Origin: a virus
Virus record (IMG/VR): IMGVR_UViG_3300029612_000021
Strand: one strand, 5' to 3'
DNA length: 38,550 nucleotides
Below are positions 1-38,550 of this stretch, in pieces. Positions within the stretch are counted from its first letter, which is position 1, and every line of letters starts with the position of its first letter. The translations under genes were made by a program, and so were the position numbers. Below the pieces are notes generated by a model. It was not told the DNA's origin, ran no database searches, and saw only the letters and a program-made list of their open reading frames with translations.

Positions 1-99
1 GAGGTTACATTCTCGTAGAGGCCCGGACGACAAAGTACGGGTATCAATATTATAAGTATGTAGTCGACCCAAGATCAGAGAACAAGCGGAACGGGAGCC
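1..99. repeat. terminal direct repeat, copy 1 (99 bp, identical to 38452-38550)
   Basis: Compared base by base: gaggttacattctcgtagagg...gaacgggagcc occurs at both ends. Confidence 0.97.
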
Positions 100-110
100 G
101 CTTAAATTAA
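1..110 (+). CDS. 3' end of the HUH Rep-like gene that starts at 37794 (wraps the junction)
   Basis: The reading frame from 38550 continues as ...NGSRLN, with TAA at 108-110. Confidence 0.8.
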   Translation, partial: GYILVEARTTKYGYQYYKYVVDPRSENKRNGSRLN

Positions 111-160
111 ACCTTGTATATGCGTAAGGTTTTAGAACGAAGCAGGAAGGAAGTGGGAAA

Positions 161-571
161 GTGTCAAAGCCGAGATACTGGTGGTACGGGAATGTCTGCC
201 GCACCATCGGCGAATACCCGAAACTGAGCCGACAGGTTCGGGATATGAGCCGGCAGAAGATCACGCCGGGATATTCCTCACAGCCAGGCGGGCAATCCTC
301 CGGCCGCGCCGTCGAGGACATTGCAGTGCGCGTCCTGTCCTCACGGGAGTACGAGGACTACACAGCGATCCAGTCCGCCATCAACACCGTGCAGACCTGG
401 CGGGACGGCGGCGATGTGCTGGAGATCGTGCGCCTGCATACATGGATCTGGCCGCGCGAGAGTCTGGAGTCCGCTGCCAGACAGGTACACGTGAGCACAT
501 CCACGGCCAAGCGGATGTACAGCCGCTTTGTCTACGAGGCAGCGCGGGCAATGGGCTACCGCAAAAGTTGA
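161..571 (+). CDS. putative late-gene transcriptional activator (RinA/ArpU-like, C-terminal sigma-70 region-4-type HTH)
   Basis: 136-aa ORF with GTG start after GGAAGGAAGTGGGAAA. It sits just upstream of HNH and terminase. The C-terminal segment LESAARQVHVSTSTAKRMYSRFV looks like an HTH. Confidence 0.5.
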   Translation: MSKPRYWWYGNVCRTIGEYPKLSRQVRDMSRQKITPGYSSQPGGQSSGRAVEDIAVRVLSSREYEDYTAIQSAINTVQTWRDGGDVLEIVRLHTWIWPRESLESAARQVHVSTSTAKRMYSRFVYEAARAMGYRKS

Positions 572-629
572 GCTAACAGAGCCTAAAATCTGTGCTACAG
601 TGATAGCGTGAAGAATTGGAGGGAACAGG

Positions 630-962
630 ATGCAGCCATGGGCCGCACGCTTTTACGCCTCCGCGCGCTGGAAGAAATGCCGCGCCGGGTATATCAAGTT
701 CCGCCGGACCATCGACGGCGGGCTGTGCGAAGAATGCAGGGAAAAGCCGGGCTACATCGTCCATCACAAGCGGGCGCTCACGCCGGACAACATCACCGAC
801 CCGGACGTCAGCCTGTCCTACTCCAACCTCGAGTACGTCTGTAAAGACTGTCACGATCAGTTCGACGGTCACGGCGTCGCAAAATCTCTGACGCAAAAAA
901 TTTTCTTCGACGCCGCCGGAGACCCGATCCCCCCCGTCGCGCGAGGCCGGGGCGCCGGCTAG
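630..962 (+). CDS. HNH endonuclease (packaging-associated)
   Basis: CEEC...IVHHK...NLEYVCKDCHD matches an HNH/zinc motif. It lies next to the terminase genes, as in cos-type HNH phages. Confidence 0.85.
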   Translation: MQPWAARFYASARWKKCRAGYIKFRRTIDGGLCEECREKPGYIVHHKRALTPDNITDPDVSLSYSNLEYVCKDCHDQFDGHGVAKSLTQKIFFDAAGDPIPPVARGRGAG

Positions 963-1093
963 ATCACCGCACGCCCTACCTCAGAAGAATACGCAGACTG
1001 TTCGCGAGGCCCCCCTGCTTTGAAGCGGCGATAAGTAATCCACGCGCACGCGTGAGCAGGAGGCAAAAATCACGCAAAAAGGAGGCGTTTTCT

Positions 1094-1474
1094 GTGGCAA
1101 ATCAGCGTGAAAAGACCAAAGAACAGAGGATCCGCGCGGAGAAAGCGCGTCTGAAAAAGCTTTACCGGAATCTGCCGAAGGAAGCGGCCGGAACTGTCGC
1201 AGGCCTCATCGATCAGGCAGCCTTTATGCGCATCGAGTGCGAGGACATGGCGGACGACCTGCGGGAAAACGGCTGGACAGAGAAATTCCAGCAGTCGGAG
1301 CGACTGGAGCCCTATGACCGCGCCCGGCCGATCGGGCAGGCGTACAACTCCACGAACGCGAACTACCAGAAGATCATCAAGCAGCTCACGGCGCTCCTGC
1401 CGAAGCCGGACACCGCGCCGAAGCAGGAGGACGACGGCTTTGCAAGCTTTGTCCGGGAGCGTGACGAGGAATGA
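1094..1474 (+). CDS. putative terminase small subunit
   Basis: The ORF is directly upstream of the large terminase and overlaps it (ATGA). I prefer the GTG at 1094 because it follows AAAGGAGG. The alternative GTG at 1052 has no SD. Confidence 0.6.
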   Translation: MANQREKTKEQRIRAEKARLKKLYRNLPKEAAGTVAGLIDQAAFMRIECEDMADDLRENGWTEKFQQSERLEPYDRARPIGQAYNSTNANYQKIIKQLTALLPKPDTAPKQEDDGFASFVRERDEE

Positions 1475-3228
1475 AACTCACGCGCTACCCGGCGACCTAC
1501 AACCCAATCCTCGAATACTGGCAGGCCATACAGGACGGCCGCGAAGTCGTCAGTCTCAAGGTGCAGAAGACCTACAGACATGTGGTCGCGCAGCTTGAAA
1601 ACGCGGATTCCGAGTTTTATTATTCCCCGCGCCGGGCAAACCACGTCCTCGAATTTTTTGAAAACTACTGCCACCACTCCAAGGGCAAGGCGGGCGGCCA
1701 GCTCGTCCGGCTGGAGCTATGGGAAAAAGCACTGCTGGCGACTGTCTTCGGGTTTATCGACATCGAGGGCAACCGCCAGTACCGAGAGGCCATCCTCATC
1801 GTCGGCAAGAAAAACGGCAAATCGCTGCTGGCCTCCGGCGTCGGCCTGTATTTGCAGCTGGCGGACGGCGAAGCAGGCCCGGAAGTCTACGCGGTAGCCA
1901 CAAAGCGGGACCAGGCGAAGATCATCTGGCAGGAAGCAAAGCGGATGGTGCAGAAATCACCGGCGCTGCGCAAACGAACGCGCTGTCTGGTCGGCGAGGT
2001 GGACAGCGATTATAACGACGGCGTATTCAAGCCGCTGTCCTCTGACAGCGACACGCTAGACGGCCTGAATATCCACGGGGCCATGATGGACGAGATCCAT
2101 CAGTGGAAAAACGGCAGACCGCTGTACGACATCATTGCCGACGGCGATCAGGCCCGCGCGCAGCCGCTGCGATTCATCACCTCCACAGCCGGCACCATTC
2201 GAGAAGACATCTACGACGAGAAATACGAAGAAGCCGAGCGCATCATCAACGGCTACGAAGATCCGGACGGGTACCACGACCCGCGCCGGATCGCGTTTAT
2301 TTACGAGCTCGACAAGCGCAGCGAGTGGACGGCCCCGGACTGCTGGAAAAAGGCAAATCCGGGCCTCGGGACGATCAAGAGCTACACGGCGCTGAAAGAG
2401 CGGGTCGAGCGGGCGGAGAAAAACCCGGCCCTCGTCCGAAACCTCGTCTGCAAGGATTTCAACATCCGCGAGACCTCCAGCGAAGCCTGGCTCAACTTCG
2501 AGCAGCTCGACAACCGCGACACCTTCCAGCTCGACAAGGAAAACCGCCGCCTGATCTGGCAGCACCACATGGCGGACGGCAAGACGCAGGAGCGCGTGCT
2601 TTCCTACCCGCGATACGGCATCGGCGGCGCGGACCTCTCCAAGACCACTGACCTGACGGCGGCAAAGGTCCTGTTCCAGGTGCCGGAGCTGCCGGAGATC
2701 CTGTTTGTGCTGCAGATGTACTGGCTGCCGCAGGACCTTTTGGAAAAGCGCGTCACGGAGGACAAGATCCCATACGACAAGTGGCATGAGCGAGGGCTGC
2801 TCCGCCTGTCAGAGGGCAACAAGATCCGCTATGAGGACGTCAAAGCATGGTTCATCGAGGTGCAGGAAGACCTCGATATTTTTATCCCCTTTATCGGGTA
2901 TGATGCGTGGTCTGCGTCTTATTGGGTGGACAGCATGGCGGACTATTTCGGGAAAGAGGCCATGATCGCCGTGCATCAGGGGGTCAAGACCCTGTCCGAG
3001 CCCATGAAGCGCTGCGGAAACGACCTCGAATCCAAGCGCATTATTTACAATAACCACCCGATCGACAAATGGAACCTCGCAAACACAGCCTATGACGAGG
3101 ACAAAAACGGCAATATTCAGCCGCACAAAACGAGCAAGTCCACGCGCCGCATTGACGGAACGGCGGCCCTGCTCGACGCCTACACGATCTACGACCAGAA
3201 GCAGGCGGAATACACCAGTATGCTCTAG
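1471..3228 (+). CDS. terL: terminase large subunit
   Basis: 585 aa. Walker A-like VGKKNGKS, then a nuclease-type C-terminal half. Canonical position. Confidence 0.93.
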   Translation: MKLTRYPATYNPILEYWQAIQDGREVVSLKVQKTYRHVVAQLENADSEFYYSPRRANHVLEFFENYCHHSKGKAGGQLVRLELWEKALLATVFGFIDIEGNRQYREAILIVGKKNGKSLLASGVGLYLQLADGEAGPEVYAVATKRDQAKIIWQEAKRMVQKSPALRKRTRCLVGEVDSDYNDGVFKPLSSDSDTLDGLNIHGAMMDEIHQWKNGRPLYDIIADGDQARAQPLRFITSTAGTIREDIYDEKYEEAERIINGYEDPDGYHDPRRIAFIYELDKRSEWTAPDCWKKANPGLGTIKSYTALKERVERAEKNPALVRNLVCKDFNIRETSSEAWLNFEQLDNRDTFQLDKENRRLIWQHHMADGKTQERVLSYPRYGIGGADLSKTTDLTAAKVLFQVPELPEILFVLQMYWLPQDLLEKRVTEDKIPYDKWHERGLLRLSEGNKIRYEDVKAWFIEVQEDLDIFIPFIGYDAWSASYWVDSMADYFGKEAMIAVHQGVKTLSEPMKRCGNDLESKRIIYNNHPIDKWNLANTAYDEDKNGNIQPHKTSKSTRRIDGTAALLDAYTIYDQKQAEYTSML

Positions 3229-3238
3229 GAGTGACAAC

Positions 3239-4432
3239 ATGGGATTTTTGAAAAACCTCCTGACGAATATCACGACCACCAAGCGCGTCTCGACCGTCCA
3301 GATGGTGCAGGAGCGCGGGAATGGCTTTTACAGCTACAACGGCAAAATGTATCAGTCAGACATCGTCCGCGCCTGCATCCGGCCCAAGATCAAGGCCATC
3401 GGCAAGCTGACGGCCAAGCACATCCGGGAGACCATCACCGCCCAGACGCGAAAGATCGCCGTCAACCCGGAGCCGTACATCCGCTTCCTGCTCGAAGAGC
3501 CGAACCAGTACATGACCGGCCAGATGCTGCAGGAAAAGCTGGCCGCACAGCTGGTCCTCAACAACAACGCCTTCGCCGTGATCCTCCGGGATGAAAACGG
3601 CCTGCCGAACGCCATCTTCCCAGTCGCGGCCATGCAGGCAGACGCCGTTTACGACGCGGGAGGCAACCTGTACCTGAAATTTTACATGCAGAACGGCAAT
3701 GTGCTGACGTTTGCCTATGACGACATCATTCACCTGCGCGGGGATTTCTACGAGAACGACATCTTCGGCGACCCCATCGCCCCGGCCATCGTGCCGCTCA
3801 TGGAGATCGTCACAACGACGGATCAGGGCATTGTAAAGGCCATCCGAAACAGCGCCGTGATTCGCTGGTTGCTGATGTTCGCCGCGTCCATGCGCCCGGA
3901 GGACGTGAAGCAGCGCGCGCAGGACTTCGCGGACAGTTTCCTGAACGTGACTAACGGCACGGGCGTCGCGGCCGTCGACGCAAAGGCCGAGGCCAAGCAG
4001 ATCGACCCCAAGGACTACGTCCCGAACGCCGCCCAGATGGATAAGACCACGCAGCGCATCTATGCCCTGTTCAATACCAATCCGCACATCGTCACATCCA
4101 TTGCGACGGAGGATGAGCAGAACGCCTATTTTGACGCCGAGATCGAGCCGGTTTTGAAGCAGCTGAGCGGCGAGTACACCCGCAAGCTCTTCTCCCGTCG
4201 CGAGCGTGGCTGCGGCAACCGCATCGTCTTTGAGGCGTCCGCGTGGGACTTCGCCTCGACCTCGACCAAGCTCAACCTCCTGCAGATGGTCGACCGCGGC
4301 GCGCTGACGCCGAACGAATGGCGCCGCGCCTTTAACCTCGCGCCGGTCGACGGCGGCGACAAGCCAATCCGGCGGCTCGATACGCAGCCGGTCAATCAGA
4401 ATACCAACCAGAAGGGAGATGAAACCACATGA
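3239..4432 (+). CDS. portal protein (HK97-type)
   Basis: 397 aa from the ATG at 3239, which follows AGGAG. The longer ORF-track start at 3092 overlaps terL and is unlikely. Position and size are typical. Confidence 0.88.
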   Translation: MGFLKNLLTNITTTKRVSTVQMVQERGNGFYSYNGKMYQSDIVRACIRPKIKAIGKLTAKHIRETITAQTRKIAVNPEPYIRFLLEEPNQYMTGQMLQEKLAAQLVLNNNAFAVILRDENGLPNAIFPVAAMQADAVYDAGGNLYLKFYMQNGNVLTFAYDDIIHLRGDFYENDIFGDPIAPAIVPLMEIVTTTDQGIVKAIRNSAVIRWLLMFAASMRPEDVKQRAQDFADSFLNVTNGTGVAAVDAKAEAKQIDPKDYVPNAAQMDKTTQRIYALFNTNPHIVTSIATEDEQNAYFDAEIEPVLKQLSGEYTRKLFSRRERGCGNRIVFEASAWDFASTSTKLNLLQMVDRGALTPNEWRRAFNLAPVDGGDKPIRRLDTQPVNQNTNQKGDETT

Positions 4433-5124
4433 AGATCAGCATTCGCGGGCCAATCGTATCAAGCAATCAGCACCGCTTCTATCAGTTTTACGGAATGGAG
4501 GCGACGAGCCCTAAATCCGTAGCCGACGCTCTTGCATCCGGAAACGGCGAGCGGGCCGAAGTCGAGATCAATTCCGGCGGCGGCGAGATCTTCGCCGCAA
4601 GCGAGATCTACACCGCCCTGCGCAGCTACGCCGGAGGCGTCCACATCCGCATTGTAGGCCTCGCAGCTTCGGCCGCGTCCATCATCGCCATGGCGGGAGA
4701 ATCAGAGATGACGCCGACCGGCATGATGATGATCCACAACGTCCAGACAGAGGCCAGCGGAGATTACCGTCAGATGGAGCACACCGCAGGGACGCTGCGC
4801 GACGCAAATCACGCGATATCCTCGGCCTACGTCGCCAAGACCGGCAGGCCGGAAGCGGAGATCGCCGCCATGATGGACGCAGAAACATGGATCACAGCGG
4901 AGCGGGCCGTAGAGCTCGGCCTCGTCGACCGCATCATGCAGCCGGATGGAGAGCAAAAACCGCTGGCCGCGGATTTTTATTCCGGCATGCTCAGCGAAAA
5001 CGCGCTCCGGCGCGCGGAAAACTTTTTAAAAGGTCAGGCCGCAGAGCCTGATTTTTTTATGCCCGAACGGGCGCAGGCAGAAGCAAAACTGAAATTTTTA
5101 AAACTCAAAGGAGAATTGAAATGA
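4429..5124 (+). CDS. ClpP-like prohead (head maturation) protease
   Basis: INSGGGEIFAASEIY...GLAASAASIIAMAG...MMIHN is ClpP/S14-like. It lies between portal and capsid and shows ATGA coupling. Confidence 0.9.
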   Translation: MKISIRGPIVSSNQHRFYQFYGMEATSPKSVADALASGNGERAEVEINSGGGEIFAASEIYTALRSYAGGVHIRIVGLAASAASIIAMAGESEMTPTGMMMIHNVQTEASGDYRQMEHTAGTLRDANHAISSAYVAKTGRPEAEIAAMMDAETWITAERAVELGLVDRIMQPDGEQKPLAADFYSGMLSENALRRAENFLKGQAAEPDFFMPERAQAEAKLKFLKLKGELK

Positions 5125-6332
5125 CAAAGGAAATTTACAACATCCAGCGCCAAAAGCTCATGGACGACGCCCAGAAGCTGCTGGACGAAAGCAAGACCGC
5201 AGAGGCACAGGCCAAGATGAAAGAAGTCGAGGCCCTCGACGCCAAGTTTGAGGAGGAAGCCAAGATCCAGGCGAACCTCAACGCACTTGCGGGTCAGAAG
5301 GTTGCGGCACCGGCTGCGGCGGCACAGTCCGTCGACCTGTCCGGCACGGCAAAGACTCCGGACGTGCTCGACCGGTACGACACCGACGAGTACAAGCGGG
5401 CCTTTATGAACTACGTCCTGACCGGAAAGAAGATCCCCGCGGAGCTGACCAACGTGGACGCAAACACCAAGACCTCCGACGTTGGCGCGGCCATCCCGAC
5501 CACGACGCTGCAGAAGATCTACGAGAAGATCGAAGCGACCGGCATGATCCTGCCGCGCGTGACGCACACGTCCTACAAGGGCGGCGTAACCGTCCCGACC
5601 AGCTCCGCCAAGCCGACGGCCTCCTGGGTTGCCGAGGGCGTAGGATCCGACAAGCAGAAGAAGGCGCTCGGCTCCATCACGTTCGCCTACCACAAGCTGC
5701 GCTGCGCGATCTCCATGTCGCTTGAGGTCTCCATCGTGACCTACCCGATGTTTGAGTCGCAGTTTGTCGCCAACGTGGCCGAGGCCATGGTCAAGGCCGA
5801 GGAACAGTCCATCATCAGCGGATCCGGCTCCGGCCAGCCGAAGGGCATCACCAAGGAAACCGTCGTGACCGGCCAGAACATCGACATCGCTGCCGCAACG
5901 ACCGCGCTGGCGTACACCGATCTGGTCAAGGCAGAGGCCGCGCTGCCGCAGGCTTACGACGCAGACGCCGTCTGGTGCATGTCGAAGAAGACCTTCTTCG
6001 AGCAGATCGTCGGCATGGTCGACGACAAGAAGCAGCCCGTCGCCCGCGTCAACTACGGACTCAGCGGCAAGCCGGTCTACTCGCTCTTTGGCCGAGAGGT
6101 CGTCCTCGTCGGCGACTATCTGCCGTCCTTCACGGCGAGCGTGACCGCGGACACAATCTTTGCGTTCATTTTCAATTTCAAGGACTACCTCTGGAACGAA
6201 AATCTTGGCATGACCTTCCGCAAGTACACCGACAACGCGACCGACGACGAGGTCACCGTCGCGCTGGCGCTCGTCGACGGTAAGGTCGTCGACAAGAACA
6301 GCCTTGTCACGCTGACCAAGAAGAAAGCCTGA
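5121..6332 (+). CDS. major capsid protein (HK97 fold family)
   Basis: 403 aa with an N-terminal coiled-coil delta-like region followed by a capsid-like body. It follows the protease. Confidence 0.9.
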   Translation: MTKEIYNIQRQKLMDDAQKLLDESKTAEAQAKMKEVEALDAKFEEEAKIQANLNALAGQKVAAPAAAAQSVDLSGTAKTPDVLDRYDTDEYKRAFMNYVLTGKKIPAELTNVDANTKTSDVGAAIPTTTLQKIYEKIEATGMILPRVTHTSYKGGVTVPTSSAKPTASWVAEGVGSDKQKKALGSITFAYHKLRCAISMSLEVSIVTYPMFESQFVANVAEAMVKAEEQSIISGSGSGQPKGITKETVVTGQNIDIAAATTALAYTDLVKAEAALPQAYDADAVWCMSKKTFFEQIVGMVDDKKQPVARVNYGLSGKPVYSLFGREVVLVGDYLPSFTASVTADTIFAFIFNFKDYLWNENLGMTFRKYTDNATDDEVTVALALVDGKVVDKNSLVTLTKKKA

Positions 6333-6362
6333 CGGCGCGCGGCCAACAGGGAGGGATAACCA

Positions 6363-6659
6363 ATGGCTTTGATCAACGTTGCAAAAACCGCCCTGCGGCT
6401 GACCACAAACGCCCTTGACGACGAGCTCGCCGACGAGATTGACGCCTGCCTCCTGCGCCTGCACCTTGCGGGCGCGGAGGGGGCGGACGAAGACCCGCTG
6501 GTCAAAGACGCCGTCCGAGCCTTCGTCCGCTGGCAGCATGACTTCTGCGGCCGCGGCGACGAATGGAAGACGTGCTTTGAGGAGCTGCGCGACGCGATGG
6601 GTCTGTCCGACGACTATTCGCCGGGCACCGAGGGAGGGGGCGCGTGCTGTGATCTTTGA
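6363..6659 (+). CDS. head-tail connector (gp6-like)
   Basis: 98 aa. The N-terminus ...AKTALRLTTNALDDELADEIDA... is typical of gp6-like connectors. Supported by position. Confidence 0.7.
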   Translation: MALINVAKTALRLTTNALDDELADEIDACLLRLHLAGAEGADEDPLVKDAVRAFVRWQHDFCGRGDEWKTCFEELRDAMGLSDDYSPGTEGGGACCDL

Positions 6660-6951
6660 CACCCAGATCACGCTGCGCCTGCTGTCCTACCCCATCGTGA
6701 GCGGGCAGACCACCGAAAAGCTCGAACGCGAGACCACCGTCTGGGCCGCCCGCAAGTCCGTAAACCGCGCCGAGTATTATCAGGCCGCGCAAGCCGGCAA
6801 GCGCACGGACGCAATTTTCCGCATGCACAGCGCGGAATACGGAGGCGAGCAGCAGCTCGTCTGCGGTTCCGACGTCTTTGACGTCATCCGCAGCTATGGC
6901 GCGGAGACGGAAGAAGTCGAGCTGACCTGCAAACGGAGGGACGGCGCATGA
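6649..6951 (+). CDS. head closure / head-tail adaptor protein
   Basis: GTG at 6649 follows GAGGGAGGGGG and overlaps the upstream stop. About 100 aa. Supported by position. Confidence 0.6.
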   Translation: MIFDTQITLRLLSYPIVSGQTTEKLERETTVWAARKSVNRAEYYQAAQAGKRTDAIFRMHSAEYGGEQQLVCGSDVFDVIRSYGAETEEVELTCKRRDGA

Positions 6952-7271
6952 TGATCTATGAGGCGCTGGCAGACCTGGGCGTACCGGTCTGCCACCCGCC
7001 ATACAAGGGCGGAGAAGAGACCTACATCACCTATCAGCTGCTCGGCCAGTCCGGCCAGATCTACGCCGAGGGCGGAGAGGCCGAGACCGGCGTGCAGTAC
7101 GCCGTTTCCATCTTTGCCGAGGGATTTGCCGCCGGGCTTTTAAAGCGCGTAAAAGCCGCGCTGGAGACAGCAGGCTACATCGCGACCGTCGACATGGAGA
7201 CCTACGACAAGGAGACGGGCCGCACGCAGATCGCGCTCATCGCCGAGACGGAGGGCGCAGCCTATGGCTAA
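6948..7271 (+). CDS. head-tail joining / tail completion protein (unassigned family)
   Basis: 107 aa, translationally coupled (ATGA) within the connector block. Confidence 0.5.
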   Translation: MMIYEALADLGVPVCHPPYKGGEETYITYQLLGQSGQIYAEGGEAETGVQYAVSIFAEGFAAGLLKRVKAALETAGYIATVDMETYDKETGRTQIALIAETEGAAYG

Positions 7272-7695
7272 CATCTCGATCACCGGTGTCGACGAGCTCA
7301 TGGCCACGCTCCAAAAAGCGAATGTCTTTGATGAGGACATGCAGAAGGAGCTCCTGTACGCCGCCGGGGATATCATCGTCGAGGAACTGCAAAAAATGGT
7401 CAAGGTGAGCGGGTTTAGGACCGAGGCATATGCATCCAGCGTGAAATACCGAAAAACCATCAAACGCGACAAAAACGGAGACCCGTACATCTCCATCACC
7501 GCAGTCGGCAAAAACGAGCACGGAACGCGCAGGGCGACCGTGCTTTTTGTTTTGAATTACGGCCGCGCGAAGGAGTACGGGCAGATCACAGGAACTTATT
7601 TTTGGACAAAGGGCGTCAGGAACGCGCAGAAGCGCGTAAACGCGGAGCTCGAAAAAATCCTTACACAAAAGCTGAAAGAAAGGGGACTTTTATAA
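7264..7695 (+). CDS. HK97 gp10-like tail-component protein
   Basis: 143 aa. The N-terminus MANISITGVDELMATLQK... resembles the HK97 gp10 family. It lies immediately before the major tail gene. Confidence 0.65.
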   Translation: MANISITGVDELMATLQKANVFDEDMQKELLYAAGDIIVEELQKMVKVSGFRTEAYASSVKYRKTIKRDKNGDPYISITAVGKNEHGTRRATVLFVLNYGRAKEYGQITGTYFWTKGVRNAQKRVNAELEKILTQKLKERGLL

Positions 7696-8258
7696 TGCCT
7701 CAGTTTGACTTGCGCGGCATGAAAGTCGCAAAATACCAGAATACAAACGGCGTGATCTCGTATGCTACGCCGGTCGCGCTCGGCGACGCGATGAATGTAA
7801 ACATCGATCTGCGCTTTGCGGAGGGCCGCCTGTACGCAGAATCCGTCCTTGCGGAGTACGTCCGCGAGCCGACCGGCGGCACGATCTCCGTTGGCACAAA
7901 GTACATCAAAAAGGACGCGGAGGTGCTTATGTTCGGCTGCACCGCCGAAACGGACAACGACGAGGTGGTATACACCGGCAAGGACAACGCCAATTACGTC
8001 GGCTACGGGGCATACGCGCCCGACAAGATCGACGGCGTGACGAAATTCACAGCGTTTTTTATCCACAAGACGATGTTCGGCCCTCCGGGCTACAGCCTCC
8101 AGACCAAAGGCGAGAATATCCAGTTTTCCACGCCGACGACATCCGGTGAATTCCTTCCAGACGACACCGAAAAGAAGAAAATGCTATCCCGCGCGACGCT
8201 TGCGACAGAGGCAGAGGCCATCGCTTGGATCGACGCGAAACTGGGGGTGACAGGCTAG
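7695..8258 (+). CDS. major tail protein
   Basis: 187 aa from the ATG at 7695 (TAATG coupling). It lies directly upstream of the chaperone pair and tape measure. Confidence 0.75.
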   Translation: MPQFDLRGMKVAKYQNTNGVISYATPVALGDAMNVNIDLRFAEGRLYAESVLAEYVREPTGGTISVGTKYIKKDAEVLMFGCTAETDNDEVVYTGKDNANYVGYGAYAPDKIDGVTKFTAFFIHKTMFGPPGYSLQTKGENIQFSTPTTSGEFLPDDTEKKKMLSRATLATEAEAIAWIDAKLGVTG

Positions 8259-8260
8259 TG

Positions 8261-8635
8261 ATGGAAACAACCAAGATAAAAACCGTTGACTACGAATTCG
8301 AGGGCCGGGTCTACCGGCTCTCCTGCAACATGAACGTCCTTGCCGACGTGCAGGACGAATACGACGGAAATCTGCTGCGCGCGCTGAATACGGTGCACGG
8401 CCTCAAAAGCACGCTGGCCTTCCTGGCCGCCATGCTGACCGACGCCGCAGACACGCAGGGCATCACCGACGAAAACGGCCTTCCGCTGCGCTTTACCAGC
8501 AAGCAGCTGGGCCGCGCGCTCACCATGCACCAGACGCTCGAGGCCGGGACGCGGATCTATCCGCTGATCCAGGCCGCAGTCGCACCGCCGGAGGGAGCAC
8601 CCGGTGAAAAAACGTCGGAAGACGAAAAAAACTGA
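8261..8635 (+). CDS. tail assembly chaperone (G-like, zero-frame product)
   Basis: 124 aa between the major tail and tape measure genes. It ends just after a slippery heptamer. Confidence 0.8.
   Translation: METTKIKTVDYEFEGRVYRLSCNMNVLADVQDEYDGNLLRALNTVHGLKSTLAFLAAMLTDAADTQGITDENGLPLRFTSKQLGRALTMHQTLEAGTRIYPLIQAAVAPPEGAPGEKTSEDEKN
8626..8632 (+). promoter_or_regulatory. -1 programmed ribosomal frameshift slippery site A_AAA_AAC
   Basis: Zero-frame codons are GAA AAA AAC TGA. The -1 frame is open from here to 8838. Confidence 0.7.
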
Positions 8636-8838
8636 CACCGCCGGGGAAACCGAAGCAGCTGGGCTTTGATTTCCCCGGCTTCCTCGCCATGTGGCTGTTC
8701 CGGCTGCGCCTGCCGGAGCGGGATTTCTGGAAGACCATGAGCCCGCACCGCCTGACGCTCATGCTGGACGCGCTGGAGCCGCCAAAAAAGCCGGAAGAGC
8801 CGCAGAGCCTCTCGGCCTACATCAACGGAGGCACGTAA
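8632..8838 (+). CDS. -1 frame extension of the tail chaperone (GT-like fusion C-terminus)
   Basis: The -1 frame reads LTPPGKPKQLGFDFPGFLAMWLFRLRLPERDFWKTM...YINGGT. Its TAA (8836-8838) is 1 nt before the tape measure ATG. Confidence 0.65.
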   Translation: MTPPGKPKQLGFDFPGFLAMWLFRLRLPERDFWKTMSPHRLTLMLDALEPPKKPEEPQSLSAYINGGT

Positions 8839-8839
8839 T

Positions 8840-10636
8840 ATGCCCAACATCAACACAAGATTTACGCTTTCGGGCGAAAAAGAATACAAACAGGCCATCT
8901 CCGAGATCGGCAGCGGCATGAAGGTGCTGGACTCGGAGATGCGAAAGGTGCAGTCGGCCTACGCGCAGAACGCCGACAGCGTCGAGGCGCTGAGCGCCAA
9001 AAACGACGTGCTCGAGCGCAAGATCTCCACGCAGACAGAAAAGATCGAGTATCTGCGTGCCGCCCTGCAGCAGTCCGCCGAGAAATACGGCGAGGCAGAC
9101 AAGCGCACAATGCAGTGGCAGACCAGCCTCAACAACGCAGAGGCTGAGCTGAACAATCTCAACAACCAGTTTGACGAGAACAAGCAGAAGATCGCCGACT
9201 CCAGCAAGGAGATGGGCAACCTCGGCGACGTGGTGAATGGCCTGACGTCCAAGCTCGGCATCCAGCTGCCGGACAGCATGAAAACGTCCATGAACGGCAT
9301 GCTGCAGCTCGACACTACGACAGTCGCAGTTGCGGGCGGATTTGCCGCCGTCGCTGCGGCGATCGTCAAGGCGGAAAAAGCGTTGATCTCCATGACGAAG
9401 GAAGCCGCCTCGAATGCGGACGATCTGCTGACGCTCGCCTCCGTGACCGGCACGACGACCGATTCCGTGCAGGAGCTTAACTACATGGCCGACCTCACGG
9501 ACGTCTCCTTTGACCGTATCAAAGACAGCCTCAAGGAAACCACCAACAAGATGCAGGAGGCCGCGACCGGTACGGGCGACGCCTACGAGGCGTACAAGCG
9601 GCTGAAAGTTGAGATTACAAACACCGACGGCAGCCTCCGCAGCGCGCAGGATGTATTTTACGATACCATCGACGCGCTCGGCGAGATGAAAAACAAGACC
9701 GAGCGGGACGCACTGGCTATGGATCTCATGTCCGAGTCCGCACAGGAGCTCAATCCGCTCATCGACCTCGGCGGCGAGAAAATGCGGGCTTACGCGCAGG
9801 AAGCACATGATATGGGCTATGTCCTTGACAACGACGCGCTCAAATCCCTGCAGGGCGTCGACGACGCCTATTCTCGCCTGCAGAAGACGCAGGAGGGCGT
9901 CAAAAACCAGCTGGCCGTCGAGTTTGCCCCGTACCTCGAAGAATTCTACGGCGACGTCACCACCATGGTCAAGGACGGCGGCAAGGCCATCAAGGACTCC
10001 GGCATCGTCGACGCCTTCGGCATGCTGCTTGAGACCGTCGGCGATATCCTCAATCCCATGTCCGACCTGTCCAACAACCGCGTCCCGGCGCTGACCAAGG
10101 CGCTGCAGCCGCTGGCAAAGGTCATGGCGCTCATGGCCGACGCGGCGGAGCTGCTCAAAGGCGTCATCAACTTCGGCACCGGCCACATCAGCGAGGGCTG
10201 GGGCCAGATGAAGCATGCGCTGGGCTTCGGCTACAGCAGCGGCAACGGAAACAACTACCAGAACCTGCTCGACAGCTACAACGAGCAGCAGTGGGGCCAG
10301 AGCGCGTCCGACCTCTCCAAGGCCTACGAAGAGGCCGTCGCCCGCGGCGATTCGTCGACCCTCGGTATCACCGAGGACGAATGGCGCAGGCGGTATCTGC
10401 GCGGCAACGCCGCCGGCACGGACAACTGGGCGGGCGGCTGGACGCGGGTCAACGAGAACGGCCTCGAGCGCATCTATCTCCCCTCCGGCTCGCGCATCCA
10501 GACGGCCAGCGAGACCCGCTACACCTCCGGCGATACCTACAACACCACCGTCTACGTCGACCACGTCGAAGACCTCGACACCATCCTCCGCATCGCCAAA
10601 AACGCACGCATCACAACCAGAATGGGGGCGAAGTAA
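8840..10636 (+). CDS. tape measure protein
   Basis: 598 aa with a coiled-coil-rich N-terminus and hydrophobic central segments. Canonical position. Confidence 0.9.
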   Translation: MPNINTRFTLSGEKEYKQAISEIGSGMKVLDSEMRKVQSAYAQNADSVEALSAKNDVLERKISTQTEKIEYLRAALQQSAEKYGEADKRTMQWQTSLNNAEAELNNLNNQFDENKQKIADSSKEMGNLGDVVNGLTSKLGIQLPDSMKTSMNGMLQLDTTTVAVAGGFAAVAAAIVKAEKALISMTKEAASNADDLLTLASVTGTTTDSVQELNYMADLTDVSFDRIKDSLKETTNKMQEAATGTGDAYEAYKRLKVEITNTDGSLRSAQDVFYDTIDALGEMKNKTERDALAMDLMSESAQELNPLIDLGGEKMRAYAQEAHDMGYVLDNDALKSLQGVDDAYSRLQKTQEGVKNQLAVEFAPYLEEFYGDVTTMVKDGGKAIKDSGIVDAFGMLLETVGDILNPMSDLSNNRVPALTKALQPLAKVMALMADAAELLKGVINFGTGHISEGWGQMKHALGFGYSSGNGNNYQNLLDSYNEQQWGQSASDLSKAYEEAVARGDSSTLGITEDEWRRRYLRGNAAGTDNWAGGWTRVNENGLERIYLPSGSRIQTASETRYTSGDTYNTTVYVDHVEDLDTILRIAKNARITTRMGAK

Positions 10637-12919
10637 ATGGGCGTTTTAACGCTTTACGCAAACGACTCCGCAGTCATTGACTACAGCGCGCCGAACACGA
10701 ACTATTACGGAGCCACAGAGACAGACGAATATGGGCGGCCCATGTACTTCACGTTCGCCCCGACCGCGGCTCAGATAGCAGCGATCAGGTATCACAAGAT
10801 CACGGCTGTCACGTTCTACCTGTACATGTCGTACAGATATAATGCGAGCAATGCGGGAGTCACGATCGCGATCCTGCACGAATCAATAGATCTGCAGAAG
10901 ATCACGTACAACACTGAGCCTTTTGTCTACGGCGGATACAAAATCAGTGGCCCATTGAGCCTTGAACCAAGCGGATATTATAACAGGGCGGTGGAACTCA
11001 AAGCGTCGGAACTGAAGAATCTGCTGACGTATGGAGCAAAAGCAACCACGAGCGGGAAAACCGTGCAGACGGCAAAATCGTCGCACAAGCCGTATATCGA
11101 GATCACATACGAGGATACGACCGTAACGCCGGAACTCAACGCAAAGAGCGGCGTGGGCGTGCTGGCGTCGGAAATTGCGCAGACCATCGAATGGTATTAT
11201 CACTGGGATAGCTATTCTGCCTATGATTTGCCGACCATTACCGCGCAGCAGTTCCGCTGGAGGGTAAAAAACTCCAGCACGGTCCATACGATCGATCTGG
11301 GCGCGAATGACACAAGCGTGACGATCGCTGCTGGCGAGTTTCCGGTTGGTGAAAATGAGTGGGCCGTGCAGGTGACGACCTCGTTGGGCGTGACCACACT
11401 ATCCTCGTGGTACAGGTTTGAAGTAAAGAACCCAATCATTTCCGGGATGTCGCCGGGAGCTGGGGCCTATACGCCAAAGCACGCTGCAGGAGTCTTTTCG
11501 TGGGACGTTCAACAAGAAGCCTTATACTCGCCTGTATCCGTCGAGCAGAAAAGCGCGACACTCTACTGGCGGAAAACCGGCACAACGACCACACATAGCA
11601 TTGCCATTTCCGGCTCGAAGAAGAGCTATACCATGCCGGCAGAGACGTTTTCCGACGAGTCCGTCGACTGGATGGTCACGGCAATCACCGCAGGTGATCT
11701 GACGGCAACGTCTGCCTGGGTGACGGTCTCAACGACCGAGGCCACGCCGTCCTGTAAGGCGATCTCCCCGGCGGGCATCGTCATCGACGCCACCATCGTC
11801 AACCGCTTTAGCTGGCAGCACATCATTTCCACCGGCACGCCGCAGAGCAAGGCGGATCTGCAATGGTCCGCCGACGGCACGACCTGGAACACGCTCGCGA
11901 CCGTCACCGGCGAAAATCAGTATTACGACGTCCCCGCGAACACCTTTACGAGCGGGACGAAATACTGGCGCGTGCGCACCTACAACACCGACGGCACGGC
12001 CTCGGCGTGGAGCGAAAAGGCCGAGTTTATCGCCATCAACGCCCCGTCAGCACCGTCCATCGTCATCCAGTCCACCGGCCCGCGCCCGCGCATCACCTGG
12101 CAGACCTCCGAGCAGGAAGCCTATCAGCTGACGCTGTCCAGCGGCTATGCCTCCGGCACGGTCTACGGCACGGAAAAGGCATGGCGCTCGCCGGTCTACC
12201 TCGCCGACGGCAGCTACACCGTCCGCGTCCGCGTGCAGAACAAGTACGGCATGTGGTCCGAGTGGAGCGCAGCCGCGCTCCCCGTTTCACACACCGAGGG
12301 CGAGGCCATCACCCTGACCGCCACCGCCGGCCATGAGGCCGCGCTCACCTGGCAGACCGCCGGGAGCTACGATTTTTACCTCGTCGAGCGGGACGGCGTG
12401 GCCATAGCCCGCACCGTCCAAAAGCAGTACATCGACCACACCAGCATCGGCTCCGTCACCTACCGCGTCCGCGGCTGCTACGACGAAAGCGATAACTACG
12501 GCGTGTCCAATTCCGACACTGTCGAAGTGCTGCCCGAGACCAACATGATCTGCGACCTCGAGACCGGCGCCTGGCTCGAGATGCGCCTGTCCGAGACGCA
12601 GCTGCGCACCAACCGCACCAGTTTCTCGGCCGGGGTCTCCACGGTCCATCTGGCGGGCCTTGCCTACCCCGTCGAGGAGCGCAGCGAGCAGCGCGACCGC
12701 GCCCTGTCCGTCGCCTGCGCCTGGCCGCACGCGCAGCGGGCCGCCGCCCTTGCGCTGGAGGCCCTTGTAGGCCGCCTCGTCTGCCTCAAGGACCGCTACG
12801 GCAGCATGGTCATCGGCTCGCTCCCGTCGCTCGAGAGCAACTGCGATGAGTTCATGCGCCGCTATTCCTTTACCATCTCGCACATGAACCGAGAGGAGGC
12901 GATCACCCTTGACCCGTGA
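10637..12919 (+). CDS. large distal tail (Dit-like) protein with about five beta-sandwich/FN3-like modules
   Basis: 760 aa immediately after the tape measure. Module ends recur (YWRVRTYNTDGTASAWSEKAEF, YTVRVRVQNKYGMWSEWSAA, YRVRGCYDESDNYGVSN). Confidence 0.6.
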   Translation: MGVLTLYANDSAVIDYSAPNTNYYGATETDEYGRPMYFTFAPTAAQIAAIRYHKITAVTFYLYMSYRYNASNAGVTIAILHESIDLQKITYNTEPFVYGGYKISGPLSLEPSGYYNRAVELKASELKNLLTYGAKATTSGKTVQTAKSSHKPYIEITYEDTTVTPELNAKSGVGVLASEIAQTIEWYYHWDSYSAYDLPTITAQQFRWRVKNSSTVHTIDLGANDTSVTIAAGEFPVGENEWAVQVTTSLGVTTLSSWYRFEVKNPIISGMSPGAGAYTPKHAAGVFSWDVQQEALYSPVSVEQKSATLYWRKTGTTTTHSIAISGSKKSYTMPAETFSDESVDWMVTAITAGDLTATSAWVTVSTTEATPSCKAISPAGIVIDATIVNRFSWQHIISTGTPQSKADLQWSADGTTWNTLATVTGENQYYDVPANTFTSGTKYWRVRTYNTDGTASAWSEKAEFIAINAPSAPSIVIQSTGPRPRITWQTSEQEAYQLTLSSGYASGTVYGTEKAWRSPVYLADGSYTVRVRVQNKYGMWSEWSAAALPVSHTEGEAITLTATAGHEAALTWQTAGSYDFYLVERDGVAIARTVQKQYIDHTSIGSVTYRVRGCYDESDNYGVSNSDTVEVLPETNMICDLETGAWLEMRLSETQLRTNRTSFSAGVSTVHLAGLAYPVEERSEQRDRALSVACAWPHAQRAAALALEALVGRLVCLKDRYGSMVIGSLPSLESNCDEFMRRYSFTISHMNREEAITLDP

Positions 12920-13955
12920 CGTCCGCTTCCGCGTCGACGTGCTCAGAAACGGCGCACCCATCACCCACCTCCAATGGGACACCGGCAGCCCTCCGCAGAT
13001 CATCGCCAGCCGCGACGCGACGATCCACACCAGCATCAAGGGCACCTTCCTCGTCAACGACGCGGTCGACTACCTCTCCGACGAGCTCCAGCCTGTCATG
13101 ACCATCGACGGGCAGGAGACGCCCCTCGGTATCTATCAGGCCGCGACCCCGAGCATCAAGGGCGCGGCCGGTCAGAAGCGCGTCGAGGTCGAGGCCTACG
13201 ACCGCTGCTGGCGCGTCTACAGCAACCGCACCGAGACCATCCTGCACCTGTCCGCCGGTGCGTCCTATCTCACCGAGATCCGCAAGCTGCTCACCGCCTG
13301 CGGCGTCGCGCTCGTCATTGCGACGCCGTCGGACGCGACGCTGCAGACCGACCGCGAGGACTGGGATGTCGGCACAAGCTACCTGACCATCGTCAACGAC
13401 CTGCTGGCCGAGATCAACTACAACAGCCTCTGGTTCGACGCCTCCGGCGTCGCCCGTCTCGAGCCCTATCAGGAGCCGAGCGCGCAGAACATCGACTGGT
13501 CCTACGGAACGACGGACCTCTTCCTTCCAGACCGGCATCCGGGGCCGAACTTCTCAGATGAGGAAGACATCTTCAACGCGCCGAACGTCTTCATCTGCGT
13601 CTGCTCCAACCCGGATCTGGAGCAGCCCATGGTCGCAACGGCCGTCAACGACAATCCGCAGTCGCGCAAGTCCACCTTCCGGCGGAACATGCGCATCGCC
13701 TCGCTCATCAAGGTCGACAACATCGCCTCGCAGGAGGAGCTGCAGGCCTACGCCGACCGCATGCGCAACGAGTCGCTCCTGTCCGCCCGGGCCATCACGT
13801 TTTATACCCTCAATGACCCCGGCCACGGCATCGGTGACGTCCTCGCGCTCACGCATGACGACATCGGCGGCATTTACCTCGAAACCGGCTGGCAGATGCA
13901 GCTGTCAGCCGGAAGTCTCATGACACACTCTGCAAAAAGGACGGTGATTGCATAA
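12909..13955 (+). CDS. tail-associated (Tal-like) baseplate hub protein
   Basis: 348 aa with TTG start after GAGGAGG. It occupies the second gene position after the tape measure. Confidence 0.55.
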   Translation: MTRDVRFRVDVLRNGAPITHLQWDTGSPPQIIASRDATIHTSIKGTFLVNDAVDYLSDELQPVMTIDGQETPLGIYQAATPSIKGAAGQKRVEVEAYDRCWRVYSNRTETILHLSAGASYLTEIRKLLTACGVALVIATPSDATLQTDREDWDVGTSYLTIVNDLLAEINYNSLWFDASGVARLEPYQEPSAQNIDWSYGTTDLFLPDRHPGPNFSDEEDIFNAPNVFICVCSNPDLEQPMVATAVNDNPQSRKSTFRRNMRIASLIKVDNIASQEELQAYADRMRNESLLSARAITFYTLNDPGHGIGDVLALTHDDIGGIYLETGWQMQLSAGSLMTHSAKRTVIA

Positions 13956-14953
13956 TGGAAGGCGTAGACAGCCTGTACACCGAAGAACCAGAAGAGCAGC
14001 AGACCGAAGAACAGCAGCAGCCGTTCCAGCTGGCCGTCATTGCGACGGTCGAGGAAGACGGCCTGACCCTCACGCCTGACGGCGCGGAGGAGCCGACCGA
14101 GAAGCATTTTAAATGCAACACCGGCATCAACTTCGCCGCCGGACAGCGCGTGGCCGTCCTCGAAATGTCCGGCAGCAAGGTCGTCATGTTCCCGATCGGC
14201 AACCCCGGCGCGGACGCGCCGGCGAAGATCCCGCCCGGCGGCACGGCCGGGCAGGTGCTCCAAAAATCGTCCGACAATGACTACGCGCTCACCTGGGGCA
14301 GCATCACCGGCCTTCTGCCGACCGGAGGAACGAGCGGACAGATCCTCAAAAAGTCAGGCAACGCCGACTACGCCGTCGAATGGGGCGACATCAACGGTGC
14401 TCTGCCTTCCGGCGGAACGACGGGCCAGGTGCTCAAAAAATCCAGCGCCACCGACTACGCCGTCACCTGGGGCAGCCCCGACGGTATCCTGCCGACCGGC
14501 GGCACCGATGGTCAGGTCCTGCTCAAAAACGGCGCGAGCAACTACGCCGCCAAGTGGGGCAGCATCACCGGCGCGCTCCCGACCGGCGGAACATCCGGTC
14601 AGGTGCTGAAAAAATCCAGCAACACCAACTACGCTTGCACGTGGGGCGACGTCGCCGGAACGCTTCCGAGCGGCGGAACCGACGGCCAGGTGCTCCTGAA
14701 AAACGGATCGACGGCCTACGCCGCGAAGTGGGGCACGGTATCCGCCGCAGGACTCAAGAGCGGATACAATTCGCTGGAGCTGAAAACAAAAACCCTGACG
14801 CCGTCCTCGAGCGGCTTTGAGATAGGGACATCGAGCTATCCCGTGACAGTCAGGGGAGACGAAATCGTGCTGTATTACAGTTCATACCGCTACTGCACCC
14901 TTGCGTGCAACTCATCCGGGAAGCTGACCGTCAACGGCACAGCCATCAACTAA
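13955..14953 (+). CDS. tail fibre / spike protein with six 29-aa tandem repeats
   Basis: 332 aa. Six repeats of PxGGTxGQVLxKxxxxxYAxxWGxxxGxL. TAATG coupling to the upstream gene. Confidence 0.6.
   Translation: MEGVDSLYTEEPEEQQTEEQQQPFQLAVIATVEEDGLTLTPDGAEEPTEKHFKCNTGINFAAGQRVAVLEMSGSKVVMFPIGNPGADAPAKIPPGGTAGQVLQKSSDNDYALTWGSITGLLPTGGTSGQILKKSGNADYAVEWGDINGALPSGGTTGQVLKKSSATDYAVTWGSPDGILPTGGTDGQVLLKNGASNYAAKWGSITGALPTGGTSGQVLKKSSNTNYACTWGDVAGTLPSGGTDGQVLLKNGSTAYAAKWGTVSAAGLKSGYNSLELKTKTLTPSSSGFEIGTSSYPVTVRGDEIVLYYSSYRYCTLACNSSGKLTVNGTAIN
14231..14752 (+). repeat. 6 x 87-bp in-frame tandem repeat inside the fibre gene
   Basis: Corresponds to aa 93-266 of the 13955 ORF. The units are clearly alignable by eye. 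Confidence 0.85.
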
Positions 14954-14963
14954 GGAGGGCATC

Positions 14964-15266
14964 ATGAAATTATACGACATCGCGCTCGCGGCAAAGCCAC
15001 TGCAGAAGCTCATCGAACAGGACCTGCCGCTCCGGCAGGCCTATCAGCTCGCCATGCTGGCGACCAGGCTCAACCCAACACTCGAATTCTACGGAAACCA
15101 GCTCATGAGCGGGCGGCCGCAGGCGGAGCTGAACGAGCTGGACGCCGACACGCTCCCCGAGCTGCCGCACATCACGCTTCCGCTCGACCTCGATATCCGG
15201 CTTTCCGCCGGGGATATCAAGTGCCTTGAGCCGTTCGTGACCTTCGAAGGAGCTGATAACGCATGA
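14964..15266 (+). CDS. hypothetical protein (fibre-region accessory)
   Basis: 100 aa, AAGGAGGG SD, coupled to the next gene. Confidence 0.5.
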   Translation: MKLYDIALAAKPLQKLIEQDLPLRQAYQLAMLATRLNPTLEFYGNQLMSGRPQAELNELDADTLPELPHITLPLDLDIRLSAGDIKCLEPFVTFEGADNA

Positions 15267-15901
15267 TCACCATCCACTGCTCCCGCGCGTGTGCGCATCT
15301 GGCGTCGCCGCCGGAGCTTTTGACGGCGGGAATGAGCAAAGCCGTGACGGTGCAGTTCGTCTTCTCACCCGAGTGGGACGGCCTGACGAAGACCGCCGTC
15401 TTCTCGAACGGCAAGACCACCGTCGACGTTCTGGCGGCGAACTGGGACGGGGATACCGTTCCCGTACCGCACGAAGTTCTCGCCGTCCCGGGCCGCCACG
15501 CCCGCGTGGGCGTCTATGGCGCGGACGAAAGCGGCGTCGTCCTGCCGACCGTCTGGGTGAGCCTCGGCAAGGTCCAGCCCGGCGCGGATCCGTCCGGAGA
15601 CGCCTCGGCCGACCCGTCCCTGCCCGTCTGGGCGCAGCTGCAGAAGCAGATCGGCGATCTGGACGACCTCAAGACCTACAACAAGGGCAACCTCGTCGAC
15701 GCCATCAACGAGGCCCGCAGCTCCGGCGGCTCCGGCGGCGGAGGCTACACCATCGGCGACGGACTCAAGCTCGACGCGGCCACCAATACCCTGTCCGTCG
15801 ACACGGCCGCGGCCGTCGAGAAGGACAACACCAAGCCCGTCACCTCTGCCGCCGTCTATACCGAGGTCGGCAACATCAACGCCCTGCTGGCGACCATCTA
15901 A
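15263..15901 (+). CDS. putative fibre / receptor-binding protein
   Basis: 212 aa with a Gly linker SSGGSGGGG and a C-terminal ...KPVTSAAVYTEVGNINALLATI typical of fibre tips. Confidence 0.45.
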   Translation: MITIHCSRACAHLASPPELLTAGMSKAVTVQFVFSPEWDGLTKTAVFSNGKTTVDVLAANWDGDTVPVPHEVLAVPGRHARVGVYGADESGVVLPTVWVSLGKVQPGADPSGDASADPSLPVWAQLQKQIGDLDDLKTYNKGNLVDAINEARSSGGSGGGGYTIGDGLKLDAATNTLSVDTAAAVEKDNTKPVTSAAVYTEVGNINALLATI

Positions 15902-15913
15902 AGGAGTGATTTT

Positions 15914-16795
15914 ATGAGCACACAGACAGAAGTAACCAGACTACAGACCGCGCGGAACAAGATCCGCACCTGGCTCGTCGGCCTCGGCCTCGCCGCGAGC
16001 ACCGACAAGCTCGACGCGCTGGCCGACAAGGCCGCAGCCATCAAAAATCAGGGCGCGGTCGACGCCAACGTCAAGGAGGGCGAGTCCTACACCATCCCCG
16101 CGGGCTATCACAACGGCTCCGGCACGGTCAAGGGCGTCTCCGGCGGCGGCAACTACAACCTCCAGGCAAAATCCGTCACCCCGACCAAGGAGCAGCAGTC
16201 CGTCGCCCCGGATCAGGGCTACTACGGCCTGTCCGCCGTCACCGTCGGCGCGATCCCGGAAAACTATCAGGACGTGTCCGCGACAACGGCCGCGCCAGGC
16301 GACGTGCTGGCGAATAAAGTCTTTATCGACGCCGACGGCGTGACGCAGGCTGGCACCATGCCGGACAACGGCGCAGTATCTAAGGTGCTGGACGCCACGA
16401 CCGGCAATCAGGAATACACCGTCCCGGCGGGCAAGCACTCCGGCACGGGCAAAGTATCCGTCGTGCTGGAAAACAAGTCCGCCACGCCAACCGAGGCCGC
16501 GCAGGACATCACGCCAACAAAGGGCAAAGTCCTCGGCAAAGTAACGGTAGGAGCGATCCCCGCCAAGTACAAAGACGTTTCCGGTGTGACCGCCGGAGCT
16601 GCTGACGTGCTGGACGGCAAGTTTATCGTGCTGGCCGACGGCAGCAGGGTCGAGGGCACCATGGCCAACAACGGCGCGATCGCAAAGACCATCGACGGCC
16701 TCACGCAGACCAGCGTCGCGGTCCCGGCGGGCTACACCTCCGGCGGCACGGTCAGCCTGACCGACGCCATCGAGACCGCCCTCGCCGCGATCTGA
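15914..16795 (+). CDS. putative fibre / receptor-binding protein with internal repeats
   Basis: 293 aa. Modules recur (GTMPDNGAV...YTVPAGKHSGTGKV, GTMANNGAI...VAVPAGYTSGGTV). AAAGGAG SD. Confidence 0.45.
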   Translation: MSTQTEVTRLQTARNKIRTWLVGLGLAASTDKLDALADKAAAIKNQGAVDANVKEGESYTIPAGYHNGSGTVKGVSGGGNYNLQAKSVTPTKEQQSVAPDQGYYGLSAVTVGAIPENYQDVSATTAAPGDVLANKVFIDADGVTQAGTMPDNGAVSKVLDATTGNQEYTVPAGKHSGTGKVSVVLENKSATPTEAAQDITPTKGKVLGKVTVGAIPAKYKDVSGVTAGAADVLDGKFIVLADGSRVEGTMANNGAIAKTIDGLTQTSVAVPAGYTSGGTVSLTDAIETALAAI

Positions 16796-16805
16796 GGAGG
16801 CCGAC

Positions 16806-17258
16806 ATGAGCGTACAGAGCCAGATCGACCGCCTCGCGGGCGCCAAGACCACCATCGGCAATTACCTGCAGCAAAACGGCGTCGCCGTCCCGGCCGGAGC
16901 GACGCTGGACGAAATGGCGCTGCAGCTTGCCGACGTCATCGAGAAGCAGAACAAGATCACCGCCGCTGGCATCCTCAAGGGTGACGGCGCGGGAGGCGTC
17001 AGCGCGGCCAAAGCCGGGACCGATTACGCCACGCCCGCGCAGGTCGCGGCCAAGCAGGACGTCCTTCTCGCCTCCGGCGCGGCCGTCGGGGACCTGATCA
17101 AGGTCAAGGCGGTGGACGCCAGCGGGAAGCCGACGGCGTGGGCGGTGGCCGTGGCGGGCACGGACTATATGAAGACCGGCAACATCACCAAGCAGACGCT
17201 GGTCTCCGCGGAGACCACGCCGACCGAGAACTACGCCATCAACTGGCAGTATGAGTGA
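16806..17258 (+). CDS. putative fibre-associated protein sharing the N-terminal module of the 15914 gene
   Basis: 150 aa. The N-terminus MSVQSQIDRLAGAKTTIGNYL... aligns with MSTQTEVTRLQTARNKIRTWL.... Confidence 0.45.
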   Translation: MSVQSQIDRLAGAKTTIGNYLQQNGVAVPAGATLDEMALQLADVIEKQNKITAAGILKGDGAGGVSAAKAGTDYATPAQVAAKQDVLLASGAAVGDLIKVKAVDASGKPTAWAVAVAGTDYMKTGNITKQTLVSAETTPTENYAINWQYE

Positions 17259-17267
17259 GGAGGCCCC

Positions 17268-18089
17268 ATGGCGCACAAGACATTGATCTCCGGCACGGCC
17301 TATTCCGTATCCGGCGGGCGGGAGCTGATCGGCGGCACAGGCTACGCGAAGAAGAAAGGCCGCGTGCTCGTGAACGGCACCGGGTACGACATTCCGTTTT
17401 CCAGCGGTATCCCCATCGGCACGATCCCGGTCGGCAGCGTCGTAAAAATCGGCGTGAACGGAAAATCGTATGATTTCCTCGTTGTAAATCAGGGCATCCC
17501 ATCCAACAGCAGCCTCTACGACAGCAGTTGCGACGGGACTTGGCTGCTGATGAAAGACATCTATGAAAAACGTAGATGGAATAGCGAACGGGTTAACGAC
17601 TATGCGAACAGTGAAATCAACTCGTATCTAAATGGGGCATTCTTCGCTATGTTGGACTCGAAATCCCAGAAGGCAATTAAGGAAGTCAAGATTCCTTACC
17701 GCGCCGGTTCAGGTTATGGAACGGGCATCACATCGGGGGCGAACGGACGTCCAGTTAAAAGCTTTCTGCTTTCCGCTACGGAAGTCAACCTTGGAGCACC
17801 GTATGAGCCGCCAAATGAAGGTGCTAGCCTGTCTTATTTCAATGGGACCAAACAGGGCACTGCCGACACAAAGCGCATTGCATATCTAAATGGTTCCGCC
17901 ACAGCTTGGTGGACGAGATCTCCGTTCTGCTACAGCGATTTAGGTGCAAGACGCGCTATCACTGTAACTTCCATCGGCGACAACGGTGCCGAGGATTGCA
18001 ATGTTGGGAGTTGGACCGGAATCCGCCCGGCTTTGATCGTTTCGCCAAAAACAAAAGTCACCGGAGACGGCACCTACACACTTGCATAA
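17268..18089 (+). CDS. putative receptor-binding protein (WWTRSP-motif domain)
   Basis: 273 aa. The N-terminus has a GTxY-repeat module. The body is visibly lower in GC. AWWTRSP resembles the WWLRSP motif of a Firmicutes DUF, from memory. Confidence 0.45.
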   Translation: MAHKTLISGTAYSVSGGRELIGGTGYAKKKGRVLVNGTGYDIPFSSGIPIGTIPVGSVVKIGVNGKSYDFLVVNQGIPSNSSLYDSSCDGTWLLMKDIYEKRRWNSERVNDYANSEINSYLNGAFFAMLDSKSQKAIKEVKIPYRAGSGYGTGITSGANGRPVKSFLLSATEVNLGAPYEPPNEGASLSYFNGTKQGTADTKRIAYLNGSATAWWTRSPFCYSDLGARRAITVTSIGDNGAEDCNVGSWTGIRPALIVSPKTKVTGDGTYTLA

Positions 18090-18101
18090 AGGAGGACCCA
18101 C

Positions 18102-18552
18102 ATGGGCACACACCACATTTTGAAAGACGGCACGTCCTACACCATCAAAGGCGGCACCGACCTGATTGCTGGTACAAGTTACCAAATCGGGGGGGGGTCG
18201 AACACTGGTGAATGGGACAGCGTACAACATTGCATTTGCCAAGCCGTGCATGATTACGATTTCTGGCGGTGGAACATCTGGATTCCATTATGGATATGTG
18301 GAGTATAACGGAGAAAAGTACACGAGCGGAACGCTAGAGATAGAGCAAGGAACGACCGTTGACATATACCTGCAAAATGGAGTCGGTGGTACATACGTGG
18401 CTGTCCGGCTGAACGGAAAAACCGTTGCATCCGGGTACGGGGGAATGAAGTACACATATCAAGTCACAAAAAACGCGAACATAAAGTTCCCATATTATTA
18501 TGATACAGATGGATACAAAGAAGGTAAATATGCGGTAATCACCGAAGAATAG
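18102..18552 (+). pseudogene. fibre-region gene split by a +1/-2 frame change inside a G9 tract
   Basis: ORFs 18102-18308 and 18166-18552 join into one protein if the G run is 8 rather than 9. The joined N-terminus aligns with the paralogue at 17268. Confidence 0.65.
18189..18197 (+). repeat. poly-G homopolymer (9 G)
   Basis: Counted directly: ...aaatc ggggggggg tcgaac.... Confidence 0.95.
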
Positions 18553-18561
18553 GAGGTCAAC

Positions 18562-18927
18562 ATGATCTACTTCAAAGCGAATAACACCGAATATCCGGCG
18601 TCGATCGCCGGGAAAGTCACCGACCGGGACTGGGGCGGGCGCGAGAGCAAGGCCGTCACGCTGACCATGACCCACGCTGCCGCCGTGCAGCTGTTTGTGG
18701 ACGGCCTTGGCTGGTCCATCGTCCAGCGCGATACTGTCCCCGTCTACGACACCGACGGCAACCCCACCGGCGCGACCGAGGAGCAGGTGCAGGAATGGGA
18801 CAACGCCGACTACTGCGTCGCCGGTCCCATCACCGACAACCGAGACGGCACCATCACGGCGAAGATGGGCAAAAAAACGGCCAGAGACCTGCTGGCGGAA
18901 CTGGAGGCGGCATATGACAGAGGCTAA
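18562..18927 (+). CDS. hypothetical protein
   Basis: 121 aa with an AGGAGG SD. Confidence 0.5.
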   Translation: MIYFKANNTEYPASIAGKVTDRDWGGRESKAVTLTMTHAAAVQLFVDGLGWSIVQRDTVPVYDTDGNPTGATEEQVQEWDNADYCVAGPITDNRDGTITAKMGKKTARDLLAELEAAYDRG

Positions 18928-19240
18928 ACTGGCACAGGTAAAGAAAGCAATTACGGACGGCAAGCTCGTGCAGGCCGCAGGCGGTATCACGGAGGACGTG
19001 ACGCAATCGGACAAGCTGGGCTATGACTGGCGGAACATCTACGTCAACAAGATCTTGGTGCGGCAGGTGTACGTCGAGCAGGAAGTCAAAGCCGGCACGG
19101 CAGACAACCCAATCGTGTGGGCCTCCGGCATGGCCCTCATCCAGAACGCCTATTACACCAACAACGGCGAGACCAAGGTCTGGATGGGCGCGGCCGGGAA
19201 AAAGGCCGACTGGACAGACGCGGCCTTCGTGCCGATCTGA
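18914..19240 (+). CDS. hypothetical protein
   Basis: 108 aa from the ATG at 18914, which follows GGAGG. It overlaps the upstream gene by 14 nt. Confidence 0.45.
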   Translation: MTEAKLAQVKKAITDGKLVQAAGGITEDVTQSDKLGYDWRNIYVNKILVRQVYVEQEVKAGTADNPIVWASGMALIQNAYYTNNGETKVWMGAAGKKADWTDAAFVPI

Positions 19241-19266
19241 TAAACGCAGGCAGAAGGGAGAACACC

Positions 19267-19608
19267 ATGGACACCAAGACCATCATCGTTACGCTCGTCT
19301 GTGCCGTGCTCGGCTCGTCCGCGCTGACGGCGGTCGTCAACGCCGTCGTCAGCGCGATACAGAAAAAGCGCGGCAAGGCCACAACGCAGGAGGCGCATCT
19401 CGCCGAGATCGACAAAAAGCTCGGGAAAATGCAGGAGCATCAGGATGAGCAATACCTGTCTATCCTGCGCCTGACGATCATGTCAGAGGAAATGCCAATG
19501 TCGGAGCGCCTGATCGCCGGGCAGAAATACGTCAAGCTGGGCGGCAACGGCGATGTAAAAAAGTTTTTGCACCAGCTCGAGAAGCAGTGTGAGCACAATG
19601 GAGTTTAG
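19267..19608 (+). CDS. membrane-anchored protein (N-terminal TM), lysis-cassette neighbour
   Basis: 113 aa. TM segment IIVTLVCAVLGSSALTAVVNAVV. GAAGGGAG SD. Confidence 0.5.
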   Translation: MDTKTIIVTLVCAVLGSSALTAVVNAVVSAIQKKRGKATTQEAHLAEIDKKLGKMQEHQDEQYLSILRLTIMSEEMPMSERLIAGQKYVKLGGNGDVKKFLHQLEKQCEHNGV

Positions 19609-19855
19609 CAAGAAGTGGCTGATTTGCAGCGCGCTCGTCAGCCTCGCGCTCATTATCGCCTGCGCGGCAGGCGCAGACCTGACGGAGATCACGCTTGCGG
19701 TGCTGGCTGAAACAACGGCCTCCAGCGGATTCTATCTCTGGAAGGCAAAAAACGAGAACCGCGCGAAGTACGCGCAGAAGTACATGGATAAATGGGCTGA
19801 AAAATACGGCCCGGAAGCGGCAGCACGCATCGCGGAGATCGTGCTGAAAGATTGA
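19598..19855 (+). CDS. small membrane protein
   Basis: 85 aa from the ATG at 19598 (alternative GTG at 19589). TM segment WLICSALVSLALIIACAA. Confidence 0.4.
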   Translation: MEFSKKWLICSALVSLALIIACAAGADLTEITLAVLAETTASSGFYLWKAKNENRAKYAQKYMDKWAEKYGPEAAARIAEIVLKD

Positions 19856-19868
19856 AAGGAGCATACAT

Positions 19869-20177
19869 ATGGACTACACGCAAATCATCTCGGCAGTGAT
19901 CGCGCTCATCAGCGCGCTCGTCTCGGCATTTCTGATCCCGTGGATCAAGACGAAGATCGACGCGGATAAGCTGCAAACGCTCCGCACTTACGTTGAGATC
20001 GGCGTAAAGGCGGCGGAGCAGCTGTACACCGCGACGGACGGCGCGGCGAAAAAGGAGTATGTTGTGAACTTCCTCGCCGAGAAGGGCATTAAATTTGATG
20101 TGGAAACAATCGATAAGCTGATCGAGGCCGCCGTGCTGCAGCTGCACCACGAGTTGTACGGGAGTGAGCGGGCATGA
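19869..20177 (+). CDS. holin, LL-H-like
   Basis: 102 aa with an N-terminal TM, then ...VKAAEQL...IDKLIEAAVLQL as in LL-H-type holins (from memory). It lies directly upstream of the endolysin with ATGA coupling. Confidence 0.8.
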   Translation: MDYTQIISAVIALISALVSAFLIPWIKTKIDADKLQTLRTYVEIGVKAAEQLYTATDGAAKKEYVVNFLAEKGIKFDVETIDKLIEAAVLQLHHELYGSERA

Positions 20178-20884
20178 GCATCAAAATTGGGCAGGCCAGC
20201 CTCGGCGAAACCGGAGGACGCAACCAGCAGCCCGGCAACCAGACCGGGCGGGAGCTGAATATATCCAACTGGTACAATGGCCGCTGGCTCGGCGTCCTGC
20301 GCTACAAGAGCCGCAAAAAGGCCGAGCGGGCCGCGCAGACGTGCGAGGCAGCGATTAAAAACCGGAATATCGGTTACGACATGAGCGACCGGAACACGGC
20401 GTATGAGGCCGCCAGAGCCGTCGGATGGGACGTGAGCAAGATCACAAAGCCCGTGGAGACGGACTGCTCCGGCCTCATGACGCTCTGCGCCGTGGCCGCA
20501 GGCTGCGAGGCCGTCGCCGCGCTCTACAAAAAGCAGGGGAATTCCTGCACCACCTACTGTATGCTGGACGATTGGCCCGCAACGGGCGATTTTAAATTGT
20601 TGATTGGTAGCAAATATCTGAAGACGGACGAAAATCTCCTGCGCGGGGACGTGCTGGTAAGCGAGGGCCATACCGTGATGGCCCTCGAAGATGGAAAAAA
20701 TGCAGAGGAGGAGACTGAGATGGTAGAAAAGAGCAAGATCATCGTGGACGGTAAGGAAGTCGCCGTTGAACGCATCCTGAAGAACGGCACGAACTACGTC
20801 AAAGTGCGAGATATCGCCGCTGCGCTGGATCTCGAAGTGAGCAACAAGGGAAATATCGCTGTGCTGAAGCACAAGGAAAAGTAA
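20174..20884 (+). CDS. endolysin: Cys/His peptidoglycan hydrolase (Amidase_5 / NlpC-P60-like) with C-terminal wall-binding-type domain
   Basis: GYDMSDR...ETDCSGL...GDVLVSEGHTVM is a catalytic-type pattern. The C-terminal VDGKEVAVERILKNGTNYVKVRDIAAAL resembles copper-amine-oxidase-N-like repeats. Confidence 0.8.
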   Translation: MSIKIGQASLGETGGRNQQPGNQTGRELNISNWYNGRWLGVLRYKSRKKAERAAQTCEAAIKNRNIGYDMSDRNTAYEAARAVGWDVSKITKPVETDCSGLMTLCAVAAGCEAVAALYKKQGNSCTTYCMLDDWPATGDFKLLIGSKYLKTDENLLRGDVLVSEGHTVMALEDGKNAEEETEMVEKSKIIVDGKEVAVERILKNGTNYVKVRDIAAALDLEVSNKGNIAVLKHKEK

Positions 20885-21003
20885 GCCCTGCCCGGCGGCG
20901 GGCCGAAGGGAGTGACGAAAGCATAACTGCGCGGCTGGCTCTGCCGAAGGAGCTGGAACACCTCACGCGCAGCGACTGGGAGCGCGTCACAGACGAGGGA
21001 CTT

Positions 21004-21177
21004 TTGGACGTGATCGATCAGCAGATCGTGAAGCTTTATATTGTGCGCAGGCTCCCGCAGATGGACGCAGCCGGTGAAATCGGTATCGACCGCAAGACCA
21101 TCTCCCGCCGCCTGCCGCACATCTACAATATCGCCCGCCGTCTGGTAGGGAAAACGGACAAAGAGAAAGCGCCATGA
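21004..21177 (+). CDS. possible small HTH (sigma-70 region-4-like) protein
   Basis: 57 aa from the TTG at 21004, which follows GAGGG. Sequence LDVIDQQIVKLYIVRRLPQMDAAGEIGIDRKTISRRL.... The frame is open further upstream but has no canonical start there. Confidence 0.35.
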   Translation: MDVIDQQIVKLYIVRRLPQMDAAGEIGIDRKTISRRLPHIYNIARRLVGKTDKEKAP

Positions 21178-21197
21178 GCAACGGCTCATGGCGCTTT
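21166..21197. terminator. bidirectional rho-independent terminator between convergent genes
   Basis: Perfect 14-bp stem AAAGCGCCATGAGC / GCTCATGGCGCTTT with a 4-nt loop and T-rich flanks. Confidence 0.75.
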
Positions 21198-21199
21198 TT

Positions 21200-21709
21200 C
21201 TATGTTCCGGGATTGGCTTTCGGACGATAGTTCGGGTTATACGATCTGCATGCGCGCTCCAGCGCGCGGAAGTCGCAGGAGATCTTACAGATGAAGCTGC
21301 TCTTTCCATTGACGACATCGTAGTATGTACGATTGGCATGATCCAGAATGGCAAGCTTCTGACGGTTGCAATGCTCGATCTGGTTCAGGAGCAGGTTGCG
21401 ATACTTCACATCCGGCTCTGCGGAAATGTCGTATTCAAGGATCGCAGAATCAGGGACAGGGACCATGTTGTTGAAGCCGAGAAGACCGAGGCGGCCACCG
21501 TCAAGCTTCAGAATGTGCTTGCCGGGCTTTAGATTGGCATGGTTTGGCTTCGGGGATTCCATGGGGACGAAGTAACGGAAGCTCCCGACAGTGAGAACAA
21601 CGCCGACATAGGGGCGACGCTGGCCCTTGTTGAACGGGACACGGAAGTCACGGGAATGGAGGAAGGAAATATAGCGCTCACTGATGTGGCAGATAAAAAG
21701 ATTCTCCAA
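21200..21709 (-). CDS. type III toxin-antitoxin toxin, ToxN/AbiQ-family endoribonuclease
   Basis: 169 aa with TTG start after AAAGG. It aligns along its length with remembered ToxN/AbiQ (YISFL..D.RVP, VGVVL...YFVPMESPK, LGLLGFNNMVPV, YRNLL, CDFRALE). A tandem RNA-type repeat array lies upstream. Confidence 0.85.
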   Translation of the reverse strand: MENLFICHISERYISFLHSRDFRVPFNKGQRRPYVGVVLTVGSFRYFVPMESPKPNHANLKPGKHILKLDGGRLGLLGFNNMVPVPDSAILEYDISAEPDVKYRNLLLNQIEHCNRQKLAILDHANRTYYDVVNGKSSFICKISCDFRALERACRSYNPNYRPKANPGT

Positions 21710-21726
21710 GATTCGACCTTTCCGGG

Positions 21727-21760
21727 AAAGAAAAAGCGAGACTGCAGAAGTCTCGCTTTT
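21727..21760 (-). terminator. intrinsic terminator between repeat array and toxin gene
   Basis: In minus sense: AAAAGCGAGAC-TTCTGCA-GTCTCGCTTTTTCTTT. Confidence 0.7.
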
Positions 21761-21782
21761 AGTTGCCCATGATTTTTTAAGC

Positions 21783-21893
21783 CCCTACTTAACGGCAAGG
21801 GATTTCCGCTTTTTTGGCTCCCTACTTGACGGCAAGGGATTTCCGCTTTTTTAGCTCCCTATTTAACGGCAAGGGATCTCCGCTTTCATGGGC
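21783..21893 (-). ncRNA. ToxI/antiQ-like antitoxin RNA repeat array (3 x 37 nt plus a partial unit toward the toxin)
   Basis: Units are 21783-21819, 21820-21856 and 21857-21893. The first two are 35/37 identical. RNA-sense unit: AGCYAAAAAAGCGGAAATCCCTTGCCGTYAAGTAGGG. Confidence 0.75.
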
Positions 21894-22000
21894 AGATGAT
21901 GAACGGCGACGTTCAATCTCTGTAGATTCCTGAAATGGTTGTGCCGCGGATCGTGCGGTGCCAGATTTCAGGATTCTTTCGCGGATCTCTCCGCACCCCT

Positions 22001-22030
22001 AGTATAAACTCAAAAATGTGTAGAAGTCAA
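22001..22030 (-). promoter_or_regulatory. sigma-70-type promoter for the repeat array / toxin operon
   Basis: Minus strand reads TTGACT, 18 nt, TATACT, about 100 nt upstream of the first repeat. Confidence 0.45.
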
Positions 22031-22063
22031 GAGGAGTACTGGGAAAATTTTTAAGAGGAAAGC

Positions 22064-22103
22064 ATGTCCCACAAATGGTACACAGATGTCCCGGAAATGT
22101 CCC
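22064..22103 (+). promoter_or_regulatory. three direct ATGTCCC repeats (possible regulator-binding iterons)
   Basis: Copies lie at 22064-22070, 22086-22092 and 22097-22103. Spacings are 22 and 11 nt. They are upstream of the 22177 gene. Confidence 0.35.
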
Positions 22104-22176
22104 CCATAAAAACCGGAGAAGCGGCAGAATGAGAGTAGGAGCTGGCCAGCTTACTACTTTTACCGGAGGATTTTTT

Positions 22177-22812
22177 ATGGAATACGCAAGCAAGGGACTC
22201 GCGGGGACTGCGCTGGGCTTCGGCATCGGCGGCGCCGCGCTGGGTCTGGCAAACGGCGGCCTTGGCAATCTGCTGGGAGGCCTCAACCAGAACAAGAGAT
22301 CGGAAGCCGCTGATGTTGCTGCGGCAGTCACACCTGCCATGACGGTCGCCGCCATGCTCGCAGCGCGGCAGCAGGAGCCGACGTGCAGCGAAAACATGCC
22401 CGTCTCGCGCTACGAGCTGGAGCGTGAGCAGAAGCTGGCCGCGAAGGACAGCGAGATCGCGCTGCTCAAGGCCAACACGTACAACGATGGCAAGATGCTG
22501 GAGGTGTACGGTTATATCGACGGGCAGCTCAAGGACATCCGTGAGGCGCTGTGCAAGCAGGCCGTCCACAACCAGCGCACCGAGGACAGCTTCACGCTGG
22601 TCAAGCAGGACGTCGAGTCTGTCCGCAAGGAAGCCCTTGGCGCGGTCAAGATGGAGGCCGAGCGCCGCTGCTGCGGTGATAACGCCCTGAAGACCTATGT
22701 CAACGCAACCTTTTATCCCAAGCAGGTCGCAGATGTCACCACCGGCACCGCGACCACGGCGCAGACGCTCTACGATCCGCTCCCGAAGTGCTGCGGCTGC
22801 TGCAACAACTAA
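22177..22812 (+). CDS. hypothetical protein: Gly-zipper N-terminus, coiled coil, Cys-cluster C-terminus
   Basis: 211 aa from the ATG at 22177, which follows GGAGGA. Sequence GLAGTALGFGIGGAALGLANGGLGNLLGGL ... RRCCG ... PKCCGCCNN. Confidence 0.55.
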   Translation: MEYASKGLAGTALGFGIGGAALGLANGGLGNLLGGLNQNKRSEAADVAAAVTPAMTVAAMLAARQQEPTCSENMPVSRYELEREQKLAAKDSEIALLKANTYNDGKMLEVYGYIDGQLKDIREALCKQAVHNQRTEDSFTLVKQDVESVRKEALGAVKMEAERRCCGDNALKTYVNATFYPKQVADVTTGTATTAQTLYDPLPKCCGCCNN

Positions 22813-22862
22813 GCCAAAGGGGCGGCGATAGCCGCCCCCATCCTTAAAGGAGGGAACCTGCG

Positions 22863-23201
22863 ATGACAGTGACGATCGATCAGGCCATGCGCGGCGCAAT
22901 GCGCTACGCTGATAACGAGGTCATACCGCACCTGCCGGGCGGCAAGGGCATCGCCGCTGGGATCATGCTGGCGCTCATCATGGAGGGCAGCCGCGAAAAG
23001 ATCCTTGCGCTGCGTGAGAATCCCGCGGTCAAGATGATGCAGATCTTTGACGACGCCGGAAACATCGACCTCGACAAGCTCTACAACGCGGCCCGGCCGC
23101 GCTTTGAAAACAAGCTGACCATATCCGTCCCGCTGCTGGGCGATATGCGTTTTGACCAGAACGACGTCGATAAACTCTACCGGTATATCCAGGAGGCATG
23201 A
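22863..23201 (+). CDS. hypothetical protein
   Basis: 112 aa with an AAAGGAGGGAA SD. Confidence 0.5.
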   Translation: MTVTIDQAMRGAMRYADNEVIPHLPGGKGIAAGIMLALIMEGSREKILALRENPAVKMMQIFDDAGNIDLDKLYNAARPRFENKLTISVPLLGDMRFDQNDVDKLYRYIQEA

Positions 23202-23205
23202 CGAG

Positions 23206-23673
23206 ATGAAAGAATATATCGAAAAGCTTTACACAAAGCTGCACGAGGCTATGGAGAAACCCGTGACGCTGGGCAGCGCAGAGGAAGTCGGACTGTACGC
23301 AAAGACGATCTGCAGGCTCGAAAAGCTGCACGGGCACCACGACGAGCCGGAGGCGGCCACATTTGATCGCGAAACGGCGATGCAGTGGGCAGCAAACATG
23401 CAAAACGCCGACGGCACAACAGGCCCGCATTGGACGATGGAACAGACGACGGCCGTGGCCGAGAGCATGGGCATTCAGGCACCAGTGGTCCCGCGCTGGG
23501 CGTGGGGCGTAACCATGAACATGATGTACTCGGACTACTACCCCGTCGCCGTAGAGTTCGGCCTCAACCGCCCGGAATTCTACGCCGCGCTGGCAAAGGC
23601 GTTCCTGCTCGATAAAGACGGCCCGGGGCCGGAACAGAAGCTCATGGCGTATTATGAGCATATCGCAAAATAA
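23206..23673 (+). CDS. hypothetical protein
   Basis: 155 aa from the ATG at 23206, which follows AGGAGG. The longer ORF-track start at 23152 overlaps the upstream gene. Confidence 0.5.
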   Translation: MKEYIEKLYTKLHEAMEKPVTLGSAEEVGLYAKTICRLEKLHGHHDEPEAATFDRETAMQWAANMQNADGTTGPHWTMEQTTAVAESMGIQAPVVPRWAWGVTMNMMYSDYYPVAVEFGLNRPEFYAALAKAFLLDKDGPGPEQKLMAYYEHIAK

Positions 23674-23675
23674 AG

Positions 23676-23703
23676 AAATCCCTCCTGTCACCAGGAGGGA
23701 TTT
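23676..23703. terminator. hairpin terminator between convergent cassette and integrase
   Basis: 12-bp stem AAATCCCTCCTG / CAGGAGGGATTT with a 4-nt loop. T-rich on the minus-strand side. Confidence 0.65.
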
Positions 23704-23768
23704 CCGCTTGCTATAGAATCTATATTTAGATGGGATTCATTCATGCGTACCGAATAAATGTATAACCA

Positions 23769-25358
23769 TCAATCAGCGAGGGGATAGAGGGTGACGTGCA
23801 TGTCGCTGCCGGATTTGGTGTAGGATTTGGTCTGTTTATGGTAGAGGACCTTCTGCAGGACAGTTTTCAGGAGGGCGTTTTTCTCCTGCGGGGATGCGGC
23901 GAGCGGGTAGGTCTCGAGGACGCGGCGGACAGCGGGGGCCAGACGGGCGCGGGCCTGTCTGGCACGGGCCAGCTCATGGATCGTGGTCTGGCTAGCCTCG
24001 ATGCGGTCGACGATGACCTGCTTGTCAGCGGCGAGCGCCTGCGAGCGCTGCAGGAAGATCTCCGGCGTATAGACACCGGTCTCGACCAGCTCATACGCGC
24101 GGGCCTCCTGCGCCTCCAGCTTGGCAAGCTGCTTGCGGTCGGCGGCGATCGAGGACTCGAGCGCGGCATGCATGGGAGCGTCATCTGGTGCAGCGGCCTC
24201 ACCGAGCTCCAGCTCGCGCAGCCAGCCACGCAGAGCATCCAGCACGGCGTCCGCCACATCATCATACCACGCGCTGACGGTCGTGCAGCCGTAGGAGGGA
24301 CAAAGAAGCGTATCGCGGCGGTTGCCGGACGACGGACGGCGAACCATCACGCGGCCGCACTGGTCGCAGCGGACGAGCCCGGCGAGGCTCGTCACGGTCC
24401 CCCATGCGCCCTTGCCGCGCGGGCTGGCGCTGGAATAGCTCAGAGCGACGGCTTTGTCGTACTGCTCCTGCGAGATCAGGCCGTCGTGCAGCCCTTTATA
24501 AAGCTTCAGATCCTCCTGGCGGGTGCGCGGGCGGCTGACGACGACAGCGCCGTCGACAATGCGCTTCGTCTCTGGCCGCCCGCCGGACTTGATCCAACCA
24601 GCATTTGCCGGATTGCGCAGGATATCCAGCACAGAGTCCGCGCGCCAAAGGCTGCCGGAGTTGGTCAGGACGCCGAGGCTGTTCAGCCGCGTGGAGATCG
24701 CCTTTGCGCCGATGCGCGCGCAGCCCTCGCCGGTGTACCAGTTGTAGATCTGCCGCAGGACGGGGGCCTGCTCCGGATGCGGGACGAGCTTGTAGCCCTT
24801 GTCGTTCGGCAGCTTCTCACGCGACCAGCCGAAGGGCGTCTTGCCGGAGATCCATTTGCCCTCGCGCAAGGACGCCTCCTTGCCGCGGGACAGGCGGCGC
24901 TTGATGGTGTTGTACTCGCGCCGGGACATAAAGAGGCCGAACTCAAAGTATTCCTCGTCCATCTCGTTGTTCGGGTCGTAGGTCTTGTTCGGCGTGATGA
25001 TCTTCGTGTTGGAATACTTGAAGGTCTGGGCAATAATGCCCTGGTCGATGGTGTCACCGCGCGCCAGACGCTCGACCTCCATGACGATGACGCCCGCATA
25101 GTTCCCGGTCTCGACGAGCTGCAGGACCTTCTGCACCTCCGGCCGGACGGCGATGGAGTCGCCGGTCACGACCTCCTCGAAGATCTCCACGACGTTCAGC
25201 CCGCGGCTTTCGGACAGCGACAAAAGAGCGGCCCGGTGCCGTTTGAGCGTGTCGGTCTGGCCGAGAGCTTCGGCCTCCATGTCCTTCCGGGACTTGCGCA
25301 GGTAAATGATGTACTGCGCGAGCGGGTCGGCGATTCTCCAGGTAGATGTAAATTTCAT
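23769..25358 (-). CDS. int: large serine recombinase (integrase)
   Basis: 529 aa from the ATG at 25358. N-terminal resolvase-type IIYLRKSRKD...VERLARGD, a recombinase and zinc-ribbon middle (CDQCG...CPSYGC) and a coiled-coil C-terminus. Confidence 0.9.
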   Translation of the reverse strand: MKFTSTWRIADPLAQYIIYLRKSRKDMEAEALGQTDTLKRHRAALLSLSESRGLNVVEIFEEVVTGDSIAVRPEVQKVLQLVETGNYAGVIVMEVERLARGDTIDQGIIAQTFKYSNTKIITPNKTYDPNNEMDEEYFEFGLFMSRREYNTIKRRLSRGKEASLREGKWISGKTPFGWSREKLPNDKGYKLVPHPEQAPVLRQIYNWYTGEGCARIGAKAISTRLNSLGVLTNSGSLWRADSVLDILRNPANAGWIKSGGRPETKRIVDGAVVVSRPRTRQEDLKLYKGLHDGLISQEQYDKAVALSYSSASPRGKGAWGTVTSLAGLVRCDQCGRVMVRRPSSGNRRDTLLCPSYGCTTVSAWYDDVADAVLDALRGWLRELELGEAAAPDDAPMHAALESSIAADRKQLAKLEAQEARAYELVETGVYTPEIFLQRSQALAADKQVIVDRIEASQTTIHELARARQARARLAPAVRRVLETYPLAASPQEKNALLKTVLQKVLYHKQTKSYTKSGSDMHVTLYPLAD

Positions 25359-25429
25359 AAGCAGATTCTCACCACAAGGGCAAAAGGTTATACGGATACC
25401 GCTCCGGCGCTGGGCCGGGGCGGTTTTAT

Positions 25430-25840
25430 TTATGCGCGGATCCAGCCGATCGATGGGCTGAGCACGTCGGCCAAAAGCGCAAGGACACACAGCAAAAGAA
25501 TACCCAAGAGGATGAGCGTCACAAGCCGGTGCATGCGCAGGGATTTCTGCTGCTGGGCAAGCTGCGCGCGAAGGGCCGCGTTCTCGGCGCGGAGTTTTTC
25601 GGCATCGGAAGACTCGGCAGGCTCATCATGCGGAATGCCGAAATACTCATCCATAGAAACGCCCATCTCCCGGCAGATCGGGCCGACCGTGTAAACGGAC
25701 GGATTTTTGATGTCGCCGCGAAAGAACTGGGAGACGGTGCCGACGGAAAGGTCGGTGTTTTCGGCAACGTCCTGATTTGTTTTGTGCGGAGTGACCGTCT
25801 GCTTCTGCTCACGGCACAAATCAGATAATTTTTCCTTCAA
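25430..25840 (-). CDS. membrane-anchored XRE-family HTH protein
   Basis: 136 aa with TTG start. HTH NQDVAENTDLSVGTVSQFFRG, a coiled coil, and a C-terminal TM LVTLILLGILLLCVLALLA. Confidence 0.6.
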   Translation of the reverse strand: MKEKLSDLCREQKQTVTPHKTNQDVAENTDLSVGTVSQFFRGDIKNPSVYTVGPICREMGVSMDEYFGIPHDEPAESSDAEKLRAENAALRAQLAQQQKSLRMHRLVTLILLGILLLCVLALLADVLSPSIGWIRA

Positions 25841-25969
25841 AACATGTCATTCCCCCCAAAAAAGCAAGACGTCTGACTGCAAAAAGCAACTGTCATATCT
25901 TTACAAGTCTACCGTGGACAGGCTACCATAAAGCTACAGACGGCTCCCGGTCGTTTGCGCGAAACCAAA

Positions 25970-26001
25970 GCCCGCGCCGTTGTTCGGCCAGCGGCGCGGG
26001 C
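25970..26001 (-). terminator. terminator downstream of the 26012-27283 gene
   Basis: Perfect 10-bp GC stem GCCCGCGCCG / CGGCGCGGGC, followed by TTTGGTTT on the minus strand. Confidence 0.6.
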
Positions 26002-26011
26002 GAACCTCAGA

Positions 26012-27283
26012 TCATTGCAGCGAGATGGACCAGCCGCCGACGGCGTGAACGGTCATGACGGTGGCACCTGGGTCAATGCGGACAGTGCCGCTGTAGGGGT
26101 CAACCGTGTTGACAAGGAGATCAGACCCGCTGCCGTAGGTAATGACCGAAAAATAGCGGGACATCGTATTTCCGTTGATGATTGCAGACCGACAGTCAGA
26201 CGGCAGGAGCAAAACCGCGTCATCAATGCCGCTGTATGTCTCGCCGACCGGAAGAACTGGGGCCGTGTAAAGGGAAACAATCTCAATGGTCCACGGGCCT
26301 TCCGCATCAACTTCGAGAGTCCGCGTATCCTGCTCGGGGTCAAGGACATAGCCGTCATAGTAATCCGTTGTGTTCACAAAAAGCTCCGTATAATTTCCGG
26401 ATGCATCGTAGCCAGTCACGGAGAAATGACAAGCTTCGGTATTGCCGGTGATTCGGAAATAGTAAAGCGAGTCAAACGGGGAGATATCGAAGTAGTCGTC
26501 GCCGCTGCCGGTGTAGGTGATGGGGTCAGGCGGAATAAACGTTTCCTCCACGGGAGCAGGCTCTGGCTCCTGCACAGGGGCGGAGGAAACAGTAGAATCA
26601 TCAGAAGCAAGACGCTTAGACACGGCCTGCGCGGAAGCCTGCATCTCTGGCGGTGAGTTTTTAAAGTCACGGGCACCGATGGCTGCATTGATGATCTGCG
26701 GGATAACGGCGACGAGCCAGATAATGCCGATCACGATCAAAACGGTTTTCCATTTTGACTTTTTGCGGGGGCGTTTTTCCGAGGGCTCTGGAGCGTGGGA
26801 CTCATTGCCTCCGGTGCTGTCGGCATGTGGGAAACCAGGATCAGAAGTCGTTTCTGCAGCTTTACGTGCAAGCCTTGACAGCTCATCTTGCCGTTCGGAT
26901 TCCGTAATTTTGCGACGCAGCCTGACATACACGCGAGCACCAAATTTCTTGTCTGGGAAATCGTCGTCAGGGCCCCCGTAGACTTCGCAGTCATCGCCGA
27001 AGACGGTGTATCCGCTATCCTCCATCCGAGAAAGCTCAGCTGCAACATCTTTTGGGATGTTGCCAACTTCACGGTCATCAAAATAGACACGATACGCAGG
27101 AGCTCCATCATACTCATATCGCTCAAGCTCAACGAGAACGGGCTCGAGATCCTCTTGTTTCTTGAATGCTCGCCGGAGTGAGGTCTGCCGGTATGAGCCA
27201 TCCGAGGCCTTAAAAGAGGAACCGGCTAGCTGAAAATCCCAGACCTCCGTCCATGCATTGGGGAGACGCTTATTGACATCCAT
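26012..27283 (-). CDS. HIRAN-like N-terminal domain / single TM / duplicated extracytoplasmic beta domain protein
   Basis: 423 aa. N-terminal LAGSSF...VLVELERYEYDGAPAYRVYFDDREVGNIPKDVAAEL is HIRAN-like. TM TVLIVIGIIWLVAVIPQII. The C-terminus has two alignable modules of about 85 aa. Confidence 0.6.
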   Translation of the reverse strand: MDVNKRLPNAWTEVWDFQLAGSSFKASDGSYRQTSLRRAFKKQEDLEPVLVELERYEYDGAPAYRVYFDDREVGNIPKDVAAELSRMEDSGYTVFGDDCEVYGGPDDDFPDKKFGARVYVRLRRKITESERQDELSRLARKAAETTSDPGFPHADSTGGNESHAPEPSEKRPRKKSKWKTVLIVIGIIWLVAVIPQIINAAIGARDFKNSPPEMQASAQAVSKRLASDDSTVSSAPVQEPEPAPVEETFIPPDPITYTGSGDDYFDISPFDSLYYFRITGNTEACHFSVTGYDASGNYTELFVNTTDYYDGYVLDPEQDTRTLEVDAEGPWTIEIVSLYTAPVLPVGETYSGIDDAVLLLPSDCRSAIINGNTMSRYFSVITYGSGSDLLVNTVDPYSGTVRIDPGATVMTVHAVGGWSISLQ

Positions 27284-27480
27284 AGCTACCCCTCACAAAA
27301 TTATATGTAATTTTTTGTAGACTCTCATAATTGTAATTAACGAACGTATGTTCTAATATAATCATGCGAGTCAGGAAAAGGAATCTACAAATATTGTAAG
27401 CCACCGCCGAGGAAAGCACAACCGGGAAGGTGAACAAAAAATGAACGGTATTTTTGTGGAAGAATGGGGGAACGGATAGA

Positions 27481-27585
27481 ATGACGCGAAGTTTTTACCT
27501 GCAGGACATCCGCCGCATGCTGCGGCTTGCGACGACGGAACAACTCGATCTGGTCTGGCGCTTCCTGCGCGGACTGGTCGCATAG
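27481..27585 (+). CDS. possible 34-aa peptide gene convergent with the repressor
   Basis: MTRSFYLQDIRRMLRLATTEQLDLVWRFLRGLVA. A GGGGGAA SD-like element lies upstream. It ends just before a terminator. Confidence 0.3.
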   Translation: MTRSFYLQDIRRMLRLATTEQLDLVWRFLRGLVA

Positions 27586-27588
27586 AGT

Positions 27589-27633
27589 AAAAAATGGACC
27601 GGGGACGGTTATTCGTCCTCGGTCCATTTTTTT
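27589..27633. terminator. bidirectional terminator (A6 - long hairpin - T7) overlapping the repressor 3' end
   Basis: Outer stem TGGACCG / CGGTCCA, inner stem GGACG / CGTCC, flanked by A and T runs. Confidence 0.7.
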
Positions 27634-27974
27634 GCGATCGCCTCGAGTAGCTGCCATTCTTCGATGTCAAGCTTGCTGACGATGGAGATAAACCGTTTGC
27701 GCGGCGCGTCGTCCGGATCACGCATGACGGTAGCCATAAACTCCGCGATCTCCTGATTCCTCGTCAGTTTTTGCTTCATCTCGCCCTCGCCAGTGCGGAG
27801 CCAAGTCTCGCTCACGCCGTATTCACGGCAGATGGCAAGGATCATGGAGTTGTTGGGAGTGCGGACACCGCTTTCATAGCTGGTGATGGTATTGGCTTGC
27901 ACGCCGAGTCTCTCGCCAAAGTCTTTCTGGGTAAGCCCTAGGGATTTCCGGAGCTCTTTAATACGGTCTTGCAT
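27609..27974 (-). CDS. CI-like repressor (XRE-family HTH)
   Basis: 121 aa from the ATG at 27974, which follows AAGGAGGGAA. HTH LGLTQKDFGERLGVQANTITSYESG. Divergent from the early operon. Confidence 0.85.
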   Translation of the reverse strand: MQDRIKELRKSLGLTQKDFGERLGVQANTITSYESGVRTPNNSMILAICREYGVSETWLRTGEGEMKQKLTRNQEIAEFMATVMRDPDDAPRKRFISIVSKLDIEEWQLLEAIAKKWTEDE

Positions 27975-27998
27975 ATCGTGTTCCCTCCTTGCGACTAT

Positions 27999-28027
27999 AT
28001 AATATCGCAAAAATATCGCGTTGTCAA
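27999..28027 (-). promoter_or_regulatory. leftward (repressor) promoter
   Basis: Minus strand reads TTGACA (28027-28022), 17 nt, TATTAT (28004-27999). Confidence 0.55.
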
Positions 28028-28047
28028 TATTTCTTTGAGAAAAGGGC

Positions 28048-28074
28048 TTGACAAATATCACGTCGTGATATAAT
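28048..28074 (+). promoter_or_regulatory. rightward early promoter
   Basis: TTGACA (28048-28053) and an extended -10 TGATATAAT (28066-28074). The spacer is about 15 nt, and a second TATAAT lies 5 nt downstream. Confidence 0.6.
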
Positions 28075-28091
28075 ATAATCACGTCGAGATA
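28055..28091. promoter_or_regulatory. operator palindromes
   Basis: Perfect 17-bp palindrome ATATCACGTCGTGATAT (28055-28071) inside the early promoter. A near copy AATCACGTCGAGAT follows at about 28077-28090. ATATCGC half-sites lie at 28002-28008 and 28013-28019. Confidence 0.6.
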
Positions 28092-28120
28092 AATTAGCAA
28101 TACAACGCGAGGTGAGAACA

Positions 28121-28270
28121 ATGTCTGAAAAGGAAAAAACGCGCGCCGAGAGCCTGGGTAAGGTCACCGACAGACTGACCGACGAACAGCTCCAGCGCCT
28201 GAGCGATATCGCCTACGGCATGATGCTGGCGCAGGAGAGCAAGAAGGAGCAGGACAAACAGACTGCGTAA
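28121..28270 (+). CDS. first early gene, 49-aa hypothetical protein
   Basis: ATG follows GAGGTGAG, about 45 nt downstream of the early promoter. Confidence 0.5.
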   Translation: MSEKEKTRAESLGKVTDRLTDEQLQRLSDIAYGMMLAQESKKEQDKQTA

Positions 28271-28314
28271 GGCTGCAAAACCTGGAAAAACTAACGCCGG
28301 AAGGAGGCTGAACC

Positions 28315-28527
28315 ATGAGAAAGCCGTATGACCCGATCGCGGACGAAGAGCCGCACATCGTGGCCGAGTATCATTTTCCAAACTGCACGGCGTATATCGC
28401 CGACAACTACCTGCGCCGGCTGACGCCGGAGCAGAAAGAGGCCAACCGGCAGGCTGCCCGCCGCGTGGCGTGGCAGATCCTCGAGCGGGCTGCAGCCGAA
28501 GGGCGTCTGCCCGCGGCCAGCAATTAA
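28315..28527 (+). CDS. hypothetical protein
   Basis: 70 aa with a GGAAGGAGG SD. Confidence 0.5.
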   Translation: MRKPYDPIADEEPHIVAEYHFPNCTAYIADNYLRRLTPEQKEANRQAARRVAWQILERAAAEGRLPAASN

Positions 28528-28562
28528 ACGCGCCGCAAGGCGCGTACATAGGAGTCGATATT

Positions 28563-28781
28563 ATGGCGAACATCAAGACCTACAACCTGACGCTGGATGC
28601 GCAGGAGCTGCATGACCTGATCGAGGCGGCGATGGTGTGTGAGTGCCAGGCGGCGCAGATTATAAACGGGCTGAAGCGAAAGGGGCTTGACCTGGACGCG
28701 CAGAAGCTCGAGACGCAAAACGCCCGTCTGGCGCGGCTCGTCAGGCGGATGCAGGAGACGAAGGAGGAAACCAATGGATAA
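28563..28781 (+). CDS. hypothetical protein
   Basis: 72 aa from the ATG at 28563, which follows GGAG. Confidence 0.5.
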   Translation: MANIKTYNLTLDAQELHDLIEAAMVCECQAAQIINGLKRKGLDLDAQKLETQNARLARLVRRMQETKEETNG

Positions 28782-28998
28782 CAGGAAGCTACACGTCGAG
28801 ATCGGCATGGACGGCAAAAAAACGGTATCTGCGCTATCCGGCAGCGCGCTGGAACTGAGCGCTGCTGCCGCGCGAATCCTGAACATATTTTATGCCGCGT
28901 TCTGCCAGCAGGGAATAGGCGAGGAATTCAAGAAAACCATGCGCTGCTGCGTGAACCAGGAGGACAGCCCGGTATGGATGAAGGAGTTGGCAGAATGA
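28774..28998 (+). CDS. hypothetical protein
   Basis: 74 aa from the ATG at 28774, which follows AAGGAGGAAA. Confidence 0.5.
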   Translation: MDNRKLHVEIGMDGKKTVSALSGSALELSAAAARILNIFYAAFCQQGIGEEFKKTMRCCVNQEDSPVWMKELAE

Positions 28999-29240
28999 GA
29001 ACGAATCTTGCAGAACGGCTCGGGTATGAGTCGGAGGAAGAGACCAGGGAGCGGCAGGAGCGGCTGCTGGAGGAGCTGCGGTACCGGGAGGCCATGCGGC
29101 GGGTGGCGAAGACCTGCTGCGTGTGGCTGGGCGGCGCGGCCTTTGTGCTGGCGGTGATCGCCGGGTACGCAGAGATGACCGACGCCTGCGTCGCGACCGG
29201 CGCGATCGCGCTGGGCCTGACGACCTACGGGATCCTGTGA
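28995..29240 (+). CDS. small membrane protein (two TM-like segments)
   Basis: 81 aa from the ATG at 28995 (ATGA coupling, AAGGAG SD). Confidence 0.5.
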   Translation: MRTNLAERLGYESEEETRERQERLLEELRYREAMRRVAKTCCVWLGGAAFVLAVIAGYAEMTDACVATGAIALGLTTYGIL

Positions 29241-29467
29241 AGCCGGTGAAGGACGAGCCAAAGATCCCGGTCGAGCTCCGGCCGGATCAGCTGGCCGACA
29301 TCATCGACGCCGTTCTGGCTTTTGCCGATGACTGCGCCAATGACCGGGAGATCCTGCAGAGCATGCCGCGCGTCGACCGGGACACGGTCGAAGACCTGCT
29401 GCAGCGCGAGACGGCGCTGCAAACACTCGCGGCATGGCTGCAGCACGTACAGGAGGAAGCGGAGTGA
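29237..29467 (+). CDS. hypothetical protein
   Basis: 76 aa with a GTG start overlapping the upstream TGA. Confidence 0.4.
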   Translation: MKPVKDEPKIPVELRPDQLADIIDAVLAFADDCANDREILQSMPRVDRDTVEDLLQRETALQTLAAWLQHVQEEAE

Positions 29468-29703
29468 ATTATTTTGCGCCGCGCATGCGGCCCATCCCGC
29501 CGCCCTGCGGCCGGAACTGCCCGGACAGAAGCGGCACATGCCGCGCCGGGTGCTGCACCTGGACGCTCTACGAGAGCATCCGGAACCACATCTATGATGT
29601 CAACCACCGAGACAGGGACAGCCTGCAGCCCGACCTTGCAGCGGGAAAGCAGATGGTCCATGCCGACAACCAGATAAGGAGGCGCAAACACATTGCGAAA
29701 TAG
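29464..29703 (+). CDS. Cys-rich hypothetical protein
   Basis: 79 aa with a GTG start after AGGAGGAAG, overlapping the upstream TGA. Contains CGRNCPDRSGTCRAGCC. Confidence 0.4.
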   Translation: MNYFAPRMRPIPPPCGRNCPDRSGTCRAGCCTWTLYESIRNHIYDVNHRDRDSLQPDLAAGKQMVHADNQIRRRKHIAK

Positions 29704-29956
29704 CATCGACTACCCCGGCGAGCGGGCGCCGCGGCGCCCCGCCGTGATCGCGCAGGCCGGATACACCGGCCAGAACCACTTTTCCGTTACATATGGAGAC
29801 CAGAAACTGACCGTCCGCGCCGAGGACGGCTATGCGGCCCTTTTTACCGCCGCCAAGCACTGGGGCTATAAATTCACCCGCCCGGAGTTCCACCAGAACG
29901 CCCGCGCGACCAAGCTCCACTACACGCCGGACACACGGCCGGGGGCGCTGGTATGA
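29693..29956 (+). CDS. hypothetical protein
   Basis: 87 aa with a TTG start. SD spacing is poor, so the start is uncertain. Confidence 0.35.
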   Translation: MRNSIDYPGERAPRRPAVIAQAGYTGQNHFSVTYGDQKLTVRAEDGYAALFTAAKHWGYKFTRPEFHQNARATKLHYTPDTRPGALV

Positions 29957-30126
29957 GGTTTGTGTGTGACGCCTGCCAGGATATTACGAACATCGAGGCA
30001 GACCGGATGGAGATCCAGGGCGACAAGCTGATGGTGTACAGCCGCGGGCGGCTGGTCTACGTTGCGGATCTGGGGCAGATCATGTTAGCCAAGCTGACGC
30101 CGACGGGGAAGGAAACAAAATGCTGA
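29953..30126 (+). CDS. hypothetical 57-aa protein
   Basis: ATGA coupling to the upstream gene. The stop overlaps the methyltransferase start. Confidence 0.4.
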   Translation: MRFVCDACQDITNIEADRMEIQGDKLMVYSRGRLVYVADLGQIMLAKLTPTGKETKC

Positions 30127-30872
30127 CGCATCTGAGCCTGTTTTCCGGGATCGGCGGGCTTGATCTGGCTGCCGAGTGGGCCAAATTTACGACCGTCGGG
30201 CAGTGTGAGTTTGCCGACTACCCGACGAAGGTGCTGGAAAAGCACTGGCCGGACGTGCCGCGCTGGCGTGATGTCCGGACGCTGACAAAGGAGAGTTTTT
30301 ATGAGCGGACAGGCCTACGAACAGTTGACGTTATTTCCGGCGGATTCCCATGCCAGCCCTTCTCCGTGGCTGGAAAGCAAAAGGGCAAAGGGGATGATCG
30401 ATACCTCTGGCCGGAGATGCTCCGAGTTATCACCGAGCTGCGCCCGCGTTGCGTTGTCGGTGAGAACGTTTCTGGACTTGTTCGAATTGCGCTTGCGGGA
30501 ATCCTTTCCGAACTGCAAGGCGTCGGCTACGAAGCAAGGGCTTACAGTTCTGCGGCTTGGGATGTCGGCGGACTGCACAAGGGAGAGAGAATCTTTATCG
30601 TGGCCGCGGCCAACGACGGGCGCGCCGCTGTGCGGCGGAACACACAACTTCCGGCAGATGGTGGCACTGAGAGACGCGGGGGTCGTCACGGAGGAGGAGC
30701 GGAAAAACCTGACCTGTGGAAGCGGTGGGAAGTCGAACCCCGCCCTTATGGAGTGGCTCATGGGATTCCCAATCGGGTGGACAGACTTAAATGCCTCGGA
30801 AACGCTGTAGTGCCGCAGCAGGCATACCAGATTTTCCGGGCACTGAAGGAGGAGATGGACCGATGGACATAG
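30120..30872 (+). CDS. DNA (cytosine-5)-methyltransferase, short form
   Basis: All in one frame: FSGIGG (motif I), GGFPCQPFS (IV), GENV (VI), ERIFIVA (VIII), RVDRLKCLGNAVVPQ (X). Confidence 0.85.
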   Translation: MLTHLSLFSGIGGLDLAAEWAKFTTVGQCEFADYPTKVLEKHWPDVPRWRDVRTLTKESFYERTGLRTVDVISGGFPCQPFSVAGKQKGKGDDRYLWPEMLRVITELRPRCVVGENVSGLVRIALAGILSELQGVGYEARAYSSAAWDVGGLHKGERIFIVAAANDGRAAVRRNTQLPADGGTERRGGRHGGGAEKPDLWKRWEVEPRPYGVAHGIPNRVDRLKCLGNAVVPQQAYQIFRALKEEMDRWT

Positions 30873-31738
30873 AGCAAACCGCGATTGAGCGGCTGCGGTT
30901 TGCAGCTGAAATGTCCCTGCGGGTATACAAGCAGCCGCTTGTGATTACCTACTCGGGCGGCAAGGACTCGGACGTGCTTTTGCATCTGGCGGGCAAAGCA
31001 GGTATCCAGTATGAGGTGCTGCATTCGCTGACCACGGCGGACGCGCCGGAGACTGTCTGGCATGTGCGGGATACCTTCCGGCGGTTGGAGCTGGCTGGCG
31101 TAAAATGCGACATCGATACCCACAGCACATCGGACGGCGGGAATGTGACCATGTGGAACCTGATCCCGCGCAAGCTGATGCCGCCGACACGGCTGGTGCG
31201 CTACTGCTGTGCAGAACTCAAGGAGACCAGCGGCCGCGGGAGGTGGATCGCGACCGGCGTCCGGTGGGCCGAGTCGCAAAAGCGCAAATCCCGCGGCGTT
31301 ATGGAAGCGCTTCATAAGAATAAGGAAAAGCGGCTGACGCTTATGAATGACAACGACGAAAGCCGAATGATGATGGAAAACTGCCAGCTCAAGGGGACCC
31401 GAACGGTCAATCCGATTATCGATTGGCCGACCGAATCCATCTGGGATTACTGCGCAGCAGAAAAGATCTGTATGAATCCGCTTTACGCCTGCGGCGAAGA
31501 TCGCGTGGGCTGCATCAATTGCCCGATGGCGGGCAAGCACCGGAAGGTGCAGCTCGCGCGCTACCCCGGATACCGGGATGCCTACATCCGGGCTTATGGC
31601 CGGATGATCGAGGAGCGCCGCAGCCGCGGCCTGCCGTGCGATTGGCAGACCGGCGAAGACGTCCTGCATTGGAGCCTGGAGGACGGCGTGCTGCCGGGAC
31701 AAATGGTTCTTGAAGGAATGGAGGAGGACACGCTATGA
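30863..31738 (+). CDS. PAPS reductase-family (PP-loop ATP pyrophosphatase) protein
   Basis: 291 aa from the ATG at 30863. PP-loop YSGGKDSDV and a Cys cluster CGEDRVGCINCP near the C-terminus. Confidence 0.75.
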   Translation: MDIEQTAIERLRFAAEMSLRVYKQPLVITYSGGKDSDVLLHLAGKAGIQYEVLHSLTTADAPETVWHVRDTFRRLELAGVKCDIDTHSTSDGGNVTMWNLIPRKLMPPTRLVRYCCAELKETSGRGRWIATGVRWAESQKRKSRGVMEALHKNKEKRLTLMNDNDESRMMMENCQLKGTRTVNPIIDWPTESIWDYCAAEKICMNPLYACGEDRVGCINCPMAGKHRKVQLARYPGYRDAYIRAYGRMIEERRSRGLPCDWQTGEDVLHWSLEDGVLPGQMVLEGMEEDTL

Positions 31739-32307
31739 CAGACAAGGAAATCGTGCAGGCGCTGCGGTGCACATCTACGCCGGGCGACCATACAAGTAAC
31801 TGCGAGCAGTGCCCATACTGGAAGAAAGAACAGCTGAACGGGCGGCTCAAAGAGAAGTTGGGAACGGATACATGGACAAGCTGCGACATTGATAAGGTCG
31901 GTCTGGACGCAGCTGACCTCATCGAGCGCCTGACCGCCGAGAACGCGGCGCTGCGGGAGAAACAGAGGTGGATTCCGGTAACGGAGCGGCCGCCAGAGGA
32001 ACGAGTTCTTGTAAACGTTGTGTGGGTGAACAGAGCGCCAGAACCGTATTACGAAAGAATAAAGAACGTTCCGTTTTCTGGCACTGCGTGTTTTTACAGA
32101 GAGAACTGGTATTGGGATTCGCCTGTAGTCCTCGACCTGTTGGCAGAATACGGGGAAGATAATCTTGATTTGGTAGACGATGCAGTGGAAATCACCCACT
32201 GGATGCCGCTGCCGGAAGCGCAGACGGAAGGAGAAAAGGCCAGAATGCAGGGGACACCGCAGGCCGAACTTCCGGGGCAAATTAAATGGGAGGATGTAAC
32301 GCCATGA
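31735..32307 (+). CDS. DUF551-like protein with Cys-rich N-terminal module
   Basis: RWIPVTERPPE...ITHWMPLPE is the DUF551 signature (from memory). The N-terminus MTDKEIVQALRC... is shared with the next gene. Confidence 0.6.
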   Translation: MTDKEIVQALRCTSTPGDHTSNCEQCPYWKKEQLNGRLKEKLGTDTWTSCDIDKVGLDAADLIERLTAENAALREKQRWIPVTERPPEERVLVNVVWVNRAPEPYYERIKNVPFSGTACFYRENWYWDSPVVLDLLAEYGEDNLDLVDDAVEITHWMPLPEAQTEGEKARMQGTPQAELPGQIKWEDVTP

Positions 32308-32672
32308 CAGGCAAGGAAATCGTGCAGGCGCTGCGGTGCTGCGCGAAGGGGCTTGGACACGACGACGCGTGCGAAAACTGCAAGGTCGGAAAAATCCAAA
32401 ACCGGCGGGAATACATCGAGTTTGCGGCAGCTAACGCAATCGAGCGCCTGACCGACGAGAACGCGACGCTGAAAAAGGAGATTCGGAAAGCTGGCTGCAT
32501 GTTTTGTGCGAGGTTTGAGGATTGCCAGGAAGGGTTTAAGCCGGGCGGCCAAGAAGACTGCGACAATTGCGCGAAGAAATCGGATTGCGCGTGCAGGGAA
32601 TGCTCCGGAATCGGGAGCAGCACAGACAACTGGGAATGGCGCGGCGCGCCGGAGGAAGGAGGCAAGGCATGA
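32304..32672 (+). CDS. Cys-rich protein, N-terminal paralogue of the 31735 gene
   Basis: 122 aa from the ATG at 32304 (ATGA coupling). MTGKEIVQALRCC...IERLTDENATL. Confidence 0.5.
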   Translation: MTGKEIVQALRCCAKGLGHDDACENCKVGKIQNRREYIEFAAANAIERLTDENATLKKEIRKAGCMFCARFEDCQEGFKPGGQEDCDNCAKKSDCACRECSGIGSSTDNWEWRGAPEEGGKA

Positions 32673-32950
32673 AAGTATATATAGCCGGTAAAATCACCGG
32701 AGATCCGGGATATCGGGATAAATTTGCAGCGGCAGAAAGACAGCTGGGCTGGCAGGGGCACACTGTGCTCAATCCTGCCGAGCTGCCGGAGGGCATGGCC
32801 CCAGCAGACTATATGCAGATCTGCTTTGCAATGATCGACGTGGCGGACGCGGTTGTTTTCCTGCCGGACGCAGCGGAAAGCGAAGGCGCGAGGCTGGAAA
32901 TGGCATACTGCGAATACATCGAGAAGGAGTATGAGACATGGAACGACTGA
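32669..32950 (+). CDS. DUF4406-like (nucleoside 2-deoxyribosyltransferase-like) protein
   Basis: 93 aa. MKVYIAGKITGD... is typical of DUF4406 (from memory). ATGA coupling. Confidence 0.55.
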   Translation: MKVYIAGKITGDPGYRDKFAAAERQLGWQGHTVLNPAELPEGMAPADYMQICFAMIDVADAVVFLPDAAESEGARLEMAYCEYIEKEYETWND

Positions 32951-33447
32951 CAAGTCCTAATATCAACGTAGACCCGGGCACCGACCGATTTCTGCACGCC
33001 GCGATCGGCGGCAAGGAAATCGACTGGAAGCAGAGCCGGGACAGCACGCTCAACGTGCTGATCAACGGCCCAACGAGCAACGGCTTTGGCAAGGATATTT
33101 TCCGCAAGATGGCCCGCGATCTGTACGGACGTCTGAAAGCCTACGAGGACATTGCCGAGCTGTTCGGCGGCATTGACCGCCTCCGCGAGATTGCCGAGGC
33201 CGACAAGGACGGGCGAGTTATTGTTCTGCCTGCCAAAAAAGGAGATACACTGTATGCCGTGACTAGGTTTGGCGTTGAAAAACGAGTTGTAAAAGAAATT
33301 GCAGCGCCATTTTTCTACAATACTTACGAAAGTAGTGATAGGGCAGCGCTCCCAACCGCTATTAGAAATTTTGGTAAGACTGTTTTCCTCACCCGCGAAG
33401 AAGCCGAGAAGGCTTTGCAGGAAATGGAGGGCAAGAAGGATGGCTGA
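32938..33447 (+). CDS. hypothetical protein
   Basis: 169 aa with an AAGGAG SD. Confidence 0.5.
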   Translation: MERLTSPNINVDPGTDRFLHAAIGGKEIDWKQSRDSTLNVLINGPTSNGFGKDIFRKMARDLYGRLKAYEDIAELFGGIDRLREIAEADKDGRVIVLPAKKGDTLYAVTRFGVEKRVVKEIAAPFFYNTYESSDRAALPTAIRNFGKTVFLTREEAEKALQEMEGKKDG

Positions 33448-33763
33448 TTATATCCGGCGCGATGGTGCGATGTTTGCGCTGCGGAAAGCAGAACGCGGTG
33501 GAAGCATGACGGCACTAACACGGTTGGAACGCGCATATGCCGAAATTCGGGAAATGCCCGCCGCCGACGTTGCGGAGGTGCACCATGCACGATGGGAAGA
33601 AGCTGACTGGCGCGAATATGACGCGCAGAGCGGGGAAACGATACGATTTCCTAAAGCGGCAATCGTATGCTCGGACTGCCGGAACGCTTTTAAGAAAGGA
33701 ACTCTTCGGATTCAGAGTTTCTGCCCGGCCTGCGGGGCGAAGATGGACGGAGCTGCCGAATGA
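33440..33763 (+). CDS. hypothetical protein with C-terminal zinc ribbon
   Basis: 107 aa from the ATG at 33440. CSDC...CPAC. Confidence 0.45.
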   Translation: MADYIRRDGAMFALRKAERGGSMTALTRLERAYAEIREMPAADVAEVHHARWEEADWREYDAQSGETIRFPKAAIVCSDCRNAFKKGTLRIQSFCPACGAKMDGAAE

Positions 33764-34194
33764 GCGGCCTGCGGTTTGAATCCATGGCGGACATGCCGCC
33801 GCGGATGCGGGAGCTTTATGCACGGCAGCAGATGCCGGGGGCTGCCGCGGGGCCGAAGAAGGCCTCGAAGTATCACAGCACGCCAGCCGAGCGCGGCGAG
33901 CTGCGCTTCGACAGCCAGAAGGAGGCGCGGCGGTATGACGAGCTGATGGTCATGCTTCGGGCCGGGATCATCTCCGATCTGCGCCTGCAGCCGCAGTTCA
34001 CCTTGCAGGAGAGTTACATCACCGAGACCGGTGAGCGTATTCGCGCAGTGCGGTACACGGCGGACTTTTCGTACAAATTCGGCGGCAAGCTCGTCGTCGA
34101 AGATGTGAAGACCAAGCCGACGCGGACAAAGGAGTATCTGCGCAACCGGAAATTCATGCGGTCAAAATTTGGAATCGACATACAGGAGATTTAA
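33760..34194 (+). CDS. DUF1064-like putative endonuclease
   Basis: KYHSTPAERGELRFDSQKEARRYDEL...LRLQPQF...YTADFSY matches the DUF1064 pattern (from memory). Confidence 0.7.
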   Translation: MSGLRFESMADMPPRMRELYARQQMPGAAAGPKKASKYHSTPAERGELRFDSQKEARRYDELMVMLRAGIISDLRLQPQFTLQESYITETGERIRAVRYTADFSYKFGGKLVVEDVKTKPTRTKEYLRNRKFMRSKFGIDIQEI

Positions 34195-34196
34195 AC

Positions 34197-34403
34197 ATGC
34201 CGGAAGAAAAAAACGAGAGCAGCCCGCGCGAGGCATGCGGGCTGCCGAAGCAGGGCAATGCCTGTCCGTATGCAAAGCTCGCGCCAGATCTTTGCGCGCG
34301 GTGCGGCTGGAGCCCGGATGAGCACGCGCGGCGGCAGGCGCTGCCGCTGACCGAGAACGCCGACGGGCTGCGGCACAAAGACATCAGACAGCCCGAGGAC
34401 TAA
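34197..34403 (+). CDS. hypothetical 68-aa protein
   Basis: ATG follows AGGAG. Confidence 0.4.
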   Translation: MPEEKNESSPREACGLPKQGNACPYAKLAPDLCARCGWSPDEHARRQALPLTENADGLRHKDIRQPED

Positions 34404-34756
34404 GATCAGCAATCAGCCGGGGAACCATATTTTTTCGGACTTATGCCGCGGCCGCTCCGCCATGAGACGGCTGCGGGAGGATCACCTCGGCTCTGCACCC
34501 GGCCCGCGAAACCTCAAGCCCGCGGGCCGGGGATAAAAAGCGCGTGTGGAACGTGCGCGCGGATGGAAACCATCAACGTTACCCCACGCCGGGTGTCGGG
34601 ATCGCCCGGCGGCATCGTGTTACCTCCTTATGGAAAGCTGCCTGAGCAGACAAGGGCAGCTCGTCTGCGGCGACAGGGGGACGCGCAGGCGCAGGCGGTG
34701 CAAGTCCGCTCTGCATAGGGGCCGGGAGACCGGCCCCTGACGAAAGGAGAATGGAA
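34404..34756 (+). other. hairpin-dense GC-rich non-coding region (candidate structured RNA or single-strand origin)
   Basis: No credible ORF. Stems at 34446-34476, 34498-34531 (11 bp, perfect), 34540-34560 and 34587-34611. Interleaved pairings at 34637-34668. GNRA hairpin at 34718-34737. Confidence 0.45.
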
Positions 34757-35170
34757 ATGTCGCACGTAGTCGACCTGACGGGCACGGATTTTGGATATTT
34801 GCACGTCATCGGGCGGGATACCAGCAAAAAAGGAGACACGGCACACTGGATCTGCCGGTGTAAATGCGGGACCATCTGCAGCAAGGACGGCAGATACCTC
34901 CGGAACGGGCATGCAAAAAGCTGCGGCTGCTTCCGGAAAGAACGCGCGGCCACGCTCGTCACCAAGAAGGATCCAGCCAAAAAGCCAAAAGCCGAACCGA
35001 AGAAGAAAAAATTCGGCCGCGGCCCGCAGTGGGCAGGATCCGGGATCTGTTACAACCCACTCTGCCCGACGCGCAACAACTACCGCGGCGCCTGGAGCTG
35101 CACCGAATGCCGCTTCTGCCCGGAACGCAAATTTGCCCGCCAGTCGAGGCGGGAAGTACTTACAATTTGA
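34757..35170 (+). CDS. zinc-finger phage protein (CxC...CG...SCGC type)
   Basis: The ATG at 34757 has better SD spacing than 34751. LTGTDFGYLHVIGRD...HWICRCKCGTICS...GHAKSCGC. Confidence 0.55.
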   Translation: MSHVVDLTGTDFGYLHVIGRDTSKKGDTAHWICRCKCGTICSKDGRYLRNGHAKSCGCFRKERAATLVTKKDPAKKPKAEPKKKKFGRGPQWAGSGICYNPLCPTRNNYRGAWSCTECRFCPERKFARQSRREVLTI

Positions 35171-35183
35171 AGGGAGAATCGCA

Positions 35184-35531
35184 ATGGGAAAGATCATGGA
35201 GCTGTTTTATGGCGAGCTCGGCGGATTCCAGACGTCCATGGAGGATGCCGGCTGGGAAGTCGAGTTCCGGGATGAGAAATATCCGCCGCGCGTCACCATG
35301 GACCAGCTGACGCCTCCGCTGTTTGAGATGACGGCTGACGGCCCGAAGGAAAACGAGCCCGCCTGCATCCAGGTCATCGGCACGCCGGACCTGCGCGTCG
35401 TAACCACAGGCAAACTGCAGATCGGGAAGAAGGATCTCAACAAGTACATCAACACCGCCCAAAAGCTCCTGCAGCTCTATCTGCACGGCTTTATGCAGGA
35501 GCGCAAGGAAATGGAGGCGGCGCAGGAATGA
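35184..35531 (+). CDS. hypothetical protein
   Basis: 115 aa from the ATG at 35184, which follows AGGGAG. The long upstream extension in the ORF track is R/P/A-rich junk. Confidence 0.5.
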   Translation: MGKIMELFYGELGGFQTSMEDAGWEVEFRDEKYPPRVTMDQLTPPLFEMTADGPKENEPACIQVIGTPDLRVVTTGKLQIGKKDLNKYINTAQKLLQLYLHGFMQERKEMEAAQE

Positions 35532-36097
35532 GTAAGAAAGACAAGTGCCGCCGGGAAGAGCTGCGGCTTGGCAAAAAGGACATGAGCTTTGCGGAGATCA
35601 TGCAGGCAATAGGGGCGTGCAGGGCGGACGACTGCGACAAGTGCCTGCTGAACGGCGGCCCCATCGCAGGATGGTTCCCGGAGGATGTGCCGGACTGCTA
35701 TACCGTGCTGCTCAAAAATGCCGAGGAGAAGCTGCTGGAATACTACCAAAAGATCCGGGAAAACGACGCGGCGGAAGAAAATCAGAGAAAAACAGAAGAA
35801 AATATCAAAAAACGAGGAAGCAAGAGCGAGGGGTTCTTGGACTTGTGCCCCGTTTGCCCGGTATGCAACTATGTCTTCGACGAATTCAGCGTGAGCAACG
35901 ATGCAAGACGGTACATCTTTCCACTTGGCGCAGAAGACACCATTGACTTTAGACTCGAAGAACCAATCATCAGCCCACAAAAATGCCCGCAATGCGGCAT
36001 GAAAATCGCTGGGATTAGGTGGACGGAGCCCAAATTTGTTGGGAACCGCAAGGAATTCTCGTTCAGCCGTCCGCCGGAAGACGTGGAGGAAAAATAG
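35528..36097 (+). CDS. hypothetical protein with zinc-ribbon motifs
   Basis: 189 aa with ATGA coupling. CPVCPVC...CPQC. Confidence 0.5.
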   Translation: MSKKDKCRREELRLGKKDMSFAEIMQAIGACRADDCDKCLLNGGPIAGWFPEDVPDCYTVLLKNAEEKLLEYYQKIRENDAAEENQRKTEENIKKRGSKSEGFLDLCPVCPVCNYVFDEFSVSNDARRYIFPLGAEDTIDFRLEEPIISPQKCPQCGMKIAGIRWTEPKFVGNRKEFSFSRPPEDVEEK

Positions 36098-36100
36098 AAA

Positions 36101-36496
36101 ATGATTTTGCTGGAATGCACAGTCGCACTGCGTGACGGCGATCGGAAAAAGCTTCAGGAGCAGCTTGCGGCGGAGATCGGGCAGCCAGTCGTTATTCTGC
36201 CGAACAGCATATTGCGGGCGAAAGAGCGGAATATCCTGTTCCTTTGCGACAGAAAGGCTTGCGAGAAATGCAGCTATCCACAGTGCAGGCATACGCCGGA
36301 GCTGGAACACGCCAGAAATTTTGCACCAGCAGGATTTACAAAGCGCACGGACGGCGTGTGGGTAGAGCAGGAGGGCGCAACGATGGAAGGGAAGATCGAC
36401 CAGGACAAACTTGAAAAGAGGCTGGTTGAAGCAATGAGGGAGGCGATGGGACTTGAAACAGAAAAACGCAGTCCGCATGGTCTGGCGCTGGGATGA
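36101..36496 (+). CDS. hypothetical protein
   Basis: 131 aa with a GGAGGAAAAA SD. Confidence 0.5.
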   Translation: MILLECTVALRDGDRKKLQEQLAAEIGQPVVILPNSILRAKERNILFLCDRKACEKCSYPQCRHTPELEHARNFAPAGFTKRTDGVWVEQEGATMEGKIDQDKLEKRLVEAMREAMGLETEKRSPHGLALG

Positions 36497-36653
36497 TATC
36501 TTCCGTGTCTACCGATGCCCATACTGCGGCAGACCGGAGAAACCGTGCTTCGAACTCTGGAAAAAAGGCGGTTTGAAAAAGAGCCTGCCGAGCCGCTGTA
36601 CATACTGCAAAGGAGAATTGGAAGGAGTGGAAGGAGAAGAAAATGATCATTGA
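36453..36653 (+). CDS. small zinc-ribbon protein
   Basis: 66 aa with a TTG start after GAGGGAGG. CPYC...CTYC. Confidence 0.4.
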   Translation: MKQKNAVRMVWRWDDIFRVYRCPYCGRPEKPCFELWKKGGLKKSLPSRCTYCKGELEGVEGEENDH

Positions 36654-36906
36654 GATTTTGGAGCTTGCTGCCGCGCTGGAGTGGATCGCGCTGGGCGTGC
36701 TGGTGTTTTTCAAACTGCGGAGCCTGAAACGTCAGGCAGAAGTAGTGCTCGAGACACTGGACGCCGCAGCCTGGAAAAGCATTAAACAAGAAGAGGAGGT
36801 CTGGCGCAAGAACACCCCGAACGAGATTAGGGCAGCGTTCGGCTTTCCGCCGATAACGCCAACAGAATACACAGAAATGAAAATACGAGAGGAAACGGCC
36901 CGCTGA
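36643..36906 (+). CDS. small membrane protein
   Basis: 87 aa. TM LELAAALEWIALGVLVFF. GGAAGGAGAAG SD. Confidence 0.5.
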   Translation: MIIEILELAAALEWIALGVLVFFKLRSLKRQAEVVLETLDAAAWKSIKQEEEVWRKNTPNEIRAAFGFPPITPTEYTEMKIREETAR

Positions 36907-36969
36907 ACGCATGGCCGGAATTTCCGGCCACGCTTTGAGCGGGCAGAAAAAACAAAGGAGGGCTACAGC

Positions 36970-37775
36970 ATGCAATGGGAACAGGGATGCTTATTCGATG
37001 ACAACCCGGAATACGATGCGTTCACGGAGAAATTCAAACCCAAAAAGACAACGGACGACTGCTACACGCCACCGCTTGTTTATGATGCGATCCAGGATTG
37101 GGCGTGCAGTGAATATGGGATTGACCCGGCATGCATCGTGCGGCCATTCTATCCGGGTGGGGACTATGAACGTTTTGACTATCCGGACGCTGCGTCGTGC
37201 TGGACAACCCGCCTTTTTCGATTCTTTCAAAAATCTGCGAATTCTACATAGACAGAGGGATTGCGTTCTTTCTTTTTGCGCCATCGCTCACGGCGTTCTC
37301 CAGCCGATCAGTTGTGCTGAGGATGAACCATATCATTTGCGATGCAGTCATCACGTATGAAAATGGCGCAGTCGTTCACACGGCGTTTGTAACAAGTTTC
37401 GGAGGAAACATCGCGCAGAGCGCCCCGACGCTCAGAAAAGCGGTCGAGCGGGCGATGCGGCAGATTAAGGCGGAGACAAAAAAGGAGCTGCCGAAATATA
37501 CATATCCGGACCATGTGCTGACGACAGCCATGCTGCAGAAATATGCGAACTACGGTATAGAGTTTGCGGTTAAGCGCGAGGACTGCACGTACGTTGAAAA
37601 GCTGGACAGTCAGCGCGCAGCGGGAAAGAAAATCTTTGGTGGCGGGCTGCTGCTGTCAAACCGAGCTGCCGCCGAGAAAGCTGCAGCCGAGAAAGCTGCA
37701 GCCGAGAAAGCCACCGCGCACGTCTGGGAGCTGTCTGAATGTGAAAAGGGCATCATTGCGAGCCTCGGGAAATAA
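36970..37775 (+). pseudogene. N6-adenine DNA methyltransferase interrupted by a frame change near 37188-37196
   Basis: The N-terminal frame carries DDCYTPP...PFYPGGDYERFDYPD. The -1 frame continues VVLDNPPFSILSKI...FFLFAP. No slippery or homopolymer sequence occurs at the junction. Confidence 0.65.
37665..37709 (+). repeat. 3 x 15-bp tandem repeat encoding (AAEKA)3
   Basis: gctgccgccgagaaa / gctgcagccgagaaa / gctgcagccgagaaa. Confidence 0.9.
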
Positions 37776-37793
37776 ACCGAGGAAGGAGGAGCT

Positions 37794-38550
37794 ATGGTAA
37801 AGCGACACAAGCGCCGCCTGTTTACAGGGGCGGTATGTACGCAGATCGTTTATACAGTGTCCGATGGCGCGGACAAAAAGACCAGCAAGCCGCGAAAGCC
37901 GCGCTTCCAGACGCAGGCGGAGCGCGATGAATTCAACAGCAAGCAATCGCTGGATCGGCTCGTTGCGCTGATGAACGCCAATTTCTCGCCCACAAGCCTG
38001 TATTCCACCCTGACATTGGATGCAGAAAACGAGGTACATACCGCAGAAGAAATGCGCAGAGTGCGCGACAACCTTGTGCGTCGCATGCAGTATCACTATC
38101 CGGAGGCAAAAATCGTTGCTTTCTACGGAAGAGGAAAAACAACCAATCGATTCCATTTGCACCTGGTAACAGAGGGAATCCCGGAAGAAGCCATCGGCGG
38201 GCTTTGGGGGCTCGGCAGCGTGATCGAGGTTCGGCACCTGCGAAAGCACAACTATTATATAGACGAGCAGGGAAACAAGGCCGACCACGGCCAGGACTAC
38301 ACAGCACTTGCCAGTTACCTGCATGCGCACTGGAGAAAAGAATTCGGCGGCCACCGGTACAAGGCGACGCGAAATTGTATCCGCCCAGAGCCGGAGCCTG
38401 CGACCGAGGCCGTGCGCGAGTACAGCCCCAAGCATCCGCCCGTCGCCCCGCGAGGTTACATTCTCGTAGAGGCCCGGACGACAAAGTACGGGTATCAATA
38501 TTATAAGTATGTAGTCGACCCAAGATCAGAGAACAAGCGGAACGGGAGCC
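37794..38550 (+). CDS. HUH rolling-circle replication initiator-like protein (continues to 110 across the junction; 255 aa in total)
   Basis: ATG follows GGAAGGAGGAG. Motif order is LYSTLTLD (motif 1-like), NRFHLHLVTEG (HUH), then Tyr-containing ALASYLHAHW / HRYKATR. Confidence 0.65.
   Translation, partial: MVKRHKRRLFTGAVCTQIVYTVSDGADKKTSKPRKPRFQTQAERDEFNSKQSLDRLVALMNANFSPTSLYSTLTLDAENEVHTAEEMRRVRDNLVRRMQYHYPEAKIVAFYGRGKTTNRFHLHLVTEGIPEEAIGGLWGLGSVIEVRHLRKHNYYIDEQGNKADHGQDYTALASYLHAHWRKEFGGHRYKATRNCIRPEPEPATEAVREYSPKHPPVAPRGYILVEARTTKYGYQYYKYVVDPRSENKRNGS
38452..38550. repeat. terminal direct repeat, copy 2 (identical to 1-99)
   Basis: Compared base by base. Confidence 0.97.

Follow-up and report, generated by a model that had tools for sequence, protein, structure and literature searches.

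A probable complete type III ToxIN toxin–antitoxin cassette with a divergent ToxI array in a temperate phage of gut Oscillospiraceae/Clostridiales

Type III toxin–antitoxin (TA) systems, which combine a repeat RNA antitoxin with an endoribonuclease toxin, are well-understood abortive-infection and stabilisation modules. The ToxI array of P. atrosepticum pECA1039 consists of 5.5 repeats of 36 nt, and AbiQ/antiQ of L. lactis, which acts in abortive infection, has about 2.8 RNA repeats. In the ToxIN systems of P. atrosepticum (2XD0/2XDB/2XDD) and E. coli (7D8O) the antitoxin is an H-type pseudoknot with single-stranded tails. For the arrays of these systems 3–5.6 repeats are also given, and the toxins cleave between adenines, at AA↓AU and GAA↓AU; the B. 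thuringiensis toxin cuts at AAA↓AA (PMC8860590). The B. thuringiensis system is carried by plasmid pAW63, has 3.1 repeats of 34 nt (4ATO; its ToxI is RF02519) and starts its array about 8 nt past the −10 box. A 2025 survey names C. botulinum phage D-1873 as the only phage from which a toxIN had been reported (PMC12283969).

The window analysed here, the whole 38,550-nt stretch of viral DNA, encodes a terminase, a major head protein, a holin, an endolysin and a large serine recombinase. Very probably it carries a complete type III ToxIN cassette, a self-contained 857-bp accessory of a temperate phage of gut Oscillospiraceae/Clostridiales. On the minus strand, a promoter of sigma-70 type, a structured leader, three repeats of 37 nt with A6 tracts between them, a strong terminator hairpin and toxN follow one another, with the operon logic of the P. 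atrosepticum and E. coli systems. The initial annotation had given the order as promoter, RNA repeats, terminator and endoribonuclease gene, and each element was found where it had been placed, give or take a few bases. Its assignment to a type III ToxIN/AbiQ-like locus is likewise sustained by profile searches, solved relatives, the predicted fold, conserved arrays at more than 100 loci and covariation of the repeats. The features are as follows.

21205–22061, minus strand: whole toxIN cassette, an insertion relative to empty-site sister phages
22001–22030, minus strand: predicted sigma-70-like promoter TTGACT-18-TATACT (−35 box 22030–22025, −10 box 22006–22001), 10/12 matches in a consensus scan
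21980–21995, minus strand: predicted leader hairpin HP1, UGCGGA-GAGA-UCCGCG, at or adjoining the predicted 5′ end of the transcript (folding)
21924–21977, minus strand: predicted long imperfect leader hairpin (inverted repeat I2, 13-nt arms 21924–21936 and 21965–21977, 92% complementary)
21893–21922, minus strand: predicted leader hairpin HP2 (GAUUGAACG...CGUUCAUC), then a single-stranded tail (inverted repeat I6)
21886–21894, minus strand: 5′ arm of the putative bracketing helix, UGCCCAUGA (perfect 9-nt inverted repeat I8)
21850–21886, minus strand: ToxI unit 1 (AAAGCGGAGAUCCCUUGCCGUUAAAUAGGGAGCUAAA), no A6 tract on its 5′ side (covariance model R1, 40.8 bits, E 2e-6)
21813–21849, minus strand: ToxI unit 2 (R1, 41.3 bits)
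21776–21812, minus strand: ToxI unit 3, then the last A6 tract, 21778–21773 (R1, 40.4 bits)
21764–21772, minus strand: 3′ arm of the putative bracketing helix, UCAUGGGCA (inverted repeat I8)
21726–21760, minus strand: predicted intrinsic terminator between array and toxN, 12-bp stem, 5-nt loop, U-rich tail (inverted repeat I1)
21717–21723, minus strand: predicted ribosome-binding site (RBS) GGAAAGG, 7 nt 5′ of the TTG start (sequence; spacing kept in relatives)
21200–21709, minus strand: toxN, 169-aa ToxN/AbiQ-family endoribonuclease, TTG start (Pfam, PADLOC and PDB matches, AlphaFold2, Foldseek)
21166–21197, no strand assigned: predicted bidirectional terminator hairpin, common to a convergent small HTH ORF at 21004–21177, plus strand (terminator scan, 14-bp stem)

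The ORF had been taken for a ToxN/AbiQ toxin, with a profile search named as the check. This search assigns the product to PF13958 (ToxN_toxin) over model positions 3–159 of 159 (E 1.2e-44, 152.7 bits, cut-off 25). The Pfam scan returned no further family and a search of NCBIfam no match, and the PADLOC model for AbiQ matches with an E-value of 4.7e-40. Among PDB sequences, phmmer gives B. thuringiensis ToxN (4ATO) as the best match (E 9e-23); E. coli ToxN, AbiQ and P. atrosepticum ToxN all have E-values of about 1e-11. The AlphaFold2 model of the product has a mean pLDDT of 92.1 and a pTM of 0.86. Foldseek with this model places 4ATO, 2XD0, 7D8O and 4GLK in the top four positions (TM 0.77–0.80, probability 1.00). 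The TM score is best for the pAW63 toxin (0.80), 0.78–0.79 for the P. atrosepticum and E. coli toxins and 0.77 for AbiQ (4GLK). Identity to the pAW63 toxin is 30% in the Foldseek alignment and 36% by tblastn, and about 25% to the P. atrosepticum and E. coli toxins. AbiQ, compared by protein alone, belongs to the same family and is more distant (E 3e-11) than B. thuringiensis ToxN. CptIN (Eubacterium rectale, 4RMO) and TenpIN share the type III logic with toxins of other families. The product is not a CptN or TenpN member, as Pfam gives PF13958 alone and the weak CptN match (TM 0.56, E 7e-3) lies far below the ToxN matches. Homologues on RefSeq plasmids are labelled 'ToxN/AbiQ family toxin'.

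Relatives have ATG at the position of the TTG start and a GGAAAGG or GGAAGG ribosome-binding site at equal spacing. The coding sequence of toxN contains no A4 or A5 runs; this absence is uninformative, because merely 1.3 and 0.3 are expected.

In the active-site alignment, Arg32, Glu51, Ser52 and Lys54 correspond to Lys33, Thr52, Ser53 and Lys55 (P. atrosepticum/E. coli numbering). The motif thus reads Glu51-Ser52-Pro53-Lys54 instead of Thr52-Ser53-x-Lys55, or PMESPK as compared with PLTSPK in characterised ToxN and PLTSRN in B. thuringiensis. Arginine at ToxN position 33 is known from E. coli clusters 4 and 5 (PMC8860590). The glutamate aligned to active-site Thr52 is kept in 133 of 139 subfamily loci, and a distant branch reads PLEHPR. 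Since it replaces Thr52, activity and specificity are not simply transferable from characterised ToxN.

Tandem Repeats Finder (TRF) detects the array at 21774–21886 with a period of 37, 3.1 copies, 89% matches and a score of 184, and a separate repeat search yields three copies at spacings of 37 and 37. In the register of the initial annotation, units 21820–21856 and 21783–21819 are identical at 35 of 37 positions, and the promoter-nearest unit (21857–21893) deviates mainly in its first 7 nt (GCCCAUG versus AGCYAAA). The partial unit GCUUAAAAAA trails the three full units. Between the end of the array and the toxN start codon on the same strand lie 64 nt. Copy number and unit length are inside the ranges for type III arrays, about 2–6 near-identical direct repeats of about 31–46 nt. 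The three 37-nt units that had been described agree with TRF and with a covariance model, R1, which was trained on 36-nt units from 32 other loci with the window left out. Over the whole window R1 has exactly three matches, all on the minus strand (about 41 bits, E about 2e-6), and found no orphan ToxI units elsewhere. Thus, the array is above chance: a model trained without the window matches its three units and nothing else there.

Each of the three units is followed by an A6 tract (21852–21847, 21815–21810 and 21778–21773), and the minus strand of the entire window has only 12 A6 start positions. By analogy with characterised systems, the tracts at the unit junctions are candidate A-rich processing sites for ToxN. 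Unit 1 has no upstream A-tract, so perhaps only two units are fully excisable.

Homologous 36/37-nt arrays occur at more than 100 related loci. By TRF, 55 of 56 IMG/VR loci have an array of about 2–3 copies immediately 5′ of the toxN homologue; in the sole exception, L043, the upstream sequence is just 123 nt long. TRF detects such arrays in most of the 80 genome loci as well, and the covariance model adds arrays that TRF missed. Clostridium phage D-1873 (a C. botulinum plasmid-prophage) and Clostridioides phage pCD1602_4 also carry toxIN with this order of elements and have about 3.2 repeats of 37–39 nt; the pCD1602_4 units are matched by our ToxI covariance model (E 3e-4). Their toxins, about 38% identical, differ in keeping Thr/Ser at the active site (PMTSPK, PMSSPK), and both are large plasmid-like phages, whereas the present one is a 38-kb integrating siphovirus-type prophage.

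A small CTTG/CAAG hairpin had been proposed for each unit. As a structural element this hairpin is weak (72% paired), and a control slid by +3 beats it. An H-type pseudoknot with stems GCGG/CCGU and CCCU/AGGG is supported instead by pairing and compensatory changes in the unit sequences. Over 32 + 16 distinct units, 92–93% of its stem cells are paired, a value reached by 0 of 500 shuffles; slid-register controls give 15–59%. The 36- and 37-nt unit classes were analysed separately, because a joint MAFFT alignment misaligned stem 2 by setting the gap at the 3′ end. Three of the four pairs in stem 2 show compensatory changes, with up to four pair types. Stem 1 is nearly invariant, and its pairing is therefore backed by a single compensatory event, C-G to A-U. 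The loops of 4, 2 and 5 nt are within the published ToxI Group I pattern, in which loop 1a–2a has 3–4 nt, loop 2a–1b has 1–2 nt and loop 1b–2b is longer (PMC3401426).

The pseudoknot unit is collinear with the Rfam ToxI consensus, with equal start and end register and equal helix position. Aligned to B. thuringiensis ToxI (AAAUUGGUGUAgCCUUACCGUAGUAGGcACuAAA versus AAAGCGGAAAUCCCUUGCCGUUAAGUAGGGAGCUAAA), 25 of 37 positions are identical, a value equalled or bettered by 4 of 2000 shuffles, and the position of stem 2 and the A-rich junctions match. The two systems have about three repeats each; the unit here is 3 nt longer (37 nt), and its 4-bp stems compare with 3–4-bp stems there. At 21100–22200, Rfam model RF02519 (gathering threshold 50 bits) gave no match at E≤10. 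This model is a narrow 34-nt profile that scores the pAW63 units with 59, 47 and 40 bits and misses the pCD1602_4 and D-1873 arrays too. Conversely, our covariance model has no match to B. thuringiensis ToxI at E≤1. As both models miss across, RNA homology to characterised ToxI rests on collinearity, the 25/37 identity and topology. Judged by these sequence features, the array RNA is a divergent ToxI and not a new antitoxin class. Of the suggestion of a new RNA family, the part that stands is that existing RNA models miss the unit. The RNA half of type III systems escapes protein-based annotation, and here Rfam misses it too; the covariance model and alignment are now ready for annotating this ToxI variant. 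When the locus was scanned against Rfam at E≤10, every match was noise, including ar9 and, at the downstream terminator, mir-578.

Upstream of the repeats, a promoter is predicted from consensus and conservation. TTGACT-18-TATACT had been named as the promoter at 22030–22001, and the scan concurs; of more than 50 distinct relative leaders, the great majority have TATAAT or TATACT at equal distance upstream of their first hairpin. A structured leader of about 100 nt separates it from the array, unlike in pAW63. In 33 of 36 subfamily leaders examined, the first hairpin begins 2–7 nt past the −10 box, and the equivalents of HP1 have 28 distinct stem sequences, mostly with GNRA loops. Individual folds of relatives place a second hairpin at a position equivalent to HP2. 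A two-hairpin 5′ leader thus appears to be conserved across the subfamily members examined, as judged by single-sequence folds and shuffles, which are weaker than a proper structural alignment. MAFFT with RNAalifold predicted no pairs for 30 leaders because the alignment was poor. The imperfect long hairpin, earlier placed at 21925–21976 and recovered with arms one nucleotide further out, is an insertion particular to the close clade of the window and is absent from loci L034, L035, L037 and L048. The leader tail is pyrimidine-rich in the subfamily and often resembles an anti-Shine-Dalgarno sequence (CACCUCCUUU), a motif absent from the window itself. In some loci this tail is complementary to the toxN ribosome-binding site or the terminator (L044, 10 bp).

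The inverted repeat described around the array exists; its length is 9 nt instead of 7 nt (TGCCCATGA/TCATGGGCA, 100% complementary). The arms in L034 and L048 read GCUCGUG/CACGGGC, a compensatory A-U to G-C change. As a family-wide element the helix was rejected: cognate and non-cognate flank pairs give equal helix lengths (mean 6.4 and 6.3), and it is therefore real only in the near clade of the window.

The terminator between array and toxN, AAAAGCGAGACU-UCUGC-AGUCUCGCUUUU followed by UCUUUC (tail UUUUUCUUUC), had been proposed at 21727–21760. The inverted repeat agrees with it, as does the fold of a 63-nt stretch that includes it (21782–21720, −23.2 kcal/mol, z −4.2), and relatives have a hairpin and T-run at this site. 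It was absent from the list of the consensus terminator scan. The hairpin at 21166–21197 (−26.5 kcal/mol, z −6.8) is present in the empty-site phage L172 and thus belongs to the phage backbone rather than to the cassette.

These elements suggest the following mode of action. A constitutive sigma-70-type promoter would drive a single minus-strand transcript consisting of the structured leader, three ToxI units and the terminator. Most transcripts would end at the terminator, leaving ToxI RNA in excess, and read-through RNA with its weak ribosome-binding site and TTG start would yield ToxN, a sequence-specific endoribonuclease. ToxN would cut the A6 tracts between the units of the precursor. A released 37-nt unit would fold into the pseudoknot and bind ToxN by its single-stranded A-rich tails in a closed, inactive RNA–protein complex. 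Should the supply of ToxI stop, perhaps because a superinfecting phage shuts off transcription or because the prophage is lost, ToxI would be turned over and free ToxN would degrade cellular and viral RNA.

The cassette had been located in the moron position between lysis cassette and integrase. Comparison with sister phages sharpens this to an insert at 21205–22061: by blastn, 20887–21204 and 22062–22400 are contiguous in L172 save about 3 nt. The junctions carry an imperfect direct repeat (ATGTTCC/ATGTCCC). The cassette is on the strand of the integrase; the late genes are on the opposite one. It is absent from 55 of the 65 sister phages with enough sequence upstream of the ORF at 22863–23201 to be scored. 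Both flanking genes were found at 60 loci; toxIN is present at 10 of these, and at 8 the site is empty and measures 148–178 bp. At least ten alternative, unannotated cargos occupy the same site, and Pfam and PADLOC scans of ten alternative cargo ORFs gave sub-threshold matches alone. Two of them, below Pfam cut-offs, look TA-like: one ORF resembles an RHH/BrnA antitoxin and the other an MqsA-like zinc-ribbon-HTH protein. This cargo site belongs to a widespread family of gut phages. Homologues of the toxin fall into 763 protein clusters; in the GenBank phage collection only three phages have distant homologues, and blastn of the locus against GenBank phages gave no match.

Abortive-infection defence of the lysogen is held, with moderate confidence, to be the most likely role of the cassette, and it is not exclusive with addiction. 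The same ToxIN system may have been selected for prophage addiction or stabilisation by post-segregational killing, with phage defence not the selected role. This is possible, though on the unlikely side. Defence genes are typical of variable cargo sites in prophages, which counts against it, as does the rare loss of an integrated prophage compared with a plasmid. The hosts are Clostridia and the two TA-like cargos share the site, which favours addiction; ToxIN, AbiQ and TenpIN, on the other hand, are anti-phage by experiment (PMC3401426). Addiction also draws support from pAW63 ToxIN, which is reported to help retain the plasmid during sporulation (PMC4615649).

Two further readings deny the array its role as antitoxin of the adjacent toxin. 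Since the locus sits in a phage, the array might be a counter-defence decoy that neutralises host ToxN, next to an incidental or decaying toxN. Phages with ToxI mimics of their own are known, and the pseudo-ToxI of Pectobacterium phage phiTE, reportedly described by Blower et al. in 2012 (PLoS Genet.), supports this reading. However, toxN is intact, full length and 96–100% conserved in more than 40 phage contigs, the array is always accompanied by toxN, with gain or loss affecting the cassette as a whole, and the window has no orphan units; a decoy is very improbable. Even more improbable is that the repeats act as DNA (iterons or operators) or are a product of chance or slippage, with no RNA antitoxin. 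Tandem direct repeats near promoters can serve as operators, and short direct repeats (GGGACAT, 10–11-nt periodicity) lie just upstream of the cassette. The latter, however, are phage backbone and present in empty-site phages. Furthermore, compensatory base changes keep two interleaved helices, which is the mark of selection acting on RNA structure rather than on a site bound as DNA, and unit length, copy number, A-tract spacing and the promoter-to-terminator position match ToxI arrays.

The cassette with its ToxI antitoxin is thus a sound new example of a known defence/addiction system and not a new kind of system; its biology is ordinary for the field. The notion that the Oscillospiraceae/Clostridia phage-associated toxIN subfamily is a mechanistic variant, and not plain ToxIN, is tentative and rather doubtful; it draws on the leader, the glutamate and the cargo site. 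Transcripts of its members may start with a mostly GNRA-looped 5′-terminal hairpin, followed by a second hairpin and a pyrimidine-rich tail. The leader would remain joined to unit 1, because no A-tract lies between them, and could determine how stable ToxI is, how often the terminator is read through or how well toxN is translated, or it could sense infection. The glutamate in PMESPK, and in PLEHPR of the distant branch, suggests altered catalysis or specificity.

Members of this toxIN subfamily are common among gut Clostridia, both in temperate phages and in genomes, and pairs of phages with empty and filled sites offer clean comparisons for experiments. The hypervariable site points to a cargo hotspot. 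If the variant reading holds, this site, with at least ten cargos and almost all of them without recognisable domains, would be a possible reservoir of undescribed defence and TA systems.

The tandem 37-nt repeats proposed in the initial annotation were found by sequence reading and Tandem Repeats Finder (TRF) on the minus strand of 22150–21100, and the associated minus-strand ORF 21709–21200 (169 aa) has a TTG start.

Features of the toxIN cassette
21893–21995, minus strand: leader, with counterpart leaders in related loci L034–L130
21774–21886: tandem array, period 37, 3.1 copies, 89% matches, score 184, the sole TRF array in the region
21553–21570: PMESPK active-site loop, given as toxN codons 47–52 (protein residues 49–54)

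A repeat search gave three copies with spacings of 37 and 37. In the register of the initial annotation two of the units agree at 35 of 37 positions, and the one nearest the promoter diverges mainly within its first seven bases. A partial unit, GCUUAAAAAA, follows the full repeats. The suggested promoter TTGACT-18-TATACT was recovered by a consensus scan as the only sigma-70-like site in 20900–22400. The hairpin described as a terminator between array and ORF is present; its stem is 12 bp long and its tail rich in U. Folding of the 63 nt around it (21782–21720) gives −23.2 kcal/mol (z −4.2), and the hairpin is not among the calls of a consensus terminator scan. The long imperfect leader hairpin was located by an inverted-repeat search. 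The inverted repeat said to bracket the array exists, but it is perfect over 9 nt and not 7 nt; the corresponding helix is kept, with one compensatory change, in the near clade only. The original observation is confirmed.

The assignment of the ORF to ToxN/AbiQ toxins holds as well. Pfam ToxN_toxin (PF13958) matches the full length (E 1.2e-44) and the PADLOC AbiQ model gives 4.7e-40. Among solved structures, the best sequence match is ToxN of B. thuringiensis (4ATO, 9e-23), followed by E. coli ToxN, AbiQ and P. atrosepticum ToxN (about 1e-11). An AlphaFold2 model built from 24 homologues is confident (pLDDT 92) and has the same four proteins as its top PDB matches (TM 0.77–0.80), whereas CptN is a far poorer structural match (TM 0.56). 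The active-site loop of characterised ToxN carries Thr52-Ser53-x-Lys55 (PMC8860590). At this loop the toxin has Glu51-Ser52-Pro53-Lys54, so that PLTSPK is replaced by PMESPK. Of 139 related loci, 133 have Glu in the position of the catalytic-site Thr, and the most distant branch has Glu-His-Pro-Arg (PLEHPR).

A toxin-based search gave 56 IMG/VR phage loci and 80 bacterial-genome loci, the latter almost all from Oscillospiraceae, Clostridia or Eubacteriales MAGs. TRF detected arrays with 36- or 37-nt units, about 2–3 copies each, in most genome loci and in all but one of the 56 phage loci (55); they end 40–70 nt 5′ of the toxN start. In the sole phage locus without one (L043) the sequence reaches just 123 nt upstream of toxN. 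Common to 51 distinct consensus units is AAAGCGGA..CC...GCCGU.AAGU.GG....AAA. Pairing was tested on the 36-nt (32 units) and 37-nt (16 units) classes. Two interleaved helices, stem 1 (GCGG/CCGU) and stem 2 (CCCU/AGGG), are 92–93% paired in both. Compensatory changes are present in three of the four pairs of stem 2 (C-G/U-A, and A-U/G-C/C-G/U-A), and stem 1 shows a single one, C-G to A-U. None of 500 shuffles matched the observed pairing or covariation, and registers slid by 1–3 nt reached a pairing of only 15–59%. The CTTG/CAAG hairpin put forward earlier as the unit structure performs poorly in this test. The stems (4 + 4) and loops (4, 2, 5) are as long as those described for ‘Group I’ ToxI pseudoknots (PMC3401426).

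The suspicion of a new RNA family was borne out in part. Current RNA libraries do not detect the repeat: Rfam RF02519 (ToxI) has no match in 21100–22200 at E≤10, and it detects the three units of the B. thuringiensis plasmid pAW63 with 59, 47 and 40 bits. A covariance model trained on the 32 units of 36 nt, none of them from the window, has exactly three hits in the 38.5 kb, the three units of this array, at about 41 bits each (E about 2e-6). It also detects arrays beside toxN genes of only 38–40% identity and an array in Clostridioides phage pCD1602_4; it has no match to ToxI of B. thuringiensis. The Rfam ToxI consensus is collinear with the unit from the first AAA through the last AAA, is identical at 25 of 37 positions (equalled by 4 of 2000 shuffles) and has stem 2 at the same place. 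Judged by this comparison, the RNA is a divergent ToxI of known architecture, and a new antitoxin class is rejected.

In all 36 distinct subfamily leaders examined, the stretch from the −10 box to unit 1 folds into two hairpins and ends in a pyrimidine-rich tail (mean z-score against shuffles −4.0). The first hairpin starts 2–7 nt past the −10 box in 33 of the 36, which would put it at the 5′ terminus of the transcript. Its stem occurs in 28 different sequences, and its loop is usually of the GNRA type. The pAW63 toxIN is without such a two-hairpin leader. In the clade of the window an extra long hairpin (21977–21924) is inserted between the two. The 8-mer CGCGGATC (RNA: GAUCCGCG) occurs in this clade-specific hairpin and in leader hairpin 1 (21945–21952 and 21980–21987), which suggests that the extra hairpin arose through partial duplication of the leader. 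The tail reads CACCUCCUUU in many relatives, which is the anti-Shine-Dalgarno end of 16S rRNA, and CAUCUGCCC in the window itself. Since no A-tract precedes unit 1, the leader probably stays joined to it. Given what is generally known of Firmicute mRNA decay, the simplest reading of the 5′-terminal hairpin would be an RNA stabiliser.

The window is a temperate phage, which also encodes a terminase and a major head protein.

Phage genes near the cassette
19869–20177: holin
20174–20884: endolysin-like protein
21004–21177, plus strand: ORF of 57 aa, weakly matching HTH_28 and convergent with toxN, with which it shares a bidirectional terminator at 21166–21197
25490–23769, minus strand: large serine recombinase, the phage integrase

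The cassette is flanked by the small HTH ORF and orf 22177–22812 and is directed opposite to the late genes, on the integrase strand. The HTH ORF is phage backbone outside the toxin-antitoxin (TA) module, because it is kept in examined sister phages with or without toxIN. Eighty sister phages (L140–L219) were gathered via the neighbouring gene 22863–23201; toxN is absent in 55 and present in 10 of the 65 scorable by upstream sequence. The site was measured in the 60 loci where both flanking genes were found. Ten carry toxIN (966–1003 bp), eight are empty (148–178 bp), 22 contain about 860 bp of unrelated cargo (a 128-aa ORF and an 81-aa RHH-like ORF) and the other 20 hold nine further cargo classes of 0.5–3.2 kb. 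The site, 21178–22176, is hypervariable in its cargo across this phage family. Pfam and PADLOC matched almost none of the cargo ORFs; weak matches are to MqsA-like and BrnA-like antitoxins. The cargos may represent TA or defence systems that have yet to be described.

Compared with the empty-site phage L172, the insert comprises 21205–22061 (857 bp, flanks ATGTTCC / ATGTCCC), which confirms the ‘moron’ position claimed earlier and makes it precise. By these bounds, the promoter and internal terminator travel with the cassette; after toxN it uses the backbone bidirectional terminator. The junctions (21198–21211 and 22055–22070) form an imperfect 7-nt direct repeat; the empty site of sister phage L159 has one copy of the 7-mer and that of L172 reads ATGCCCGCATGTCCC. 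This repeat may be a footprint of recombination exchanging cargos. Just outside the cassette, at 22064–22099, are the direct repeats ATGTCCCACAAATG / ATGTCCCGGAAATG, which read GGGACAT on the minus strand and are spaced by 22 nt. They belong to the backbone, are also found in empty-site phages and are possible operator sites for the orf 22177 promoter. In the corresponding position, other toxIN loci have unrelated direct repeats of 10–11 nt (L049, AACTGGCCGT x3.7; L037, TGCATTTGTG x3.3). A further tandem repeat, at 14231–14735, lies within the structural-region ORF 13955–14953; it has 5.3 copies of an 87-nt (29-codon) unit, or 2.1 copies when scored with a 174-nt unit. It probably encodes a domain repeated in a tail or fibre protein.

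These findings agree with the standard model of ToxIN action. The terminator would leave the ToxI precursor in excess, and read-through with weak translation from the TTG start would supply ToxN. ToxN would cut the precursor within the A6 tracts and be held by the pseudoknot units in an inactive complex, to be freed once ToxI synthesis stops. A phage decoy array is ruled out by the intact, co-inherited toxN, and a DNA-level role of the repeats by the RNA covariation. The selected role is somewhat more probably abortive-infection defence of the lysogen, favoured over prophage retention because of what experiments have shown for the family (PMC3401426) and because the cargo site is hypervariable. 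Selection for prophage retention instead is conceivable and rather unlikely.

ToxIN has been known since 2009. A 2012 catalogue comprises more than 50 toxIN loci, many of them in gut Firmicutes, and includes one from a phage, C. botulinum phage D-1873 (PMC3401426). In a 2025 survey this was still the sole phage toxIN reported (PMC12283969), and the GenBank phage set contains just three distant toxN homologues. The locus is therefore a well-supported new toxIN in an under-reported setting, and its leads are the two-hairpin leader, the Glu in the toxin's active site and the cargo hotspot.

Follow-up and report, generated by a model that had tools for sequence, protein, structure and literature searches.

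A probable DNA-recognition subunit overprinted in the +1 frame of a phage C5-cytosine methyltransferase gene

The viral DNA analysed here, a stretch of 38,550 nucleotides that we call the window, carries a gene for the large subunit of a C5-cytosine methyltransferase (alpha, 250 aa; 30120..30872, + strand), and this gene encloses a second open reading frame (beta, 169 aa plus TAG; 30301..30810, + strand), which lies wholly within alpha in the +1 frame and which we propose to be the small subunit. Judged by its homologues and by the nested ORFs of related loci, beta is a real, conserved, overprinted gene within a phage methyltransferase gene, and it most likely encodes the DNA-recognition subunit of the methyltransferase, a role read from the comparison of sequences and from analogy with a known enzyme. 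The locus as a whole probably specifies a two-polypeptide C5-cytosine DNA methyltransferase, one DNA stretch being read in two frames, and the nested beta is a further case of a known but rare arrangement, which recurs in a large phage family, most of it unannotated. Among the readings offered in a preliminary description of the window was an overprinted dual-coding region, and this is the one that the relatives bear out: about 150 of them retain the ORF together with its ATG and SD, the product has homologues, and purifying selection acts in the +1 frame.

The alpha frame matches Pfam PF00145 (E 1.8e-35, residues 3–168), TIGR00675 (dcm; E 5e-30, 105 bits, above the cut-off of 100.65 bits) and phrog_363 (E 5.8e-76, full length), while its profile alignment covers residues 14–169 of M.HhaI. 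Motifs I (LFSGIGG), IV (GGFPCQPFS), VI (ENV), VIII (RIFIVA) and X (LGNAVVP) were found again in one uninterrupted alpha frame, as had been described, and the dcm-type set of motifs I, IV (with the catalytic Cys), VI and VIII thus occurs in a single chain. Motifs I–VIII are followed by a linker without conservation in the alpha frame and then by motif X (residues 226–232; 30795-30815), which makes up, together with a C-terminal helix, the segment 30795..30872 (+ strand). In this segment the wobble position is again position 3 of alpha, and L226, G227, N228, V230 and P232 of motif X are invariant among relatives, the motif being under selection in the alpha frame. Between motifs VIII and X of alpha, no TRD and no motif IX are recognisable, and the stretch matches nothing in profile searches; TRD-like and motif IX-like sequence is present in the +1 frame, not in the alpha chain. 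The neighbourhood of alpha is phage-like, and no endonuclease gene was identified among the neighbouring ORFs scanned.

Recomputation returned the same 169-codon ORF at 30301-30810 inside 30120-30872, with GGAG exactly 7 nt before its ATG. The start region (30287..30303, + strand) consists of the SD AAAGGAGAG (30287-30295, GGAG at 30290-30293), the 7-nt spacer and the ATG (30301-30303), and it overlies the alpha codons T-K-E-S-F-Y-E; at the other end, the beta stop codon TAG (30808-30810, + strand) falls inside the motif X/C-terminal segment of alpha. An SD-like core is found 5' of the beta ATG in 138 of 142 loci. Moreover, the alpha Tyr codon that provides the AT of this ATG is TAT in 124/124 cases (plus 6 CAT), against 271 TAT and 518 TAC (34% TAT) for the Tyr codons elsewhere in the same alpha genes, and synonymous variability has its deepest local minimum (0.35) at the beta start. 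This start lies about 100 codons 5' of the conserved part of beta, an observation that we counted against the two-subunit explanation.

No model of Pfam or NCBIfam matches beta. The strings of the embedded product that had been associated with a family of methylase-linked proteins are nonetheless those of a real family, since beta residues 3–107 match positions 32–141 of phrog_1008 (“DNA methyltransferase”) with an E-value of 4.4e-14 and a database search yielded 895 homologues, many of them 165–169 aa long, with identities down to about 45%; a search with the beta unit returned 1052 cluster representatives. Alpha residues 219–242 match the same profile farther on (positions 294–317; E 0.0058), and because of these two matches phrog_1008 looks like a beta of the AquI type, i.e., one composed of an overprinted N-terminus, a TRD, motif IX and motif X. 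The earlier suggestion of a frame-switch ancestry between two methyltransferase-associated families stands in part: the family in question exists, but it consists of the +1 ORFs themselves, the C5-methyltransferase lying one base behind the ORF frame in 4/4 of the distant beta members checked.

About 150 distinct loci, with alpha identities of 47–98%, share the position of this nested +1 ORF, and every complete related locus has one beginning with ATG. In these relatives, beta starts about 181 nt downstream of the alpha start and usually ends 53–190 nt upstream of the alpha stop, and the lengths of alpha and beta scale together (250/169, 323/240, 447/328 and 481/356 aa), the beta frame holding from 1 to about 8 tandem (W/F)PTPxAxD modules. 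The nested layout extends to low-GC phages, namely Paenibacillus phage Lily (gp62/gp63) and Lactobacillus phage Lc-Nu (ORF40), to whose counterparts beta is only about 30% identical; in Lily, alpha has 254 aa and beta 163 aa, beta starts 184 nt into alpha, and GenBank annotates a “g62 internal gene”. None of the 10 long beta-unit matches, which we examined for single-chain relatives with motifs I–VIII and the beta unit in a common frame, contains PF00145. Three fused database proteins (P0069, P0071 and P0081) are frame-switched hybrids without some of the motifs, a copy in an E. coli prophage has an internal stop and is marked as a pseudogene, and PGAP flags some family members as pseudogenes. 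Finally, four relatives (L114, L121, L165 and L168) have the layout of M.AquI, with motifs I–VIII in alpha and the variable region, IX and X in beta.

Which frame holds the amino-acid information changes along the gene. The fastest-evolving codon position is position 3 of alpha until about 30590 (motifs I–VIII), position 3 of beta from about 30590 to 30790, and position 3 of alpha again thereafter (motif X). By this pattern of substitution, motif IX and the central variable region are encoded in the embedded beta frame, the outer frame being merely kept open there. In the first part of the overlap (segment A, 30304..30600, + strand), which includes alpha motifs IV (30339-30365), VI (30459-30470) and VIII (30588-30602), wobble is at alpha position 3 throughout, and the first ~100 beta residues are stop-free and weakly constrained, the amino-acid information residing in alpha. 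Divergence at alpha 4-fold sites falls from 0.65 before the overlap to 0.45–0.47 within it, which is the suppression of synonymous variation predicted beforehand, and the drop holds even for codon families unable to make +1 stops.

In the following part (segment B, 30601..30783, + strand), wobble is at alpha position 1, i.e., beta position 3. This part corresponds to beta residues 101–161 (WPRPTTGAPLCGG...NPALMEWLMGFPIGWT), comprising the variable/target-recognition unit and motif IX (30736-30780), while its alpha translation is a low-complexity linker rich in Gly, Ala, Arg and Glu, open and not conserved as a protein. Here, 4-fold sites diverge by 0.51 when read in the beta frame vs. 0.12 in the alpha frame, and the variable regions of all four architecture groups behave alike (0.38–0.53 vs. 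0.12–0.27); in long relatives, wobble stays at beta position 3 over about 250 codons. Purifying selection in the +1 frame acts on the last 65–70 codons of beta. In one stretch (30726..30794, + strand), where the alpha peptide leading into motif X (WEVEPRPYGVAHGIPNRVDRLK) overlies motif IX of beta (GGKSNPALMEWLMGFPIGWTDL), all codon positions vary little (0.25–0.30 / 0.09 / 0.10–0.12). Long relatives encode peptides of the WEVEPRPYGVAHGIPNRVDRLK and GGKSNPALMEWLMGFPIGWTDL types consecutively, with no overlap and each under purifying selection in its own frame. As far as these substitution patterns reveal, strong simultaneous constraint on two frames is confined to the ~23 codons of 30726-30794, with mostly one informative frame elsewhere.

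Third-position G+C counts made by hand in the preliminary description agree with ours, which are 0.75 before the overlap, 0.547 within it and 0.75 after it for the alpha frame, 0.71 for the embedded beta frame and 0.751 for the PAPS-reductase gene. The same description had considered a mosaic acquisition of a lower-GC segment combined with a chance ORF, an idea that we abandon: there is no lower-GC insert because total G+C is equal inside and outside the overlap (0.588 vs. 0.60, in a window of about 59%), and the ORF survives in low-GC phages, in which chance ORFs of this length are rare. When synonymous codons were shuffled in the window alone, the +1 frame was open over the first 95 beta codons in 8.5% of the trials (alpha codons shuffled) and alpha remained open through the central region in 22% (beta codons shuffled). 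Taken by itself, the window offers weak evidence for beta through such chance expectations, and since an open frame is not very improbable there, the significance of beta comes from the relatives, for which the same shuffles give median probabilities of 0.01 (beta open over the first 95 codons) and 0.015 (alpha open over the variable region). About 6 stops interrupt the +2 frame in either overlap region, against none in the beta frame, and +2-frame ORFs are short in related loci. The window contains many long alternate-frame ORFs, including one of 314 aa antisense to the next gene. Another antisense ORF (30315-30761), present in G+C-rich relatives and absent from the low-GC phage Lily, was rejected as a by-product of composition.

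The profile of proteins obtained by splicing the frames (alpha-beta-alpha) aligns to M.HhaI residues 14–289, including motif IX, while the M.HhaI alignment of the alpha-only profile ends at residue 180. In the former, NPxxxEWLMGFPxGW is aligned to M.HhaI motif IX RKLHPRECARVMGYPDSY, the beta motif IX sequence of the window being NPALMEWLMGFPIGW, and the extension is worth only about 1 bit (91.6 spliced vs. 90.7 alpha-only), so that profile support for motif IX is weak. The Pfam match is not lengthened by the window chimera; only the longer L003 chimera lengthens it, to positions 2–321 of 324, and gains 2.7 bits. A C-terminal profile of motifs IX–X had no match among PDB sequences, even at an E-value of 10. 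When beta was modelled by AF2 from an alignment of 112 homologues, the mean pLDDT was 55 (35–55 for residues 1–100, 61–82 for the residues of segment B), and a Foldseek search of the PDB with this model returned nothing meaningful (best E 4.9). The AF2 model of the spliced chimera, computed from the single sequence without alignment, was unusable (pLDDT 36).

We infer that beta is translated, that the two chains assemble, that the resulting enzyme is active and that beta sets its specificity. In the mechanism that we propose, alpha would supply the large domain responsible for AdoMet binding and catalysis (I–VIII), continue as a probably disordered linker and end in motif X. Beta would initiate independently in the +1 frame from its own SD and ATG (30301), its first ~100 residues would be read over the DNA of alpha motifs IV–VIII, and it would end in its one portion with strong protein-level conservation, a unit of ~65 residues that combines a variable/target-recognition element (WPRPTTGAPLCGG...) with motif IX (NPALMEWLMGFPIGW). 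The two chains may then associate non-covalently into the active enzyme, as in M.EcoHK31I, and the N-terminal extension of beta, by analogy with the same enzyme, may help it to bind alpha.

At face value, a single polypeptide made through two programmed frameshifts, +1 near 30600 (after VIII) and −1 near 30785 (before X), could seem an appealing explanation, for it would yield the order I–VIII, TRD, IX, X: the succession of frames under selection follows the order of single-chain C5-methyltransferases, the sequence spliced across the frames looks like that of a complete enzyme, and C-TTA-AAT, similar to a slippery site, stands at the second junction of most close relatives. Nevertheless, we consider it unlikely. 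Frameshifting needs neither an open beta frame over the ~100 codons 5' of the first junction nor an open alpha frame over the 60–290 codons of the variable region, and yet both are kept open, just as the beta ATG/TAT codon and SD, equally superfluous, are conserved. To our knowledge, two efficient frameshifts in one gene have no precedent. The junctions, moreover, vary (58 and 43 distinct sequences) and share no common slippery heptamer, beta ends directly after GWTE in long relatives, with no CTTAAAT, and the activity of M.EcoHK31I was reconstituted from separate alpha and beta genes (PMC2836561).

Two further explanations deny beta any function, and both appear less probable still. According to one, alpha alone is the enzyme, beta merely arises from G+C-rich codon usage and is not translated, and the homologues are mis-called dcm frames; the shuffles of the window alone (0.085 and 0.22) and its wealth of long alternate-frame ORFs are compatible with this, and the N-terminal strings LFPxDSxASPS and TSGRRC of beta are indeed the +1 reading of alpha motif IV and of DDRYLWPEM. 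Yet, purifying selection in the variable region acts on the beta frame and not on alpha, whose translation there is of low complexity and unconserved, with neither TRD nor motif IX to be recognised, while ORF, ATG and SD are retained down to 47% alpha identity and in low-GC phages, and TAT is found in 124/124 cases at the beta start. The other explanation sees a decaying pseudogene, i.e., an ancestral single-frame methyltransferase turned into a functionless relic by two compensating frameshifts. The layout may plausibly have arisen through two ancestral frameshifts, and entries that are frame-fused or broken do exist (P0069, P0071, P0081 and the E. coli prophage pseudogene with its internal stop), but selection is ongoing in each segment in its own frame across ~150 diverged sequences from several host phyla, and both frames stay open with their start signals maintained, where a relic would gain stops. 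Two polypeptides remain the explanation that we prefer.

Beyond the window, the balance tips slightly towards a very large and hardly curated class of loci, represented by >1000 clusters (50% identity) among phages whose hosts belong to the Firmicutes, Actinobacteria, Proteobacteria or Cyanobacteria. In this class, the part of a C5-methyltransferase that confers specificity (variable region and IX, with or without X) would always be in the +1 frame, overprinted over 170 to >400 codons. If true, these would be among the largest and longest same-strand overlapping-gene families of prokaryotic viruses, M.EcoHK31I and M.AquI would be two sampled points on one continuum, “conserved hypothetical” proteins with LFPxDSxAS, TSGRKC or TWPRSGMMxNG would be beta subunits, and the conservation of the beta N-terminus would be imposed by the methyltransferase motifs of the other frame. 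The results suggest that the oddities of EcoHK31I and AquI are common. Gene callers retain one frame, which leaves in the annotation either a short “dcm” without recognition domain or a “hypothetical protein”; with the +1 frame ignored, specificity prediction for phage and prophage methyltransferases will fail. Between its conserved flanks, the variable module (1 to about 8 PTPxAxD units) is exchangeable, and such swapping may be a phage route to diverse methylation specificity against restriction systems. A long, statistically strong same-strand overlap in a DNA phage, with hundreds of natural replicates, could also serve to benchmark overlap-aware selection methods and help study how two frames share one sequence.

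The closest known system is M.EcoHK31I (E. coli HK31, YGGCCR), a two-polypeptide C5-methyltransferase described by Lee, Kam & Shaw in 1995, whose beta gene lies completely inside the alpha gene, in another frame; motifs I–VIII and X belong to alpha and motif IX to beta (PMC2836561, PMC3404938). Both chains are required, and alpha is inactive once the beta starts have been silently removed; the N-terminal part of beta, which overlaps the alpha coding sequence, is partly dispensable, and removal of at least 42 N-terminal residues weakens association (PMC2836561, PMC3404938). As far as descriptions allow the layouts to be compared, a small-subunit ORF fully inside the large-subunit gene in another frame is common to both systems, as is the distribution of motifs (I–VIII and X in the large subunit, IX in the small one, motif IX adding about 1 bit in the window), and the need for both chains would extend to the window enzyme by analogy alone. 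Sizes are 309/176 aa for M.EcoHK31I vs. 250/169 aa for the window pair. In contrast to M.EcoHK31I, for which the TRD has been placed in alpha (PMC2836561, PMC3404938), the variable region of the window evolves as a beta-frame protein, so that both TRD and IX would belong to beta; furthermore, M.EcoHK31I is part of a restriction-modification system, whereas the window gene has phage-like neighbours. A DNA search of an E. coli genome with the window gene gave no match.

M.AquI (Agmenellum quadruplicatum, CYCGRG) is likewise made of alpha and beta subunits (Karreman & de Waard 1990; PMC3404938). It resembles the window pair in being a natural C5-methyltransferase split in the variable region, with ORFs in different, overlapping frames, and differs from it in that the window keeps motif X in alpha, with beta nested completely instead of extending beyond alpha. 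The overlap between the alpha and beta genes of M.AquI is probably short. Lily gp62/gp63 and Lc-Nu ORF40, for their part, form a nested pair at the same relative position as in the window, but the N-terminal region of their beta has a W.S...LTWK...LFQL pattern that the window subfamily lacks.

Targeted methylation has already been built on methyltransferases that are heterodimeric by nature (PMC2836561), an engineering purpose for which many new alpha/beta pairs are now on offer. Artificially split M.HhaI, M.SssI, M.BspRI and M.BsuRI reassemble from separate fragments (PMC3404938, PMC3439449), which shows that a break in the variable region of a C5-methyltransferase is compatible with reassembly. 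Such fragment complementation offers a physical basis for the proposed mechanism, although those fragments are artificial and involve no overlapping coding. As for the modular variable region, the multispecific C5-methyltransferases of Bacillus phages (M.SPRI, M.Phi3TI and others) are single-frame single chains whose variable region is a tandem of target-recognising modules, to which the (W/F)PTPxAxD units of the window relatives may be compared.

The outer ORF of the locus, hereafter alpha (30120–30872, + strand, 250 aa), is predicted to encode a C5-cytosine methyltransferase: it matches PF00145 (E 1.8e-35, residues 3–168), TIGR00675 (105 bits) and, over its whole length, phrog_363 (E 5.8e-76), its aligned span corresponding to M.HhaI residues 14–169. 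Inside it lies a +1-frame ORF, beta (30301–30810, + strand, 169 aa), preceded by a strong SD (AAAGGAGAG at 30287–30295, its GGAG separated from the ATG by 7 nt). The ORF coordinates claimed in the preliminary description were reproduced exactly, as was this signal, and its hand counts of third-position G+C were correct (0.75, 0.547 and 0.75 for the alpha frame before, inside and after the overlap; 0.71 for the embedded frame; 0.751 for the neighbouring PAPS-reductase gene); total G+C is flat across alpha (0.60, 0.588 and 0.583).

The window alone is no proof of a second gene, since an open frame here is only slightly improbable (synonymous shuffling retains it in 8.5% and 22% of trials for its two halves) and long alternate-frame ORFs are numerous at ~59% G+C. 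Beta matched no family in Pfam or NCBIfam, and it matched phrog_1008 “DNA methyltransferase” (E 4.4e-14). Searching the protein collection with the +1 product gave 895 homologues; many are 165–169 aa with identity down to ~45–60%, and longer forms of 197–251 aa also occur. The contigs encoding two of them (L001 and L003) have a nested layout identical to that of the window; in L003 (outer ORF 323 aa, +1 ORF 240 aa), the +1 frame reads as a normal-looking protein, with three xPTPxAxD units and then NPTWVEWLMGFPPGWT, while the outer frame over those units is Ala/Gly/Glu-rich filler.

Across 160 related loci drawn from viral contigs and gut Clostridia genomes, a long +1 ATG-ORF is present in all complete outer genes (~150 distinct sequences, alpha identity 47–98%), beginning ~181 nt past the alpha start and usually stopping 53–190 nt before the alpha stop. 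Alpha and beta lengths rise together (250/169, 283/202, 323/240, 447/328 and 481/356 aa), and the +2 frame holds short ORFs only. Under synonymous shuffling of the relatives, the median probability of an open frame is 0.01 for the first 95 codons of beta and 0.015 for alpha through the variable (target-recognition, TRD) region; the +2 frame has about six stops in each of these regions. The beta ATG is made from an alpha Tyr codon and the initial G of the next codon: this Tyr codon is TAT in 124/124 sequences (CAT in 6 further), Tyr codons elsewhere in those genes being TAT 271 times and TAC 518 times. An SD-like core is likewise conserved upstream of the beta ATG (138/142 loci).

Codon-position variability, taken from 12 diverged short-architecture sequences, indicates which frame is under selection. 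The most variable position (+ strand) is alpha position 3 from 30120 to ~30590, alpha position 1 (beta position 3) from ~30590 to ~30790, and alpha position 3 again after ~30790. The same switch is held for ~250 codons in the long architecture, where the beta frame is stop-rich immediately outside the beta ORF. In the variable region, divergence at 4-fold sites is 0.51 for the beta frame versus 0.12 for the alpha frame, and beta exceeds alpha in all four architecture groups. Synonymous variation in alpha is also suppressed, from 0.65 before the overlap to 0.45–0.47 over motifs IV–VIII, even in codon families unable to create beta stops, and reaches its minimum of 0.35 at the beta start; beta residues 1–~100 thus impose some constraint, far below that of the last 65. 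Between 30726 and 30794, where beta motif IX overlaps the alpha lead-in to motif X, variability is low at all three positions; the long relatives encode the two peptides consecutively, each selected in its own frame. With a conserved layout and frame-specific selection, the overprinted dual-coding gene first proposed in the preliminary description proves right.

Frame-specific purifying selection excludes both a non-functional +1 ORF and a decaying pseudogene. A double programmed frameshift, yielding one polypeptide that follows the selected frames, is argued against by an ATG and SD kept far upstream of the switch points, by two frames remaining open well past them and by the lack of a conserved slippery site at the junctions. 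We favour independent initiation of beta, on account of the same conserved upstream start and extended open frames.

When frames are spliced (alpha to motif VIII, beta, then alpha again), complete-looking methyltransferases are obtained in 117 loci. Built from 20 of these, a profile aligns in a single stretch to M.HhaI residues 14–289, setting NPxxxEWLMGFPxGW on M.HhaI RKLHPRECARVMGYPDSY (motif IX), whereas the alignment of 20 plain alpha proteins ends at residue 180; as the score gap is only ~1 bit, this alignment is supporting, not decisive. AF2 modelling of beta with 112 homologues gave pLDDT 35–55 for residues 1–100 and 61–82 for residues 101–165, which form three helices; Foldseek of this model against the PDB returned nothing meaningful.

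Window alpha is nearly identical to some relatives (e.g., L003 2820–3791) over its first ~117 residues, while those relatives differ considerably from it in the motif VI–VIII segment and the variable region. The variable region comprises 1 to ~8 tandem (W/F)PTPxAxD modules across relatives, recalling the tandem TRDs carried by multispecific Bacillus phage methyltransferases; from sequence, this looks like specificity cassettes exchanged by modular recombination. In three database proteins (P0069, P0071 and P0081), the alpha N-terminus (motif I) is fused to the beta frame, P0071 switching within motif IV and losing the catalytic Cys; these may reflect indels introduced during sequencing or assembly, or frameshifted variants that occur in nature. 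Homing-endonuclease-like sequence invades the pair in two distant relatives, as a LAGLIDADG domain within the beta ORF of L171 (P0347, 20–1666; Pfam E 1.2e-07) and as a third-frame HNH-like ORF (CKHCHDFWH) between motifs IX and X of L168 (814–1194). Another distant pair, in the E. coli PCP07014 prophage (L172 1729–2509, NZ_CM129871.1; alpha GTG 1729, beta ATG 1733), has both frames broken at ~2094–2107, and PGAP labels it a “DNA cytosine methyltransferase” pseudogene containing an internal stop.

Two antisense (− strand) ORFs, of 148 aa (30315–30761) and 314 aa (30758–31702), face the methyltransferase and PAPS-reductase genes and are probably by-products of composition: an antisense ORF also occurs in G+C-rich relatives (L001 2982–3386, L003 3015–3524), and the corresponding place in the low-GC phage Lily has none of at least 100 aa. 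The PAPS-reductase gene likely starts at ATG 30863, preceded by GGAGGAG (30849–30855), so that the longer ORF from 30791 probably does not mark its real start. Read from ATG 30863, the gene shares 10 nt with the alpha 3′ end, and so tight a junction could permit translational coupling. Its phrog_424 match (E 1.3e-34) and a Holliday-junction resolvase ORF (33760–34194; phrog_190, E 9e-31) identify the surroundings as a replication and DNA-modification module of a phage or prophage. A gene for an N6-adenine or N4/N6 methyltransferase lies directly upstream of the nested pair in Lily (L166 583–1014, gp61) and L169 (809–1477), and ~2.6 kb downstream of it in L003 (6382–6723), which suggests that methyltransferase genes of phages cluster.

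The nested pair is retained in low-GC phages, namely Lactobacillus phage Lc-Nu (ORF40) and Paenibacillus phage Lily (gp62, 254 aa; gp63, 163 aa, annotated “g62 internal gene”). A search with the 73-residue beta unit matched 1052 cluster representatives (E <= 0.001), ten long ones lacking PF00145. At the DNA level, C5-methyltransferase motifs lie one base behind the beta frame in all four distant members checked (L168–L171), the overlap beginning at the very start of the gene in several. One beta of this distant type matched 71 phage records (hosts Mycobacterium, Vibrio, Ralstonia, Pseudomonas, Salmonella, Acinetobacter and Microcystis), usually beneath a feature annotated as cytosine methyltransferase. 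The strings that the preliminary description associates with a family of methylase-linked proteins are therefore the +1 reading of the methyltransferase genes themselves: read directly, TSGRRC is that of RYLWPEM and LFPADSHASPS that of GGFPCQPFS.

Judged from its sequence, the locus most likely encodes a nested two-polypeptide C5-methyltransferase, a kind known but rare; to this our analysis adds that such enzymes appear widespread and largely unannotated. The likeness to M.EcoHK31I is one of gene layout. In that enzyme, beta is likewise read in another frame wholly within the alpha gene, with motifs I–VIII and X in alpha and motif IX in beta. Silent removal of the beta starts leaves its alpha inactive, beta from a second plasmid restores activity, and the two chains associate less strongly once beta has lost 42 or more residues from its N-terminus (PMC2836561, PMC3404938). 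Given this shared layout and the two-chain behaviour of M.EcoHK31I, we propose that alpha and beta would be made separately and then assemble. Unlike in the published M.EcoHK31I description, the variable region here lies in beta, and some relatives (L114, L121 and L165) show the M.AquI distribution, in which alpha ends early and beta continues through motif X.
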